Shown here piece after piece: positions 1-64,000 of a stretch of DNA of 64,000 bases. The notes below the pieces were generated by a model that was not told the DNA's origin, did not search any database, and was given only the letters and a program-made list of their open reading frames with translations. Position numbers and translations under genes: made by a program. Source of the DNA: Candidatus Peregrinibacteria bacterium (GTDB lineage Bacteria > Patescibacteriota > Gracilibacteria > UBA1369 > UM-FILTER-53-11); assembly GCA_016186205.1 (NCBI GenBank), contig JACPMA010000014.1:74409-138408 (forward strand), read 5' to 3'. How positions within the stretch are numbered: position 1 is the stretch's first letter; each line of letters starts with the position of its first letter.

Positions 1-497
1 CGGAATCTGCCGGTTTAGTTCCGGCAGGAATTCTCGAATCCTACGGCAAAATTTGCGGAGGCATTTTAAAAGGACTTGCACATCTCGGCTTGAGCGCAAA
101 ATTCGTTCCGCTGAACGATATTGTACTTGAAGTAAACGGCGGGCTCAAAAAAATCTCTGGAAACGCACAGACGAGAAAACAAGGAATCATACTTCAGCAC
201 GGCACGATTTTATTAAAAGTTGATGTGAATAAAATGTTTTCGCTCCTTAAGGTGCCGAATGAAAAATTGAAAGGAAAATTGATTGAAGATGTGAAACAGC
301 GCGTGTCGAGTTTAAGCGCTGCGCTAAATCGAGAAGTAAAATTTGATGAAGCGCTAGGGGTTCTTCAAAAAGGTTTTTCTGAAGAATTTCCTAATATAGA
401 ATTTGTCCCGGGCGAGCTTCTGGAGAGCGAAAAAACGCTTGCAGAGGAGCTCAAAAAGGAGAAATATGGGGCGGAGGCTTGGAATAAAAAAAGATAG
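1..497 (+). CDS. lplA: lipoate-protein ligase A, C-terminal part (5' end outside window)
   Basis: Frame 3 is open from nt 3 to the TAG at 495-497. The GNAQTRKQGIILQHGTILL motif is typical of the LplA/LipM catalytic core. It is followed 14 nt later by lpd. Confidence 0.75.
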   Translation, partial: ESAGLVPAGILESYGKICGGILKGLAHLGLSAKFVPLNDIVLEVNGGLKKISGNAQTRKQGIILQHGTILLKVDVNKMFSLLKVPNEKLKGKLIEDVKQRVSSLSAALNREVKFDEALGVLQKGFSEEFPNIEFVPGELLESEKTLAEELKKEKYGAEAWNKKR

Positions 498-511
498 CCT
501 CCATAAACCAT

Positions 512-1855
512 ATGTCTTTTGACGTTATAATTATCGGCGCCGGTCCGGGCGGCTGCAGGGCGGCGAATGTTCTCGCTTCGGCTGGAAAATCCGTGGCGCT
601 CATTTCGCAAACGCTCGGCGGAGAATGTTTGAATTACGGCTGCATTCCTACAAAAACCTACTTATGGACCACGGAATTATTCGAAAAAATTTCGCAGTCG
701 CAAAATTTCGGACTTAAAACTACGGAAATAAAGCTCGATTGGGAAGCCATGAAACAGCGCCGCAAGCAGGTCGTGGAAAAATTAAAAAAGGGACTAAAAT
801 TCACGCTCGAACGCGCAGGCGTGAAAATTATAGAAGGCACGGGAGCCCTCCAGGATGCCAGTACAATTACAGTGACCCAACCCTCAACCCTCAACCAGGA
901 GCCCTCAACCCTCTCCGCATCTCATATTATTCTCGCCACAGGTTCTTGGGCTGTCTCGCCGAAAGGCTTTGAGACTGGAGGAAAAATCGTCAGCAGCCGC
1001 GAAATTCTCGATCTGCCTCAAGTACCGCAAAAGCTCCTTATTATAGGCGGCGGCGCAATCGGCGTTGAATTCGCTTCTATTTTCAGCACCCTCGGAAGCC
1101 AAGTAACGATTGCGGAAATGGCCGATCGGCTGATTCCAAACGAAGATCCGGATGTCAGCGCGGAACTCGCGCGGCTTTTTGCGCGCAAAAACATCATCAT
1201 CAAAACAAAAACGCTTATTACGCCCGAACAAATTACCGATTATGACTGCGTGCTTGTTGCAGTCGGCAGAAAACCCGTAACGCAAGGCCTTGGTTTGGAA
1301 CGCTCCGGAATTCGAACAGGCGAACACGGCGTTATTGAAACGAATGATTTTTTCCAAACCAGCGCTCCTGCAATATTCGCCATCGGCGATCTTGCCGGAA
1401 AAGCGCTGCTTGCCTACAGCGCCGAACGCGAAGCGGATATTGCAGCGGCTTTCATCCTCGGCAAAAAACCGAAACCGCTCCTCTACTCCACGGTTCCAAA
1501 TACTATTTTTTCCTCGCCGGAAATTGCTTCAATCGGACTCACCGAACCGGCTGCGCGCCAAAAAGGCATGGATATTATTATAGGAAAAGCGCCCTACAGC
1601 GCCAATGCAAAAGCGCTCATTGTGGACAGCCGCGACGGATTCGCAAAAATCATCGCTGAAAAATCTTCACACAAAATTCTCGGCATTCATATTATAGGCG
1701 AAAAAGCCACGGAACTTATTGCAGAAGCATCGCTCGCGATTACGTATAAACTCACTCTTGAAGATTTCGCGGAAAACATCCACAGCCATCCTATTCTTGG
1801 TGAAATCTTAAAGGACGCATGCGAAGCGGCTCTTTTTTATGTCAGAGGGGCTTGA
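512..1855 (+). CDS. lpd: dihydrolipoyl dehydrogenase (E3)
   Basis: 447 aa. FAD-binding IIGAGPGG, redox-active disulfide CLNYGC followed by IPTK, and C-terminal HSHPILGE His-Glu dyad. Confidence 0.9.
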   Translation: MSFDVIIIGAGPGGCRAANVLASAGKSVALISQTLGGECLNYGCIPTKTYLWTTELFEKISQSQNFGLKTTEIKLDWEAMKQRRKQVVEKLKKGLKFTLERAGVKIIEGTGALQDASTITVTQPSTLNQEPSTLSASHIILATGSWAVSPKGFETGGKIVSSREILDLPQVPQKLLIIGGGAIGVEFASIFSTLGSQVTIAEMADRLIPNEDPDVSAELARLFARKNIIIKTKTLITPEQITDYDCVLVAVGRKPVTQGLGLERSGIRTGEHGVIETNDFFQTSAPAIFAIGDLAGKALLAYSAEREADIAAAFILGKKPKPLLYSTVPNTIFSSPEIASIGLTEPAARQKGMDIIIGKAPYSANAKALIVDSRDGFAKIIAEKSSHKILGIHIIGEKATELIAEASLAITYKLTLEDFAENIHSHPILGEILKDACEAALFYVRGA

Positions 1856-1872
1856 TTTCGCATCCAACAGAT

Positions 1873-1907
1873 AGTATGCTATATTAGTAATACTATTTAA
1901 GCATACT
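1873..1907. promoter_or_regulatory. 35-bp imperfect palindrome (AGTATGCT..TAGTA A TACTA..AGCATACT), candidate operator of the toxin-antitoxin operon
   Basis: AGTATGCT (1873-1880) and AGCATACT (1900-1907) are reverse complements. A nested TAGTAATACTA palindrome lies between them. The site ends 2 nt before the antitoxin ATG at 1910. Confidence 0.45.
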
Positions 1908-1909
1908 GT

Positions 1910-2143
1910 ATGAAAACATTAAAAACTGTAAAACGCCGGATATCAATAACTATTCTTCCGATTATCGACGATTCTCTCGCAAAGTTAAGCGAACAGGAAG
2001 ACGTAAGTAAAAGCGCCTTGGTGGAAAAAGCAATCAGGGAATTTTTACAAAATAAGCTGGATGAAGATACTAAAACGCTATCTCAAATTAAGTTTGACGA
2101 TCTTCCTTCGGAGGATGAATGGCTCACTGTGCAATCCGTTTAG
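1910..2143 (+). CDS. ribbon-helix-helix (CopG/MazE-like) antitoxin
   Basis: 77 aa. The N-terminal RRISITILPIIDDSLAKLSEQEDVSKSALVEKAIREFL looks like a beta-strand plus two helices (RHH pattern). It lies directly upstream of a MazF/PemK gene. Confidence 0.65.
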   Translation: MKTLKTVKRRISITILPIIDDSLAKLSEQEDVSKSALVEKAIREFLQNKLDEDTKTLSQIKFDDLPSEDEWLTVQSV

Positions 2144-2178
2144 GACCTGTGCACAGACCATCATTTTTCTTGCCTCTC

Positions 2179-2517
2179 ATGAAACTTATACTGCAGGGTG
2201 ATATATATTTAGCTGATTTAAATCCGGTAAAAGGGCACGAACAAGCGGGATTCCGTCCAGTACTTGTATTGCAAAACAACACGCTCAACAAAAATCTCAA
2301 CACGGTTATAATCGCCCCGTTAACGACAAATCTCAAAGCCAAAGGGTATCTCACTACTTATTTTCTTGATAAAAAAACATCCCATCTTCCGCAAGACAGC
2401 ATAGTTTTACTCTATCAAATAAGGACAATTGACAAAGAACGCTTGAAAAAGAAAGTGTCGCAGCTGCATCATGATATTTTCCATAACATAAAGGAGCAAG
2501 CGCTGTTTGTATTTTAG
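2179..2517 (+). CDS. mazF: MazF/PemK-family mRNA interferase toxin
   Basis: The interior ATG at 2179 gives a 112-aa product, MKLILQGDIYLADLNPVKGHEQAGFRPVLVLQNN..., a canonical PemK N-terminus. The longer ORF-track start at 2119 would overlap the antitoxin. Confidence 0.85.
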   Translation: MKLILQGDIYLADLNPVKGHEQAGFRPVLVLQNNTLNKNLNTVIIAPLTTNLKAKGYLTTYFLDKKTSHLPQDSIVLLYQIRTIDKERLKKKVSQLHHDIFHNIKEQALFVF

Positions 2518-2602
2518 GGACTGCACAGCCTCTTTACAAAACTAAGTAAAATATGCTAAAATAGAAGAACAAAATCAAAAATAAAACATAAACAAATATT
2601 TT

Positions 2603-4714
2603 ATGAAAAAACTTCTTGTTGTGGTCGGCATTCTTGTCGTTGCACTGACGCTCTCTTCTCCTATTTCATATACGCTCGGTGCACCACTTTCTCTGCAACC
2701 TGAACTCATAGCTCCAACGGCAGAGAAAGAAGAAGACGATGAAGACGAAGATGGCACAGATTGTTCTGAAGAAGAATGCCCGGAAGAAGAAGTTTGCGAA
2801 AAAGATATATGGAAATGCGACACGTGGACAGCATGTTCGGCTGACGGCGTACAGAAAAGAACTTGCAAGCTGTTAGACGATTGTCCGGATGTAACAACAC
2901 CACAACCTACAACAAGCCAAAAATGCGAGGCGGCAAAACCGACAGTTCCATCCATTATCGACGATGGAAAAAAGACAACGGAAGATAAAAAAGATGCGGA
3001 GGCGAAAAAATTAGAAGAAGAAAAGGCGGCAGCGCTTAAGAAAGCTTCGGAATTAAAACTTATTGAGGAGGCGAAAAAGAAAGCGGATTCGCAAGTTCAA
3101 AAAGATGAAGAGGCTAAAAAATTAGAAGCGCAAAAAGCAGCGGCCATCAAGAAAGCCTTACTGGAAGAAGAGGCACAGAAGAAAGCGCTCGAAGCGGAAA
3201 AGTCTAAGGCCGAAGCTGCTGCACAAAAAGCCGCTGAAGAAGAAAAAGAAAAACAGCGGCTCATTGAGGAAGCGCAGAAAAAAGCGGATGAAGAATTAAA
3301 ACTCGCACAGGAAGAACTTTTTAGAAAACAGGCCGAGGAAGAAGCGCGCAGAAAAGCAGAAGAAGAGTTGGCCGCAAAAATTCGAGAGGAAGCAGAAAGG
3401 AAAAAAGTTCTTGAGGCTGCCGTACAAGCAACGCCTGTTTTTGAAGAGATATTTGTCGCGCCGCCCGTATCGGTGGCTCCGCTCATTGAAGATTTCAACA
3501 ACAACGGCATTCCTGATAATTTTGAAGTAATGCCGAAAAAAGTTGATGAAGAACTTATAAAATTCCAAGCCGACCTAAAAGTGCAAGAACAAAAACTCGT
3601 CACAGAACAAGGACAAAGGCCGGAAGAAGCTCGCGACTTTGTTACGAAAGTTTTCAAAAAGAAAAAGGCGGAGAATAAAGTGAGCGCCATTCGCGAAGCA
3701 AGTAAGAAAAAAGGCGTTGAAATTAAAAATTCAAAACAAGGCGTTGAAAAATGGGGTACTTCCGATGAGGTGGCGGTTTTGCTGGGCATAAATCCGCGGG
3801 AAGTCGTTTCGCCAAAAGCTGCCATTCTGCCTGTGGAGAAAAAACTTTTGCGCATAAAAGATACGGCAGCGCTTGAGAAAAAATGCTCAATGAGCATTGC
3901 GAATGGAGATAAGCTGCCTACAGCTGGATTTACAATTCTTGCCGCGTGTCCGAAAAATAAATCATTCAATCTAGTGGCTGTCGACAGAGCAGGAAAACAA
4001 ACAAAGATTGAAACAAAACCGGCGTCGGAAAATGGGAAACTTGTTTATGTCGTGAATAAAAAATTATTCTACGCAGGCGATTTTGTACTTCAATTGCAAG
4101 AAGAAAAAACTCATCCGCTCGGATTTCTGCCTTCATCATGGTTTACAAGCGCCTTGAATAGCGAAAGCGATCAACCGATTCAATCCGATCCGGTGCTTGT
4201 GAAAGTTGTTGAAGATATCGACATTCCGCAGCCTGTGGTACAAAGCATCGAAGGAATCGACGTAGCAGATCTGCGCGACATAAAAATTTCAGCGACTGCT
4301 GATGGAAAAGTGCGCGTAACAGGCCTTTCTGACATATCAACAATGGTCATCGGCACATTCTCCAGCGCGGTTTTCACTTCCGCCATTCTGGCCGATGTGG
4401 AAAGCGGTTCATTTGAAGTTGTTTCTCCGCGGCCGCTTGAAACCGGCGATCACGAAGTGGTCATTTACGCCACCAAGCCGGAGGAATCCGAGCAGAGTCC
4501 GCCGGTAAAATTGCGATTCAGCATTATTCAAACCGCAAACGCAGCATCAGCCGGAAGCGAAGAGACAAAAAGACCGGTTGCAATAGCGCCGATCCGCGGA
4601 GATGGCGAGACTAAAAAATTCCCGATGGCGCCCGTACTCGCATTCGCAGGACTCGGCATACTTTTCATCGGAATCGGACTTTATCTCAAGAAGAATAAAA
4701 AAGCCGGCGCTTAG
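2603..4714 (+). CDS. secreted, C-terminally anchored coiled-coil surface protein (hypothetical)
   Basis: 703 aa. Signal peptide MKKLLVVVGILVVALTLSS, acidic Cys/Trp module, ~300-aa K/E/A-rich coiled coil, and a C-terminal hydrophobic helix followed by KKNKK. Confidence 0.7.
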   Translation: MKKLLVVVGILVVALTLSSPISYTLGAPLSLQPELIAPTAEKEEDDEDEDGTDCSEEECPEEEVCEKDIWKCDTWTACSADGVQKRTCKLLDDCPDVTTPQPTTSQKCEAAKPTVPSIIDDGKKTTEDKKDAEAKKLEEEKAAALKKASELKLIEEAKKKADSQVQKDEEAKKLEAQKAAAIKKALLEEEAQKKALEAEKSKAEAAAQKAAEEEKEKQRLIEEAQKKADEELKLAQEELFRKQAEEEARRKAEEELAAKIREEAERKKVLEAAVQATPVFEEIFVAPPVSVAPLIEDFNNNGIPDNFEVMPKKVDEELIKFQADLKVQEQKLVTEQGQRPEEARDFVTKVFKKKKAENKVSAIREASKKKGVEIKNSKQGVEKWGTSDEVAVLLGINPREVVSPKAAILPVEKKLLRIKDTAALEKKCSMSIANGDKLPTAGFTILAACPKNKSFNLVAVDRAGKQTKIETKPASENGKLVYVVNKKLFYAGDFVLQLQEEKTHPLGFLPSSWFTSALNSESDQPIQSDPVLVKVVEDIDIPQPVVQSIEGIDVADLRDIKISATADGKVRVTGLSDISTMVIGTFSSAVFTSAILADVESGSFEVVSPRPLETGDHEVVIYATKPEESEQSPPVKLRFSIIQTANAASAGSEETKRPVAIAPIRGDGETKKFPMAPVLAFAGLGILFIGIGLYLKKNKKAGA

Positions 4715-4734
4715 GTTCCATAACCTATAGGCTC

Positions 4735-5226
4735 CTAAAGTTTTTTACACATATCGATATTGCGATCTGCATACGCGTGTTTTTTGTAAAATTCGTACGC
4801 GCGCACATTTGTCGCAAATGTACCCAATTCCGCCGTCTTGCATCCTTGCTTACGAAAGAATCCTTCCATGCTGCGCAAAAGCAATGACCCGATTCCTTCT
4901 CCTCGAAAGGAAGGATCGACAAATAACTCGATAATTCTTCCGTCTCTAAATGGAAAAAGATCTATTAAGTCGATTTTTGTAGACTCTTTAATAATACCGA
5001 CGACGCATCCAGCCGATTTTCCGTTTCCTTCCGCAATAAAAATCGCGCCTTTATATTTTTTAATCTTTTTTAAGATGAGGTCTACCCATCGCTCCACGCT
5101 GAATTGAGAAACAGGACGCGTTTTTTTTAAAGCATCTATGGAAGCAATATGCCGCTGCATTCCGTTCATGCAATCCACAAGAAATGCTCGATCGCTTGTG
5201 CGATACCGCCTAATCGTAATTTTCAT
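4735..5226 (-). CDS. GNAT-family N-acetyltransferase
   Basis: 163 aa. Acetyl-CoA-binding motif FVDPSFRGEGIGSLLL. It lies 6 nt downstream of the ATP-grasp gene on the same strand. Confidence 0.8.
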   Translation of the reverse strand: MKITIRRYRTSDRAFLVDCMNGMQRHIASIDALKKTRPVSQFSVERWVDLILKKIKKYKGAIFIAEGNGKSAGCVVGIIKESTKIDLIDLFPFRDGRIIELFVDPSFRGEGIGSLLLRSMEGFFRKQGCKTAELGTFATNVRAYEFYKKHAYADRNIDMCKKL

Positions 5227-5232
5227 AATGGA

Positions 5233-6618
5233 TTATGACAAAAGAGGAACGGATACTTTTGCGAGAACGCCGCGCGCTTCAGGCAAAGGCGCGATATTTG
5301 GCAAAGTAAGCTCAAGCGCCGTAGCGCCCATGATGCGGTCTATAATACGACGCGCTTCTTTATAAGAAGAGCCTTCTGCAATAACCCACCCGAGCGTTTC
5401 GTAACCGTCCGGAGGGACAAGGATAGCATCGTTTATTGTTTTCCCGATGTAAAAATCAACCACTCCCGCATGCCGCTTTAAATCTCCAAATCCATTCATT
5501 TTTGCGATAATGCCTGAAACTTTTGGAATAAAAAATTTGGCCAAAATATATTTCTGCGGCGGCAACGGTATTTCGGTTACCTTGATTCCCAAAGCTATTT
5601 CACAGGCTGCGCGGATCAAATCAAATCCATACACTTGTTTTACATTTTGATAGATGTAAACTCCGCCCATGCGGGAAGCGACTTCGATAATTTGCGGACC
5701 GTTTTTTGTTAATTTAATTTCAACGTGCGCAAGACTATTTTCAACTCCAAGCGCGCACACGGCGGCTTTTACCTCTTCTTCCAGCTGTTGTCTCTGAAAA
5801 TCAGAAAGCCGCGCCGGGCAATAATCCCCGGTTTCCATAAAAAACGGCAATTCCATGCCGGTTTTTTCATTAATGCCAGCAACGTGAGGGATGCCGTTTT
5901 GCACATAACATTCCACGCTAAACTCCGGTCCTCGAACAAATTTCTGGTAAACAAATTTTCCTTTATTGTAATAATAAATCGGATCAAAGGCCTCCGTGCA
6001 ATTTTCACGGACATATTGATATCCTGCGCGCGCCTCCGTCTCATTTGCGACGTAAACGACAAATTGACTGTCTGAACCAAACTTGGGTTTTATAACTGCA
6101 GGAAACCCTACGGATCTCATAGCCTCATCAAGATCATTCTCATTCTCAAGCAGACGCTGCGGAATAAAAGGACGGCCATTATCGCACAAAACTTCATGCA
6201 TATGGAATTTACTCCGCGTATGCAAAGCCGCGGCGGTACTGTTTCCGCAGTAATGAAATTCCTCGCATATTTTTGCAACAAGCGGAATATCATCTTCCCA
6301 AAAAGTCGTCACTCCTTCAATTCTAACGTTCGAATTTCTTAGCAAAAATCTTTTCACTTGCTCCACGCATTCTCGATGATTATAAGTATCCGCAAGAATC
6401 CAATGGTCAACAAAAGGTTGCGCCCAATTTTTTTCGCAATGCAGTACGACTATTGTTAACCCAAGTTCTTTTAAGCGCTCAAAAATAAACCGTTTGTTCG
6501 GGGAACCGGTGTTTACGAGAAGAATGGTTTTTCCTTGTAGATTGAACTTGCCTATAGTATCAGGCGGAGGCTCTTCTATATCGATGTCGAAATGCTTCAT
6601 AAAAACAATTTCATCCAT
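5233..6618 (-). CDS. ATP-grasp domain protein (carboxylate-amine/L-amino-acid-ligase-like)
   Basis: 461 aa. FPAVIKPKFGSDSQFV, EFSVECYV and HVEIKLTKNGPQIIEVASRMGG match the ATP-grasp nucleotide and Mg sites. Confidence 0.8.
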   Translation of the reverse strand: MDEIVFMKHFDIDIEEPPPDTIGKFNLQGKTILLVNTGSPNKRFIFERLKELGLTIVVLHCEKNWAQPFVDHWILADTYNHRECVEQVKRFLLRNSNVRIEGVTTFWEDDIPLVAKICEEFHYCGNSTAAALHTRSKFHMHEVLCDNGRPFIPQRLLENENDLDEAMRSVGFPAVIKPKFGSDSQFVVYVANETEARAGYQYVRENCTEAFDPIYYYNKGKFVYQKFVRGPEFSVECYVQNGIPHVAGINEKTGMELPFFMETGDYCPARLSDFQRQQLEEEVKAAVCALGVENSLAHVEIKLTKNGPQIIEVASRMGGVYIYQNVKQVYGFDLIRAACEIALGIKVTEIPLPPQKYILAKFFIPKVSGIIAKMNGFGDLKRHAGVVDFYIGKTINDAILVPPDGYETLGWVIAEGSSYKEARRIIDRIMGATALELTLPNIAPLPEARGVLAKVSVPLLS

Positions 6619-6848
6619 TCAAGTACTTATAAAACAAAAAAACAAGACTCAAGATGCATGTCTTGACATAAAATTTACGAAAGTCAATATAACTAAGCGC
6701 CGAGCGTGCAGTTTGTTGCCAATTTATGACAAGAAGAGTTTTTCTTATACTGATGGCAAATACATACTTTTTCGCAAAATTTGTTAAATTAACTTGAACA
6801 GATTGAACCTAATGTAGCAACCGGATTTTGGTATAGACACATTGTGAA

Positions 6849-6864
6849 CCACAATATATAGGGG
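6849..6864. promoter_or_regulatory. NrdR box 1
   Basis: CCACAATATATAGGGG matches the 16-bp NrdR consensus acaCwAtATaTwGtgt at about 12 of 16 positions by eye. Its centre is 32 bp from box 2. Confidence 0.6.
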
Positions 6865-6880
6865 TAAATTTCATGTTTGG

Positions 6881-6896
6881 ACACAACCTATTGTGT
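6881..6896. promoter_or_regulatory. NrdR box 2
   Basis: ACACAACCTATTGTGT has perfect ACACAA/TTGTGT palindromic arms. It ends 26 nt upstream of the nrdJ ATG. Confidence 0.65.
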
Positions 6897-6922
6897 TTTT
6901 GGCTTTTTAATCCCCTTTTTCA

Positions 6923-9900
6923 ATGGCAACCAAAATAAACTCCGGCAAATCCGGTAAAAAAGGTCTTTCAATAACCCGTCGTTTTACAAAAAAAGGCGCT
7001 GATCCGCTCAAAACTACTCAATATGAACTGCGCACCTCACGCATCACAAATCCTGATGGCTCCGTTGTGTTTGAGATGAAAAATGTCGAAATTCCGGCTT
7101 CTTGGACGCAAGTTGCCACAGACATTCTCGCGCAAAAATATTTCCGCAAAAAAGGCGTGCCGGATGAAAAAGGCGGTCGGGGCGGAAGCGAATGGTCTGC
7201 AAAACAAGTGATGACGCGGCTCGCCGGAACATGGAGATATTGGGGTGAAAAATACGGATATTTTGCCTCAAAAGAAGATGCGCAGGCTTTTGAAGATGAA
7301 ATGAAATACATGCTCATTCATCAAATGGGAGCGCCGAATTCCCCGCAATGGTTTAACACGGGATTGGCATGGGCGTATGGAATTACCGGCGAAGCTCAAG
7401 GACATTATTACGTGGATCCGGACGACGGCGAAATAAAAAAATCTAGCGATGCATATACGCATCCGCAACCCCATGCATGTTTTATACAAAGCATAAAAGA
7501 CGATCTCGTGAATGAAGGCGGAATTTTTGATTTGATGACGCGTGAAGCGCGTTTATTTAAGTATGGATCCGGAACCGGTTCAAACTTTTCGCAAATCCGC
7601 GGCAAGAGCGAAAATCTCTCCGGCGGCGGAAAATCTTCCGGATTAATGAGTTTTCTTGCAACAATAGATCGTGCAGCCGGCGCTATTAAATCAGGCGGAA
7701 CAACGCGGCGGGCCGCAAAAATGGTCTGCCTCGATATTAATCATCCGGAAGTTGAAGATTTTATAAATTGGAAAGTCATCGAGGAACAGAAAGTCGCTGC
7801 GCTACATGCAGGCTCATACATTTGCTATGAACATTTAAGGCGAATTCTCACATGCGCTCATGAAAAAGGTATTGATCCGGCGCAAAATCCGGAGCTCAAA
7901 AAACTTATCCGGGCTGCGCACGAAGCGCATATTCCACTCAATTACATAAAACGCGTCCTGATGCTTGCGTCTCAAGGCGTGCAGCCGGAGGATTTTGATT
8001 TTCGGACATACGACACCGACTTTCGTTCTGAAGCATATCTCACGGTTTCAGGCCAAAATTCGAATAATTCCCTGCGCATTACGAATGATTTTCTTAAAGC
8101 GGTGGAAAATGACAAACCGTGGAACCTAATGAATCGCGTGGATAAAAAAATCTCGAAGACCGTTTCGGCAAAAAAATTATGGGACACTATTTCTTATGCG
8201 GCGTGGGCTTGCGCGGATCCAGGTATTCAATTCGACACAACTTTTAATGAATGGCATACATGTCCGGAAGATGGCCGTATTAACGCAACAAACCCATGCA
8301 GCGAGTATGCCTTCCTCGATGACACAGCGTGCAATTTGGCTTCCATTAATCTTTCAAAATTCTATGATCCGAAAACATCGCTGCTCGACACGGAAGCCTT
8401 GAAACACGCGAGCCGGTTGTGGACCATCGTCTTAGAAATATCCGTTTTGATGGCGCAATTCCCTTCAAAAGAAATCGCGCAGAAATCATATGAATTCCGG
8501 ACGCTCGGTTTGGGATATGCGAATCTCGGAACCATCCTAATGCAAATGGGAATTCCGTATTCAAGCGAGGAAGCGTATGCGATTTGCGGCGCGGTAACGG
8601 CTATTCTCTGCGGCCAGTCCTATGCGACTTCCGCTGAACTCGCAAAAGTTCTCGGTCCTTTTTCAAAATACGCGCGCAATAAAAAATCTATGCTCCGCGT
8701 AATCAAAAATCACCGCCGCGCGGCGTATAATGCGGCGAAAAAAGAATATGAAGGACTAACTGCAATTCCCCACGGCATTCAGGAAAAATACGCTCCGGCA
8801 TACCTCTTAAAAACGGCAAAAGGGTGCTGGGATGAAGCTTTAAATTTGGGCGAAAAATACGGATACAGAAACGCGCAAGTCACGGTCATCGCGCCTACTG
8901 GAACCATCGGGCTTGTGATGGATTGCGACACCACCGGCATTGAACCTGATTTTGCGCTCGTGAAATTCAAAAAACTTGTTGGCGGAGGCTATATGAAAAT
9001 CGTCAATCAATCGGTTAATAAAACGCTCAAAGCGCTTGACTATACGGACGCGCAAATTGAAGACATTGAAAATTATATGAAAGGCCGCGGCACGCTTGAG
9101 GGATGTCCTCACATAAATGAAAAATCACTTCGCGAACACGGATTTACTGAAAAAGAAATTCTTGCAATTGAAACGCAACTCGCATCGATTTTTGATCTCC
9201 GCTTTGCGTTTAATCGTTTTGTTCTTGGAGATGAATTTTGCCGCAACATACTTGGATTTACCGATGAAATCCTGGCGGATCCGAAACTCGATATTCTCCA
9301 ACTCCTTGGATTTACGCCTGAGCAAATTGAAGCGGCAAATGAATATATTTGCGGCACCATGGCTATTGAAGGCGCACCGCATCTCAAAGAAATCCACTAT
9401 CCGATTTTTGATTGTGCGAACCGCTGCGGAAAAAAAGGGAAACGGTTTATTCCTTGGGAAGCGCATCTTCGCATGATGGCTGCAGCGCAACCGTTTATCA
9501 CCGGCGCCATAAGCAAAACCATAAATATGCCGGAAGATTCCACGCTCGAAGATGTGAAAAAAGCATATTGGCTAAGTTGGGAATATATGCTTAAAGCCGT
9601 GGCTCTTTACCGTGACGGAAGCAAACTTTCCCAACCGCTTAATACTTCAGCATCGGATCCAACGTATGCGGCTCTATTTAGTTTTGATGAAGAGGCGAGC
9701 GACAGCGAGCCTTTTATAAATCAAGCGGCGGTTCAGAAAGCGATAGAAGCGCAGGCCGCTGCGCGTCCGATCCGCCGGAAACTGCCTGCTGAACGCCATT
9801 CCATTACCCATAAATTCGTTGTGGCAAATCATGAAGGCTATCTCACTATCGGACTCTATGACGAAGGCGCGCCCGGAGAAATTTTCATCAAAATGAGCAA

Positions 9901-17102: not shown

Positions 17103-17875
17103 ATGAGTTTTAAAACGATAGTAAATAGAATCCATGTTGGCGCAGCGAGGATTTTTCCGCCAATTAAAGCCAAAAAACTGCCGAGCATGAGTAGCGGCAC
17201 GAACGGCAAAACAATAACATTTGCGAATGGAGCGATAAAAGAAATTCCGCCGAAGTGCCAAAAAATGAGCGGGGTTGTGAAAACCTGAGCTGCAAGCGTG
17301 GTTGCAAGAGAAGTACGGATAACAAAATTCTCCGGGATTTTTTTTAGAAAAAATTCAAAACGTTTGCTGAAAAGCAAAATACCGGCGGTGGCGGCAAAAG
17401 AAAGCTGAAATCCAATATCGGAAAAAAGAATGCTCGGATCAAAAAGAATCATGATGCCGGCTGTGATAACGAGTGCCCGCATGCCGGATGATTTTCGGCC
17501 CACGAGACGGGCAAAAAGCGACAGCGATCCCATAATGGCTGCGCGGACAACCGAGGCGCTCGCGCCGACAAGAAGAGTAAAAAGTAAAATTACCGCGAGC
17601 GAAATCCATGTGGAAATTTTTCGCGGCAAAAAAGAAAAAACCGCCGTAACAAATACGATAAGGATAATGATGTTATAACCGGAAATCGCCAAAATATGCG
17701 TAAGGCCGGCGCGGCGGAAATCCTCCAAGACCGCATAAGGTATGCTCCGCCGCGCGCCGAGCAAAATGCCGGCCGCAAAACTCGCTGCAGGCTCTGGAAA
17801 AAGCGAATCCAGCCGATCGATGAAGAATTGCCGAAGCGCGTTCAAAACCGTCTCCATGACGCGCCACTCTAGCAC
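17051..17875 (-). CDS. comEC: ComEC/Rec2-family protein (competence-channel domain only)
   Basis: 274 aa. LGARRSIPYAVLEDFRRAGLTHILAISGYNIIIL is the hallmark ComEC competence-domain motif. No OB-fold or metallo-beta-lactamase domains are present. Confidence 0.75.
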   Translation of the reverse strand: MLEWRVMETVLNALRQFFIDRLDSLFPEPAASFAAGILLGARRSIPYAVLEDFRRAGLTHILAISGYNIIILIVFVTAVFSFLPRKISTWISLAVILLFTLLVGASASVVRAAIMGSLSLFARLVGRKSSGMRALVITAGIMILFDPSILFSDIGFQLSFAATAGILLFSKRFEFFLKKIPENFVIRTSLATTLAAQVFTTPLIFWHFGGISFIAPFANVIVLPFVPLLMLGSFLALIGGKILAAPTWILFTIVLKLIHFFASLPFAFIDFGTS

Positions 17876-17910
17876 AACTTTATGAAATTTTTATGACAAA
17901 TTTATGACCA

Positions 17911-17936
17911 CTGCAATCCGCTCCTGCGGATTGCAG
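17911..17936. terminator. perfect 11-bp hairpin CTGCAATCCGC-TCCT-GCGGATTGCAG
   Basis: It lies between the 3' end of the lipoprotein gene (18012, minus strand) and the comEC start. No clean T-run on either strand. Confidence 0.4.
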
Positions 17937-18011
17937 CTTTATAAAAAACAAAAAACGAACATCCGAATTTTCGAAAATTTCCAATTTTTAGCGGCGAATT
18001 TTGCGCTTCCC

Positions 18012-18995
18012 CTATTTCACTTGCTCGGCACCCAGCGGATTATCAATCGGTGTTCCTGGCGGCAAATCCCCTGCCGGCAAACCGCCGCCGGCGCCATCCA
18101 AAGCGCCAAATGCGCCCAGTAACGGCAAAAGCATCAAAGGATTGAACTCTTTTGAGTCCGAAGGCTTGCTAACTGCAACATCTTTTCCATAATCCCAGCT
18201 TGAATAATCGATTTCAAACGAACTGCTCGGACCCTGCTTCGGCTGCACTGCCACGGTTCCTTTTACGCGATGGAGATAATCGTCATCGCCGACCCACACA
18301 GCGCCGCTGAATTCCACATCTTTCAAGCTGTCTCCGATGGCCAACTCTTCTTCCGGAGAAACTTGATTTTCTGTCAAACGCGCAGCATCCAGGATAAATT
18401 TCTTTAAAGCATCTTTATCCAAATCCACGGTGTATTTCACGTTTTTCATTCCCTGCACATCTTCCTCTCCGGCCTCGCGCGCATTCGTGAAAAATTTTGT
18501 CGTTTTAAAAGCTTCTTGCAATTCCTGCTGCTCCGAACCAAATTTTCCGATCGGATTTTCGCTTCCTGCAGGCAAAGACCACCAAGTATTAAGAACTGAT
18601 GCAAGTTGAGTATTTAGCGCTGCACCAGCCTCGCCGGGCATATTTAAAGTTCCAACTTTCACATACATTTTTTTATCAACGGAACGGAATAAAACTTCAC
18701 CTGATGCTTTTTGGCCATCAACATCAGCTTCCGCTTTCAGCACAGTATCGACTTTTGGAGAATCTTTATCCGAAGTATCGGTTTTGCCGGAAACATTTAT
18801 GGAAAATTTTACTTTACTCGGCGTTTCTCCAGGCGCCTGGATGGTTCCGCTCATCACAACAAGCGTGCTCATTTTTTTGACTTCAGCAAGCTTGCCAACC
18901 GCATCATTCACGGTTTTTTGAGGATCTTTTTTAAAAAGATTGCAGCCTGAAATAAACACCGTGACAAGAAGAAGCGCCGAAACAATTTTTTTCAT
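18012..18995 (-). CDS. lipoprotein (hypothetical)
   Basis: 327 aa. Lipobox LLVTVFISGC at residues 9-18 and a Gly/Pro-rich C-terminus. Confidence 0.65.
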   Translation of the reverse strand: MKKIVSALLLVTVFISGCNLFKKDPQKTVNDAVGKLAEVKKMSTLVVMSGTIQAPGETPSKVKFSINVSGKTDTSDKDSPKVDTVLKAEADVDGQKASGEVLFRSVDKKMYVKVGTLNMPGEAGAALNTQLASVLNTWWSLPAGSENPIGKFGSEQQELQEAFKTTKFFTNAREAGEEDVQGMKNVKYTVDLDKDALKKFILDAARLTENQVSPEEELAIGDSLKDVEFSGAVWVGDDDYLHRVKGTVAVQPKQGPSSSFEIDYSSWDYGKDVAVSKPSDSKEFNPLMLLPLLGAFGALDGAGGGLPAGDLPPGTPIDNPLGAEQVK

Positions 18996-19042
18996 AAATG
19001 AAGTAGAAATGTAATAAAGTACCGTTTTAAAGGTATAAGGTG

Positions 19043-19088
19043 TTTGCTTCGCAAACTTTATTTGTTAGCCTCGCTGCGGCTCGGCCTT
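19043..19088. repeat. intergenic repeat starting with the palindrome TTTGCTTCGCAAA (copy 1)
   Basis: The 13-nt core is identical to 55748-55760. Similarity with indels continues for about 45 nt. Both copies lie in divergent promoter regions. Confidence 0.45.
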
Positions 19089-19159
19089 AAAGTATATAAA
19101 GTAGACTGCAATGTCCAAAACGACCCCTCGCCTATTTTAGAAAAATATGGTACAATAAT

Positions 19160-21439
19160 ATGAAACCTATGCAAACAAAAAACATATTTTGGCGAGCTGC
19201 TGCGGTACTCGCGATTATGGGGATTTTCTTCCTCCCGTCGGCTTTTGCAAAATCAAGCAATACGCCGAAATTCGTTTCAAAAAAAACATTCGCAAAGCAA
19301 CTAGCGGTTGCCATAAACCTTCCGCCGGGAAAAAAAGAAAAGTGCTACAAAGATTTGAAAAAATCCGACAGTGCAACGCCATTCATCTGCGCTTTAAAAA
19401 AAGCCGGCGTTTTCTCTTCAAAGACAAAAAAATTCTCGCCGACAGCAAAAACGACTTGGAAATTTGCAGTAACGAGTATCTGTAAAGCCAAAAATTGGAC
19501 TGTGAAAAAAACATGGAAAGCGTGCTCAACCTATGCAAAAAAACACGGTTTTCCGGAAAACTTTCCGGAAAATACAAAAACAAAAATCCCGAAGGGCAAA
19601 CTTGCACAGCTTGTAAATATTGAGGCAGGAGCTCCGAAGAACACAGCTACTGTACTGCCTGAACCTATTACTGAAATAACGTCTGATGAAATTCCGCCTC
19701 GCGCAGCTGCATCGCTTGATTTCACACCAAATCCTGAAGGCACGATCGGCACGAACTTTTTTGCAAATATCGTTCTTTCTGCGCCGATGCCGAACCGCTT
19801 CTATAAAGACGAAGTGTATTTTGTTGATGGAGATCTTATTAACGCCACGGACGACGAAGTTTTCGCTTTTCTCTGCCGCGCCAATCAAGGTTGCGATGAA
19901 TCCATCAATTTTATTGAAAAAGTTGACGGCAGACATTTTCGCATTCCGGTGATTTTCCGCGAAACCGGCAATTTTCAAATCGGCATTATTCCGGGGCGCT
20001 CGGGCCAAAGCCGCGTGGAAAATATATCAGTACTGCCGGAATTCACTGCTCCGACAGCGACCGGTACCGCTCCGACAAATATCTCAATCGGCTATCAAAA
20101 GGGGAACACGGTTTTTCATTGGAACGGCCAGGGATCGCTCACGCATCTTCTCATCTATCAGGGAGAAAAACGGGTTGATTACTTTTTCCGCCAACAGCCG
20201 TCTTCGTTTACCATACCTTCAGCTGACTTTGCGGATTTCAAAAAAGGTTCTGCCGGATGGCTTATAGAACACGACGGCGCAGGAAGCGAACCGCAAATCA
20301 TGACAGTCACCGTCCAGGATTTACGGAAAATTGAGGATGATTCCATTGAAGTTTTAAGCATGCCGGAAGTGCTTCCGACTCCCGGGAAATTCACGTTCAG
20401 CGGCAAAGCCAAAAAACCGGTTGCTAAAAAAATCGCCGTAACGCTGCCAAACGGAAAAGTTGAAGAATTTTCAGCAAACGATAAGGATTTTTCGGAAGGG
20501 CAATCCATTGCTTTTGAAAAAGATTTTTCGGAAACCGGAACCTATATTTTCGAAGTGAATAATCCGGAGGGCTCTGCGGTGGTTAATGTGCCGATTTATG
20601 TCGGCACAGCCATTCCGCTTATTCCTGATTATTTCGCGCTCAATGAACCGGAACTTGATCCGTCTTTACTTACAGACTTAAGCAAAGCCCGCACAAAACT
20701 TTTGGAGCTTATTAATGCTGATCGCGCGGAAAACGGACTAACTGCTGTCAGTCTTGCAGGTGATCTTAACAGTATCGCACAAAACCACGCACGAAACATG
20801 GTGAATCTGAATTTCTTCGGCCACGTTGATCCAGCCGGCAACAGCCCGGATGACCGCCGGAAAAAAGCAGGCATCACAACGCCGATCCGCGAAAATCTCG
20901 GAAAGGCTTCTTCGCTTGAACTCGTGGAGTTTGGCCTTATGCGAAGCCCGATTCACCGCGCGGCTATCATCGATCCGGAAATGAAACGGGTCGGCCTAGG
21001 CATTGTGAAAAATTCGGAAGGATATTATTTCGTAACGCAAAATTTTGCGGATATGCCGCTTTTGGCAAGCGACCTTCCTAATTTGGAAAATGAATTATTC
21101 ACGGCCGCCAATAGCCAGCGCACCGCTTCAAATCTTTCCGCGTTAAGCCACGATTCTCTACTTCGAAGTTCTGCGCAGAACTGGTCGAAACAAATGGTCA
21201 GCGAAAACTTTTTCGGTGTTTCGAGTCCATCCGGACAAAAACTCATTGATACGCTCCGCAACCAAGGCATCGACACTTCCATTCAAAGCTACATCGTTGA
21301 AGTCGGGCAAAAAACGCAGTTGGAACCCGAAATTTTAAAGCAGGGAGGATTAAAGGAAAGCGCAAACCTCAAAATCGGCATCGGCTTAGCAATAAATTCA
21401 GCCGGTGAAATTTTCGCAACTGTTATATATACTCCGTAA
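19160..21439 (+). CDS. secreted protein with two CAP/SCP (YkwD-like) domains
   Basis: 759 aa with a signal peptide. CAP signatures NHARNMVNLNFFGHVDPAGNSPDDR and NWSKQMVSENFFGVSSPSGQ. Confidence 0.75.
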   Translation: MKPMQTKNIFWRAAAVLAIMGIFFLPSAFAKSSNTPKFVSKKTFAKQLAVAINLPPGKKEKCYKDLKKSDSATPFICALKKAGVFSSKTKKFSPTAKTTWKFAVTSICKAKNWTVKKTWKACSTYAKKHGFPENFPENTKTKIPKGKLAQLVNIEAGAPKNTATVLPEPITEITSDEIPPRAAASLDFTPNPEGTIGTNFFANIVLSAPMPNRFYKDEVYFVDGDLINATDDEVFAFLCRANQGCDESINFIEKVDGRHFRIPVIFRETGNFQIGIIPGRSGQSRVENISVLPEFTAPTATGTAPTNISIGYQKGNTVFHWNGQGSLTHLLIYQGEKRVDYFFRQQPSSFTIPSADFADFKKGSAGWLIEHDGAGSEPQIMTVTVQDLRKIEDDSIEVLSMPEVLPTPGKFTFSGKAKKPVAKKIAVTLPNGKVEEFSANDKDFSEGQSIAFEKDFSETGTYIFEVNNPEGSAVVNVPIYVGTAIPLIPDYFALNEPELDPSLLTDLSKARTKLLELINADRAENGLTAVSLAGDLNSIAQNHARNMVNLNFFGHVDPAGNSPDDRRKKAGITTPIRENLGKASSLELVEFGLMRSPIHRAAIIDPEMKRVGLGIVKNSEGYYFVTQNFADMPLLASDLPNLENELFTAANSQRTASNLSALSHDSLLRSSAQNWSKQMVSENFFGVSSPSGQKLIDTLRNQGIDTSIQSYIVEVGQKTQLEPEILKQGGLKESANLKIGIGLAINSAGEIFATVIYTP

Positions 21440-21477
21440 AAAAAAACTTAAAGAGTAATTTTTCACGAATTTTAGGA

Positions 21478-21657
21478 ATCAGTGGGCAGGGATTTTTTCT
21501 TGACCTGCCCTCCGGTGTGACCGAAAGGGCTTCGCGCTCGCTAAAACGCTGAATCGGTCGCTTCGCTCCTAGCTTCAGCGTTTCTTAACGCGGCGCTCAG
21601 CCTCTTTCGGTTCACACATCCTCGGGACGGTCTACAAAAAAATCCCTGCCCACTGAT
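21478..21657. other. 180-nt long imperfect hairpin element (candidate ncRNA or MITE)
   Basis: A 21-bp closing helix ATCAGTGGGCAGGGATTTTTT (21478-21498) pairs with AAAAAATCCCTGCCCACTGAT (21637-21657). Nested arms: GTGTGACCGAAAGGG with CCTCTTTCGGTTCACAC, and AAAACGCTGAA with TTCAGCGTTT. Confidence 0.5.
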
Positions 21658-21664
21658 TGCAAGA

Positions 21665-21832
21665 GAAATCCCGCAGGCATGGCTCCCGAAGCGGGACATG
21701 AGCGACCGGCTGCAGAAGGGTGAGTTTTTTGCTGATCAGCCGGTCGCGATTAAGGCGAGGTGAAGATGGTGATAGGCTATAAGGTGGCACTGCCGAGACG
21801 GTCCCGCGGAGGGAACCTGCCTGCGGGATTTC
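21665..21832. other. 168-nt multi-stem structured element (candidate ncRNA)
   Basis: A perfect 15-bp closing helix GAAATCCCGCAGGCA (21665-21679) pairs with TGCCTGCGGGATTTC (21818-21832). Internal perfect 11-bp hairpin: GCGACCGGCTG (21702-21712) with CAGCCGGTCGC (21737-21747). GCGGGAC and GTCCCGC are also complementary. Confidence 0.5.
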
Positions 21833-21916
21833 ATTCCATAAGTTCAAGATACATATTGCACTTCCGTTATATACATGCCTGTTATCTACACGCCGTGAAA
21901 TTTGGTAGTATTATAG

Positions 21917-23344
21917 TTGCGTGTGAATAATTTTAGCAGTAGAAAAATTCGGTCTCGGCCGCCTCGCAAACCATTAAGCGAAAAGGCAAAACACAACATC
22001 GCCGCGGCAATCATCCTGATACTGGTCGTTTTGGTGCTTTATATCATGGGTGTCCGCCTCTTGAGCAAATTGAGTTCTTCCAGAATCCTCGGATGGTTTT
22101 CTGGCATGGTCGGCAAAAATCTCCTTGTTGATGAACAAAATCACACGAATATTCTTCTTCTTGGCGTCGGCGGCGAGGGGCATGAAGGCAAAGATCTTAC
22201 GGATACAATCATTGTCGCAAGCATAGATCAAACAAATTCCTGGGTTTCCATGCTTTCAATTCCGCGCGATTTGTATGTTGAGTCAACGCTGGGCGGAAGT
22301 CGCGTGAATCGGCTCTATGAAAAAGGGAAAGATAAATGGGGATCAGAACAAGGGCTGGATTTTACGCGCGCAACGCTCGAAGAAGTCCTTGATATTCCAA
22401 TACACTACAGCATCAAAGTTGATTTTGAGGCTTTTGAAGAAATCATTGATGCAGTAGACGGTATTGATGTGTATGTCGAGCAAAATATCAATGATCCGGA
22501 ATATCCGCGCGACGGCACTTATGAATTTGAACCTTTTTATCTCTCAAAAGGACTTCAGCATCTCGACGGAAAAACGGCTCTTAAATATGTGCGATCGCGC
22601 CACTCGAGTTCCGATTTTGACCGCAGCCGACGGCAGCATGAAGCGCTTTTGGCTTTTAAGAAAAAGGCGAAAGAGGAAAATTTACTAGGAAAGAAAAGTT
22701 TCTTAAAAGAACTTTATTATTCTTTAAACGACCACGTGGAAACAAATTTTTCGCTGCGGGAACTTGTTACGCTCGCAGATTTTGCCGCACGATGGAATTC
22801 GGATCAATTCACAAGCGCCACCTTGAGCGACGAACCGATTTTCCGAGGCGGCCTGCTTTATCCGCCGCTGCGTGAGCGATTCGGCGGGGCTTATGTGCTG
22901 CTTCCGGCCGGCGATTCGTACGATGCTCTTCGATATTTTATCCAGCTCATATTTTACGGCCCGAGAAATATCGAACGGTTTCCGCTTGCGGTCCTAAATG
23001 GCACTGAAACATCCGGCTTGGCCGCTAAAGCTCGCAATATCCTGAATCGATTTGGAATAAAATTTGCCGCGCTCGGCAATGCTCGGACTCAAACTCTTGC
23101 AACAACGACTTGGTATCCTGTTTCTCCGGACGCCGGACCGCTCGCTGAATTTCTACAAAAATTGATCCCCGGCTCTATTCAAACCGCTGTTCCGGAAGAA
23201 TATCGGCAAAATCCGAAATTCGCCGATGCAAAAATCATTCTTGAGCTCGGCGCCGATGCCATGCCTGTAATCGAAAAATTAGATATATTTAAAAATGTTG
23301 TGGAACTGAAGGCGCCTGCGGCTGGAACTACAACAAATGAATAA
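21917..23344 (+). CDS. LytR-CpsA-Psr (LCP) family cell-wall polymer transferase with LytR_C-like tail
   Basis: 475 aa. TM helix, then LLLGVGGEGHEGKDLTDTIIVASID...LSIPRDLYV...VRSRH. The ORF-track start is a TTG, so the exact start is uncertain. Confidence 0.85.
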   Translation: MRVNNFSSRKIRSRPPRKPLSEKAKHNIAAAIILILVVLVLYIMGVRLLSKLSSSRILGWFSGMVGKNLLVDEQNHTNILLLGVGGEGHEGKDLTDTIIVASIDQTNSWVSMLSIPRDLYVESTLGGSRVNRLYEKGKDKWGSEQGLDFTRATLEEVLDIPIHYSIKVDFEAFEEIIDAVDGIDVYVEQNINDPEYPRDGTYEFEPFYLSKGLQHLDGKTALKYVRSRHSSSDFDRSRRQHEALLAFKKKAKEENLLGKKSFLKELYYSLNDHVETNFSLRELVTLADFAARWNSDQFTSATLSDEPIFRGGLLYPPLRERFGGAYVLLPAGDSYDALRYFIQLIFYGPRNIERFPLAVLNGTETSGLAAKARNILNRFGIKFAALGNARTQTLATTTWYPVSPDAGPLAEFLQKLIPGSIQTAVPEEYRQNPKFADAKIILELGADAMPVIEKLDIFKNVVELKAPAAGTTTNE

Positions 23345-23349
23345 TATTT

Positions 23350-24228
23350 ATGCTCTCCACTCTTCTCTTTTCTCTTTTCTTTGAAACCATTGAGCCTTCG
23401 TACGGCACCTTTGTCCAATTTGTGCCGGCGCATATCTCGACGGCTGCGGAAACCGAGAAGGCGCCGCGCAAAAGAGGAGACAGCTTGGTGCCTGTTATTG
23501 AAGCAAAATCCATATACGCCATTGATCTCAAAACGGATACTCCATTGCTCGCGCGCGACATTTTTACACGGCGATCCATCGCTTCGATCGGAAAACTCAT
23601 AACGGCCATGGTGATTCTCGACCGCCATAAACTCGATGAAAAAATAATTGTCAGTAAAAATGCCGCGGAGGAACAGGGATCTAAAATGGGGCTCAAGACC
23701 GGCGAAGAAATAACTGTGGAAAATCTCCTTATGGGCATGCTCATCGCTTCCGGCAACGATGCGGCAAAAGCGCTTGCGGAGTTTGATTCGGGTTCGGAAG
23801 ACGTTTTTGTTTTTAAAATGAATGAAAAAGCGCGCTCACTCGGCCTGAAAGACACCCATTTCTCCAATGCAAAAGGATTTGATGAACCGGAAAATTATTC
23901 CACGGCCTATGATGCGTCTATTTTTGCAAAAGCGGCGCTCAATTATCCTTTTATCCGAAAAACCGTGGCTCTAAAAACAACAACGGTGACTTCTGCAAGC
24001 GGAAAAACAAAACACCTTCTCGAAAGCACGAATGAACTCCTCGAAAATCCTTATTGGAAAGTCGTCGGACTCAAAACCGGCCGCACGCCTGCAGCCGGAC
24101 AATCATTTGTGGCCCTTGCAGAGGGACCGAATGGACGCAATATTCTTACAATCGTCCTCGACAGCCCGAGCCGCTTCAAGGAAACAAAGATTCTGATAGA
24201 CTGGATCTTGCGGAATTATGAATTTTGA
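23350..24228 (+). CDS. D-alanyl-D-alanine carboxypeptidase (peptidase S11, PBP5/6-like)
   Basis: 292 aa. SxxK (SIGK), SxN (SGN in IASGNDAA) and KTG (LKTGRT) motifs. Confidence 0.8.
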   Translation: MLSTLLFSLFFETIEPSYGTFVQFVPAHISTAAETEKAPRKRGDSLVPVIEAKSIYAIDLKTDTPLLARDIFTRRSIASIGKLITAMVILDRHKLDEKIIVSKNAAEEQGSKMGLKTGEEITVENLLMGMLIASGNDAAKALAEFDSGSEDVFVFKMNEKARSLGLKDTHFSNAKGFDEPENYSTAYDASIFAKAALNYPFIRKTVALKTTTVTSASGKTKHLLESTNELLENPYWKVVGLKTGRTPAAGQSFVALAEGPNGRNILTIVLDSPSRFKETKILIDWILRNYEF

Positions 24229-25231
24229 ATTTTCTATCGACATAGGCACCGCGCTCCGCCATTTTTCCCTTATTTTCGGCCTAGCTATAACGAGCTTTTT
24301 CGTCGTTACGCTTGCCACACCTCCTTTTTACCGCTTCCTAAATCATTTCCAGCTCAAAAAAAGGCTGCGCACGGAAGCTGCTGACGGAAAATCGGCGCCG
24401 ATTTTTCTTAAACTTCATAAAGATAAAGAGGGCACTCCGACTATGGGCGGCATTCTCATCTGGGCCACGGCTGCATTCATCGTTCTCCTTTCACCGTTGG
24501 CTCAAAAATTCGGCATCACCAAATTTTCCCTCTTTAATCGCAACGAAACGTATCTTCCGGTTTTCACGCTACTTGCCTGTGCGCTCCTCGGACTCGCCGA
24601 CGATTTCCTCAACATTATGAACGGAAAAACAAAAGGTCTTCGGGTAAAACCGAAATTTCTTTGGCTAACGCTTTTTGGAATTCTCGGCGGCCTTTGGTTC
24701 CACTTCAAGCTCGGATTCGACTTCATCCATATTCCCGGCCTCGGAAATTTTACGATCGGCGCATGGTATATCGTCTTATTTGCGTTCATTATCGTCGCGA
24801 GCGCCAATGCAGTAAACATCACCGACGGCCTTGACGGCCTTGCAGGCGGCCTCATTGTTATCAGCTTTATAGCGCTCGGCATCATCGCATATATTCAGGG
24901 ACTCGTTATACTTGCGGCTTTCTGCGCAATCATCGTCGGAGCCACTCTCGCTTTTTTGTGGTTTAACATTCCGCCGGCGCTCTTTTATATGGGCGATACC
25001 GGCGCTCTGGCGCTAGGCGCAACCATGGGCGTTATCGCCATGCTAACCAACTCTATTCTCATTCTGCCGTTCATAGCTTTTGTTTTTGTACTTGAGGCTT
25101 TCTCTTCTCTAGCACAGCTTTTATGGAAAAAATGGTTCAACAAAAAAATCTTCATTATTGCGCCGCTCCATCACCATTTTGAAGCAAAAGGCTGGCCTGA
25201 ACTTGATGTCGGGAGCGTAAGGAACCGCTGA
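24218..25231 (+). CDS. mraY: phospho-N-acetylmuramoyl-pentapeptide transferase, ending about 20 aa early
   Basis: 337 aa. TPTMGGILI, NAVNITDGLDGLAGG and PLHHHFEAKGWPE motifs. The ORF stops 9 aa after GWPE, at a TGA inside the 25219-25384 palindrome. Confidence 0.9.
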   Translation: MNFEFSIDIGTALRHFSLIFGLAITSFFVVTLATPPFYRFLNHFQLKKRLRTEAADGKSAPIFLKLHKDKEGTPTMGGILIWATAAFIVLLSPLAQKFGITKFSLFNRNETYLPVFTLLACALLGLADDFLNIMNGKTKGLRVKPKFLWLTLFGILGGLWFHFKLGFDFIHIPGLGNFTIGAWYIVLFAFIIVASANAVNITDGLDGLAGGLIVISFIALGIIAYIQGLVILAAFCAIIVGATLAFLWFNIPPALFYMGDTGALALGATMGVIAMLTNSILILPFIAFVFVLEAFSSLAQLLWKKWFNKKIFIIAPLHHHFEAKGWPELDVGSVRNR

Positions 25232-25384
25232 AAAACTATGTTTAAAAGCGAAAATTACAAAATTCGAGCGAAAACTTTGAAGGCCGACGAAGCCGTATCA
25301 GGTTTGATACGGCGAGGAGGCGTGAAAAGTTTGCAGCCGAATTTTGTAATTTGCAGCTTAAAGAGAGTTTTTCAGCGGTTCCTT
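25219..25384. repeat. 166-bp near-perfect palindromic element between convergent genes
   Basis: Terminal arms AAGGAACCGCTGAAAAACT (25219-25237) and AGTTTTTCAGCGGTTCCTT (25366-25384) are exact reverse complements. Nested arms: GAAAATTACAAAATTCG with CGAATTTTGTAATTTGC. Apex hairpin: CCGTATCA-GGTT-TGATACGG. Confidence 0.7.
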
Positions 25385-27325
25385 AGATGCTGATGCTGCC
25401 GGCAGAGTCGTGGTACCGGTGACCGCGATCACAGCGCCGTCGCTTTTGATATCAACACGATCTTTCGTCAAAGTAACATCTACAACTGATTTTCCGTTCA
25501 CGTCGATATTTTTAATGCCTTCAAGTTTTTTCAAAACTTCGCTGCTCGGTCCGGTCTGCTGAACATTAAGCACAGCTTCTCCAATCTTCGTGAGGGTGTC
25601 GGTTTTGGCGTCTGTAACGGCAATCTGCAGGCCGTCCGCAATAACGCTTGTGGTCCCTGCGGCAATTGCTTCCAAAATCTTCAAATCTTCCGCTTTATTA
25701 TCCAAAAGCGTTGTTACAGCCTGCTCCTTCGCATCGCTCGGCAACTGCTTTAAATCGGAAACCGCCTCCGAAATCGCTTTACTGTACTCCTTTACTTGCT
25801 GTTGAGCCGTTTCAGTATCGCCCTGCTCGGCAAGGTCATGCGCCTCAAGCAATTTATCGCCGGCCTGTGAAGCAAGTTCCTGGGTTTTTTGCTGCGGATC
25901 AGTCGCTGTTAGAAGTTTTACCTGCCCGATTACTTCTTTTAATGCATAGAGCGGGTCGGTTGGCAGCAACAAAGAAAGTTGCTTTTCGTAAGCGCTCAAC
26001 GCCTCGGTAATCTGCGTTTTCAATGTCAATATCTGTACAGGATCATCAGCTTCGTGATCCAAAATCCATTGAAGGAGGTTTTGCACTTGAACTTTGAATG
26101 CATCTAGCAAGACGCGCGCTTTTTCGGTTTCTCCTTTTGTTAAAAGAACTTGCGCTTCGGCAAATTTTTCCTGCGCTGCCAAAAATACTTTTTTCCTGCG
26201 GGCAAAATCGTCGAGTGTAAGCGCAATTTTTGTTCCTTCAGAAAGCTCTTTCATGCCATAGAAAGGACTGCCCGGCAAAACCTGCACTTGTGAATTTATC
26301 TGTGTTTGATTTTCTTGTTTTACAGTTTCAATATACTGTTTATCCGCAGCAAGATTTTCAGCCACCCACTGGTCTTTTTGGTCTGCAGGCTGAAGTTCTT
26401 GACGAATCTGCGGAGCAAGCGGGGTATCGGTTTTTACTTCTGCCGTAAAACCTTTTACAAGCGTTGTCTCAATGATTTTTTTGTCCGTCGCAACTACAAG
26501 ATCTACTTTGTTTTGAACAGCCGAAACTTTTGCTTTCCCCTTTGCCGTTACAGAAACATCAAAGGCCGCTTTTTTCTTCGCAACAGCCACTGTGTTTTTC
26601 GCTTTTACTTGAAAACGCGAGAAATTATTGATGAGATTGATGACGCGCGACCACAACCGGCCGCGATGAAGCACAAGTTCAACAACGGTTTCCGTCTTGT
26701 TGGCCGGATTCATAAAAAGTTTCGATATTTTCACTTCCGTATTTTCATCAAGCCGGCTCACGCTTTGATCCAAAAACCGGATCACCGCTTTAGAATTCGC
26801 TCCGGTCCGCACAACGTCATCGGATTTGAGTAAAAAATTCGGCGCGCCGAGGATTACTTGTTCGCCGCGCATAACCGTCACGTCTCCGTTTATTTCGCCA
26901 AGCGAAGTCACAAATGATGCTTCCACATTCGGAATTTTGAATGTGAAATTAAAAAACAAACCGAAAACAAAAACTGCTGCCACGATCGATGCCCAGAACC
27001 GACGGTGATTTCTAATCCAAAATGGAATAAACGAAAACCGCCTTGCGTGAAATTCCGCAACGGTTATGAGTTTCTCTTTGAGTAAACTTTGAAAAGCGGC
27101 CGAAGGATGAATTTGAGAGGCAAGATTTTTTATTTTTTCTATAAGATCTGCGAGCGAAGCTTCGTGGAAAGACTTCTTTTGGGCCTGAAGAGAAGCCATA
27201 ATAAGCCGTTTCATGCCAGCCTGTTTTTCTCTTGGAAGAGATATATTAGAACACTGTTTTAGTTTATTTTCAAGCGCGGCGTATGGCGCTATTTTTTTCT
27301 GAAGCAATCTATCTAGAAATTTCAT
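25358..27325 (-). CDS. anti-sigma factor-like membrane protein with a FecR domain and long coiled-coil C-terminal region
   Basis: 655 aa. Single TM helix (FWASIVAAVFVFGLFFNF). FecR-like segment GDVTVMRGEQVILGAPNFLLKSDDVVRTGANSKAVIRF. Directly downstream of an ECF sigma gene. Confidence 0.65.
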   Translation of the reverse strand: MKFLDRLLQKKIAPYAALENKLKQCSNISLPREKQAGMKRLIMASLQAQKKSFHEASLADLIEKIKNLASQIHPSAAFQSLLKEKLITVAEFHARRFSFIPFWIRNHRRFWASIVAAVFVFGLFFNFTFKIPNVEASFVTSLGEINGDVTVMRGEQVILGAPNFLLKSDDVVRTGANSKAVIRFLDQSVSRLDENTEVKISKLFMNPANKTETVVELVLHRGRLWSRVINLINNFSRFQVKAKNTVAVAKKKAAFDVSVTAKGKAKVSAVQNKVDLVVATDKKIIETTLVKGFTAEVKTDTPLAPQIRQELQPADQKDQWVAENLAADKQYIETVKQENQTQINSQVQVLPGSPFYGMKELSEGTKIALTLDDFARRKKVFLAAQEKFAEAQVLLTKGETEKARVLLDAFKVQVQNLLQWILDHEADDPVQILTLKTQITEALSAYEKQLSLLLPTDPLYALKEVIGQVKLLTATDPQQKTQELASQAGDKLLEAHDLAEQGDTETAQQQVKEYSKAISEAVSDLKQLPSDAKEQAVTTLLDNKAEDLKILEAIAAGTTSVIADGLQIAVTDAKTDTLTKIGEAVLNVQQTGPSSEVLKKLEGIKNIDVNGKSVVDVTLTKDRVDIKSDGAVIAVTGTTTLPAASASKEPLKNSL

Positions 27326-27369
27326 GGGACCAATATGTTACAACGATAAAAAATGGCTTCTGTTACAGA

Positions 27370-27939
27370 TTAAAAGTCGGAAATGCCCATTTTTTCAAGT
27401 ACTCTCTTCAGACTCTTCAGAGCCCGAAACTGAAGAATGCGTAGCGCGGCTTGGCTTCGGCCCATAATTTGGGCGATTTCTTCATTTGATAAATCATTCA
27501 TATATTTCAAAATGAGGATCTGGCGGTAATGATCTTTAAGCTCTTTCATGGCTTGACCGAGAATTTGCTGATCAAAATGCCGATGCGCGCGTTCAATGCT
27601 ATTCGCCTCAATGCGTAAATCGGGAATATCTTCGGATAATTCATCTTTAAAATGATTTGAGCGGTAAAAATCCACCGTGATGTTATGCGCGATCCTAAAA
27701 AGCCATGCGGAAAAACGCCGCTTGGGACGGTAACTGCGGATACTTTCCCACGTTTTTAAAAAAACGAGTTCCGTGAGATCTTCCGCTTCTTCGGCGCCGA
27801 CGCGATAATAAAGATAACGGTAAATCGGACCAACAAAAAGATCATAAATTTTGCCGAAAGATTCGCTGTCGCCGCGCTGCGATTTGCCGACAAGAGCTTC
27901 AATTTCAGGATCAGTAAGTTGCGGTTTTTGGCTTTGCAT
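27370..27939 (-). CDS. ECF-type RNA polymerase sigma-70 family factor
   Basis: The start was moved to the interior ATG (MQSQKPQL...), 8 nt after the upstream stop. Region 2 (FGKIYDLFVGPIYRYLYYRV, FLKTWES) and region 4 HTH (LSNEEIAQIMGRSQAALRILQFRALKSLK). Confidence 0.85.
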   Translation of the reverse strand: MQSQKPQLTDPEIEALVGKSQRGDSESFGKIYDLFVGPIYRYLYYRVGAEEAEDLTELVFLKTWESIRSYRPKRRFSAWLFRIAHNITVDFYRSNHFKDELSEDIPDLRIEANSIERAHRHFDQQILGQAMKELKDHYRQILILKYMNDLSNEEIAQIMGRSQAALRILQFRALKSLKRVLEKMGISDF

Positions 27940-27946
27940 AGAGGTT

Positions 27947-29431
27947 TTATATGGCTTCCGATAGTACCATCTTTTCTGTGAGAAATTCAACCGGCGATCG
28001 ATTATCCAGAGCGATTTCTCCGCTTGGATTATTGGCGATCAGTGTGATTCCGCGGAGAATTTTTGAAAGGAGCGATTGGAGTTCGAGTGAAAATTTATCG
28101 AGCGATACTGTGGAAAAATCCGGCGCGGCCTTAAACGCAAAAATAAGCGAATTATAAGAATTCTCTTCTCTTAATTCATACGTGAAAGGAAACACATCCG
28201 TTACAGTATTTTTAATAAGCGTTAAAAGTTCGGAATCGGTTGAAACAGAAGCAATGTTCATCATCATGCTGCCGTTTGGCTCGAGACGGGACTTCACAAG
28301 TTCGAAAAATTCCTTTGTGGCGAGATGGAACGGAATGTAGAGTTCATCGCGATATACATCAACCATTATAAAATCGTATTTTTCCTTTGTATTAGCCAAA
28401 AACATGCGGCCGTCGTTTTCATGAATTTGCATCGGAATTTCATCTGAATTAAAAAAACGCTTGCCGGTTTGAATCATGAGCGGATCGATTTCAACGCCGG
28501 CAAGTTCAAGCTGCGGATAAAAATGATGGAGAATGCGTGCGCTGGACGCTCCGGCGGTTCCGAGAATTAAAAATTTTTTGCCGTTTGGATTTATTGCCTG
28601 CAGAAATGCGGCTGCATCCCAATAATATCCGGTCAGATTTTTGCGCGGATGATACAGCGACTGCACGCCGACGCCTTCGTTTGTTAAAAGGGCGCGCGCG
28701 CCGGAATCATCCTCAAAAACGCGGATATAATTATAAACTGACTCGCCTTCATAAATAAGATCCGGATGCGCGTGTATGGATGATGGAATGAAAAAAAGCG
28801 CGATTGGAAGAATGAGCAAACCGAGTAGAATGGCTTTTCTTAAACCAAAAACACCAAGCATTATCAACATGCCGCCGAAAAGAAAAAATGTTTCGCGGGA
28901 ACCAAGGAAAGGAATGGTTACGAGAACCGGAAGAAACGTTCCGACGATGCTTCCGAGCGTGGAAAATGCATAAAGCGATCCGACTGTGGATCCGGCGCTG
29001 TCCATTTTTTTGAAACTCAAACGCGCTGCAAGCGGACTCACCATGCCGAGGAGAAAAAACGGAATAAGAAAAAGAACGAGCGTTGCGACGAGAGAACCAA
29101 GAAAAATCGAGAGGTTTTGGCGTTCTATGGCGCCGTACGCAAAAAGAAACACCGGCTTGCCTACAAAAGGAATAAGAGTAATAAAAACACCCGTTGCGAG
29201 AATAATCGGATAGAGAATTTTTTGCGCGGTTGCACCGTTATTTCGATCGGCAAGTTTTCCGCCGACAAAATATCCAAGCGCAAGCGCGGCCATAACGACA
29301 CCGATAATATTCGTCCAAACAAAAAGCGACGCGCCGAAGTACGGCGCAAGCAAACGGGATGCTGTTAACTCTACGGCCATAACGGCCATGCCTGTGATAA
29401 AAACGGTGAGGAATAGAAAAAATCGGCTCAT
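27947..29431 (-). CDS. fused polytopic membrane domain / spermidine-synthase-like aminopropyltransferase
   Basis: 494 aa. About 7 N-terminal TM helices, then the SAM-fold motif FLILGTAGASSARIL...LELAGVEIDP and DFIMVDVY. Confidence 0.8.
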   Translation of the reverse strand: MSRFFLFLTVFITGMAVMAVELTASRLLAPYFGASLFVWTNIIGVVMAALALGYFVGGKLADRNNGATAQKILYPIILATGVFITLIPFVGKPVFLFAYGAIERQNLSIFLGSLVATLVLFLIPFFLLGMVSPLAARLSFKKMDSAGSTVGSLYAFSTLGSIVGTFLPVLVTIPFLGSRETFFLFGGMLIMLGVFGLRKAILLGLLILPIALFFIPSSIHAHPDLIYEGESVYNYIRVFEDDSGARALLTNEGVGVQSLYHPRKNLTGYYWDAAAFLQAINPNGKKFLILGTAGASSARILHHFYPQLELAGVEIDPLMIQTGKRFFNSDEIPMQIHENDGRMFLANTKEKYDFIMVDVYRDELYIPFHLATKEFFELVKSRLEPNGSMMMNIASVSTDSELLTLIKNTVTDVFPFTYELREENSYNSLIFAFKAAPDFSTVSLDKFSLELQSLLSKILRGITLIANNPSGEIALDNRSPVEFLTEKMVLSEAI

Positions 29432-29741
29432 GGAATTGCTGCTTGGCCTATTGTAACATTCCTCATTCTTAGGCGTATATATTGGTGCTCAAAATTCGCA
29501 TTCTTCAGTCCCGGTTTTGAATTCCTCTATTGGGGGCAAAATCGGGATTTCGCAAATTGCAAATATATATATCAGCGAGTATCATCCACTCCTTTAGTGC
29601 GATCTTTTACAATGCCCAAATCGAGGCAACATTATGCAAAATGCCAGGGGCTAGTCGGCGCATTTTATATAATGTTGCTTCGAATGTATCTTCACGGAAC
29701 ACCTCAACCATTTGTTCCCGTGGAGGTCGGGGGCAACGTTT

Positions 29742-29759
29742 AGGAAAGAGAGATTTCAA
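29742..29759. repeat. 18-nt motif AGGAAAGAGAGATTTCAA (left inverted repeat of the GC-rich unit)
   Basis: The reverse complement of 30921-30937 is AGGAAAGAGAGATTCAA: 14 nt identical, a 1-nt indel, then CAA. Confidence 0.55.
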
Positions 29760-29794
29760 GTTCGCAAACCATTCGTACAGGAGGCTCGAGAAAC

Positions 29795-30853
29795 ATGAGA
29801 AAGGACTGGACCCAAAATCTGTGGCTCCTGGGAACGTGGCTGTTCCTGGCATACGTGGGGACGGGCGTCATGCCCAAAGTCTTCACGTACGGACTCGGCG
29901 GGGTCGACAAAGTCAGCCAGAACCAGTACGCGATCTTCAGCACGGCCGGCGGGATCATCGTCGGTCTGCTGATCGTCTTCGGACTGGGCTGGCTCCGCCA
30001 CTTCAAGCGGACGATCCCGTGGGAGGGCACGATGACGTGCGTGTCCGGCTTCAGCACGGCTGTTGTCATCGTGACGACGACCTTGATGTACACGTTCAAG
30101 GGCGTGTCGGTGATGGTGGCACAGGTGCTGATGCGGGGCAGCGTCATCATCTTGATGCTGGGTATCGACGGCATCATGATCTGGCGTGGGCTCAGCACGA
30201 CGAAGATCACGCGGACCCAGTACAAGGGCGTCGCCTTCGCGCTCGCGGCCATCGCGTTGGCGATCTTCGCTCCGGCTCGGCCGCTCAAGCCGGGACAGTA
30301 CGCAGCGACCTTCACGGAGATCCTGCCGACGTTGCTCGCGTACATCTTCCTGGGATACGCAATCCGCCTCTTCATCCAGCAGCTCTGGAAGCACAAGAAG
30401 GGAGAGGCGGCCCAGGACAACCGCGGTTTCTTCGCGGTTGAGCAGCTCTTCGCGGTGGCGACGCTCGTGGCGGTCGCGGTGTACATCTGCTTCTCGTCCT
30501 CGACGGCTCCGGGCCTCGTCGACGCGCAGCAGGCGTTCAAACACTGGAACGGGTGGGCGATGGTGAGCGGCATTTTCTTCGGTCTGGTGGCGGTGCCGAG
30601 CGTGTTCCTGATGATGCTCAAGGGACGCACGGGAACCTTCGGCGCGCTGCTGAACCGGGTGGTGACGCTGATCGCCGGAACAATCGCGACGTGCGCGCTC
30701 GCGATCGCCGTCGCCGGCCAGAACTGGCCGACGGTGTACGACTGGGTGTCGTTCGGACTGTTGCTGCTTGCCCTGCACTACGTGGGGAAGGCGGCGGCGG
30801 AGAAGAAGAAGGCGGCGGTGACCCTGGTGCGTCCGGCCGGCGCGACGGCCTAG
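29795..30853 (+). CDS. polytopic membrane protein (about 10 TM, 5+5; DMT/EamA-like by topology only) on compositionally foreign DNA
   Basis: 352 aa. AGGAGG at 29779-29784, 10 nt before the ATG. 24 of the first 30 codons end in G/C. Hydrophobic spans run throughout the sequence. This is the only frame in the region that gives a sensible protein. Confidence 0.75.
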   Translation: MRKDWTQNLWLLGTWLFLAYVGTGVMPKVFTYGLGGVDKVSQNQYAIFSTAGGIIVGLLIVFGLGWLRHFKRTIPWEGTMTCVSGFSTAVVIVTTTLMYTFKGVSVMVAQVLMRGSVIILMLGIDGIMIWRGLSTTKITRTQYKGVAFALAAIALAIFAPARPLKPGQYAATFTEILPTLLAYIFLGYAIRLFIQQLWKHKKGEAAQDNRGFFAVEQLFAVATLVAVAVYICFSSSTAPGLVDAQQAFKHWNGWAMVSGIFFGLVAVPSVFLMMLKGRTGTFGALLNRVVTLIAGTIATCALAIAVAGQNWPTVYDWVSFGLLLLALHYVGKAAAEKKKAAVTLVRPAGATA

Positions 30854-30863
30854 GGATGCGAAT

Positions 30864-30905
30864 CTTCGGGCGGTCGGTGGGGGAAACTCTGCCGACCGTC
30901 CGAAG
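30864..30905 (+). terminator. GC-rich hairpin after the foreign gene
   Basis: CTTCGGGCGGTCGG (30864-30877) pairs with CCGACCGTCCGAAG (30892-30905) around a ~13-nt loop. It starts 11 nt after the TAG. No T-run follows. Confidence 0.45.
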
Positions 30906-30920
30906 ACCGTATGAAATGCA

Positions 30921-31024
30921 TTGAATCTCTCTTTCCTTGTTCTATTTTTAAGCTCAGCTTCGCTCAAAAACTGGCAGAGCCAGATCTTTTCGCTCGCTTC
31001 GCGCTCGGCCCGTGGCCTCGCAGC
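30921..31024. repeat. ~104-bp element, left copy of the inverted pair flanking fbp/fba
   Basis: The reverse complement aligns with 33014-33115. The first 27 nt (GCTGCGAGGCCACGGGCCGAGCGCGAA) are identical, and there are about 8 differences over the inner ~80 nt by hand alignment. It ends 5 nt from the fbp stop. Confidence 0.8.
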
Positions 31025-31029
31025 GCGGA

Positions 31030-31935
31030 TCAAGACAGATAATTTTCAATTTGTTCCACCGTTTTCTTCGACCCGATATAAATCGGAGTTCTTTGATGTA
31101 GTTCGGTTATTTTTTTTGCAAGGATGCGGGTTTTGCCGTCGCTGGATGCGCCTCCGGCTTGCTCCATTAAAAGCGCCATGGGATTGCATTCAAAAAGCAA
31201 TCGCAATTTGCCGTCCGGAGCCTTGGAATAACCCGGATACGTAAAAATTCCATTCCCTTTTAGAAAAATATGATTTAAATCCGGCACCATGCCACCGGAA
31301 TATCGCAGTGTTAAGCCATTTTTTATCCATTCATTCACAAGCTTTAAATAATCCTCGCGCTCGGCGGCCGCGCGTAAATTTCCCGGCGCAAAATGTTTTG
31401 AATCCTCGGCAACGCGGAGATTTTCGCGCGTGAGATAAAATTCCTCATTATCCGCAAGTCTAAATTCATGCGTGCCTTTTTTTGTAGTTATAACAAGCGT
31501 CGTGTGCGGGCCATATACAGCAAACGCTGCGGCAACTTGATCATCACCGGTTTTCCCAATTGGATTGCCGCCAGGATACACGCCAAAAATCGAACCGACC
31601 GCAAAATTAACATCAACTAACGAAGAGCCATCCAGCGGATCAAAAACAACGGTGAATTGCCCCGAAGATTTCACTGCCACCGCTTCTTCCAGCTCTTCCG
31701 ACGCAAGCCGCTCAACAAGGCCGGACTTTTTCAATTCATCAACGACAATTTCATTCGCTTGCACATCCAGCGCAAGCTGCTTTTCGCCGTAGACATTTTC
31801 ACTCCCTGCTAATTCTCCGCCCTGTTTTCCAATCGCATCACTAATTTTTACAACAGTGCGAGGAATTATCTCTCCCATGAGCCGCGCAAGATTTGCTTCG
31901 CAGCCGGATTTCTGCAAAAATTCGAGCAGTTTCAT
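31030..31935 (-). CDS. fbp: fructose-1,6-bisphosphatase class 1
   Basis: 301 aa. FDPLDGSS metal site, and YSGGMVPD...GKLRLLFECNPMALLMEQAGGASSDG. Confidence 0.8.
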   Translation of the reverse strand: MKLLEFLQKSGCEANLARLMGEIIPRTVVKISDAIGKQGGELAGSENVYGEKQLALDVQANEIVVDELKKSGLVERLASEELEEAVAVKSSGQFTVVFDPLDGSSLVDVNFAVGSIFGVYPGGNPIGKTGDDQVAAAFAVYGPHTTLVITTKKGTHEFRLADNEEFYLTRENLRVAEDSKHFAPGNLRAAAEREDYLKLVNEWIKNGLTLRYSGGMVPDLNHIFLKGNGIFTYPGYSKAPDGKLRLLFECNPMALLMEQAGGASSDGKTRILAKKITELHQRTPIYIGSKKTVEQIENYLS

Positions 31936-31955
31936 AACAAACCCAATTCTAACAT

Positions 31956-32999
31956 ATGAATAAAGATATTCTTTCTAAAACCGCAAAAGCCATGGTGGCG
32001 CCCGGAAAAGGGATTCTCGCTATTGATGAAAGCCACTCAACGTGCAAAAAACGCTTTGATGCCTACAACATTGAATGCACGGAAGAAAATCGCCGGGCGT
32101 ACCGCGAAGTCCTTATTACGGCGCCCGGAGCCGAGGAGTTTTTAAGCGGCATGATTTTGTTTGATGAAACGCTGCGGCAAAAAACGAAGGGTGGCGTGGC
32201 GTTTGCCGAAGTTTTAAAGAAAAAAGGAATGATTCCTGGAATCAAAGTGGATAAAGGCGCGTTTGATCTCGCGCTGCATCCTGGAGAAAAAATCACAGAA
32301 GGTCTGGATGGCTTGCGTGAGCGATTAACTGAATATAAAGCGCTCGGCGCCGGATTTGCGAAGTGGCGCGCTGTAATCACTATCGGAGCGGGAATTCCAA
32401 GTATGGCATGTATTTATGGAAACGCTCATGCGCTCGCGCGGTATGCCGCGTTATGCCAAGAACAAGACATCGTTCCAATGGTGGAACCGGAAATTTTAAT
32501 TGATGGAAATCACACGATTGAAAAATGCTATGAAGTGACGGCGCTAACTTTGAAAACGGTTTTTGCACAGTTAAAAGAGCAAGGCGTTTTGCCGGAAGGA
32601 ACTATTTTGAAGGTAAGTATGGTGCTTTCCGGAAAAGCTTGTCCCACGCAGTCTGACGTGGAAGAAGTGGCGCTGGAAACGATCCGATGCTTGAAAGAAA
32701 ATGTGCCGCCAAATTTAGCCGGCATTGTATTTCTCTCCGGCGGCCAGAGCGACGAAAAAGCGACCGCTCATTTGGATGCCATGAATAAACTTGCTGCTGC
32801 CGGCGGCGCGAACAAACTTCCGTGGCCTTTAAGCTTTTCTTACGGCCGCGCCATCCAATCCGCCGCACTCCAAATTTGGGCAAAAGACCGCATGGCCGTT
32901 GATCGCGCGCAAAAAGCGGTAGTCATGCGCTCAAAATTAAACAGCCTCGCCACGCTTGGCAAATACGACGCGGCGCTGGAAGCAAACTTGAGCTTATAA
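31956..32999 (+). CDS. fba: fructose-bisphosphate aldolase class I
   Basis: 347 aa. GILAIDESHSTCKKRF, Schiff-base region ILKVSMV, and LSGGQSDE. The start is only 20 nt from the divergent fbp start. Confidence 0.85.
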   Translation: MNKDILSKTAKAMVAPGKGILAIDESHSTCKKRFDAYNIECTEENRRAYREVLITAPGAEEFLSGMILFDETLRQKTKGGVAFAEVLKKKGMIPGIKVDKGAFDLALHPGEKITEGLDGLRERLTEYKALGAGFAKWRAVITIGAGIPSMACIYGNAHALARYAALCQEQDIVPMVEPEILIDGNHTIEKCYEVTALTLKTVFAQLKEQGVLPEGTILKVSMVLSGKACPTQSDVEEVALETIRCLKENVPPNLAGIVFLSGGQSDEKATAHLDAMNKLAAAGGANKLPWPLSFSYGRAIQSAALQIWAKDRMAVDRAQKAVVMRSKLNSLATLGKYDAALEANLSL

Positions 33000-33013
33000 A
33001 TAAGTTCTTCATT

Positions 33014-33115
33014 GCTGCGAGGCCACGGGCCGAGCGCGAAACGAGCGAAGAATCTGGCTTTGCCAGTTCTTAGCGAAGTTGAGCTTATAAATAAAGAAAG
33101 GGAGAGAATCTTGAA
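33014..33115. repeat. ~102-bp element, right copy of the inverted pair flanking fbp/fba
   Basis: It starts 14 nt after the fba TAA. It contains the hairpin AAGAA-T-CTGGC-TTT-GCCAG-TTCTT; the partner copy keeps an equivalent hairpin with changed A/T-rich pairs. Confidence 0.8.
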
Positions 33116-33225
33116 GGCGGGAAGCGATAGAACTTGATTATGGACGTAATGCCGATAATCGGGTAGCTATGCTTTTGGTCCCAATCCTTTCAAAAATCTC
33201 TTAACCCTTTCAATAAGGAGATACG

Positions 33226-33636
33226 TTAAGGCTTCCAAACTGGAAGCTGCGCGACATTCCCGTCGGCTTTTATAAAAACGGGGTTTCGCGCGGGGATCAT
33301 GCGGGATGTAACATCGCTTTGTCGAATTTCATTTAAAGATTTCATTCGCGCGATGCCGGTTGATTGCATTTCGCGCGCAGTCATGAGGCGATCGCGTTCA
33401 ATCTCGAGTTTGCGCAACTGATAGCCTTTTGTGTGAATTTCAGTGAATTTTATAAGGTACACAAAACTCAAAAGCCCGATCATCAAAGTCATGGAAAAAA
33501 GCAAAAAGAATCGGCCTACGCGCAGCGTCAGAGGAAATGCGGAGCGCGTATGGATGGCTCGATGGAATTGAGAACGGTGTGTGAGGATGAGTTGTGCCAT
33601 ATATTTTGGCTTTCCGTGACCCGGTGCATGAAGCAC
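33226..33636 (-). CDS. ftsL: FtsL-like cell-division protein (TM plus coiled coil)
   Basis: It lies immediately downstream of rsmH, as in dcw clusters. Single TM helix FFLLFSMTLMIGLLSFVYLI followed by a heptad-like segment. The start is uncertain (alternative ATG at 33600). Confidence 0.45.
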   Translation of the reverse strand: MLHAPGHGKPKYMAQLILTHRSQFHRAIHTRSAFPLTLRVGRFFLLFSMTLMIGLLSFVYLIKFTEIHTKGYQLRKLEIERDRLMTAREMQSTGIARMKSLNEIRQSDVTSRMIPARNPVFIKADGNVAQLPVWKP

Positions 33637-33657
33637 AACGGGCCACGGAATAAATTT

Positions 33658-34551
33658 TTAGAGTTTTTCGGCAGCGCGGAGTTTTGCGCTGCGGCTGCGC
33701 CGATTCCGGTTTATCTCTTCGTCATCCGGCGTTATAGGCTTCTTTGTTAGAATTTTCAGCGAGCCGAGCGTTTTTTGATGCCGGAAGAAATTTTTCACGA
33801 GACGATCTTCCAGCGAGTGATAGGAGATGACGACGAGCTTACCTGTGATCGAAAGAACTTTTACGGCTCCTTCAAGCCCTTTTTGCAGCACTTCTATTTC
33901 CCGATTGGCGGCAATTCGTAGGGCTTGGAAGATTCTAGTGGCCGGGTGTCGTTTGAAGTAAAAATTTGGCTTTCCCTTCGAAAAAATGTTTGCGATAAAA
34001 TCCGCAAGCTGCGATGTTGTCGCAAATTTATGCTGCCTGCGGTGCTGAACAATTTCCCGTGCAATCCTGTAAGAAGATTTTTCTTCTCCATATGTTTTAA
34101 AAATAAAAAGTAATTCTTCAAGGGTATATGTATTTACAATATCGGCTGCGGTCACTTCAGTTCTCGTGTCGAATCTCATGTCGAGCGGACCTTCATGCTG
34201 GAACGAGAATCCTCTTACCGCCTCATCCACGTGAAGCGAGGAAAGCCCAAGATCGAAAAGAATTCCGTGAATCCTCTTTTCCTTTTTGAGGATTTTTGCT
34301 CCGATCGTTTCCAGATTTTCAAAATTGTCGTGAATAAAATGAACATTTTCGTATTGTTTGAGTCGTTCCTTGGCTTTTTCCAAATTCCGTTCATCAACTT
34401 CTATTCCATAAACAGCTTCTGCTCCGTGGGTAATCAACGCCTCTGCATGACCACCCGAACCGAGTGTGCAATCTATAAAAATCTTGTTTTTAACCGGTTC
34501 TAAATACTCAAGAATCTTATTGGTAAGGACCGGAATGTGTATATCGTTCAA
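33658..34551 (-). CDS. rsmH: 16S rRNA (cytosine1402-N4)-methyltransferase
   Basis: 297 aa. CTLGSGGHAEAL, GILFDLGLSS and SYHSLEDRLVK motifs. Confidence 0.9.
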   Translation of the reverse strand: MNDIHIPVLTNKILEYLEPVKNKIFIDCTLGSGGHAEALITHGAEAVYGIEVDERNLEKAKERLKQYENVHFIHDNFENLETIGAKILKKEKRIHGILFDLGLSSLHVDEAVRGFSFQHEGPLDMRFDTRTEVTAADIVNTYTLEELLFIFKTYGEEKSSYRIAREIVQHRRQHKFATTSQLADFIANIFSKGKPNFYFKRHPATRIFQALRIAANREIEVLQKGLEGAVKVLSITGKLVVISYHSLEDRLVKNFFRHQKTLGSLKILTKKPITPDDEEINRNRRSRSAKLRAAEKL

Positions 34552-34806
34552 AACTTGTGTACAAAACGTGTATAACTTTTTTGATCACTTTGTATTAAAA
34601 ATCTACTTTTAACAGATAATCGTGTCAAATATATTTTTATTAAAAACCGTCTAAAGTTCAATTTTTGTGTTCATTTTTAAAGCTGAACGTGATTTTTTTG
34701 TTTTTTATAAGCCAAAAATCATGTTTTATGACTTTCTGTTGCGATTTTTTCGATATGTTGGATAATTTTTGTGCTCACGTATGTTTATGTATGTTAAGAT
34801 AATTTT

Positions 34807-35280
34807 ATGTGGTTAAAATGGATAAGCGATGGACTAGTCGTTTTCTTTCTATCGATGCTTCCTGTGACGGAATTACGTGGATCTCTTCCTTATGCGCTTG
34901 GGGTACTCAAGATGCCTCTTGTGCCTGCATTTCTATGGAGTATTGCAGGCAATATCGCACCGGTGGCTTTTCTTCTCATTTTACTAAATCCGGTATTCCA
35001 ATTCCTTTTTAAGCATTTTTCTTTCATTGAAAAACACGCAAAAAAATATTTTGAAAAACTCCATCATAAACACAGCGTAAAATTCAATGAACTCGGCGCG
35101 GTTTTCTTGACAATTTTTGTAGCTGTCCCCTTACCCGGAACCGGCGCATGGACAGGCGCACTTTTAGCTTACCTTTTTAATATTCCATTTTGGCTGGCTT
35201 TTGGATCTATCTCGCTCGGCGTGCTCGGAGCCGGCATTATCGTGGCATTTTTCTCTGAATCATTAATGTGGCTCTTTTAG
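34807..35280 (+). CDS. small multidrug-export-family (COG2426-like) membrane protein
   Basis: 157 aa with 4 TM helices. The PVTELRGSLPYAL motif is typical of the Sm_multidrug_ex family. Confidence 0.65.
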   Translation: MWLKWISDGLVVFFLSMLPVTELRGSLPYALGVLKMPLVPAFLWSIAGNIAPVAFLLILLNPVFQFLFKHFSFIEKHAKKYFEKLHHKHSVKFNELGAVFLTIFVAVPLPGTGAWTGALLAYLFNIPFWLAFGSISLGVLGAGIIVAFFSESLMWLF

Positions 35281-35879
35281 ATAAAATCCAACAAACGCCG
35301 GATTTCTTTTTTATCCAAATTGGAGGAAATGACGGCAAAAGAGGCGATCCGATCTATCCTTATATAATCCGCTATGGATGGAAGGGTATTATCGTGGAAC
35401 CAACTCAATACTGGTTTCAGAAGCTTTCACAAACATATCACCATCATTCCCATATTCGACTTGAAAACGCTGCCATAGCAGAAATCGATGGAGAAAAAAC
35501 TCTTTACCAAGTAGAGCCGCGCAATTGGTACTTAAGATTTATTGGCGGGAGTTTAAGTTCATTTTCTCTAAATACTTTATTGAAACACAAATGGCGGCCT
35601 GGATTAAAAAACAATATCGTCACCAACGCGGTTCCATGCCTATCCTTTAAAACGCTTTTTGCAAAATACCACGTAACGAAAATCGATCTCCTTGTTATGG
35701 ACACCGAGGGCTATGATTACACACTTTTACAGCATTTTGATTTTTCTTATATCCGCCCGATCATGATTCTCTATGAACATAAGCATATGTCTGAAAAAGA
35801 AGAAAAAACCTGCCGCTTACTTCTGGAGGAAAATGGATATCGCCTCGAGAAACAGGGGCGTAATACATTTGCTTACTAA
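35268..35879 (+). CDS. FkbM-family methyltransferase
   Basis: 203 aa. FFIQIGGNDGKRGDPIY...IIVEP...IDLLVMDTEGYD pattern. Confidence 0.6.
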   Translation: MALLDKIQQTPDFFFIQIGGNDGKRGDPIYPYIIRYGWKGIIVEPTQYWFQKLSQTYHHHSHIRLENAAIAEIDGEKTLYQVEPRNWYLRFIGGSLSSFSLNTLLKHKWRPGLKNNIVTNAVPCLSFKTLFAKYHVTKIDLLVMDTEGYDYTLLQHFDFSYIRPIMILYEHKHMSEKEEKTCRLLLEENGYRLEKQGRNTFAY

Positions 35880-35925
35880 CGGAGGATGTATTTTTTCTAA
35901 AAAACTGTTATATATATCATCTCTT

Positions 35926-36345
35926 ATGATAACAGAAGTTTTTCCTCGCGGCGAGGAAATCGATGCTGAAATACAAAAATTAGACGTTCTTGTCCTTATG
36001 AGATTGATAGATCTCGCGATGGTTATTGAAGCTGCTGTAAAAGGATGCATTCTCGGCGTCAAAGCTCAACAAGTTCGACGAAAATTCAATGGCAAACCTG
36101 TAACAATAACTCCGGAAAGCTCTTCGCAGGTAGTTCACGACCTCGTTCATATTGCTGATTTTCAAAATCTTTTAAGTGATTTAGCTGGTGCTCCAGCTCT
36201 CGCATCTTTATTTCATTTCGAAAACGGACAAATTTTGCCGCTTCAGCAAATACTAGCCAGGATGATATGGCTGCGCGGATCAATTCGGAAAGTCATTAAC
36301 AACCGAAGATTTTTTCAGAGAGATGGAAGCTACCGTGTCGAATAA
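35926..36345 (+). CDS. hypothetical protein
   Basis: The interior ATG (MITEVFPRGEE...) was chosen to avoid overlap with the FkbM gene. No recognisable motif. Its 3' end overlaps the convergent tsaC by 50 nt. Confidence 0.4.
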   Translation: MITEVFPRGEEIDAEIQKLDVLVLMRLIDLAMVIEAAVKGCILGVKAQQVRRKFNGKPVTITPESSSQVVHDLVHIADFQNLLSDLAGAPALASLFHFENGQILPLQQILARMIWLRGSIRKVINNRRFFQRDGSYRVE

Positions 36346-36895
36346 TTTTTGGCGTTTTTTGGCTTATATCAATGATTGTGGAAGGTGGATTTTTTTTGAG
36401 GCGGCCGCTGTCGAGAATAAAATCGGGTTTTAATTTTCGGCTGCGGAATTGTTTTTGAATCGCTGAAACCGAATATGGCGGCGGCTGGCCGGAGATGTTA
36501 GCGCTCGTTGTAGTGAGGGGCCGGCCAAAAGCTTTTATAAGCTTAATGGAAAGCGCGTGCGCCGGAACGCGGATTCCGATCGTCTTTATGCCGGGATTGA
36601 AAAATTTTGGCAGCGTGTTTTTTCGTTTCACAATAATTGTGAGAGGCCCGGGCCAGTATTTTTTCGCAAAAATAAGGGCTTTTTTCGAAAACACACCGTA
36701 TTTTTTCGCCATGGTAAGACTATGCACCATAATCGAAACCGGTTTTTGCAAAGACATTTTTTTTATTTTATAAAGGCTCACGAGCGCTCGCTTACTAAAA
36801 GCATCACACGCAAAACCATAACACGTCTCTGTTGCATGCGCGATGACGCCGCCTGTACGAAGCTTGTTAAGCGCTTTTTGAAGGCTTTTTTTCAC
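36296..36895 (-). CDS. tsaC: L-threonylcarbamoyladenylate synthase (YrdC/Sua5 family)
   Basis: LRTGGVIAHATETCYGFACDA...KPVSIMV...LTTTSANISG. A GTG start at 36895 (VKKSLQKAL...) is preferred to the ORF-track start at 37099, which would run into gap. Confidence 0.8.
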   Translation of the reverse strand: MKKSLQKALNKLRTGGVIAHATETCYGFACDAFSKRALVSLYKIKKMSLQKPVSIMVHSLTMAKKYGVFSKKALIFAKKYWPGPLTIIVKRKNTLPKFFNPGIKTIGIRVPAHALSIKLIKAFGRPLTTTSANISGQPPPYSVSAIQKQFRSRKLKPDFILDSGRLKKNPPSTIIDISQKTPKIIRHGSFHLSEKIFGC

Positions 36896-36947
36896 TAAAC
36901 CATTGTAACATTTGCAGATTTTTTTGATTTCCGTTACTTTGGGAACC

Positions 36948-37952
36948 GTGGGTAAACCTCGAGTTGCAATAAACGGCTTTGGACGAATCGGACGTATGAT
37001 GTTCCGAGCCAATTTAGTGCGCGGCCTCGTAGATATCGTCGCCGTAAATGATCTGTCGCCGGCCGATGTGCATGCGCATTTACTCAAATATGACTCCACT
37101 TACGGCACGATTGCCGATGACATAAAAACCGATGGAGGAAATTTGGTGGTGAATGGGAAAAAAGTTACGGTCTTCAATAAAAAAGACCCTTCGGAGCTCC
37201 CATGGAAAGATCTTGGCATTGATGTTGTACTTGAATCCACAGGCGTTTTTACAGATCGCGATGGCGCAAGCAAACATCTCGCCGCCGGAGCAAAACGCGT
37301 GCTTATCACTGCGCCGGCAAAATCGCCGGATGCGACGTTTGTAATCGGCGTAAATGACGGCGCGTTCGATCCGCAAAAACATTTCATTATTTCAAATGCT
37401 TCTTGCACCACGAATTGTCTCGCGCCGCTCGCAAAAGTGCTCGATGAAACTTATGGAATCGAACACGGCTTTATGACAACGATTCATTCTTATACAAACG
37501 ATCAAAAAATTCTTGATCTTCCGCATAAAGATTTGCGGCGGGCTCGGGCAGCAGGGCTCTCCCTCATTCCAACCACAACAGGCGCTGCCAAAGCCATCGG
37601 CGAAGTGCTCCCTCATCTCAAAGGGAAACTGGATGGCGTGTCCATTCGCGCTCCAACACCAACGGTTTCACTCGTTGATCTTGCGGTAAATGTAAAACGT
37701 CAGCCAAAAGACGCAAAAGAAGTTAATGAACTTTTGCGCAAAGCCGCAGCCGGTCCGCTCAAAAATATTCTCGATGTCGAAGATGCGCCGCTTGTGTCAG
37801 TCGACTTTAAACACAACCCTCATTCCAGCATTATCGATAGCGCGCTCACTATGGTTAATGGAAACCTCATCAAAGTGTTTTCTTGGTATGACAATGAATG
37901 GGGGTATTCCATGCGTACGATTGAACTTGCGGCAAAAATGGGAGGACGCTAA
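36948..37952 (+). CDS. gap: glyceraldehyde-3-phosphate dehydrogenase, type I
   Basis: VAINGFGRIGR, active site SNASCTTNCLAP, TTIHSYTNDQ and WYDNEWGYS. The GTG at 36948 places the start just before the Rossmann motif (the ORF-track start is TTG at 36912). Confidence 0.9.
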   Translation: MGKPRVAINGFGRIGRMMFRANLVRGLVDIVAVNDLSPADVHAHLLKYDSTYGTIADDIKTDGGNLVVNGKKVTVFNKKDPSELPWKDLGIDVVLESTGVFTDRDGASKHLAAGAKRVLITAPAKSPDATFVIGVNDGAFDPQKHFIISNASCTTNCLAPLAKVLDETYGIEHGFMTTIHSYTNDQKILDLPHKDLRRARAAGLSLIPTTTGAAKAIGEVLPHLKGKLDGVSIRAPTPTVSLVDLAVNVKRQPKDAKEVNELLRKAAAGPLKNILDVEDAPLVSVDFKHNPHSSIIDSALTMVNGNLIKVFSWYDNEWGYSMRTIELAAKMGGR

Positions 37953-37989
37953 GATGAAGTCTAAAAATTAATTTTTAACCTTTTTTGCT

Positions 37990-39300
37990 ATGGGTGCAGA
38001 AACACAGCGCGAGGAAAATGTTGGCCTAAATGGAATTGCCGGAACAGTCGGAATAAATGCCGCAGTGGAATATATGCTCGCGAATGACGATCCGGATTTA
38101 CATTTAACGAGAGGAAATGATCTTGTCTTTAAAAGAAATGGGCCTGAAGGAGGCGTTGATGAAGATATTGTAAGGGATTTTGCCCGTTATCTTGCAGAAT
38201 TCGGCAATCAAGGAAGACGACTTTTAGATGAACCGATTCGAACGAGTGCACGCCGTATGGCGGTGGTGAGAGCTATTGAAGCACATCGAAATAGACTTCG
38301 CTTTGTAGTAGATAATTATGTTACACATCCAGATAATGGAAGATACTTAGTCGATCCTCTCCATGAAGTACGTGATGACACTATAGAACTGGATGCAATA
38401 AAGGATCCGCAAGAAATTCCATGGAGCGATGGCGAACATCCAGCTGGACATGTTGTTGATGCAACTACACAAATAGTCACAGCAGATGATATTCGTAAAC
38501 ATCTTCGCGGAAGAGTAACGCAAGCGGTAAAAACAGCGCCGGCAAAAGGTGGTGGTTTTGATTTTCTCTGGGTGGCCGGTGTAACTGATGATGGCTTTCG
38601 GCCTGCTGAACATAGAGCGATAGCCGAGGGGGCTTGCACCCTGCAGTGTTTTGGTGCAGTTATGGATCCTCTTTTCGGAGTAAAAAATTTGAGGCCGCAG
38701 CGCATAGAATTCTCAACAATTCACGGAGTTACTGGCGATCAAAAGCTTGTCCGCGGTTTCCGGCCGGAAGATATGCCGCGCGGACTTCCAGGCGATGAAG
38801 ATTTTATCCGGACGAAATCCGGAAGCGCCGGTGATCTTACGCAACTTGTACGATTTCTTGCACTGCGCCACGGAACATTTGCGAGGTATAAAGCACAAGA
38901 AGATCTCATTGCTGAGCTTGTCGAAAAAACGCGGCTCACTTCTGCGACCCGCGTGCCTCCGAAAGATTCCGCAACGCTCGATTTTCGAGTAGAAGCAGAC
39001 GGCGATTTTACGCAAGATGATATTTTAGAAGCATATCGAATTTTTGGCAGAGAACATCCTGAAGTGCTTCGCGTTGAAGAAAATCCTGTGGCAATTGCAA
39101 GTTCTACTATTCGTGGACGCCGCGAATCAGGCATTATGTTCCTAGATACTTTAGAAGTTGAAGATGGTCACATTATCCGCGGAACCGCCGGTTATGCCCA
39201 TGAAGACAACAGCCCACATGCAAGCATGCGCATTTCAAAAATGATTGCGGAAAGAAAACGCATGAAGCCTGCTATAACAGGAGCAGGCGTGGCTGGATAA
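37990..39300 (+). CDS. highly divergent GAPDH-fold paralog (unknown specificity)
   Basis: 436 aa. It aligns by eye to the adjacent gap product in five places. GLNGIAGTVG corresponds to INGFGRIGR. KDPQEIPW..KTAPAK corresponds to KDPSELPW..ITAPAK. EGACTLQC corresponds to ASCTTNC. STIHGVTGDQKLV corresponds to TTIHSYTNDQKIL. GYAHEDNSPHASMRI corresponds to SWYDNEWGYSMRTI. Confidence 0.7.
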   Translation: MGAETQREENVGLNGIAGTVGINAAVEYMLANDDPDLHLTRGNDLVFKRNGPEGGVDEDIVRDFARYLAEFGNQGRRLLDEPIRTSARRMAVVRAIEAHRNRLRFVVDNYVTHPDNGRYLVDPLHEVRDDTIELDAIKDPQEIPWSDGEHPAGHVVDATTQIVTADDIRKHLRGRVTQAVKTAPAKGGGFDFLWVAGVTDDGFRPAEHRAIAEGACTLQCFGAVMDPLFGVKNLRPQRIEFSTIHGVTGDQKLVRGFRPEDMPRGLPGDEDFIRTKSGSAGDLTQLVRFLALRHGTFARYKAQEDLIAELVEKTRLTSATRVPPKDSATLDFRVEADGDFTQDDILEAYRIFGREHPEVLRVEENPVAIASSTIRGRRESGIMFLDTLEVEDGHIIRGTAGYAHEDNSPHASMRISKMIAERKRMKPAITGAGVAG

Positions 39301-39323
39301 TCCATGACGTTAGTTCGCGGGAC

Positions 39324-39352
39324 TTGCCTTAGACATTCTGGCACTGTATAAT
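39324..39352 (+). promoter_or_regulatory. sigma70-type promoter of hrcA (TTGCCT-N17-TATAAT)
   Basis: -35 at 39324-39329 and -10 at 39347-39352, with hand-counted 17-nt spacing. The -10 lies inside the spacer of the CIRCE-like operator. Confidence 0.6.
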
Positions 39353-39364
39353 CCAGAGTGCCAG
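39338..39364. promoter_or_regulatory. CIRCE-like operator (CTGGCACTG-N9-GAGTGCCAG)
   Basis: Same 9-9-9 geometry as CIRCE (TTAGCACTC-N9-GAGTGCTAA). The arms are complementary at 8 of 9 positions. Confidence 0.6.
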
Positions 39365-39399
39365 TTTGGTTTTTGTAAAGCCATTTAAGGCCCTATGTT

Positions 39400-40110
39400 A
39401 TGGATCGCCGACGCGCCATATTGAATGCCATTATCAGTGAATTTCTTGAGACCGCCGAGCCGGTCGGATCTCACGCGATTGTTGTCGGATACCATTTTTC
39501 TGTTTCGCCGGCGACCATCCGCAATGAAATGGTGAATTTGGAAGATGAAGGACTGATTTTCCAACCGCACACTTCGGCAGGCAGAATTCCAACGGACACG
39601 GGTTATCGGCTCTATGTAGATGAACTCGCGGATTTTGAAGAAGCTGAAAAACAAGCAGAAAAAGCGCTGCAAAAAGTCCTGCATGAATATGCCACTGCAA
39701 AAGCTCGGGAAAAAATTTATGATGCGGTTAGGATTCTCGCACACGCTACGGGCAATGCAAGTTTTGCAACTTTGCCCGATAATCAGCGCACTTTTTATTT
39801 AGGCCTTTCAAATGTTTTGCGGCAGCCGGAATTTGCGCGCGATCCCATGCGGGCTTCGCAAGTTGTCGAGGTGTTGGAAGATACTGATAATTTTGTAAAA
39901 ATCCTCCGGCAGCTCGATCTCAATAATCAAACGAGGATATTCATCGGAAAGGAAAATATACTCCCTCAAATTCAATCATGCGCGATGGTGGTGAGCCCTT
40001 ATCGCGTCGGGCATTTCGAAGGTTTTTTCGGTATTCTTGGTCCCACGCGCATGCAATATCCTTTTAATTATGCGATGGTAAACAAAGTAAAATTACTAAT
40101 TTCTAATTGA
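39400..40110 (+). CDS. hrcA: heat-inducible transcription repressor HrcA (short form)
   Basis: 236 aa. N-terminal wHTH ILNAIISEFLETAEPVGSHAIV...VSPATIRNEMVNLEDEGLIFQPHTSAGRIPTDTGYRLYVD. Typical HrcA is about 340 aa. Confidence 0.85.
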   Translation: MDRRRAILNAIISEFLETAEPVGSHAIVVGYHFSVSPATIRNEMVNLEDEGLIFQPHTSAGRIPTDTGYRLYVDELADFEEAEKQAEKALQKVLHEYATAKAREKIYDAVRILAHATGNASFATLPDNQRTFYLGLSNVLRQPEFARDPMRASQVVEVLEDTDNFVKILRQLDLNNQTRIFIGKENILPQIQSCAMVVSPYRVGHFEGFFGILGPTRMQYPFNYAMVNKVKLLISN

Positions 40111-40125
40111 CCTAATGACTAATCA

Positions 40126-40653
40126 ATGACCAATGATCAAAATCAAAATGCTGGAATTCCTGCTGCTTCAGACAATCTTCAGGCTGATTTAGATTCAGCC
40201 AATAAGCAAATCCAAGATCTTACCGAAACCGCCAAACGGGCGCTCGCGGATCTTCAGAATTATCGGCGGCGCGTAGAGGAAGAGAAGACGGCGTTTGTGC
40301 AATTTGCGAATGCCGGACTTTTGCTCGAGCTTCTGCCGATTTTGGATAATTTCAATCGCGCGTTTACGCAGGTTCCGGAAGAAATTTCAAAAACCGAGTG
40401 GTTTAAAGGCGCGCTTTTGCTTGAACAGCAACTTGTCAACATTGTGCGCAAGCAAGGCGTAACGGAAATTCCTTCTTCAATCGGCAAACCGCTCGATCCA
40501 AAAATCCATGAAGCCATCGCAACCGGTCCTGGCGAAAAAGACACGGTGATTGAAGAATTTGAAAAAGGCTATATGCTCGGCGATAAAGTCATTCGTCCGG
40601 CGAAGGTAAAGGTTGGTGATGGCAACCCTACGCCGTCCCAGGACGGTTTTTGA
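40126..40653 (+). CDS. grpE: nucleotide exchange factor GrpE
   Basis: 175 aa. ADLQNYRRRVEEE...LLPILDNFNRA...GYMLGDKVIRPAKVKV. Confidence 0.9.
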   Translation: MTNDQNQNAGIPAASDNLQADLDSANKQIQDLTETAKRALADLQNYRRRVEEEKTAFVQFANAGLLLELLPILDNFNRAFTQVPEEISKTEWFKGALLLEQQLVNIVRKQGVTEIPSSIGKPLDPKIHEAIATGPGEKDTVIEEFEKGYMLGDKVIRPAKVKVGDGNPTPSQDGF

Positions 40654-40701
40654 CTTTATAGAATAATGTGGCAATTTACGTCTGTACGTACACATCTAAT
40701 G

Positions 40702-40710
40702 TGATATAAT
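40702..40710 (+). promoter_or_regulatory. extended -10 element TGATATAAT, 6 nt upstream of the ATG (possible leaderless mRNA)
   Basis: TATAAT at 40705-40710 and ATG at 40717. No Shine-Dalgarno sequence can fit in the 6-nt gap. Confidence 0.4.
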
Positions 40711-40716
40711 TTAGGT

Positions 40717-41436
40717 ATGGGTCTACCAGAAGATGGTGCTGAAGCGACTGAACCCACACCAGCTATTGCCGCAGCTCCAAGTACAACCACCGGTACTCCA
40801 CCTAAACCTGAAGCAACGGAAGTAGTTCCGGAAATGAGTTTGACAGTAGCAGGCGCATGCAACAATCCTCACGGAAATTACGTCGGCTTAAACAAAGGCC
40901 AACGCGATAAGTTACAAGTTGAAATTGGATCAAGTGTAGAACTTATGGATGGTGCCGGACAAAGCCTCGGTATTTTTACTGTCGGCACAGGATCAAAAAA
41001 CCTTTTACTTGAATCAGAAAAATTTACGGCCAATGGAGTTGGCGTTGGCGCTACGGTGACCGTAAAAAGGGCTGTAAAAAAATCTGAACGAGAAATTAAT
41101 TTGTCTGCTTCCTACGGAATTGAAGCAGCAGAACAGCATGAACGACGCGCTGGGATTATTAGAAATCGCTTCCCGGATATGGATCCGGAAGACTATATTA
41201 CTGTGCCAACGGCACTTGGAAGAGAACTTGGTTTTTCGCCAAATCCGGCGGCAAAAGCAACAGTTCTCTCTATTAGTAAAGGAAGAGTGCGAATCGGCGG
41301 CATTGATCATGAAATCGTCATGGTACCTTCTGGCAGTACAATTGGCTTCACGACCAAAGCAGCGCAAAGACTTGGCATACCTAAAGAACTTGGAACTATT
41401 AAGGTACGAATTGATAACGGAGTGTTAGTGATCTGA
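40717..41436 (+). CDS. stand-alone tandem beta-barrel protein resembling the Cdc48/VAT N-domain or AbrB-like fold
   Basis: 239 aa. A/P/T-rich N-terminus, then LTVAGACNNPHGNYVGLNKGQRDKLQVEIGSSVELMDGAGQSLGIFTV...ANGVGVGATVTVKRA. This pattern resembles VAT-N (LRVAEA..G..RLDP..M..LGV..GD.VEI.G...NAGVSIGDKVTVRKA). A second related half follows. Confidence 0.6.
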   Translation: MGLPEDGAEATEPTPAIAAAPSTTTGTPPKPEATEVVPEMSLTVAGACNNPHGNYVGLNKGQRDKLQVEIGSSVELMDGAGQSLGIFTVGTGSKNLLLESEKFTANGVGVGATVTVKRAVKKSEREINLSASYGIEAAEQHERRAGIIRNRFPDMDPEDYITVPTALGRELGFSPNPAAKATVLSISKGRVRIGGIDHEIVMVPSGSTIGFTTKAAQRLGIPKELGTIKVRIDNGVLVI

Positions 41437-41446
41437 AAAATCCCCC

Positions 41447-41475
41447 TTGACCTCCCGCCGTTAGCACTCTAAAAT
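41447..41475 (+). promoter_or_regulatory. sigma70-type promoter of dnaK (TTGACC-N17-TAAAAT)
   Basis: -35 at 41447-41452 and -10 at 41470-41475. The -10 lies inside the CIRCE spacer. Confidence 0.65.
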
Positions 41476-41487
41476 ATTGAGTGCTAA
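41461..41487. promoter_or_regulatory. CIRCE operator (HrcA binding site), perfect consensus
   Basis: TTAGCACTC-TAAAATATT-GAGTGCTAA. It ends 20 nt upstream of the dnaK ATG. Confidence 0.9.
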
Positions 41488-41507
41488 TTATTTAATACCT
41501 CAATTTT

Positions 41508-43427
41508 ATGGGAAAAATCATCGGAATTGATCTTGGAACAACGAACTCTTGCGTTGGAGTCATGATGGGCGCAGAACCTCTTGTTATTCCTAATACTGAA
41601 GGCGGACGAACGACTCCTTCGGTCGTTTCTTTTAAGGGCGACGAACGAATTGTCGGCGTGACTGCAAAACGTCAATCCATCATCAATCCGGAAAATACCA
41701 TTTTCTCTTCCAAACGGTTTATCGGCCGGCAATATGACGAATGTGAAACAACTGCCAAACGCATGCCTTTCAAAGTCATAAAAGGACGCAAAGGCGAAGT
41801 GGAATTTGAAATTGGAAAGAAGCAGTTGCGGCCGGCTGAAATTGCCGCGATCGTTTTGCAAAAACTTAAAGCTGATGCCGAGGCTTATCTCGGCGAACCC
41901 GTTACAGAAGCCGTTATTACCGTGCCGGCATATTTTAATGATTCACAGCGCCAAGCCACGAAAGACGCGGGGAAAATCGCCGGACTCGACGTAAAACGCA
42001 TCATCAATGAACCAACGGCTGCGGCGCTTGCATACGGTCTCGACAAAAAAGGCGGACTCAAAAAAATCGCTGTCTATGATCTTGGTGGCGGAACATTCGA
42101 CATTTCCATTCTTGAACTCGGCGAGGGCGTATATGAAGTGCTCTCCACAAACGGCGACACGCAGCTTGGCGGAGATGATTTTGATGCGGTCATTATGAAT
42201 TGGCTCATGGCCGAATTTAAAAAAGACCAAGGGATTGATTTAAGCAAAGATAAACTGGCGCTCCAGCGCATCCGCGAGGCTTCTGAAAAAGCGAAAATCG
42301 AACTTTCCACGGTGCACGAAACCGAAATCAATCTTCCGTTTATCACGGCGGATGCAAGCGGTCCGAAGCATCTCACTATAAAACTCACGCGCGCAAAACT
42401 GGAAGATCTGTGCGCGGATTTAATCGAACGAACCGTGGCGCCATGCAAAAAAGCCATTGAAGATGCCAAAATTTATGTGAGCGACATCCACGAAGTGGTG
42501 ATGGTCGGCGGCATGATCCGCATGCCGGCGGTGCTCGCGAAGGCAAAAGAAATTTTTGGGAAAGAGCCGCATCGCGGCATTAATCCGGATGAAGTCGTTG
42601 CGCTCGGCGCCGCCATTCAAGGCGGTGTTTTGCAAGGCACGGTGAAAGATGTGCTTTTGCTCGACGTAACTCCCCTTTCACTCGGCATCGAAACGCTTGG
42701 CGGCGTGAGCACGAAACTTATTGAACGCAATACGACTATTCCAACGGCTAAATCGCAAGTTTTCTCTACAGCAAGCGATAATCAGCCGTCGGTGGAAGTG
42801 CATATTTTGCAGGGCGAGCGCCCCATGGCGAACGACAATAAGTCGCTTGGGAAATTTATTTTGGATGGCATCCCGCCTGCGCCTCGCGGCGTGCCGCAAG
42901 TGGAGGTTACGTTTGATATTGATGCAAACGGAATTTTAAAAGTCACGGCGCATGATAAAGCTACCGGCAAAAAACAGCACATTGCCATCACCGGTTCGTC
43001 CGGTCTGACGGAAACCGAGGTTGAAAAAATGCGCAAAGAAGCTGAACAGTACGCTGAAGAGGATAAGAAAAAACATCAAAAAGTAGAGGCGCGCAATAAA
43101 GCCGATTCGCTCATCTTCCAGACGGAAAAAACTTTAAAGGAACATGGCGAAAAATTAAGCGATGAAGTCAAAAAACCTATCAACGAGAAAGTCGCCGAGC
43201 TAAAGAAAATTTTGGAGAATAAAGATGCGGCGGTTGAAGAAATGGAAAAAGGATTTGAAGCGCTCTCGCAGGAACTTCAGAAAATCGGCACCGAGCTGTA
43301 TAAAAATGTGCAGCAAGATGCCTCAAAAGGGGCGGCTGGCAAGGCTGGCGGGGAGGCTGGCAGCAAGGCTGGCAAAGATGAAGCCGTTGAGGGCGAAGTA
43401 GTGGATGAGAAAAAGAAGGAAGAATAA
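41508..43427 (+). CDS. dnaK: molecular chaperone DnaK (Hsp70)
   Basis: 639 aa. [28 protein letters not shown] and a C-terminal acidic EEVD-like tail. Confidence 0.95.
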
Positions 43428-43434
43428 AAACCAT

Positions 43435-44061
43435 ATGACATCCCTCGCTCTCATCGGAACCGTAACATTTATTCACTTCTTAGGCGTCATCAGTCCTGGG
43501 CCGGATTTTATTATGACTGTAAGGAATTCACTTACATATTCACGCAAAACGGGAATTTGGACCTCTGTAGGTTTGGGACTCGGCATGGCAGTACATATAC
43601 TCTATTCCTGGGCCGGACTTGCGCTCATCATTTCAAAATCAATCCTCGTTTTTAATTTCATAAAATTTCTTGGAGCGGGATATTTGATTTATATCGGCTT
43701 GAAGTCGTGCGCTTCGAAATCCTCATTGCTTGAAGTTGGAGAACATCAAAAAAAATCTGACATCGCGCCGTTTGCAGCAGTCAAAATCGGCTTTTTAACA
43801 AATGTATTAAATCCAAAAGCAACCTTGTTCTTCTTGGGCCTCTTTACATTTGTCATGAGCCCGGCGACCCCGGCATATATTATTGCAGTGGTAAGTATTA
43901 TTATGATCGTTAATGCCATTTTATGGTTTTCGCTTGTGGCAATATTTTTCACGCAGGAACGCATCCGGTCTGTTTTTGAAAAATTCCAAGGAGCGTTCAA
44001 TAAAACATTCGGAGGATTGCTGATTTTGTTGGGAGTGAAGGTGGCATTAAGCGAAAAGTGA
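43435..44061 (+). CDS. LysE/RhtB-family amino-acid exporter
   Basis: An interior ATG 8 nt after the dnaK stop. GVISPGPDF...NPKATLFF motifs and 6 TM helices. Confidence 0.8.
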   Translation: MTSLALIGTVTFIHFLGVISPGPDFIMTVRNSLTYSRKTGIWTSVGLGLGMAVHILYSWAGLALIISKSILVFNFIKFLGAGYLIYIGLKSCASKSSLLEVGEHQKKSDIAPFAAVKIGFLTNVLNPKATLFFLGLFTFVMSPATPAYIIAVVSIIMIVNAILWFSLVAIFFTQERIRSVFEKFQGAFNKTFGGLLILLGVKVALSEK

Positions 44062-44186
44062 AATTTTGTGAGTTCGCATAAGACGCTTTTTTGACTTGTT
44101 ATGCGAAATTTGCTTGAACATAAAGCCAAAAATCTGCATTAGGAAAAAGTTGCAAAAGGCAATGAGAATACATATATTATGAGCGT

Positions 44187-45380
44187 ATGCTTATATCAGC
44201 TCCGCCCAAAATCGCGAAGTCAGAAATACAAACTATCGCGCGATCCGTGGCGAAACCGTCGCTTGCCGACAGCGTTAAAAACTGGAGCGATGCACTCCTC
44301 TACTCCAAATGCAAAACCTACGGTTTCAATGCGCGTGTATGGCTTCGAAAATTTGCCGGACTTTTACCCGAAGTCAACCGGCGTCAACTTTATAAACGCC
44401 GCGGGTATGCCTCGCTCCACGAATTTGCCAGAAAACTCGCTGGCATGAGCGATTATACAACTGACAAAATTCTATCTATCGCTGCAAAGTTAGAAGATAA
44501 ACCGACCCTGAAAGAAAAATTCGTTGCCGGCGAAGAAGGCTGGAGCAAAATTGAAAAAGTAGCCTATGTTGCCACAAAAGAATCTGATGAATTTTGGGCG
44601 AAAAAAACAAGCAGCCTTACGCAGCGGGCGCTTGAAGTATATGTCCAGGAATTTCGCAAACAGCAGAGCGAGACAGCGAAGCTAAGTGGAGATGCAATGC
44701 CGGACGGTAAAAATTACAGGTTAGGATTCACTCTTAAGAGTGATGGATCAAATAATATGCCAATGTTGCAAGGTGCTCCGCCGCTTGGCGATATGCCGCC
44801 GGTCCGGCTCTCATTTCCTGTCTCAATGCAGCTTGAACGCGAGCTCAAACTCTTCAAGCAAAAATTAGAAAAAGAACGCAGCCAAACTTTGGCTTGGAAC
44901 GAAGTGATGCAAGAACTTTTGAGAGGGTATGCTGCAAAAGGAAGCGGTACGGGCAGCGCTATAACATCAGGAAAAACAACTACAATTACCATTTGTCCTG
45001 ACTGCGTAAAGAAAGAAACAAACGAAGCAGCCCAGATGGGCGCGGTGAGCCGTCATATTCCGGCTGATGTTAAAAAAATTGTTGATGAACGCTACAACTA
45101 TTGGTGCGCTTATCCCGAGTGCCGAAAGCCGCCTGACATCTATCACCATACGCGGCGATTTGGGCTTGCGCAAAACCATGATCCGAACTTTATAGTTCCA
45201 CTTTGTTCCTCGCATGAACGATTAGCGCACGCCGGCTTAATCAATCATGAAGACAAAAATCCTGCGCTTTGGCGAATTCTTGCAGAGCCTGATCGGCGTG
45301 AACCAAAATTTCGCATTGATCAAAAAGTTAATGTATATAGGGATGAAAAAACAGCGACCATGGCAAAAAAGGATTGCTGA
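44187..45380 (+). CDS. HNH endonuclease domain protein
   Basis: 397 aa. The C-terminal CAYPECRKPPDIYHHTRRFGLAQNHDPNFIVPLCSSHERLAH is an HNH/Cys-box signature. The N-terminal helical region resembles DUF222-type HNH proteins. Confidence 0.75.
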   Translation: MLISAPPKIAKSEIQTIARSVAKPSLADSVKNWSDALLYSKCKTYGFNARVWLRKFAGLLPEVNRRQLYKRRGYASLHEFARKLAGMSDYTTDKILSIAAKLEDKPTLKEKFVAGEEGWSKIEKVAYVATKESDEFWAKKTSSLTQRALEVYVQEFRKQQSETAKLSGDAMPDGKNYRLGFTLKSDGSNNMPMLQGAPPLGDMPPVRLSFPVSMQLERELKLFKQKLEKERSQTLAWNEVMQELLRGYAAKGSGTGSAITSGKTTTITICPDCVKKETNEAAQMGAVSRHIPADVKKIVDERYNYWCAYPECRKPPDIYHHTRRFGLAQNHDPNFIVPLCSSHERLAHAGLINHEDKNPALWRILAEPDRREPKFRIDQKVNVYRDEKTATMAKKDC

Positions 45381-45543
45381 AAGCCAATCAGCAGTGGCAA
45401 TGATGTGTGTAGATGTGATGGCGTGGTTGACGAACAGAACGGCATGAGCTGGGCTGGGCAGCTTGGCTGGACGTCGATGCAAAACCGAGCCAGTAAAATA
45501 ATGTTGTTGCTGGCCAAGCTGTAGGATAATGCGCGACATTTCA

Positions 45544-45574
45544 AAAGGCCCACCTGTTTGGCTGGCGGGCCTTT
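45544..45574. terminator. bidirectional hairpin AAAGGCCCACC-loop-GGCGGGCCTTT between convergent genes
   Basis: A GC-rich stem with one mismatch, flanked by an A-run on the left and a T-run on the right. It lies between the HNH gene (plus strand) and the SLH protein gene (minus strand). Confidence 0.6.
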
Positions 45575-45602
45575 CATATGCATACTGCGTTTTCGCAATT
45601 GA

Positions 45603-48600
45603 CTAGATATCTTTACACTTATCTTCATCCGGACCCCAGCTTTCGCCGCCAACAGCTTTGCAGTCATCTTCTGTTACGCGTTGAGAGCTCACAAGATCTT
45701 GGCACTGATCATCCCAATAGCAACGGCTCCGCTCGCCGGCCGATGCTTTATCGCTGAAATCTTCCTCTTCACCAAAATCAAATTCGCCTTCGTCGTCGAA
45801 ATCTTCGTCGCCGCCTGGACGCACTTTTGATTCACTAACTTCAAACTGAATTCCGAAGAGTTTCTCGGCAGCCTGTTTCACCATAGTTGCGGCTTCGGCG
45901 CGGATAATCCTGCCATACGGATTTGCTTTGCCGTCGCTGCCTTTTACAACGCCTTTAGCTTGAGCCCAACACACCACGGAATTTGTGGGCTGATCGGTCG
46001 GCTTCACATCTTTGAAACAAACTTCTTTGCTGACCGGAACCTGTCCGCCAATTTCTGTCTCTGCAAGAATCTGCGCAACTTCCCATCGAAGCGCCGGACG
46101 ATTAACATCCGTACATTTTGCAACGACGCTCAAGCCGCGCGACTCTGCCCATGCAATAAATTTATTTCCCCAGTGATTCACAAATTTCCCGCTGCAAAGC
46201 TCACTGTTCTTGCTCGACTCTTTGTCGCCTGAAACACGGAATGCCATAGTCAGAATTTCTGCAACCGTAACTTCAGAACTGGGGTAGAAATTCTTGCCAT
46301 CACCTCCTCCACGCACAATGCCGAGTTTTGCCAGCGGCGCGACATATTTCGTGTACCACACATTATCTTCCGTATCGTAGAACGGAATAATTTTCGCTTC
46401 GAACTTAGCCGCTTTTGATTGTGCAATGGCTTCATCTTTCTTGACTTTCAATTCCTCAACGCATTTTTGAGCGGTTGCTTTATCGCCGGTTTTCGCGATT
46501 TCAACGCATTTTTCCATGTAATTTCTCATGTTATCTCCTGCATTTCCATAAAAGTTGTAGTCTGCAATTTCATTTTGTAGAGATTCCAGTTGAGTTTTAT
46601 ATGCCTGCACTTTTGACGTCAAAGCATCGAGCTGTTTCGTCAGTTCCAAAATTTCGGTTTTCTTTTGGATGAGCTCGCGCTGCGCCGAATCGTCATAGAA
46701 TGTGGCTGCCTCAAGCGCGCCTGCAGCTGATTGCTTATAGCGATCGCCGGCTGATTGAAGCAGATTCTGTACAACGGTCGGATCGGAAAGCATTCTCTGG
46801 AGTACTTTTGAAGCAATATCTTGACTCATTTTTTCAAACATATCTGAAGCCAAATCTTTATCAAGACCGCGGACATTGTCTCCAATAAAATCTCTATAAT
46901 ATTCTTGATCCGGGCCGGGCGCGTCGCCTATTTCATCAAAGACCGGACAAACTTCACGGCCTTTTTCTTCCAGGCTTTCAAAGTATTCTTCAGGATCCCC
47001 GAAATCTCCTCGCGCGGCTTGCTCAAGGTTTCCTTCCACTTCTTTTGCAAATCCTAAACAAGCATCGGCTTCGTTTTGGGAAATCTTTCCGAATCGCAGC
47101 ATTTCTTTAATTCTCTGTATGGCAAATTGAATTTCGCGCCGCATGTTATCAAATTCAAACGTCATCTGCTGCTTTTCCCACATTGATCTTGTGGTCTCAT
47201 CCCATTCGAAACGAAGATCATCCATGGATTTCAATGTTTCCTGCGCGGCTTCCGGATCAACCATAAGTTGCCCCTTTGCTTGTGCGATAACATCCCTCAT
47301 GCGAGCGAGGATATCTTCAAGCGCTTTAACCACTTCCGGATTTAATCCTTTATCGCGTTTCATATTCTTCAGATCGCGCTCGCGATTTATCACTTCTTTT
47401 TCCAAATCTTTAAACCATCTTTGCGTATCAGCCGCTTGCTGAACTTTCTGGAATGAATTCCAGAATTCATTCTGCTTATCATTAATGTCCTGCTGATAAC
47501 CGCCATTCCACCAACTTTGCGGATCTGCAGCCACTTCTTCTTTTGCTTTCACAAACAGCGCTTCCCAATCTGCGAGAATTTGTTTTGCTTCAGAATTTTC
47601 AAAACCGCTTTTTTTCACGGCGCGTTCATATTCTTTCTTCGCATTTACTAACTCTTTTTCGCGCTGGCTGATTTCGCGCAAAACATCTTTCATCTGTTGC
47701 TGTTGATTGATGGAATTTCGGGCTTCATTCAGCGTATCCCAGAAATCCCTGTTGTATTCATTAAACACATTTCGCGCGTCATTAAAGGCATCCATGTCGC
47801 CTTTTGTTAAAGCATCTTGCATGGCGGCAATCTGCGTTACGCACGCATCGTTATACATTTGTTTTACTTTGTCATAAGCCGCTTGAGCATTTGCCGGAAG
47901 CGGGGCGATTTTCTGGGCGCGCGCAACATCTTTCTCTAAATTCTTCAACTCTCGCGCATAATCTTTTTCGCATTGCCGCTTTATATTTTTATCAAAATCC
48001 CGCTGATTATCCACCATCTGGCGGGACGTATTCGCTTTCTGGCTGATTTCATTCGCAAGATCATAAAAATCGCGGAATGCATAATCGATATCGGACTGCA
48101 AGCTATTGCCATCGTTTACAGTGTCAGCGTTACACGCCGCTGCTACTGCTTCAAGTTTGGCAAGCAACCCCTCAATCTCAACCAATTTTGCATCCAAAGC
48201 TGAAGTGTCTGCGGTTTTATCATTTCTCTTAATGTCTTTGAGCTGCGTTTCGAGGTTTCTCTTTTTTTCGTCGCGCCGATTTTTCACATTGCTCGTAAAA
48301 TTGCCGCATTGGCGTTTGGGGCGGACATTGGCATTAAGTTCGTCTTCGAATATCCGGCTTTTGTCATCGCAATCGCGATTGTTATTCCAAAAATCCTGGG
48401 TGCCGACATACGACTGCAAGCCCTGTATGCAAGCCTCAAAGTCTCCCAAATATTTTTCTAAAGCGCTTGTATCCAAGCCTTGCTTCACCTCTCTTTTAAT
48501 ATCCGTAATTTCCCTACGAACATCTTTTGCATAACGCGACCGTTCGGTAATTTGCCTGCTTTGATTTTGAGTATCGTCGGCCGAAACCGGTTTTGGTTCT

Positions 48601-48725
48601 TCCGGCGGCGGCGGAGACATTTCTTCCGCTTTCGCATAACCGACCGCAACGAGCACTACGAGTAAAACCCCGCCGATAACGGCGAGCACTTTCTCTCTTT
48701 TCGAGAGCACTGGAGCATAAGCCAT
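45603..48725 (-). CDS. giant coiled-coil surface protein with SLH-like repeats
   Basis: 1040 aa. N-terminal TM helix VLAVIGGVLLVVLVAVGY, more than 600 aa of heptad-rich sequence, and three SLH-like segments (e.g. YVAPLAKLGIVRGGGDGKNFYPSSEVTVAEILTMAFRV). The tail is acidic and Cys-rich. Confidence 0.75.
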   Translation of the reverse strand: MAYAPVLSKREKVLAVIGGVLLVVLVAVGYAKAEEMSPPPPEEPKPVSADDTQNQSRQITERSRYAKDVRREITDIKREVKQGLDTSALEKYLGDFEACIQGLQSYVGTQDFWNNNRDCDDKSRIFEDELNANVRPKRQCGNFTSNVKNRRDEKKRNLETQLKDIKRNDKTADTSALDAKLVEIEGLLAKLEAVAAACNADTVNDGNSLQSDIDYAFRDFYDLANEISQKANTSRQMVDNQRDFDKNIKRQCEKDYARELKNLEKDVARAQKIAPLPANAQAAYDKVKQMYNDACVTQIAAMQDALTKGDMDAFNDARNVFNEYNRDFWDTLNEARNSINQQQQMKDVLREISQREKELVNAKKEYERAVKKSGFENSEAKQILADWEALFVKAKEEVAADPQSWWNGGYQQDINDKQNEFWNSFQKVQQAADTQRWFKDLEKEVINRERDLKNMKRDKGLNPEVVKALEDILARMRDVIAQAKGQLMVDPEAAQETLKSMDDLRFEWDETTRSMWEKQQMTFEFDNMRREIQFAIQRIKEMLRFGKISQNEADACLGFAKEVEGNLEQAARGDFGDPEEYFESLEEKGREVCPVFDEIGDAPGPDQEYYRDFIGDNVRGLDKDLASDMFEKMSQDIASKVLQRMLSDPTVVQNLLQSAGDRYKQSAAGALEAATFYDDSAQRELIQKKTEILELTKQLDALTSKVQAYKTQLESLQNEIADYNFYGNAGDNMRNYMEKCVEIAKTGDKATAQKCVEELKVKKDEAIAQSKAAKFEAKIIPFYDTEDNVWYTKYVAPLAKLGIVRGGGDGKNFYPSSEVTVAEILTMAFRVSGDKESSKNSELCSGKFVNHWGNKFIAWAESRGLSVVAKCTDVNRPALRWEVAQILAETEIGGQVPVSKEVCFKDVKPTDQPTNSVVCWAQAKGVVKGSDGKANPYGRIIRAEAATMVKQAAEKLFGIQFEVSESKVRPGGDEDFDDEGEFDFGEEEDFSDKASAGERSRCYWDDQCQDLVSSQRVTEDDCKAVGGESWGPDEDKCKDI

Positions 48726-48894
48726 ATGTATTTTGGTTAAAGAAATATTTGTTTTATGGATTCTCCTATTATTATATTACGCCTTTTTAAGCTATAGGTC
48801 AAGTTTTTCTTGGCAGAGAAGCCGGCGCGGCCATTTTGGGACATATCCTTGGGCTTCCTGAAAGGCGATTTTTCAGGTATAATGATTAGATTTT

Positions 48895-49398
48895 ATGGAC
48901 TCAAAAACAAAAATAAAACTTTCCGCTATTTTGCTTATTCCTGTCGCATTGATGGCAGTGGTTAATCTTGTAATCCTCCAAGGCGGATTTTTTACTGAAA
49001 AAATAAGCGTTTTACCGAAACGCGTGAAGCCGGCGGCGCTTGAAAAAAACTTAGACGTAAGCGATTTGGATTTAAGCGTAAAAAATTTTTCTATAAAAAC
49101 AAAAAGCTTGTGGGGCCGTTTTCGCCGCGGAGAATCAATCGAAATTTCCTGTTCCATAGAAAACGCTTCGGAAAAAACCGTGAAAAATTTCCATTCTGTG
49201 ATACGCACGCCGCAAAAAGAATTGGCGCAAATGCAAACAAAAACTTTGAAGCCGGGAGAAAAATTAAATCTGCAAGGCAGTTTTATTCCGGAAAATTCAG
49301 GCGCTGTGATTGTGGCGTGCCGTGGCGACAGCGAAAAAACCGTGGTTGAAGCGAACGAAAACAATAATCGGGAAATCGCCGTGCTTTACATCCAATAA
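48895..49398 (+). CDS. secreted CARDB-like (Ig-fold) protein
   Basis: 167 aa. TM/signal segment AILLIPVALMAVVNLVIL. GESIEISCSIENASEKTVKNF...NENNNREIAV resembles CARDB domains. Confidence 0.6.
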   Translation: MDSKTKIKLSAILLIPVALMAVVNLVILQGGFFTEKISVLPKRVKPAALEKNLDVSDLDLSVKNFSIKTKSLWGRFRRGESIEISCSIENASEKTVKNFHSVIRTPQKELAQMQTKTLKPGEKLNLQGSFIPENSGAVIVACRGDSEKTVVEANENNNREIAVLYIQ

Positions 49399-49408
49399 AA
49401 AAATAAAA

Positions 49409-50626
49409 ATGAATGCTTCTGCGCCGCAGCCAGAACCTCAATCAAATCTTGATACGGAAAAAATTCAGGAACTTGTCATAGACGAACGCTACCGAGAAGC
49501 TTTTGAAGCGCTTCCGAATGACGTGCGTAAAATGGCTCGTTCGGTGCAACAACAGGTGCGCGAGACGATGGGGGATGTTTTTCGAACCGAACCGGACAAA
49601 TATAAACTTGAAATTATTGATGCTCTTTCCGCAGGCCAGTTACAGCAGGCAGCCACCCTACTTGTTGCACATCCGGATAACACGCCGGAGGTTGGGTCTG
49701 GTGAGACCCAACCGGAGGCGCACATACAGCCTGCGCCTAAAAAAAGCGGACAGCCAAAAGAAAAACCGAAAGAAAAAACACCACAGCGCGCCAAACCGCC
49801 GTATTTTCCGTACACTCCAGAGGATCGTAGAATCGCCCACGTTGAAGGCGAGATGATTTTTCCTAATTCGTGCGAACGGCTTGCAGATGAGGTTTTTCGC
49901 GGAGAAAATCCGCGGCTTAAAGCATGGCTCGAGCGCATGGAGCGTGATTTTCAAGTTCCTTCAAGTGAAGAGCAGTTTGATTTGTTTGTCCGCACAAAAG
50001 TTTTGAGGCTTAAGCGCATTGCGGATACAAAACGACAATCTTTTCCTCCGCTTCCACTCAATTATGCTGAAAGTAATGCATATTATTACACTGAACAATG
50101 CATAAAAGAAGAAACGGCGCGTGCACAACACTATATTCGAAACCGCAGTTTTGCACATCTTGTGGAATATATAGTGGTGGAATTGCTTAATCTAATTAAA
50201 AATCGCATAGATCCCAAGCTCAAGCGCGTTTTAAAGTCTGCGCCGGAAGAAGATCTTTTTTGCGGATCGGATTTTGTGGCAGAAGACGAGGATGGAAGAT
50301 GGTGGTCAGTAGATCTCACAACATCCCAAGATGCCGAAGTGCTTGCTGGGAAAAGAGGCCACAACCAAAGACAATTTGTTTTTCTGCCAAGCTTAAAAGA
50401 AATGCTTATAAAGAGAGGCGAATTTGACCGGCATGAAAGACTTGATGCTATTCCCATAGTACAACAAGTGGATCGCAATCTTGTAAGGATGGTAACCGAA
50501 CAATATTTAAATTCCATAAAATCCGGCGAAAATAAACCGCTGCTTGAAATTTTCCGCGGGGTTTCTGCGCGGCTCGGCAAAAATGACGATCAAGCGTCGC
50601 GCGGCATTTTGGATTTGGCTAGCTAG
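49409..50626 (+). CDS. hypothetical protein
   Basis: An interior ATG 11 nt after the previous stop (the ORF-track start at 49310 overlaps that gene). 405 aa with a basic P/K-rich linker. No recognisable family. Confidence 0.6.
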   Translation: MNASAPQPEPQSNLDTEKIQELVIDERYREAFEALPNDVRKMARSVQQQVRETMGDVFRTEPDKYKLEIIDALSAGQLQQAATLLVAHPDNTPEVGSGETQPEAHIQPAPKKSGQPKEKPKEKTPQRAKPPYFPYTPEDRRIAHVEGEMIFPNSCERLADEVFRGENPRLKAWLERMERDFQVPSSEEQFDLFVRTKVLRLKRIADTKRQSFPPLPLNYAESNAYYYTEQCIKEETARAQHYIRNRSFAHLVEYIVVELLNLIKNRIDPKLKRVLKSAPEEDLFCGSDFVAEDEDGRWWSVDLTTSQDAEVLAGKRGHNQRQFVFLPSLKEMLIKRGEFDRHERLDAIPIVQQVDRNLVRMVTEQYLNSIKSGENKPLLEIFRGVSARLGKNDDQASRGILDLAS

Positions 50627-50639
50627 GTTCCCTAGAAAT

Positions 50640-50885
50640 TTATTCTTCAGGCGGCAATTGGCCATCAACAAGTACTCTTTTAAGCCCGCGGCGAATTTTT
50701 CCTCGTCTCAATTCTCTTGCGGCTTCATCAGGATCAGGCTCGGTAGCAATGACTCTTAAGGCATACACAACATGTTCTTTTACTCCAACATGATCATCGG
50801 GACGGTTTTGTCGAGAAATTCCTCTACGCGATCTGCCTAAAGCACCGCCTTCTGTTGCATCATCCTCTCTTGGTCTGTGGCTCAT
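50640..50885 (-). CDS. small hypothetical protein (uncertain)
   Basis: An 81-aa ORF fills the gap between two plus-strand genes. No obvious Shine-Dalgarno sequence and no recognisable motif. Confidence 0.35.
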   Translation of the reverse strand: MSHRPREDDATEGGALGRSRRGISRQNRPDDHVGVKEHVVYALRVIATEPDPDEAARELRRGKIRRGLKRVLVDGQLPPEE

Positions 50886-50962
50886 AGGCCAGTACTATAG
50901 CTTATATTAGCCGAAAGTCAAGATCGACCGTATACTTCGTTTCGGGTATTCTGCTATCTGAT

Positions 50963-52213
50963 ATGCTCGATCTTAAACTTATCAGGGAACAGGCGGAAAA
51001 GGTTAAAAAAGCTCTCAAAAAGAAGCATGTTAATCCGGTGCAAATTGATAATATCGTATCTCTCGATGCGGAAAAGCGCCGGCTGATTTCTGAAATTGAG
51101 GAATTGCAGGCGAAACGGAATAGAGCGTCAAAAGAAATTCCAAAATTAAAAGGCGCTGAAAAAGAAAAATTGCTTGCCGAGATGATTTATGTAAAAGAGC
51201 GCGCAGGCGAGCTTGAACCAAAGGCAAAAAAACTGGATGAGGATTTGAATAATTTGCTGAAGATGCTTCCAAATCCTCCGCTTGATTCGGTGCCTGAGGG
51301 CGAAGGAGAACAAGACAATAAAGTGGTGAAAACCATCGGCAAGGCGCCGAAGTTTTCATTTGAACCGCTGGACCACGTGACGCTCGGGAAAAAACTTGAT
51401 GTTATTGATATTGAATCCGCCGCAGCAATGAGCGGTACGCGTTTTTATTATTTGAAAAATGATGCGGTGAAATGGGAATTTGCGCTCTTGCAATTCGTGC
51501 TTGCAAAGCTTATTGCAAAAGGTTTCTCGCCGATCATTCCGCCGGTGCTCGTAAAAGAACGCGCCATGTTCGGCACTGGATTTTTCCCAGCTGACCGCAA
51601 TGAAATTTACCATGTGAATCCGGAAGATGATGATTTGTATCTAGTTGGAACGGCCGAAGTACCGCTTTGTATGCTCTATGCGGACAAAATTATTCCCGCA
51701 GAACAGTTGCCGAAACGATTTGTGGGATTTTCGAGCTGTTTCCGGCGCGAAGCCGGCAGTTATGGTAAAGACACACACGGAATTTTCCGTGTGCATCAAT
51801 TTGATAAACTTGAAATGTTCAGTTTTTGCCATCCGGACAAATCCGAAGAGGAACACGAATTTATCCGCGGCATTGAAGAAGAAATCATGCAAGAACTCGG
51901 TTTTCATTACCAAGTGGTGAATATTTGCGGGGGGGATCTTGGCGCGCCGGCTGCGAAAAAATATGACATTGAAGCGTGGATTCCGTCGCAAAAACGGTTT
52001 CGGGAACTCACGAGCTGCAGCAATTGCACGGATTTTCAGGCGCGGCGCTGCAACATCCGCTACAAAGACGCGAAAGGAAATCACATCCTCCATACGCTCA
52101 ACGGAACCGCGGTGGCGATGGCACGCACCCTCGTGGCGCTCATGGAAAATTATCAACAGAAAGACGGCAGCGTGGAAGTGCCGAAATGCTTAAAGCCGTT
52201 TTTGTTGAAGTGA
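50963..52213 (+). CDS. serS: seryl-tRNA synthetase
   Basis: 416 aa. N-terminal coiled-coil arm and class II motifs (FRREAGSYGKDTHGIFRVHQFDKLE, LNGTAVAMARTLVALMENYQ). Confidence 0.95.
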   Translation: MLDLKLIREQAEKVKKALKKKHVNPVQIDNIVSLDAEKRRLISEIEELQAKRNRASKEIPKLKGAEKEKLLAEMIYVKERAGELEPKAKKLDEDLNNLLKMLPNPPLDSVPEGEGEQDNKVVKTIGKAPKFSFEPLDHVTLGKKLDVIDIESAAAMSGTRFYYLKNDAVKWEFALLQFVLAKLIAKGFSPIIPPVLVKERAMFGTGFFPADRNEIYHVNPEDDDLYLVGTAEVPLCMLYADKIIPAEQLPKRFVGFSSCFRREAGSYGKDTHGIFRVHQFDKLEMFSFCHPDKSEEEHEFIRGIEEEIMQELGFHYQVVNICGGDLGAPAAKKYDIEAWIPSQKRFRELTSCSNCTDFQARRCNIRYKDAKGNHILHTLNGTAVAMARTLVALMENYQQKDGSVEVPKCLKPFLLK

Positions 52214-54145
52214 AACCACAGATCCGGTTTCGCCGTCTATTTCGATAAAATCGCCGAGCTTTATTTTGGCGTGAAACAGATCAAAATTCACCACTACTGG
52301 GATGCCTTTTTCGCGAGCCATAATTGCAAGATGCGACAGCAATCCCCCACTTTCGGAAACAATGCCTTTTATGTCTCCGAAATATTTTGTTAAATCCGGG
52401 GAGAGAATTTTTGTATAGAGAATGCCGTCCGGATGCTGGCTGATTTGGCTTTCATCAATCAATTTTCCATGCGCCTTTCCGCGTGAAACCCCAATCGGTT
52501 TATCAGCGGCAAACAAAGGAGAACTTGTGAGACGAGATGGTAAATTTTGGAAATTCTTGTCTTGCGGCTGGAGAACTTCGCTTTTTCCTTCACGATGGAG
52601 AGCCCGTCGCAATCGGCTTACATTTTTCACCGTGATATATCGTCCAAATTCGCGAAGTTTATTAAAATGCTGCGCCGATTCTATGAAAGGCGCAAAATAT
52701 TTCTTCTTCCATGCAGGCAATGAATCAAACCAATCCTGAAATTCCTTCCTATTTGACTTGGAAGACTTAAATTTCACAAATGGAGATTCATCGGCTATCT
52801 CGAGCGAATTTCCTACAAAATCACTGTCATCAAATTCCATGTCGAGTTCATCCACAGAGAAACTCAAAACATATGCTGTGGAAATCGGCTCTTTTTTAAT
52901 CGCTTGTAGAAGCCGCTTGACCGCTTTCTGCGCGAGAAAGTTAATTTCAAAAACGAGTTCATAATTGCGGAGGAATTCTTTTGCGGCTTCTTCAAATTTT
53001 TCCTCTTTGGTAAATTGTTCATTAAGTTTTTCACGGATGCCGGAAAGTAAATTTTTGTAACCGGCTGTCGGAATTCTGTTAAGCGCGATAATATTTCGTA
53101 CTGTCTGAAAAAAACCTCTCAACGATGCAAAACGCGGCTGAAAATCATTTTTTGAGAGATAGCTGTACGATGGCAAAAGGGTTTTGATCTCGCATTCCCG
53201 ATCTACAAAAAGTTCGCCGCCTATCTTCTTTAAAAAATTTTGCGAGTTGTATTGAACGCCGTAACGGCTGTAAACTCGCTGAATCGGGCCATCCTTGGCA
53301 TATATTCGTTCCAATAAATTCCATGTAGCCGGCGTCGGGCGCGGAGCAATTTCCGATATTTCTGTTTTCTCAAAAAAGAACTTCGCATTTTTTGGGAGCG
53401 CATCGTCGAGAAATAAAAATTGGCGGTATTGATCGGCCGTAATGGTCGTAATTGATCTAGATTGCAAAAAATACCACACGCCGCCTTTTATGCACCATTC
53501 AATATCCTGCGGACTCTGAAAAAGTTGTTCAATCTTTTTGAAATTCTCAAATGCCTCATGAAAATTCGGCAAATCCATATCAATATCCTGCTGGTGCCAG
53601 TAAAATTCTTTTTTCTGCGGCTTAATGCGTCCACCAACAACATCTTCACCGATGCCATGATGATATTCTATAACCATTTCCCTTCCGCCAAGCGGACTTC
53701 GCGTAAAAGTAATGCCGGAAAAATCAGCATCAATATATTCCTGAACGATAAAAGAAAACTGTCCAAGATCGCCATGAAGATATTCAAATGCATGGCAAAG
53801 CACAGCGCAAATAGCCTCAAAAAGCTCAACTTCATTGCGTGCGGATTGCGTCATAAACTGACCGGCAAAAGATTCTTTTTCGCTGTCTTCTATGAGAGCG
53901 CTCGAACGTATAATCCACGGCCCGCGCGGAAATTTTTCCTGAATTTCGTGAATGAATTTTTGGATTTGCTTTTCGATAATTTCTCCACCTTCATTTATAA
54001 ATTGCTGAACCGTTGATACAGGAACCGCGCTGAATTGCGGCACATTCAATCCGGCATCGATGAGTCGCTTGAGATTCTGGGCTTTTGGCCCGATTTGATC
54101 TTTTGCGTGCTCTAACATAATTACTGCGCAGCGCGATATTCCCAA
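52190..54145 (-). CDS. PEP-utilizing-enzyme family protein (N-terminal PEP/pyruvate-binding ATP-grasp domain plus C-terminal swivel phosphohistidine domain)
   Basis: 651 aa. GPKAQNLKRLIDAGLNVPQF at the N-terminus. The C-terminal GIVSESGGLLSHLAIMAREKGIPVVVN contains the catalytic-His motif. Its 3' end overlaps the serS 3' end by 24 nt. Confidence 0.8.
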   Translation of the reverse strand: MGISRCAVIMLEHAKDQIGPKAQNLKRLIDAGLNVPQFSAVPVSTVQQFINEGGEIIEKQIQKFIHEIQEKFPRGPWIIRSSALIEDSEKESFAGQFMTQSARNEVELFEAICAVLCHAFEYLHGDLGQFSFIVQEYIDADFSGITFTRSPLGGREMVIEYHHGIGEDVVGGRIKPQKKEFYWHQQDIDMDLPNFHEAFENFKKIEQLFQSPQDIEWCIKGGVWYFLQSRSITTITADQYRQFLFLDDALPKNAKFFFEKTEISEIAPRPTPATWNLLERIYAKDGPIQRVYSRYGVQYNSQNFLKKIGGELFVDRECEIKTLLPSYSYLSKNDFQPRFASLRGFFQTVRNIIALNRIPTAGYKNLLSGIREKLNEQFTKEEKFEEAAKEFLRNYELVFEINFLAQKAVKRLLQAIKKEPISTAYVLSFSVDELDMEFDDSDFVGNSLEIADESPFVKFKSSKSNRKEFQDWFDSLPAWKKKYFAPFIESAQHFNKLREFGRYITVKNVSRLRRALHREGKSEVLQPQDKNFQNLPSRLTSSPLFAADKPIGVSRGKAHGKLIDESQISQHPDGILYTKILSPDLTKYFGDIKGIVSESGGLLSHLAIMAREKGIPVVVNFDLFHAKIKLGDFIEIDGETGSVVSLQQKRL

Positions 54146-54978
54146 GGCTTATTATATCGGCCGAGGAATTCATGCCCTTTCTTTTCTAACTTCACGCCGG
54201 TTACTTTAGCATCAAAACAGCTGATAAAATCATCGCATATGGTGATGACTTTTTTGCCTGATGGGACCTTGGCGAGTAATTCTTCAATGCGCACTGACGG
54301 CGTATAAATAATAGGAATATTAATGCTGTCTGAAATATGCCATGCGTCATATTTGGCTTTGATACGCGAATCAACGATAAAGGCACCGTCCGCCATGTGC
54401 TGCCGTAATTCTTCAAGCGTGAAAACCACTTTGTATCGGTCTTCCGTATATTTCGACAAAAATTTGATGCCGCCGGTCCATGTGCCGCCGAACGCCACCC
54501 ATTTATCCGCGCCGTTTTCTACATATCTTGCGAGAATTTTTTTAGATCGCAAAAATTCAGCGACTTCCTTTCCGCGAATTCCGGACCAGCAAAAAACATA
54601 CACCACTTTGTCTGTCGGCAGCCGAATCCATTCTCCGGCAAGCAAATCGGCAAAACGCATGTGGTTGCTTCCGGGAAAATAACCGATTTCAAATTCCTCG
54701 TCCTCGCGCGCATCAAGCACATATGCCTGCGGATTATCGCGCGTAATCTGCTGAAATTCTTCGTTTGATACGGCAAGGTTGAGATTTTTATTTTTCTCAA
54801 AAAATGTTTCGTCTTCTTGGATATCATTCTCGACAATTCGACGGCGCGGGACTTTTGGTGGAAGCGGTGTAGCTGCAGTGGCTGTTTCTATAATTTTTAC
54901 TTTCGGCGCAGAAAGAGTCCTTACTTCCGAACTTGCGATTTTGAGATTGCCAATTGCGTCTTCTGCCAATGCCATCAA
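54121..54978 (-). CDS. tandem rhodanese-domain protein, probably the 3' part of a frameshifted longer gene
   Basis: 285 aa. AYVLDAREDEEFEIGYFPGSNHM and the active-site loop VFCWSGIRG. The ORF-track start is a TTG, and the ORF overlaps the upstream ORF by 155 nt in another frame. Confidence 0.7.
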   Translation of the reverse strand: MMALAEDAIGNLKIASSEVRTLSAPKVKIIETATAATPLPPKVPRRRIVENDIQEDETFFEKNKNLNLAVSNEEFQQITRDNPQAYVLDAREDEEFEIGYFPGSNHMRFADLLAGEWIRLPTDKVVYVFCWSGIRGKEVAEFLRSKKILARYVENGADKWVAFGGTWTGGIKFLSKYTEDRYKVVFTLEELRQHMADGAFIVDSRIKAKYDAWHISDSINIPIIYTPSVRIEELLAKVPSGKKVITICDDFISCFDAKVTGVKLEKKGHEFLGRYNKPWEYRAAQ

Positions 54979-55663
54979 AAACGGCGTACTGTGTTATTTT
55001 TCCGCTTTCATTAAGCGTTAATCGAAGAGAATATGATTTTTCATCAATCGGTTGAAGATTGTCGATTGTAAGAGAAGTAAGATCTTTATACCAACTTTTA
55101 TATGTTTCTAAAGAAACCGATTTTTTAGAAACCGCGTAAGCTTCGGCGATTTTCCCGGTTGATATATTTTGATAATATGCGCGAATGAATTGAATATTTT
55201 TGTCTTCGGGCGGATGAGTGACCGGCGACGGCGGCGGCGGAGATGGAGGCGGCGTTTGAGTTATCGATGGCAGTTTTTGTTCGTCAATTTTAAGTTGATC
55301 GAGGCTCGTATCTGTCGCGGCGATGTTTTTATTTTGAGTTTCGCTTTCTTGAATCCAGTTTTTATAAGCTTTTTGCTGTTCAACTTGGCCGTAGTAATAC
55401 GCTGCGCCGAATGAAATGAGGACTACGCCGAGTGCAATGCCGGTCCAGAATAATTTTTTGTGCTGTATGCGCGCGAAAAAAACTTTTGCAAATTGACTCA
55501 TAGACGCTGCGGCCGCTGATAAAAAAAGCACTGCTATGGAAAAAAACTGTACGATTTGCGAACCGACATTAAAAAGAAAATCAGGCGGCGGCACGGCGAA
55601 AACCGCGCTGGCGCTACCAAAGAAAATAGCGATCAAAAGAAAAAATCGTACACTGAATTTCAT
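54824..55663 (-). CDS. secreted/membrane N-terminal part (signal peptide, TM helices, Pro-rich linker, small domain) of the putative frameshifted gene
   Basis: 279 aa. MKFSVRFFLLIAIFFGSASAVFA signal peptide and PPPSPPPPSP linker. The last ~50 aa are low-complexity and look out of frame. Confidence 0.6.
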   Translation of the reverse strand: MKFSVRFFLLIAIFFGSASAVFAVPPPDFLFNVGSQIVQFFSIAVLFLSAAAASMSQFAKVFFARIQHKKLFWTGIALGVVLISFGAAYYYGQVEQQKAYKNWIQESETQNKNIAATDTSLDQLKIDEQKLPSITQTPPPSPPPPSPVTHPPEDKNIQFIRAYYQNISTGKIAEAYAVSKKSVSLETYKSWYKDLTSLTIDNLQPIDEKSYSLRLTLNESGKITQYAVFDGIGRRRNWQSQNRKFGSKDSFCAESKNYRNSHCSYTASTKSPAPSNCRE

Positions 55664-55747
55664 CGAGAGAGATTATATCAGAAAAATCCTCAAAAAAATG
55701 CTTGACTGGATGTATAGCCGCGCGCTAGAGTAAGCCCAAATAAGTTA

Positions 55748-55796
55748 TTTGCTTCGCAAATATTATTGTTTAGCACTTCGCTTCGCTGCGTGCCTT
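55748..55796. repeat. intergenic repeat starting with the palindrome TTTGCTTCGCAAA (copy 2)
   Basis: See 19043-19088. It lies in the divergent promoter region between 55663 (minus strand) and lysC (plus strand). Confidence 0.45.
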
Positions 55797-55845
55797 GCAT
55801 ATGAATCTTCCTTCTCAATTAAAGAAAAATAAGAAGGCAAAGAAA

Positions 55846-55925
55846 ACCCTTAAAAAGGGAAGGTTTGATGCATAGTGCGAGATTAAAATATAATGCAACC
55901 TAACCTTCCTAGAGAAGGTTTTTTT
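55846..55925 (+). promoter_or_regulatory. lysC leader with mutually exclusive pairings (attenuator or SD-sequestering switch candidate)
   Basis: Segment 2, GGAAGGTT (55858-55865), is complementary to segment 3, AACCTTCC (55902-55909). Segment 3 also pairs with segment 4, GAAGGTT (55914-55920), which is followed by TTTTT and the lysC ATG. An 11-codon mini-ORF (55868-55903) ends in segment 3. Confidence 0.4.
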
Positions 55926-57287
55926 ATGTCCATAATCCTAAAATTCGGCGGAACTTCGGTGGCGAATACAACGGCAATAAATCAAGTTGTCGGCATAATA
56001 CGCCGCACGCTTCCAAAAAATCCGGTGGTTATAACATCGGCACTCGCGCATGTGACGAATTTGCTTTTGTCCATTGCTGAATTTCGGCAAAAAGTGGCGG
56101 TCGAAAAAATTCTCCGCGATTTGAAAAAACGGCATTGGGAAGTATTGCGCAGTTTTAAACCGCACATACAGGCAAAAATCGAACCGCTGCTTACTGAAGA
56201 ATTTTTAGAGTTAGAACGGCTTGCTGCACGGCTGCTTCAAAAATCCAATGTTACGAAAAAAGATTTAGATCTTTTGGCATCTTTTGGCGAGCGATTTTCT
56301 TCATGGCTGCTTACAGGCGCGCTTCTTTCGCAAAAAATTCCAGCGCAGCGTGTAGACAGCAGAGAACTTGTGGTCACGGATAGTAATTTTGGCGCTGCAG
56401 AAGTGGATTTTGAGAAAACGCGGCGAAATTTTGCGCGCAAAATTTCGCCGCTCCTTCGACGAAAAATTATTCCGGTTATCACCGGTTTCATCGGCCGAAA
56501 TCATAAAGGAAATACCACTACTTTAGGCCGCGGCGGGTCGGATTATTCAGCGGCAATCACGGCCGTTTGCCTCCACGCAAAAGAAATCCAAATTTGGAAA
56601 GATATTCCCGGATTTATGACTGCGGATCCGCGCGTTGTGAAAACCGCGCGAATCATTCCGCAACTTTCTTTCCAAGAAGCTGCGGAACTTTCTTATTTTG
56701 GCGCAAAACTCCTCCATCCAAAAACCATTCATCCTGCAGTCGCGCAAAATATTCCCGTGCGCATTTTGAATACATTTGCGCCGGATAATCCTGGAACAAT
56801 TATTTATGGCAAGAGCAGCCTTCGACAGGCTCAGGCTGACAAAAGCCTGCCGGTGATGGCGATTGCATATAAAAAAGGCATTACTATAATGAATATATCA
56901 TCCTTAAGAATGCTTGGGCCTTATGGCTTTTTAGAAGAATTGTTTCGGATATTCGCCGCTCATCGCGTACCGATTGATGTGGTGGCAACATCGGAAGTAA
57001 GCGTTTCCATGACTATTGAGGATAAAACATACAATGCCGGACTTATAGGAGCTCTTCAAAAAATTGGCATGGTGGAAGTTCGGCACGGCCATGTTATTCT
57101 ATCGCTCGTCGGAACAGGACTCAAAAACGATCCGCGCGTTGAAGCGCATATTTTTGAAGTATTTAGACTGGCAAAAATTCCCACGGAAATGATTTCCAAA
57201 GGCGCTTCTTCGATAAATTTCACATGTATTATCGAGGAAAAATTCTGCGAAAAAGCAGTCCGCGCCCTGCATTCCAAATTTTTTTAA
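55926..57287 (+). CDS. lysC: aspartate kinase
   Basis: Interior ATG (MSIILKFGGTSV...). KFGGTS and GRGGSDYSA motifs, and C-terminal ACT domains. Confidence 0.9.
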   Translation: MSIILKFGGTSVANTTAINQVVGIIRRTLPKNPVVITSALAHVTNLLLSIAEFRQKVAVEKILRDLKKRHWEVLRSFKPHIQAKIEPLLTEEFLELERLAARLLQKSNVTKKDLDLLASFGERFSSWLLTGALLSQKIPAQRVDSRELVVTDSNFGAAEVDFEKTRRNFARKISPLLRRKIIPVITGFIGRNHKGNTTTLGRGGSDYSAAITAVCLHAKEIQIWKDIPGFMTADPRVVKTARIIPQLSFQEAAELSYFGAKLLHPKTIHPAVAQNIPVRILNTFAPDNPGTIIYGKSSLRQAQADKSLPVMAIAYKKGITIMNISSLRMLGPYGFLEELFRIFAAHRVPIDVVATSEVSVSMTIEDKTYNAGLIGALQKIGMVEVRHGHVILSLVGTGLKNDPRVEAHIFEVFRLAKIPTEMISKGASSINFTCIIEEKFCEKAVRALHSKFF

Positions 57288-57315
57288 CTACCCTCTACCC
57301 TCAACCCCCTACCCT

Positions 57316-58062
57316 ATGAACCTTACTCTTCTCGGCTTCGGCAAAATGGGACGCATCATTTCATCCCTCGCTCTGCCAACTCACAAAATTGTATCGATTA
57401 TCGATCCGACGGCACCGGAAGCTACACACAAAACCGTGACTGCCGAAGCGCTCCAAAATACGGACGTGGTGATTGATTTTTCGCATCCCTCTGCGGTTTT
57501 GAGCAATGTTGGATTGGTGGCGCAACTCAAAAAAAATATCGTTATGGGTACAACCGGATGGTATGACCAGCTAAGTGCAGTACGACAAATGACGGAGGCG
57601 GCCGGCATTGGTTTTTTGTACTCAAGCAATTTTTCCATAGGCGTACAGTTATTTTTGAAAATCGTTGAACGTGCCGGCGGACTGTTCAGCGCCTTCGATC
57701 AATACGATGTTTTTGCACATGAATTTCATCACCGGCAGAAAGCGGATTCTCCCTCTGGCACAGCGCTTTCGGTTGGAAAAGCGCTCCTCAAAACCATGCC
57801 GCGGAAAAAAGAAATTTTTGCCGATACTTCGCATGAAAAAATCGCAGCGGAACGCTTGCATCTCACATCCACGCGCGGAGGATATATTCCCGGCACTCAT
57901 GAAGTGTTTTTCGATAGCGAAGCGGATACGGTTGAAATTCGCCACACGGCGCGGAGCCGTGCCGGTTTTGCCGCAGGCGCGCTCAAAGCCGCGCAGTGGC
58001 TTCATGGAAAGCGCGGATTTTTCACTATGGAGGACTATTTAAATGATCTTTTAAAACTTTAA
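57316..58062 (+). CDS. dapB: 4-hydroxy-tetrahydrodipicolinate reductase
   Basis: 248 aa. GFGKMGR, VMGTTGW and EFHHRQKADSPSGTA motifs. Confidence 0.9.
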   Translation: MNLTLLGFGKMGRIISSLALPTHKIVSIIDPTAPEATHKTVTAEALQNTDVVIDFSHPSAVLSNVGLVAQLKKNIVMGTTGWYDQLSAVRQMTEAAGIGFLYSSNFSIGVQLFLKIVERAGGLFSAFDQYDVFAHEFHHRQKADSPSGTALSVGKALLKTMPRKKEIFADTSHEKIAAERLHLTSTRGGYIPGTHEVFFDSEADTVEIRHTARSRAGFAAGALKAAQWLHGKRGFFTMEDYLNDLLKL

Positions 58063-58072
58063 CCCCCTTTAT

Positions 58073-58984
58073 ATGCTTCCACAAAAACTCTTCGGCTCTT
58101 TTGTAGCCATCGTAACGCCGTTCAATGAAGACGGCTCGCTCGATGAAACATCTTACCGCAACCTTCTCCGCTGGCATCTGCAGGCCGGCACCAACGGCAT
58201 TGTCGCGTGCGGAACAACCGGCGAAAATGCCACGCTTACAACGGAAGAACGGGAGCGCGTGATCAAAATCGCCATTGAAGAATGTGCTTCTAAAATTCCG
58301 GTCATTGGCGGCATCGCATCAAACAATACCGCTGAAGCGGTACGCCAAGCGCAGTGGGTAAAAAATCTCGGCGTCGATGCAACGCTCGTTCTCGCTCCAT
58401 ACTACAACAAACCGCCTGCTGAAGGCCTTTTCCAGCATTTCAAAGCCGTCGCGGAAGTTGGCAATCCCATAATTGTTTATAACGTTCCGGGGAGAACCGG
58501 TGTAAATATTTCGCCGGAAGTTGTAATTCGGTTGGCGAAAGAAATTGCAGGCGTCATTGCTGTTAAGGAGGCGTCTGGAAATCCCGGCCAATTTATGGAA
58601 ATTTTGCGCGCAATCGCTGCCGGAACCCAATCATGGAAATCTCCAAATTTTGTCTTACTCCTCGGCGATGACGCGGTGACGCTTCCGTTTATTCCGCTCG
58701 GCGCAACGGGATGTATTTCTGTGGTGGCGAACGAGACACCGCGCGAATTTTCTGAGATGATAGCGGCTGCGCTCGCGGGTGATTATCAAAAAGCATCACA
58801 GCTTCACTTTAAAATTCTCCAGCTCATGAATGTAAACTTTATAGAAACGAATCCCCTGCCGGTAAAAACGGCGCTTGCGCTCATGGGAAAAATCAAACCG
58901 GTTTTCCGCCTACCGCTCGTCCCAATGCAACCTGCAAATATTGAAAAACTCAAAAAGGTTTTAATGGAATTGCAATTAATTTAA
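58073..58984 (+). CDS. dapA: 4-hydroxy-tetrahydrodipicolinate synthase
   Basis: 303 aa. GTTGENATLT, YNKP, VYNVPGRTG and IAVKEASGN (Schiff-base Lys). Confidence 0.9.
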   Translation: MLPQKLFGSFVAIVTPFNEDGSLDETSYRNLLRWHLQAGTNGIVACGTTGENATLTTEERERVIKIAIEECASKIPVIGGIASNNTAEAVRQAQWVKNLGVDATLVLAPYYNKPPAEGLFQHFKAVAEVGNPIIVYNVPGRTGVNISPEVVIRLAKEIAGVIAVKEASGNPGQFMEILRAIAAGTQSWKSPNFVLLLGDDAVTLPFIPLGATGCISVVANETPREFSEMIAAALAGDYQKASQLHFKILQLMNVNFIETNPLPVKTALALMGKIKPVFRLPLVPMQPANIEKLKKVLMELQLI

Positions 58985-59012
58985 AAAGGCTCGCTCTGCG
59001 AGCTCGCCTGAT

Positions 59013-60284
59013 ATGTATATTCCGCCGCCGCTTTCAGTCCGCCGCAATAAACTCTCGATAGAAAATTTTTCTGTTGAGTCTCTTGCGCAGCGCTTTGGAA
59101 CGCCAATTTACGTCTATAGTGAAAATCGCATCCGCGAAAATTTTCAGCGCCTTAAAAATGCATTTCAAAAATACTATCCGAATTTTGAAATTCTCTATGC
59201 GGTAAAAGCGAATAATAATCCGGCGATCGCAAAAATTCTCGCTGATGAAGGCTCTGGCATGGATGTATGCAATCCGGCGGAAATTTGGCTTTCGCGCCAC
59301 CTCGGCATGCCAAAATCCAAAACGCTCTACACGGGCAATTACTGCACGGACGAAGAACTGGCGTATGGCGCAAAATATTGCGACCGGATAAATTTAGATG
59401 ACATCGCGCTTTTGCCGCGCTTGCTCAAATTCGGCAAACCGAAAGTTTTGAGTTTTCGCATCAATCCAAAAATTGGGAAAGGCTCGGTGAAGACGAATGT
59501 TTTTGCCGGTCCTGAAGCCAAATTCGGCATACCCATTGAAAAAGCCATGCAAGCTTATGCGGCGGCGAAAAAAGCCGGCATCAAACGTTTCGGCATGCAT
59601 ATGATGACAGGTTCCTGTGTGCTTGAACCGGATTATTTTGAAAAAATCACCGGAATTCTTTTGGATGAAGCGGGACGCATTGCACGCCGACTAAAAATCA
59701 AATTTGAATTTATTGATATTGGCGGCGGATTCGGAATCCCGTACAGGCCCGAAGAAAAACCGCTTGATATTGAAAAAACCGCACAACTCGTGACAAAAAT
59801 ATTTCGAGAAAAATGCCATCAATTCAAACTTGGCAATGTTACGCTTATGGTGGAGCCTGGAAGATATTTTGTAGGCGATGCAGGCGTATTAATCGGAACA
59901 GTTCATATGATAAAAGAAAGCTACCAGCGGTTTGCCGGCGTAGACGTAACAATTAACCATCTCGTGCGGCCGAAAATGTATGGCGCGTATCATCACATCG
60001 TCGTTGCAAATAAATTCAGAAAACCCGCAAAATATCCCATAAATATTTGCGGTTCCATTTGCGACAGCGGCGATATTTTGGCCAAAGTGCGGCCTCTGCC
60101 GAAACTGGCACGCGGCGATCTTCTCGCTATTTGCAATGCAGGCGCATACGGGTTTTCCATGAGTTCGCAATACAATTCACGGCCTCGCGCACGGGAAGTG
60201 TTGATAAACGATTCGCGTGCAACTATCATCCGTGAAGCGGAAAAAATTGAAGATTTATTTTTGCGCTGTAAACCGACGCTTTGA
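59013..60284 (+). CDS. lysA: diaminopimelate decarboxylase
   Basis: 423 aa. YAVKANNNPAI (PLP Lys), IDIGGGFGIPY and EPGRYFVGDAG motifs. Confidence 0.9.
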   Translation: MYIPPPLSVRRNKLSIENFSVESLAQRFGTPIYVYSENRIRENFQRLKNAFQKYYPNFEILYAVKANNNPAIAKILADEGSGMDVCNPAEIWLSRHLGMPKSKTLYTGNYCTDEELAYGAKYCDRINLDDIALLPRLLKFGKPKVLSFRINPKIGKGSVKTNVFAGPEAKFGIPIEKAMQAYAAAKKAGIKRFGMHMMTGSCVLEPDYFEKITGILLDEAGRIARRLKIKFEFIDIGGGFGIPYRPEEKPLDIEKTAQLVTKIFREKCHQFKLGNVTLMVEPGRYFVGDAGVLIGTVHMIKESYQRFAGVDVTINHLVRPKMYGAYHHIVVANKFRKPAKYPINICGSICDSGDILAKVRPLPKLARGDLLAICNAGAYGFSMSSQYNSRPRAREVLINDSRATIIREAEKIEDLFLRCKPTL

Positions 60285-61462
60285 TTATGATTATTCCATC
60301 CCAAAAAATTCAGTCTCTACCGCCCTATGCTTTTGCGGAAATGGATCGGCTGGTAGGCCAGCTAAAAAACCAAGGCGTCGATGTTATAGACTTTGGCACC
60401 GGCGATCCGCGCGATGAAACGCCAAAATTCGTGCGCGATGCGGCGACGGAGGCTATAGAAGAATACAAAAGCGCCGGATATCCGAGCTACATCGGTCTTC
60501 CTGAATTCCGCATAACAATTGCCGCGTGGTATAAACGCAGATTTAATGTTGAATTAAATCCAGATACAGAAATCACTTCAACTGTCGGTTCAAAAGAAGG
60601 AATTTTTAATTTTCCGCAGGCTTTCATAAATCCGGGAGACGTCGTCATTATGCCAACGCCCGGTTATCCTCCCTACTCGCGCGGCACACTTTTCGCCGGC
60701 GGGCAGTCGTTTCTTTATCCCCTGTTGGAAGAGAATAATTTTTATCCGGATTTTTCAAAAATTCCCGCGGAAGTCGTAAAACGCGCGAAAATTTTGTGGC
60801 TCTGTTATCCCAATAGTCCGACTGGAAAACTTGCAACGAAGAAATTTTATGAAACGGCGGTGGATTTTTGTGAGTCGCACAATATAATCCTTGCGTCGGA
60901 CGAGTGTTACATTGATTTATATTTTAAAGAAAAAGCGATTTCGGCGCTTGAAATAAGCAAAAAAGGCGTGGTCGCGTTTCATTCGCTTTCAAAACGGAAC
61001 AATATGACCGGCTACCGTGTTGGATTTGTGTGCGGCGACAGCGAAATCATCAATGCATTTAAAAAATTGAAAACCAACATTGATTCCGGCACGCCAAATT
61101 TCATGCAAGCTGCGGCGATAGCGGCACTGAACGATGACCGCCATTCTGAAGAAATGCGGCAAAAATACAACCGGCGCCGTGAGCTTATTTTTGAAGGACT
61201 GCGAAAAATTGGACTGCGCGTGCTTGAACCCGAGGGAACTTTTTATATTTGGCAGCGCGTACCGGATGGATATGATTCCATTTCGTTTGCAAAACGCCTG
61301 CTTGAAAAAGATTGCGCCATTGCCGTAACTCCCGGCGAGTGGATTTCCGATACAATTGCTGACGGCACGAATCCAGGAAAATATTACGTCCGTTTTGCCC
61401 TTGTAGAAGACGAAAAACGCGTTGCCGAAGCCAGTCAACGTCTCGCAAAATTAAAACTTTAA
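60281..61462 (+). CDS. dapL: class I/II aminotransferase, probable LL-diaminopimelate aminotransferase
   Basis: 393 aa. SLSKRNNMTGYRVG (PLP Lys) and NPTG-like NSPTG. The DapL assignment rests on operon context, since no dapD, dapE or ddh is seen here. Confidence 0.7.
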   Translation: MIMIIPSQKIQSLPPYAFAEMDRLVGQLKNQGVDVIDFGTGDPRDETPKFVRDAATEAIEEYKSAGYPSYIGLPEFRITIAAWYKRRFNVELNPDTEITSTVGSKEGIFNFPQAFINPGDVVIMPTPGYPPYSRGTLFAGGQSFLYPLLEENNFYPDFSKIPAEVVKRAKILWLCYPNSPTGKLATKKFYETAVDFCESHNIILASDECYIDLYFKEKAISALEISKKGVVAFHSLSKRNNMTGYRVGFVCGDSEIINAFKKLKTNIDSGTPNFMQAAAIAALNDDRHSEEMRQKYNRRRELIFEGLRKIGLRVLEPEGTFYIWQRVPDGYDSISFAKRLLEKDCAIAVTPGEWISDTIADGTNPGKYYVRFALVEDEKRVAEASQRLAKLKL

Positions 61463-61472
61463 CTTTTTCTCT

Positions 61473-64000: not shown

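Follow-up and report, generated by a model that had tools for sequence, protein, structure and literature searches.

A GC-rich transporter gene of probable foreign origin, established at one locus in Peregrinibacteria-like genomes

The window analyzed here is a 64,000-nucleotide stretch of contig JACPMA010000014.1 (assembly GCA_016186205.1) from a Candidatus Peregrinibacteria bacterium. Between a sigma70/FecR-DUF5667 operon and an FBPase gene, its forward strand carries a coding sequence (29795-30853) for a 352-aa protein that models as a 10-TM transporter of the DMT fold, from a family without a name. An earlier note on this DNA had described the gene as part of a foreign, GC-rich block framed by inverted repeats, and its counts were reproduced: G+C is 40/60 at 30001-30060, 19/60 at 28201-28260, and 32/60 at 31501-31560; 24 of the first 30 codons end in G or C; and five overlapping ORFs of >100 aa open in the other frames, as shadows of the main one. 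Over its full length, the ORF has a GC content of 63.8% and a GC3 of 0.901. The remaining 1059-bp segments average 44.9% GC (sd, 2.6%; maximum, 51.1%), which places the ORF at z=7.3. Relative to the 39 other ORFs of the window, which give a host GC3 of 0.435±0.045, the gene deviates by z=10.4 at GC3, z=2.0 at GC2, and z=0.4 at GC1, and a comparable GC3 bias was found in none of them (0/39). In a 100-bp profile, GC steps up at the ATG and down past a 3' hairpin, which is itself non-coding and GC-rich. These compositional boundaries are sharp, and the upstream step does not lie at the left repeat arm (IR-L).

Upstream of the gene, a consensus scan identified a putative promoter on the forward strand (TTGCAA-17-TATCAT, 29557-29585), the hexamers of which are kept in L004, L091, and L094 (alignment A5). 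The predicted 5' UTR would form two hairpins in the sense orientation. P1 (29620-29684; RNAalifold, six orthologs) has a long GGCAAC.../...GTTGCC stem and a variable tip; several of its pairs are kept via changes on both sides, it is missing from the gene-less relative L095, and it has no match in Rfam. P2 (29688-29727) is an RNAalifold consensus structure with a few compensatory pairs. Over the whole leader, 10/46 predicted pairs are kept via double changes in an RNAalifold analysis of only six sequences. No known riboswitch class matched the leader in Rfam at E≤5, and Rfam searches of the leader, the 3' region, and the aldolase-side non-coding stretch returned nothing credible. Segment GGGGGCAACG, with a short T run (29729-29741, forward strand), is kept in all orthologs and might form an alternative structure by pairing with the 3' arm of P1. 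Another piece, 29432-29555, is conserved in L004 and was considered as part of the transporter leader; it was instead assigned to the divergent sigma operon because part of it also adjoins sigma70 in L095, which lacks the gene.

Closer to the start codon, a nearly invariant box, AAGTTCGCAAACCATTC (29758-29774, forward strand; alignment A5), precedes the Shine-Dalgarno sequence AGGAGG (29779-29784), which lies 10 nt before the ATG where the earlier note had placed it; its GGAGG is invariant in eight orthologs. The CCAUUC of the box could pair with the Shine-Dalgarno sequence. RNAalifold does pair the box with GGAGG, and since these pairs never vary, they carry no covariation information. Past the stop codon lies the hairpin that the note had also located (30864-30905, forward strand), a GC-rich stem-loop with a GAAA loop. 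It has 17 consensus pairs, five of them with compensatory double changes, and it occurs as two sequence types among orthologs; its G.U wobbles pair on the sense strand only. The stem-loop is followed by ACCGTATGAAATG rather than by a U tract, and a terminator scan reported a canonical terminator only at 30971-30983.

The inverted repeat arms lie within the predicted UTRs. IR-L (29742-29759, forward strand) is the purine-rich arm AGGAAAGAGAGATTTCAA in the 5' UTR, with its core GAAAGAGAG[A/G]T kept in 8/8 orthologs, and IR-R (30921-30937, forward strand) is the pyrimidine-rich arm TTGAATCTCTCTTTCCT in the 3' UTR, with its core ATCTCTCTTTC invariant in the 7/7 orthologs sequenced that far. The perfect 14-mer reported in the note, AGGAAAGAGAGATT, occurs in the 64 kb only at 29742-29755 (+) and 30924-30937 (-). 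Across 96 fetched loci, the exact 11-mer was found only at the IR-L and IR-R positions; the core occurs in loci of this clade alone, each time with one + strand copy 5' of the gene and one - strand copy 3' of it. The best duplex between the 5' UTR and the 3' UTR is centered on the IR core in every ortholog, and the edges of the arms vary together. Because the 11-bp core never varies, covariation gives no demonstration of pairing; the retention of both arms in every ortholog sequenced across them indicates that they are probably functional UTR elements. Most likely, IR-L and IR-R pair in the mRNA or bind one factor and are not relics of insertion.

IR-R is adjoined by an 82-nt host repeat (copy 1, 30943-31024; terminator scan and blastn self-match), which lies between that arm and the FBPase stop codon and includes the bidirectional terminator-like hairpin at 30971-30983. 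An inverted second copy (33014-33093, within a feature extending to 33115; blastn self-match) lies downstream of the aldolase gene, and the two share 90% identity (E=4.5e-19). The same module follows the aldolase gene in L096, whose sequence stops 91 nt past FBPase, just short of the expected IR-R position. The purine tip that follows copy 2 (33095-33115) had been proposed in the note as a third, diverged copy of the IR motif. It fails a test at ≤3 mismatches, and we had set it aside as a chance match until the 82-nt repeat was found. As the tip of a host module whose other copy adjoins IR-R, it is probably related to the IR arms.

The 5+5, DMT-like topology attributed to the protein in the note agrees with an AlphaFold2 model (pLDDT, 79.6; pTM, 0.79) that contains ten TM helices in a 5+5 arrangement (residues 9-31, 42-63, 77-100, 106-130, 140-158, 173-207, 210-233, ~253-274, 282-305, and 314-344). 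In a Foldseek search of the PDB, the best 29 matches all belonged to the DMT superfamily (E-values as low as 6.6e-6; TM-scores, 0.5-0.69); matches to 5y78, 9i20, 9s36, 5oge, 6ukj, and 7paf had a Foldseek probability of 1.0 and TM-scores of 0.5-0.66. The nearest structural neighbors were TPT, SLC35B1, and Vrg4, and CST, PfCRT, and LicB were matched as well. With these solved structures (TPT 5y78, SLC35B1 9i20, Vrg4/CST 5oge, 9s36, 6i1r, PfCRT, and LicB), the protein shares the 5+5 ten-TM layout over ~330 aligned columns, but sequence identity is only 12-15%, and the window protein, unlike them, has its own conserved motifs (MRGS, DNRGFFAVEQ, and LNR), along with the invariant residues R114, D125, R191, E216, and R288. 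No match was found in Pfam, NCBIfam, or the PDB sequences, including the profiles for EamA, TPT, and other DMT families; at this level of identity and with no TPT Pfam match, homology to SLC35/TPT at the family level was not seen. Two sub-threshold matches occurred among family members, one distant member to EamA (6e-4) and another to DUF6976. As a check for internal duplication of the 5-TM halves at the sequence level, an hhalign comparison of the N-terminal and C-terminal halves (alignment A1) gave P=0.006 globally and 0.047 locally, with a probability of <3%. On the strength of the model, we describe the protein as a predicted 10-TM (5+5) secondary transporter of the DMT fold. By analogy with its structural neighbors, it most likely works by alternating access, exchanging or carrying a small polar or anionic solute.

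The family is widespread and comprises 602 clusters at 50% identity for which there is no Pfam model, so that a substantial part of the DMT superfamily has gone without annotation. Many members of ~500 aa carry a C-terminal LMWPc (ArsC/LMW-phosphatase) domain after the 10-TM module, and one member is fused to a PhnD-like binding domain. These fusions hint weakly at an anionic substrate, perhaps an oxyanion or a phospho-compound, and thereby point to a testable substrate class; the fused LMWPc domain scores about equally as protein-tyrosine phosphatase and as ArsC. Among 80 native loci of the family, genes for bestrophin-like, MFS, HAD, nitroreductase, and TPMT proteins were enriched as neighbors. 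No consistent operon was found across these loci, and the neighborhood was thus not used for naming the substrate.

Boundaries as sharp as those of the GC-rich block could also arise from an assembly chimera or from a binning contaminant of a high-GC organism. We consider either extremely improbable, since two independent assemblies from other samples (L001 and L002) carry an identical 1.9 kb with both junctions included, and in seven further assemblies an ortholog accompanied by these cis-elements is set in low-GC flanks. The host itself is a small lower-GC genome, as the note had supposed; it belongs to the Patescibacteria, and its nearest named FBPase homologs are from Ca. Peregrinibacteria and Gracilibacteria. 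Eight orthologs of the transporter were compared, with 73-85% amino acid identity, a GC3 of 0.87-0.90, and flanks of 41-53% GC. In four diverged relatives, the gene stands beside the same neighboring genes, and the contigs of the other four are too short to show neighbors. Synteny with both sigma70/FecR-DUF5667 and FBPase was seen in L004, L007, and L008; wherever flanks are visible, in Peregrinibacteria-like genomes, the gene occupies the same sigma70/FBPase locus. Neither the gene nor any of its cis-elements is present in L095, a relative with the same gene order, so that presence among related genomes is patchy, and the sigma70-FBPase interval is variable between relatives. A metagenome scan for further close orthologs yielded one marginal match only, and a literature search on DUF5667 and on the sample accessions found no papers.

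These orthologs bear directly on the age of the gene. The earlier note had proposed a very recent acquisition and had itself named orthologs with shared locus and composition as evidence to the contrary; such orthologs exist. Moreover, the flanking proteins are 66-84% identical among the relatives, with synonymous sites near saturation or saturated, and 4-fold sites are 72-76% identical in the transporter gene versus 25-53% in the flanks. The transporter gene thus appears to be an established, regulated, clade-shared gene and not a fresh insertion, which leaves the note partly supported. A striking GC island need not be recent, as the donor signature here outlasts the synonymous saturation of neighboring genes.

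The proposal of a high-GC donor fared better. The transporter gene has a GC1 of 0.564 and a GC2 of 0.450, compared with 0.550 and 0.440 in high-GC members of the family and 0.427 and 0.376 in low-GC members. GC1, GC2, and GC3 all fall on the trend set by family members native to genomes of ~66% GC, and the family regression fits a donor of ~66-69% GC at all three codon positions; in native lineages of the family, the GC of the gene equals that of the genome. The closest homolog outside the eight orthologs is 39% identical, and for this reason no donor can be named; none was found among the 5.8 billion proteins searched. A neighbor-joining tree places the eight orthologs on a long branch of their own, sister to all other members, and nesting inside a donor clade was not observed. 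With this long branch and no homolog above 39%, the case for transfer draws on composition and on patchy distribution instead of on a nested phylogeny. On these grounds, we regard the transporter gene as horizontally acquired, probably from a GC-rich donor.

Synonymous change among the orthologs is mostly from GC to AT, with 48 S→W, 3 W→S, and 23 S→S changes at 170 synonymous sites. The excess of S→W over W→S changes indicates that amelioration is still under way. Ancestral GC3 was inferred to be at least 0.945, compared with 0.87-0.90 now. The dN/dS of the gene is 0.08-0.40, consistent with purifying selection. Three observations indicate that recombination has made mosaics of the alleles: 63/168 triplets were significant at p≤0.005 in a max-chi-square permutation test, with nearest neighbors switching along the gene; the transporter tree conflicts with the FBPase tree; and FBPase shows less divergence in the half nearest the transporter gene than in the other half. 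Homologous recombination among relatives is the most likely reason that synonymous divergence in the gene lags behind that of its neighbors, and it has apparently helped the donor signature to persist. Had the gene been resident since the hosts split, its GC3 would now be ~0.67, as calculated from flanking-gene dS. The observed values therefore call for one of two things: the gene spread through the clade at a later time, or its synonymous sites are under selection. Codon-bias-corrected dS (YN00; 0.8-1.1) narrows the gap between prediction and observation.

Selection on synonymous sites could be taken further, with a gene that is native, or has been resident since ancient times, keeping its extreme GC3 for the sake of mRNA structure or of the translation speed of a membrane protein. 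GC3 is indeed uniform in all eight lineages despite saturated flanking genes, 4-fold sites are far more conserved than in the flanks, and no donor was found. However, with an S→W:W→S ratio of 48:3, the gene is far removed from an equilibrium in composition, GC1 and GC2 match the high-GC family members as well, and the GC-rich state extends to the non-coding 3' hairpin. Together with the absence of any such bias in the other 39 ORFs of the window and the lack of the gene in L095, this makes a native origin very unlikely. A second alternative concerns the IR arms, which could act on DNA, both being bound by the same sequence-specific regulator on either side of the gene (an operator pair, or looping to silence a foreign gene), instead of as RNA partners. 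The strict invariance of the 11-bp core, while the nearby 3' hairpin covaries freely, fits sequence recognition better, and a related purine-rich tip follows the aldolase-side repeat with no evident pairing partner. Yet both arms fall within the predicted transcript, no regulator gene is linked to the cassette, and the sole core substitution, an A→G change in the 5' arm of L092, keeps a G.U pair in RNA and breaks the symmetry of the DNA. We judge action at the DNA level unlikely on balance.

The note had further suggested acquisition through the repeat ends. In its full form, this reading makes the 1.2-kb unit between the repeats a non-autonomous mobile cassette (MITE-like, or a mobile insertion cassette) that entered very recently and is mobilized by an enzyme whose gene lies elsewhere. 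The block is indeed tightly framed by a perfect 14-nt inverted repeat, the arms are conserved and their edges co-vary as expected of sites for one enzyme, and the variable sigma70-FBPase interval, the mosaic alleles, and the lower synonymous divergence relative to the flanks fit a spread after host divergence. Against this stands the position of the unit, at the same locus in every relative with visible flanks, and the nature of its edges. There is no target-site duplication (ACGTTT precedes IR-L and TGTTCT follows IR-R), nor is there one in L007 or L008; the gene-specific leader hairpins, missing from L095, lie outside IR-L; the GC-rich block starts at the ATG and not at IR-L; and IR-R runs on into a terminator repeat of the host type, a second copy of which follows the aldolase gene. 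The motif has no further copies in the 64 kb or the 96 fetched loci, and no transposase, integrase, or other recombinase was seen among the window ORFs scanned, in line with the note's own remark on this point. A mobile cassette is accordingly quite unlikely. We assign a similarly low likelihood to a variant in which the leader, gene, and hairpin, together with the inverted 11-mers, constitute a new kind of exchangeable Patescibacteria cassette that a recombinase or uptake system encoded elsewhere moves into one preferred locus. If true, it would account for the preserved donor composition as well as for a synonymous divergence lower than that of the flanks.

The reading that we consider probable is that the gene in this block came in by horizontal transfer and is by now established and regulated in the host genome. 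An ancestor of these Peregrinibacteria-like Patescibacteria (~45% GC) would have gained, from a donor of ~66-69% GC, the coding sequence along with the GC-rich stem-loop at its 3' end, and the gene would have been fixed between the ECF sigma/anti-sigma operon and the FBPase gene. Purifying selection, slow synonymous loss of G and C, and shuffling of alleles by homologous recombination would have followed. Transcription would start at the gene's own promoter, yielding a predicted ~200-nt 5' UTR with two hairpins and a strong Shine-Dalgarno sequence, and the mRNA would end beyond the sense-strand 3' stem-loop, with both transcript ends being predicted. The IR arms in the predicted 5' and 3' UTRs would serve as conserved cis-elements. 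So understood, the locus would be a clean, quantifiable case of a foreign gene turned into a stable, regulated part of reduced Patescibacteria genomes, and transport is the kind of task that such bacteria, being metabolically dependent, are thought to rely on. The conserved structured leader and the UTR motif pair offer testable candidates for regulatory RNA elements.

Several known systems share features with this locus. In MITEs, mobile insertion cassettes, and integron cassettes, a lone passenger gene likewise has a palindromic element at its 3' end and is framed by short inverted repeats. In contrast, the unit in the window has no target-site duplication, other copies, or integrase/transposase, and its locus is fixed; no integron attC GTTRRRY core sites were found at the block boundaries. 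ACR3-ArsC fusion proteins join an arsenite carrier to a LMW-phosphatase-type arsenate reductase, a carrier-reductase architecture that is paralleled by the LMWPc-fused members of the transporter family. The membrane module is ACR3/BART in the former and DMT-fold in the latter, and the window protein itself, unlike ACR3-ArsC fusions, has no LMWPc domain. Intrinsic terminators without a U tract ("I-shaped") have been described in high-GC Actinobacteria, and 3' stabilizer stem-loops also exist. The 17-19 bp GC-rich stem after the stop codon, kept via compensatory changes, resembles both; it differs in being followed, 65 nt downstream, by a canonical bidirectional terminator distinct from it.

Finally, compositionally atypical genes acquired by horizontal transfer ameliorate over time, a concept due to Lawrence and Ochman. 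Typical genes of this kind differ from the window gene, which has no adjacent mobility genes or tRNA. Recent islands differ as well, as the window gene is common to a clade with saturated neighbors and has lost only ~5 points of GC3. With ameliorating foreign genes, and with gene exchange in Patescibacteria (PMC12455944), the window gene, a single and probably foreign one, shares donor-like composition at all codon positions, a patchy distribution among relatives, and a directional GC→AT drift.

The transporter gene (ORF 29795-30853, plus strand, 352 aa) has 63.8% GC and a GC3 of 0.901. Other 1059-bp windows average 44.9% GC (sd 2.6%, maximum 51.1%), placing this ORF at z=7.3; relative to the 39 other ORFs of the window (host GC3, 0.435±0.045), its GC3 stands out at z=10.4, unlike its GC1 (z=0.4) and GC2 (z=2.0). 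In a 100-bp profile, GC rises at the ATG and drops just past the hairpin at 30864-30905. These values confirm the compositional island described in the earlier note, whose hand counts of G+C agreed exactly with our recount; the five shadow ORFs of >100 aa, the AGGAGG at 29779-29784, and the 14-nt inverted repeat were all found as well. An assembly artefact is excluded, as L001 and L002, assembled independently from different sequencing runs, match 29400-31300 exactly, both junctions included. TGA is a stop codon in the host (read from the FBPase stop), and among named genomes its FBPase has the closest homologs (73-75% identity) in Candidatus Peregrinibacteria, Candidatus Gracilibacteria, and the "Patescibacteria group." In two further ORFs (37990-39300 and 40717-41436), the codon-position pattern is the reverse of that seen elsewhere in the window, with a low GC3 (0.30-0.31) and a high GC1 (0.58-0.65), and Gly/Ala/Arg/Pro residues are abundant (0.33-0.34); the sole match of ORF 37990-39300 is a weak GAPDH C-terminal domain. 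Elsewhere, the window carries housekeeping genes (class II RNR, DnaK, GAPDH, lysine-pathway, and cell-wall genes).

In its native lineages, the GC content of the transporter family follows that of the genome (~37% in Ignavibacteria, ~65% in Myxococcota), and GC1 and GC2 climb with GC3 across the family. The window gene (GC1/GC2/GC3, 0.564/0.450/0.901) falls on this trend, among members from ~66% GC genomes (GC1, 0.550; GC2, 0.440) and far from low-GC members (GC1, 0.427; GC2, 0.376). This placement supports a foreign origin from a high-GC donor, for which the family regression gives 66-69% GC. No donor can be named, because the eight orthologs sit together on a long branch of their own in the tree, and outside relatives in the family scan reach no more than 39% identity.

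The proposed "very recent" acquisition is not supported. Seven further orthologs were recovered (73-85% amino acid identity), and wherever their flanks are visible, the gene occupies the same position: convergent with FBPase in three ortholog-bearing loci (L004, L007, and L008) and, in L004, downstream of an ECF sigma70/FecR-DUF5667 operon. All eight orthologs have a GC3 of 0.87-0.90 and flanks of 41-53% GC. The flanking proteins have diverged as much as the transporter (FBPase, 72-84% identical; sigma70, 81%; FecR, 66%), and the 4-fold sites of their genes are near or at saturation (25-53% identical); FBPase has an NG86 dS of 1.1-1.6, and none could be computed for sigma70 and FecR. Diverged relatives with synonymously near-saturated flanks thus share the locus, the gene, and its GC3, the very finding that the earlier note had named as refuting its proposal.

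Relatives differ in what lies between the ECF sigma70 operon and FBPase, which marks this interval as a variable spot. An additional gene in the window (27947-29431) encodes a membrane protein of 494 aa that has a spermidine-synthase domain; the gene overlaps that of sigma70 and is absent from L004 (4928-5344). A relative lacking the transporter gene (L095) is syntenic (S11 peptidase, MraY, FecR, sigma70 ... FBPase) and has four small ORFs, one HicB-like antitoxin, in its sigma70-FBPase interval (L095 1644-3823) instead; no trace of the transporter gene or its cis-elements was found there. In L007, ~235 nt of extra AT-rich sequence (L007 1292-1527), missing in the other orthologous loci, lies between the right inverted-repeat arm and the stop of a longer FBPase (336 aa). 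A YafQ/ParE-type toxin-antitoxin pair beside FBPase in L008 (2137-2662) and L096 (2001-2532), at the position where aldolase directly adjoins FBPase in the window, again points to rearrangement in this region.

Synonymous changes were counted at 170 sites with an amino acid invariant in all eight orthologs, scoring minority states. Changes from G/C to A/T (n = 48) far exceeded the reverse (n = 3), with 23 exchanges between G and C, and the majority-rule GC3 is 0.945; therefore, the gene is losing G/C and is off compositional equilibrium. The real loss is small: from the dS of the flanks, a GC3 of ~0.67 would be expected by now. The dS of the transporter gene is 0.32-0.44 (NG86) or 0.8-1.1 (YN00), with a dN/dS of 0.08-0.40. 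Its alleles are mosaics, with nearest neighbors changing along the gene (for the L091 ortholog, these are L008 at the 5' end, the window copy mid-gene, and L004, at 94%, at the 3' end) and p≤0.005 in 63/168 triplets by a max-chi-square permutation test. The gene tree conflicts with the FBPase tree, and the distribution of 3'-hairpin types conflicts with the protein tree. Within FBPase, 4-fold sites in the half adjoining the gene have diverged less (0.52-0.60) than those in the distal half (0.34-0.43). On the simplest account, the alleles are kept younger than the genomic background by homologous recombination between related lineages; alternatively, selection may act on synonymous sites. A ComEC-type "Competence" domain (PF03772, E=1.6e-51) in one of the 27 window ORFs of alignment A11 is compatible with DNA uptake, which is relevant to recombination among relatives.

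The orthologs share an upstream region comprising a promoter-like TTGCAA-17-TATCAT (29557-29585), hairpins P1 (29620-29684) and P2 (29688-29727), a GGGCAACG-TTT segment, the purine-rich arm IR-L (29742-29759), a nearly invariant box AAGTTCGCAAACCATTC, and a Shine-Dalgarno sequence. In the leader fold, 10/46 predicted pairs are kept via changes on both sides. Downstream, the stem-loop at 30864-30905 is followed by the pyrimidine-rich arm IR-R (30921-30937) and a canonical bidirectional terminator (30971-30983). In the stem-loop, 5 of 17 consensus pairs show compensatory double changes, and the G.U wobbles pair on the sense strand only. It is an RNA element, though one lacking a U tract. As the terminator lies past IR-R, both arms would fall inside the predicted mRNA.

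The earlier note suggested possible entry "through the repeat ends." The 14-mer is confined to the two arms within the 64-kb window. No target-site duplication was found at the arms, no further motif copies in the 64 kb or the 96 fetched loci, and no recombinase among the window ORFs scanned. Such entry is further opposed by the gene-specific leader, which sits beyond IR-L, by the position of the GC step at the ATG, and by the host-type 82-nt repeat that IR-R abuts. Rather, the arms are probably functional UTR or operator-type elements. Among the 96 loci, the exact 11-mer GAAAGAGAGAT occurs in this clade only, always as a plus-strand copy upstream of the gene and a minus-strand copy downstream, and the best 5'UTR x 3'UTR duplex centers on it in every ortholog (z -1.8 to -3.7). 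Because this core never varies, covariation is uninformative on its pairing; only the arm edges change in concert (AGG...GATT in one ortholog group versus GAAAG...GATGA in the second), and a G.U pair survives one A→G change. RNA pairing seems somewhat more likely than a DNA-level site.

The two copies of the 82-nt repeat (30943-31024 and, inverted, 33014-33093 after aldolase; 90% identical, E=4.5e-19) flank FBPase and aldolase, a divergent gene pair with just 20 nt between the start codons. A GC-rich 26-mer is present in both copies, as is a CTGGC...GCCAG terminator hairpin; these modules remain 90% identical although host synonymous sites are saturated between relatives. The proposed third copy of the arm motif does exist as a purine tip ending the aldolase-side repeat, a module also present in L096, and for this reason the tip looks like host sequence tied to terminator modules. 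The non-coding sequence separating aldolase from the following gene, which is on the minus strand (33095-33225), is conserved in L096 (about 660-800), including a hairpin with the conserved loop GGACGTAATGCC and a stem with compensatory differences (window, GATTAT/ATAATC; L096, GGAGG/CCTCC). The stretch had no Rfam match at E≤1 and may be a small RNA or 3' UTR element.

Searches of Pfam, NCBIfam, and PDB sequences with the transporter protein gave no match, and the family has neither a curated nor a Pfam model. A word-indexed search gave just 15 relatives and an exhaustive profile search 602 clusters; a scan across named genomes yielded 416 loci, mainly from Ignavibacteria, Myxococcota, Marinimicrobia, Eisenbacteria, Bacteroidota, and Gemmatimonadota. 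The "DMT-like 5+5 topology" of the earlier note is supported at the fold level, as the AlphaFold2 model (pLDDT 79.6, pTM 0.79) predicts ten transmembrane helices (5+5) and the top Foldseek PDB matches are all DMT-superfamily carriers (triose-phosphate/phosphate translocator, SLC35B1, Vrg4, CMP-sialic acid transporter, PfCRT, and LicB; TM-scores 0.5-0.69, identity 12-15%). When the N- and C-terminal halves were compared by hhalign for an internal repeat, P was 0.006 (global) and 0.047 (local), with a probability below 3%; one distant member has a weak EamA match. Fusions occur in P0081, P0086, P0118, P0121, P0132, and other members: many of those of ~500 aa carry a C-terminal LMWPc domain scoring about equally as ArsC and LMW phosphatase, and one member has an added PhnD-like phosphonate/phosphite-binding domain. 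Charged residues inside helices are invariant (R114, D125, R191, E216, and R288), and native gene neighborhoods are mixed (bestrophin-like, MFS, HAD, nitroreductase, and TPMT). With low confidence, we suggest that the protein transports an anion (an oxyanion or a phospho-compound).

Taken together, the island is confirmed and its origin in a high-GC donor is supported, but its recent date and its route through the repeats are not. Noteworthy are a donor signature persisting across a clade, a conserved leader with its pair of putative UTR elements, and a DMT branch that lacks annotation and has suggestive domain fusions; the island adds a new instance of a phenomenon already known.

Follow-up and report, generated by a model that had tools for sequence, protein, structure and literature searches.

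The inverted repeats flanking fbp and fba in a Candidatus Peregrinibacteria genome are probably two insertions of a dispersed structured repeat

Several kinds of small structured sequence are known from bacterial genomes. The REP/BIME elements of proteobacteria, which RAYT (TnpA-REP) transposases mobilize, are short extragenic hairpin-forming repeats that occur in multiple copies in 3' flanks and operons and are co-transcribed with their neighbors. Each is an imperfect palindrome of 20 to 40 nt with a GTAG-type 5' tetranucleotide, clustered copies alternate, and conserved sequence adjoining the palindrome suggests recognition by a trans-acting enzyme. REP elements are known to stabilize upstream mRNA. 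PATEs, non-autonomous derivatives of IS200/IS605, are strand asymmetric, have hairpins near both ends without terminal inverted repeats, and insert 3' of a fixed tetra- or pentanucleotide, and the IS200/IS605 family makes no target duplication. Rickettsia palindromic elements (RPEs) are small structured repeats that lie within stable-RNA genes and in in-frame fusions to reading frames. Pneumococcal BOX and Neisseria Correia elements are modular, intergenic, and stably structured and lie near gene starts and ends. Finally, intrinsic (Rho-independent) terminators place GC-rich stem-loops directly past stop codons.

Here we describe a repeat at the fbp/fba locus of a Candidatus Peregrinibacteria genome, analyzed in a stretch of 64,000 nt (the window). 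An original prediction held that inverted repeats of about 100 bp tightly flank this pair of genes (Table 1). The genes are divergent, with start codons at 31935 and 31956 and a spacer of 20 nt, and the two arms begin 5 nt from the stop codon of fbp and 14 nt from that of fba, all as predicted. The arms are indeed reverse complements of each other. Their 27-nt core (GCTGCGAGGCCACGGGCCGAGCGCGAA) is exact between 30998-31024 on the minus strand and 33014-33040 on the plus strand, and none of 100 shuffled sequences matched it with 3 mismatches tolerated. The similarity expected over about 80 nt was recovered between 30942-31022 and 33016-33094, which differ by 7 mismatches and two gaps of one base each (about 89% identity). 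Only these inner 80 nt or so belong to the repeat, however; the outer 20 nt or so of the proposed arms (30921-30941 and 33095-33115) lie outside it. On the right, the outer 20 nt are the beginning of a rod-like hairpin region of 106 nt that is near-invariant across L009, L012, L013, and L047 (L numbers denote compared loci). This region is separate from the repeat and is present in relatives that do not have the repeat. It contains many G-U pairs, folds at -39.5 kcal/mol on the minus strand versus -32.5 kcal/mol on the plus strand, and found no match in Rfam.

Table 1. Features of the fbp/fba locus, in window positions
Feature	Position	Strand	Evidence or description
fbp, class 1 fructose-1,6-bisphosphatase, 301 aa	31030..31935	(-)	Pfam FBPase + FBPase_C, NCBIfam class 1 FBPase
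fba, class I fructose-bisphosphate aldolase, 347 aa	31956..32999	(+)	Pfam Glycolytic 8e-130, NCBIfam FrucBisAld_I
Left copy, short form, 81 nt	30942..31022	(-)	covariance-model match 86.6 bits, E 4e-20
Left copy, hairpin 1	31003-31021	(-)	
Left copy, helix 2	30952-31002	(-)	
Left copy, tail	30942-30951	(-)	TTAAAAATAG
Solo fragment like the 3' end of the element	32981..33003	(+)	AGCAAACTTGAGCTTATAAATAA; direct repeat, 91% identity
5' extension	33004..33015	(+)	GTTCTTCATTGC; aligned 5' flanks of family members
Right copy, short form, 79 nt	33016..33094	(+)	covariance-model match 95.1 bits, E 3e-22
Right copy, hairpin 1	33017-33035	(+)	
Right copy, helix 2	33036-33084	(+)	
Right copy, tail	33085-33094	(+)	TTATAAATAA
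Rod-like hairpin region, 106 nt	33096..33201	(-), strand tentative	between right copy and ftsL-like gene

Sequence comparison suggests that the two arms are probably independent insertions of a dispersed, non-coding, REP/BOX/RPE-like repeat that has spread through a clade of Peregrinibacteria (Peribacteria). The unit is a strand-asymmetric element of 75 to 95 nt. It starts with an almost invariant hairpin 1, GC-GA-GGCC-ACG-GGCC-GA-GC, which is followed directly by a helix 2 of variable length that covaries strongly and whose closure is also GCGA...GAGC. The A/T-rich tail is TTATAAATAA. A subfamily, made up of the right copy of the window, L020, L022, L031, L040, and L046, also carries a 5' extension. 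The conserved CTGGC-N3-GCCAG hairpin that had been noted, with A/T extensions that differ between the copies and still pair, is real and forms part of this larger covarying family helix. There are no terminal inverted repeats, the element ends (GCGAGGCC... and ...CTGAGCTTA) not being inverted copies. Standard pairs filled 95 to 96% of the paired cells, compared with 20 to 40% when partners were slid, and changes on both sides were seen in 11/17 and 10/22 pairs, values that none of 500 shuffles reached. The hairpin 1 stem has three compensated variants (GGCC, GCGC, and GCAC/GUGC). A core of 25 nt does not vary between species. The scans used an exact core of 20 to 22 nt, which biases the sample toward copies that keep it. 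Untrimmed, the arms of about 110 nt fold weakly (z -1.8 and -0.6). Trimming gives z -3.0 for the right copy, whose minimum-energy structure makes up 50% of the ensemble, and z -2.4 for the left copy, which takes the family consensus fold. The element found no match in Rfam, either at gathering thresholds in the window and 20 loci or at E values up to 10 in 30700-33400. In the full-text literature, we found no description of such a repeat family for Peribacteria.

A search for copies beyond this locus showed that the element is dispersed and multi-copy, occurring in several Peribacteria genomes in unrelated contexts. Scans with the exact core yielded 5 copies from 3 Peregrinibacteria/Peribacteria MAGs and some 20 genuine metagenome loci, 3 of which lie on a single 96-kb contig. 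The 64-kb window contains 2 copies, as does a 44.8-kb contig. In the fetched loci, the covariance model detected 37 copies at 30 bits or more, many of them in head-to-tail tandems. Most copies lie directly past stop codons or ahead of tRNA genes or other genes. Copies adjoin tRNA-Ser, -Ile, -Val, and -Met genes, one lies in an rpmJ-rpsM spacer, and some are fused onto the ends of reading frames. Three sense-strand insertions lie in RNase P RNA, one in P3 (L021) and two in a P13-type loop and J2/4 (L033). The 5'-flank preference is weak (T at -1 in 61% of copies; consensus TTRYT). L022 was left out of the context analysis, as its contig looks palindromic and is probably an assembly artifact. 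Exact-core matches in GC-rich contigs outside the Peribacteria (L019, L025, L027, L030, L034, L035, and L042) were discarded, all falling within coding sequence. So was a 17-bit match at 58977-59008 of the window, a short palindrome between two genes that is unconvincing as a family member. Viral contigs held no match to the element.

Relatives whose fba proteins are 87 to 90% identical show both insertion sites in different states. Past fba, L047 has a clean empty site with a single TAAATAA (...GGAG-TAAATAA-AGAAAGGG), while the window has a filled site with TAAATAA on either side. L013 has only the 3' half of the element there, fused in frame to fba, and L009 has just a short remnant of the 3' end. 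At the fbp site, copies occupy the same position in L009 and L013, the latter a long form where the window and L009 have short forms, and L050 has no copy past fbp. L009 carries another copy at the stop codon of an ftsL-like ORF, which it extends; the window, L012, and L013 have no insertion at that position. These comparisons are between diverged genomes, and within that limit TAAATAA at the fba site is doubled relative to the empty site of L047, the duplication in L031 is partial (6 of 7 bases match), and three other filled/empty comparisons show none; none is seen at the ftsL-like and RNase P sites. Of the possibilities raised at the outset, a pair of MITE/REP-like insertions is therefore borne out by the dispersal and by the empty, half-filled, and filled sites, although the terminal inverted repeats of MITEs and the classical features of REP are absent.

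The same relatives bear on whether the arms are instead the ends of a composite, mobile, or invertible fbp/fba cassette, with recombination flipping or moving the 2-kb segment. The inverted copies do closely bracket two functionally linked genes, and one Logan contig stops at 33050, the edge of a near-perfect 36-nt arm. Yet gene order is kept in close relatives while the arms they carry differ: L009 keeps the sigma factor/FecR, a spermidine synthase-like gene, the GC-rich ORF, fbp, fba, and so on to rsmH without a full fba-side copy, and the site past fba in L047 is cleanly empty. The arms are not each other's nearest relatives, since the copy nearest to the right arm is L044, which adjoins a tRNA-Val gene in a different metagenome and is 96% identical to it. 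Five independent assemblies are 100% identical and show one orientation; the exact shared stretch of 27 nt is below the assembler k-mer, and assemblies that span both arms are therefore unambiguous. Annotation of the surrounding ±5 kb shows neither a recombinase nor a transposase domain, and what the inverted pair brackets is fbp and fba, not a transposase gene. We consequently find the cassette proposal scarcely credible.

A local inverted duplication, in which one gene's 3' flank was copied onto the other in a segmental event, is also very improbable. Among the sampled copies, the left arm does have its best match in the right arm, at 88%, which gene conversion within the genome could also explain. 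The right arm, however, is nearer to copies of other genomes and contexts (96% to L044 and 92% to L022) than to the left arm, to which it is only 88 to 90% identical. Moreover, the family is dispersed, and fbp-side and fba-side copies are distributed differently among relatives. 

With two independent insertions as the preferred reading, one copy would have landed 7 nt past the fbp stop codon (base 1 at 31022) and the other at a TAAATAA site directly past fba. The inverted arrangement of the arms would then be a by-product of fbp and fba being divergent. The fba side holds a further trace that the earlier description had missed, a 23-nt direct repeat in which 32981-33003 resembles 33072-33094, where the right element has its 3' end. 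This fragment encodes the last five residues of fba (ANLSL) and its stop codon, and its TAAATAA at 32997-33003 recurs at 33088-33094. In relatives, the fba C terminus reads ...ALEKExxx in place of the ANLSL ending of the window, and the covariance model gives a weak match at 32915-33003 (12.4 bits). Short direct repeats within the element (AGCGAAG) would then have led to minor rearrangements by which the final codons of fba were rewritten.

We also considered what the element might do in transcripts. The expectation of a shared 3' element held, in that both mRNAs would carry the same predicted stable 3' stem-loops. The proposal that it is a shared terminator module is not supported, because no U-tract follows the full structure and sense copies lie in RNase P RNA and in operons. 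In the left copy, TTTTT comes directly after the inner hairpin (TTCTT in the right copy), but these residues form the 3' strand of helix 2 and leave no free tail. A passive effect on the stability of fbp/fba mRNA 3' ends is possible in view of the predicted folds.

The element could instead be a selected, functional RNA module, a signal for 3'-UTR stability, processing, or protein binding that co-regulates fbp and fba after transcription. Relative to local genes, about 18 of 22 loci are in the sense orientation and 4 are antisense, the core is invariant between species as helix 2 covaries, and the sense strand folds better than its complement (-30.1 versus -23.7 kcal/mol). Copies within RNase P RNA and directly adjoining tRNA genes point the same way, as do the repeated tandem G·A motifs. 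RNA-protein recognition typically involves such motifs. The strands could not be told apart by their numbers of G-U and A-C pairs. Against a selected role at this locus, close relatives have the orthologous sites empty, half-filled, or filled in another way, and thus fbp and fba do not need the element. Antisense copies in a ribosomal-protein operon retain every conserved feature, which would argue for recognition at the DNA level, although the sense bias and invariant core could equally reflect a function at the RNA level. The tandems, fragments, and reading-frame fusions resemble insertional debris, and no Rfam family was matched. On balance, we regard a selected RNA module as unlikely. At fbp/fba, its effect is probably limited to providing each of the two mRNAs with a stable 3' stem-loop.

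Several other functions were tried and rejected. The TATAAA tail does not suit a -10 box for downstream tRNA, RNase P RNA, or protein genes, as the spacing is wrong and there is no -35 element; downstream of GAGC, tRNA 5' ends lie at 10 to 14 nt and start codons at 8 to 18 nt. The core nucleotides misfit a small self-cleaving ribozyme or hammerhead-like core, and the element has no Rfam match. An integron attC site would need an R'/R'' core, which is missing, and the density is far too low for a DNA-uptake sequence. The element is not coding sequence either, having no consistent frame and contributing residues only where it has become joined to a reading frame at its end.

Compared with the described systems, the element shares with REP/BIME its hairpins, its multiple copies across genomes, in 3' flanks and operons, its co-transcription with neighbors, and conserved sequence next to a palindrome. 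However, it has two helices, clamped by tandem G·A mismatches, over its greater length, begins with (T)GCGAGG rather than a GTAG-type tetranucleotide, and forms tandems that are all head-to-tail (L015, L018, L041, and L044). Like PATEs, it is strand asymmetric, has hairpins near both ends, lacks terminal inverted repeats, and shows no target duplication in most filled/empty comparisons; the clean L047 site is compatible with precise excision. In contrast, its TTRYT consensus is weak where PATEs use a fixed motif, and its fba site has a 7-nt duplication, unlike any IS200/IS605 product. Its insertions in RNase P RNA, its tails on fba in the window and in L013, and the extended ftsL-like ORF (L009) recall RPEs, yet the sequence and host phylum are unrelated, and the element is mostly intergenic, with fusions only at C-terminal ends. 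Its modules (a 5' extension that is optional, one invariant part, one part whose length varies, and a tail) and its placement resemble those of BOX and Correia, whereas the sequences are unrelated, terminal inverted repeats are absent, and the TA-type target duplication of Correia has no consistent counterpart. It shares the placement and GC-rich stem-loops of intrinsic terminators but has no free U-tract, and sense copies lie in RNase P RNA and in the spacer of ribosomal-protein genes that are co-transcribed.

Because the invariant hairpin 1, with tandem G·A mismatches, has a meaningful form on just one of the strands, we infer that it is the recognition site of a putative trans-acting enzyme. 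By analogy with IS200/IS605 and REP/RAYT, that enzyme might copy or move the element as single-stranded DNA. The element folds by itself and is tolerated within transcripts. More tentatively, and with the odds against it, the GCGA-stem-ACG-stem-GAGC hairpin could be the site for a trans-acting protein of one of two kinds of system, strand-specific mobile DNA without terminal inverted repeats or a domesticated RNA module. Were the RNA option true, the element would mark transcripts for processing or protection and be tolerated even within RNase P RNA.

Taken together, these results mean that no mobile or phase-variable gluconeogenic cassette need be invoked at fbp/fba. They document a small structured repeat family in Peribacteria, uncultured groundwater bacteria and a tiny-genome lineage, in which copies break assemblies and change how proteins end at the C terminus (fba and the ftsL-like ORF). 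In this radiation, RNase P RNAs are difficult to detect and have to be refolded by hand (PMC8172020). Insertions of the element enlarge RNase P RNA genes by 100 to 250 nt, which would partly account for that difficulty. The family also provides clean natural data on helices that covary around tandem G·A mismatches.

Alignment of the two arms that flank the back-to-back fbp and fba genes confirmed that they are real inverted repeats. Similarity is unbroken for about 80 nt, in which 7 mismatches and 2 single-base gaps occur, and a 27-nt core (GCTGCGAGGCCACGGGCCGAGCGCGAA) is exact, with one copy on each strand; none of 100 dinucleotide-preserving shuffles contained a match to this core with 3 mismatches permitted. 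The genes are divergent with start codons 20 nt apart, as the original prediction described, and its account of the sequence stands except that it overlooked a 23-nt direct repeat between the last 23 nt of fba, stop codon included, and the outer end of the right arm. The fbp-fba spacer has no Shine-Dalgarno-like sequence on either side, and its spacing is identical in L009, a relative's locus. L012, a relative in which fbp is not adjacent, retains the TAACATATG start context of fba. In two further relatives, L013 and L050, a YafQ/ParE-type toxin and a small upstream ORF are inserted between the two genes (with an extra 229-aa ORF in L013), and thus the 20-nt divergent layout is not universal.

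When further copies were sought, both arms proved to belong to a dispersed, structured, and strand-asymmetric repeat whose other contexts are unrelated to fbp or fba. In exact scans, three Peregrinibacteria/Peribacteria MAGs yielded a 22-nt core piece, two of them on two different contigs, and a 20-nt piece matched 28 metagenome stretches, about 20 of them genuine family members. The remaining matches were rejected as chance matches within coding sequence of GC-rich organisms. Using a covariance model made from 27 copies, we obtained 37 matches scoring 30 bits or more in the fetched loci, among them additional diverged copies and several head-to-tail tandems, and two copies only in the whole 64-kb window (95.1 and 86.6 bits; third-best match, 17 bits). 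Three copies lie on one 96-kb contig, and viral contigs yielded none. L022 as a whole contig forms a large palindrome whose inverted duplicates comprise a lysS-like fragment, two small ORFs, and two repeat copies, and it resembles a chimera of assembly or amplification.

The unit reads (T)GCGAGGCCACGGGCCGAGCGCGAAG ... CTGAGC TTATAAATAA. Its 5' hairpin, hairpin 1, is GC-GA-GGCC-ACG-GGCC-GA-GC, and helix 2 begins at the base directly after it, with the same GC-GA...GA-GC closure. In the short form, to which both window copies belong, helix 2 ends in CTGGC-NNN-GCCAG; this is the hairpin originally noticed in both arms, and the larger helix that contains it covaries family-wide. The long form has an extra GGAGCCCC...GGGGCGACU hairpin, and an optional 5' extension (GTTCTTCATTGCT) occurs in a subfamily that includes the right arm. 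Helix 2 of the window copies consists of short Watson-Crick blocks between tandem G·A mismatches (GC-GA-AGC-GA-GC-GA-AAAGA...). RNAalifold predicted an identical architecture for 12 short and 10 long copies. Covariation is strong: standard pairs fill 95-96% of cells, versus 20-40% with partners slid; double changes occur in 11/17 and 10/22 pairs; and 0/500 shuffles attained the observed values. Hairpin 1 stems vary (GGCC/GGCC, GCGC/GCGC, GCAC/GUGC), in every case with the ACG loop and GCGA...GAGC clamp. The arms as first delimited gave unimpressive z-scores, but each window copy trimmed to its true limits folds alone to the consensus (z of -3.0 and -2.4), and the complementary strand folds more poorly. 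Rfam holds no family like the element.

Presence or absence of the element differs among close relatives. Pairwise identity of fba proteins is 87-90% among the window, L012, L047, L009, and L013, in a star-like pattern. The fbp/fba synteny is conserved in L009, where all of the surrounding genes are retained (sigma factor/FecR, spermidine synthase-like gene, GC-rich ORF, fbp, fba, ..., rsmH); the arms carried differ between relatives (see the table). The window fba site reads ...GAGCTTA TAAATAA [GTTCTTC...GAGCTTA] TAAATAA AGAAAGGG..., so that TAAATAA, which is single at the empty site in L047, is doubled at this filled site. Across filled/empty comparisons, the evidence for target duplication is mixed. 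Because fba ends ...ALEANLSL in the window versus ...ALEKExxx in relatives, its last five codons and stop derive from element-like sequence. Judged by sequence, the L013 state would be the window state less 61 nt between two AGCRAAS direct repeats, and the element is prone to small rearrangements between internal AGCGAAG repeats. In L009, the stop codon of an ftsL-like ORF is the exact insertion point of an element, which replaces it; the ORF runs through the whole element, gaining 27 codons, to a TAA in the element's tail. The window, L012, and L013 carry no element at this site. The copy closest to the right arm (96%, versus 88-90% for the left arm) neighbours a tRNA-Val gene in a different metagenome, and we consider a local duplication within this locus highly improbable as the origin of the repeat.

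Coordinates of the described features and state of the element at each locus (L numbers denote loci of relatives, metagenomes, or MAGs)
Feature	Locus	Position	Strand	Observation
fbp, class 1 fructose-1,6-bisphosphatase	window	31030-31935	minus	
fba, class I fructose-bisphosphate aldolase	window	31956-32999	plus	
Left copy	window	30942-31022	minus	after fbp stop
Right copy	window	33016-33094	plus	after fba stop
36-nt arms	window	30989-31024; 33014-33049		97% complementary
23-nt direct repeat	window	32981-33003; 33072-33094		91%
fbp-fba spacer	window	31936-31955		20 nt
Toxin insertion	L013	1000-2690		
Toxin insertion	L050	2236-2767		
fbp side	L009			element present after fbp
fba side	L009			fba ends KESVG-stop; TPR gene next; only element 3'-end remnant before conserved hairpin region
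fba side	L047			clean empty site ...GGAG TAAATAA AGAAAGGG...; fbp side not informative
fbp side	L013			long-form copy, same position as short forms in window and L009
fba side	L013			element 3' half only, fused straight to fba; protein ends SEESGSASSERS-stop
fbp side	L050			without element after fbp; contig stops just after fba
fba side	L012	1606-1850		different hairpin-rich 240-nt spacer
ftsL-like insertion	L009	7418-7870	minus	
RNase P RNA gene	L021	570-1030		element replaces P3
RNase P RNA gene	L033	1991-2644		elements in apical loop of P13-type hairpin and in J2/4 linker
Element copy	L014			rpmJ-rpsM spacer
Element copies				immediately upstream of tRNA-Ser, tRNA-Ile, tRNA-Val genes
Element copy				downstream of tRNA-Met gene
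Element copies				spacers of assorted protein-coding genes
Antisense copies	L017			rplR/rpsE and rplN/rplX spacers
Membrane protein (predicted)	window	29795-30853		352 aa
GC-rich hairpin	window	~30864-30905		strong; after 352-aa ORF
106-nt region	window	33096-33201		between ftsL-like gene and fba
Counterpart	L009	~7290-7400		
Counterpart	L012	~1850-1960		
Counterpart	L013	~3725-3835		
Counterpart	L047	~1293-1400		
Nested inverted repeat	window	25218-25385		~168 nt
Convergent gene	window	24218-25231	plus	
FecR/DUF5667 gene	window	25358-27325	minus	

The arms had also been read as the ends of an invertible or composite cassette. The window is matched at 100% identity by five independent Logan assemblies, and the orientation is the same in the two that extend across both arms; these are unambiguous because the exact repeat (27 nt) is below the assembler k-mer, which we take to be 31. 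With this single orientation and no recombinase or transposase domain annotated within ±5 kb, there is very little chance that the arms delimit an fbp/fba cassette. Two sense insertions in the 3' flanks of divergent genes such as these are bound to form an inverted pair. The inverted repeats are thus largely explained, and the copies at fbp/fba are best seen as passengers.

Three insertions lie in RNase P RNA genes, all on the sense strand (helix names are our own reading of E. coli numbering); the genes belong to related organisms, hold one or two copies each, and are extended by these to up to 654 nt. One paper reports large helix extensions in the RNase P RNAs of this radiation, which need manual refolding, and mentions no repeat (PMC8172020). 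Insertion of the element is tolerated within operons as well as within an essential RNA gene. A shared terminator, as once proposed, is unlikely because sense copies occur within RNase P RNA as well as between genes that are co-transcribed, and a free U-tract is absent. By analogy with REP elements, which stabilise mRNA 3' ends in E. coli, the copies may stabilise the 3' ends of fbp and fba mRNAs.

We infer that a trans-acting enzyme recognises the invariant hairpin 1 and spreads the element. Recognition would probably be on single-stranded DNA, since the conserved tandem G·A clamps are present on one strand only and the antisense copies in a ribosomal-protein operon (L017) keep every conserved feature. 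Such spread would resemble that of IS200/IS605-derived elements and REP/RAYT systems, to neither of which the element is assigned. The earlier reading as MITE/REP-like insertions survives in that the repeat is dispersed and variably present, but the repeat has no terminal inverted repeats and lacks classical REP features. The main alternative, action at the RNA level, would fit the sense bias (about 18/22 loci by an approximate ORF-based reading), the invariant core, and the closeness to stable-RNA genes; however, orthologous sites are patchily occupied, antisense copies are intact, and fragments and fusions are numerous, and we regard it as unlikely.

Other hairpins and genes lie nearby. The 106-nt region is near-invariant in five genomes that differ by 10-13% in their proteins, and its fold is a long rod (GAAAGGG/CCCTTTC, AGAGA/TCTCT, TTGAAGG/CCTTTCAA) whose apical hairpin covaries. 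Its minus strand folds better and is followed by a U-rich tail; the region has no Rfam match and could represent either a small RNA or an elaborate terminator for the rsmH-ftsL operon. The adjoining TAAATAA site holds a different insertion in nearly every relative. The 352-aa protein has no Pfam or NCBIfam match, and the 1-kb stretch at 30001-31000 is 62.5% GC, versus about 45% for the genome. As L009 has an ORF in the same place (309 aa, 3' end visibly GC-rich), this ORF probably predates the split of the two lineages and was not carried in with the repeat. The L012 spacer holds three other hairpin modules. One, GCGAG-[GTCCAGCC...GGCTGGAC]-CGAGCG, is framed like hairpin 1, was undetected by the covariance model, and may represent a second, related repeat family. 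The nested inverted repeat between convergent genes has 28-nt arms that are 93% complementary and 34-nt inner arms that are 79% complementary, and it folds as a long rod whose internal loops are GA-rich, which recalls the style of the element.

No account of such a repeat was found in full-text literature on Peregrinibacteria and the wider radiation. As a kind, the element is familiar: REP, BOX, RPE, and Correia are likewise small, structured, and dispersed repeats. The family itself is new, and unusual in that tandem G·A mismatches clamp its helices, a 25-nt core is invariant, and it has inserted repeatedly into RNase P RNA. The significance of these results lies mainly in the repeat family and not in the fbp/fba cassette.
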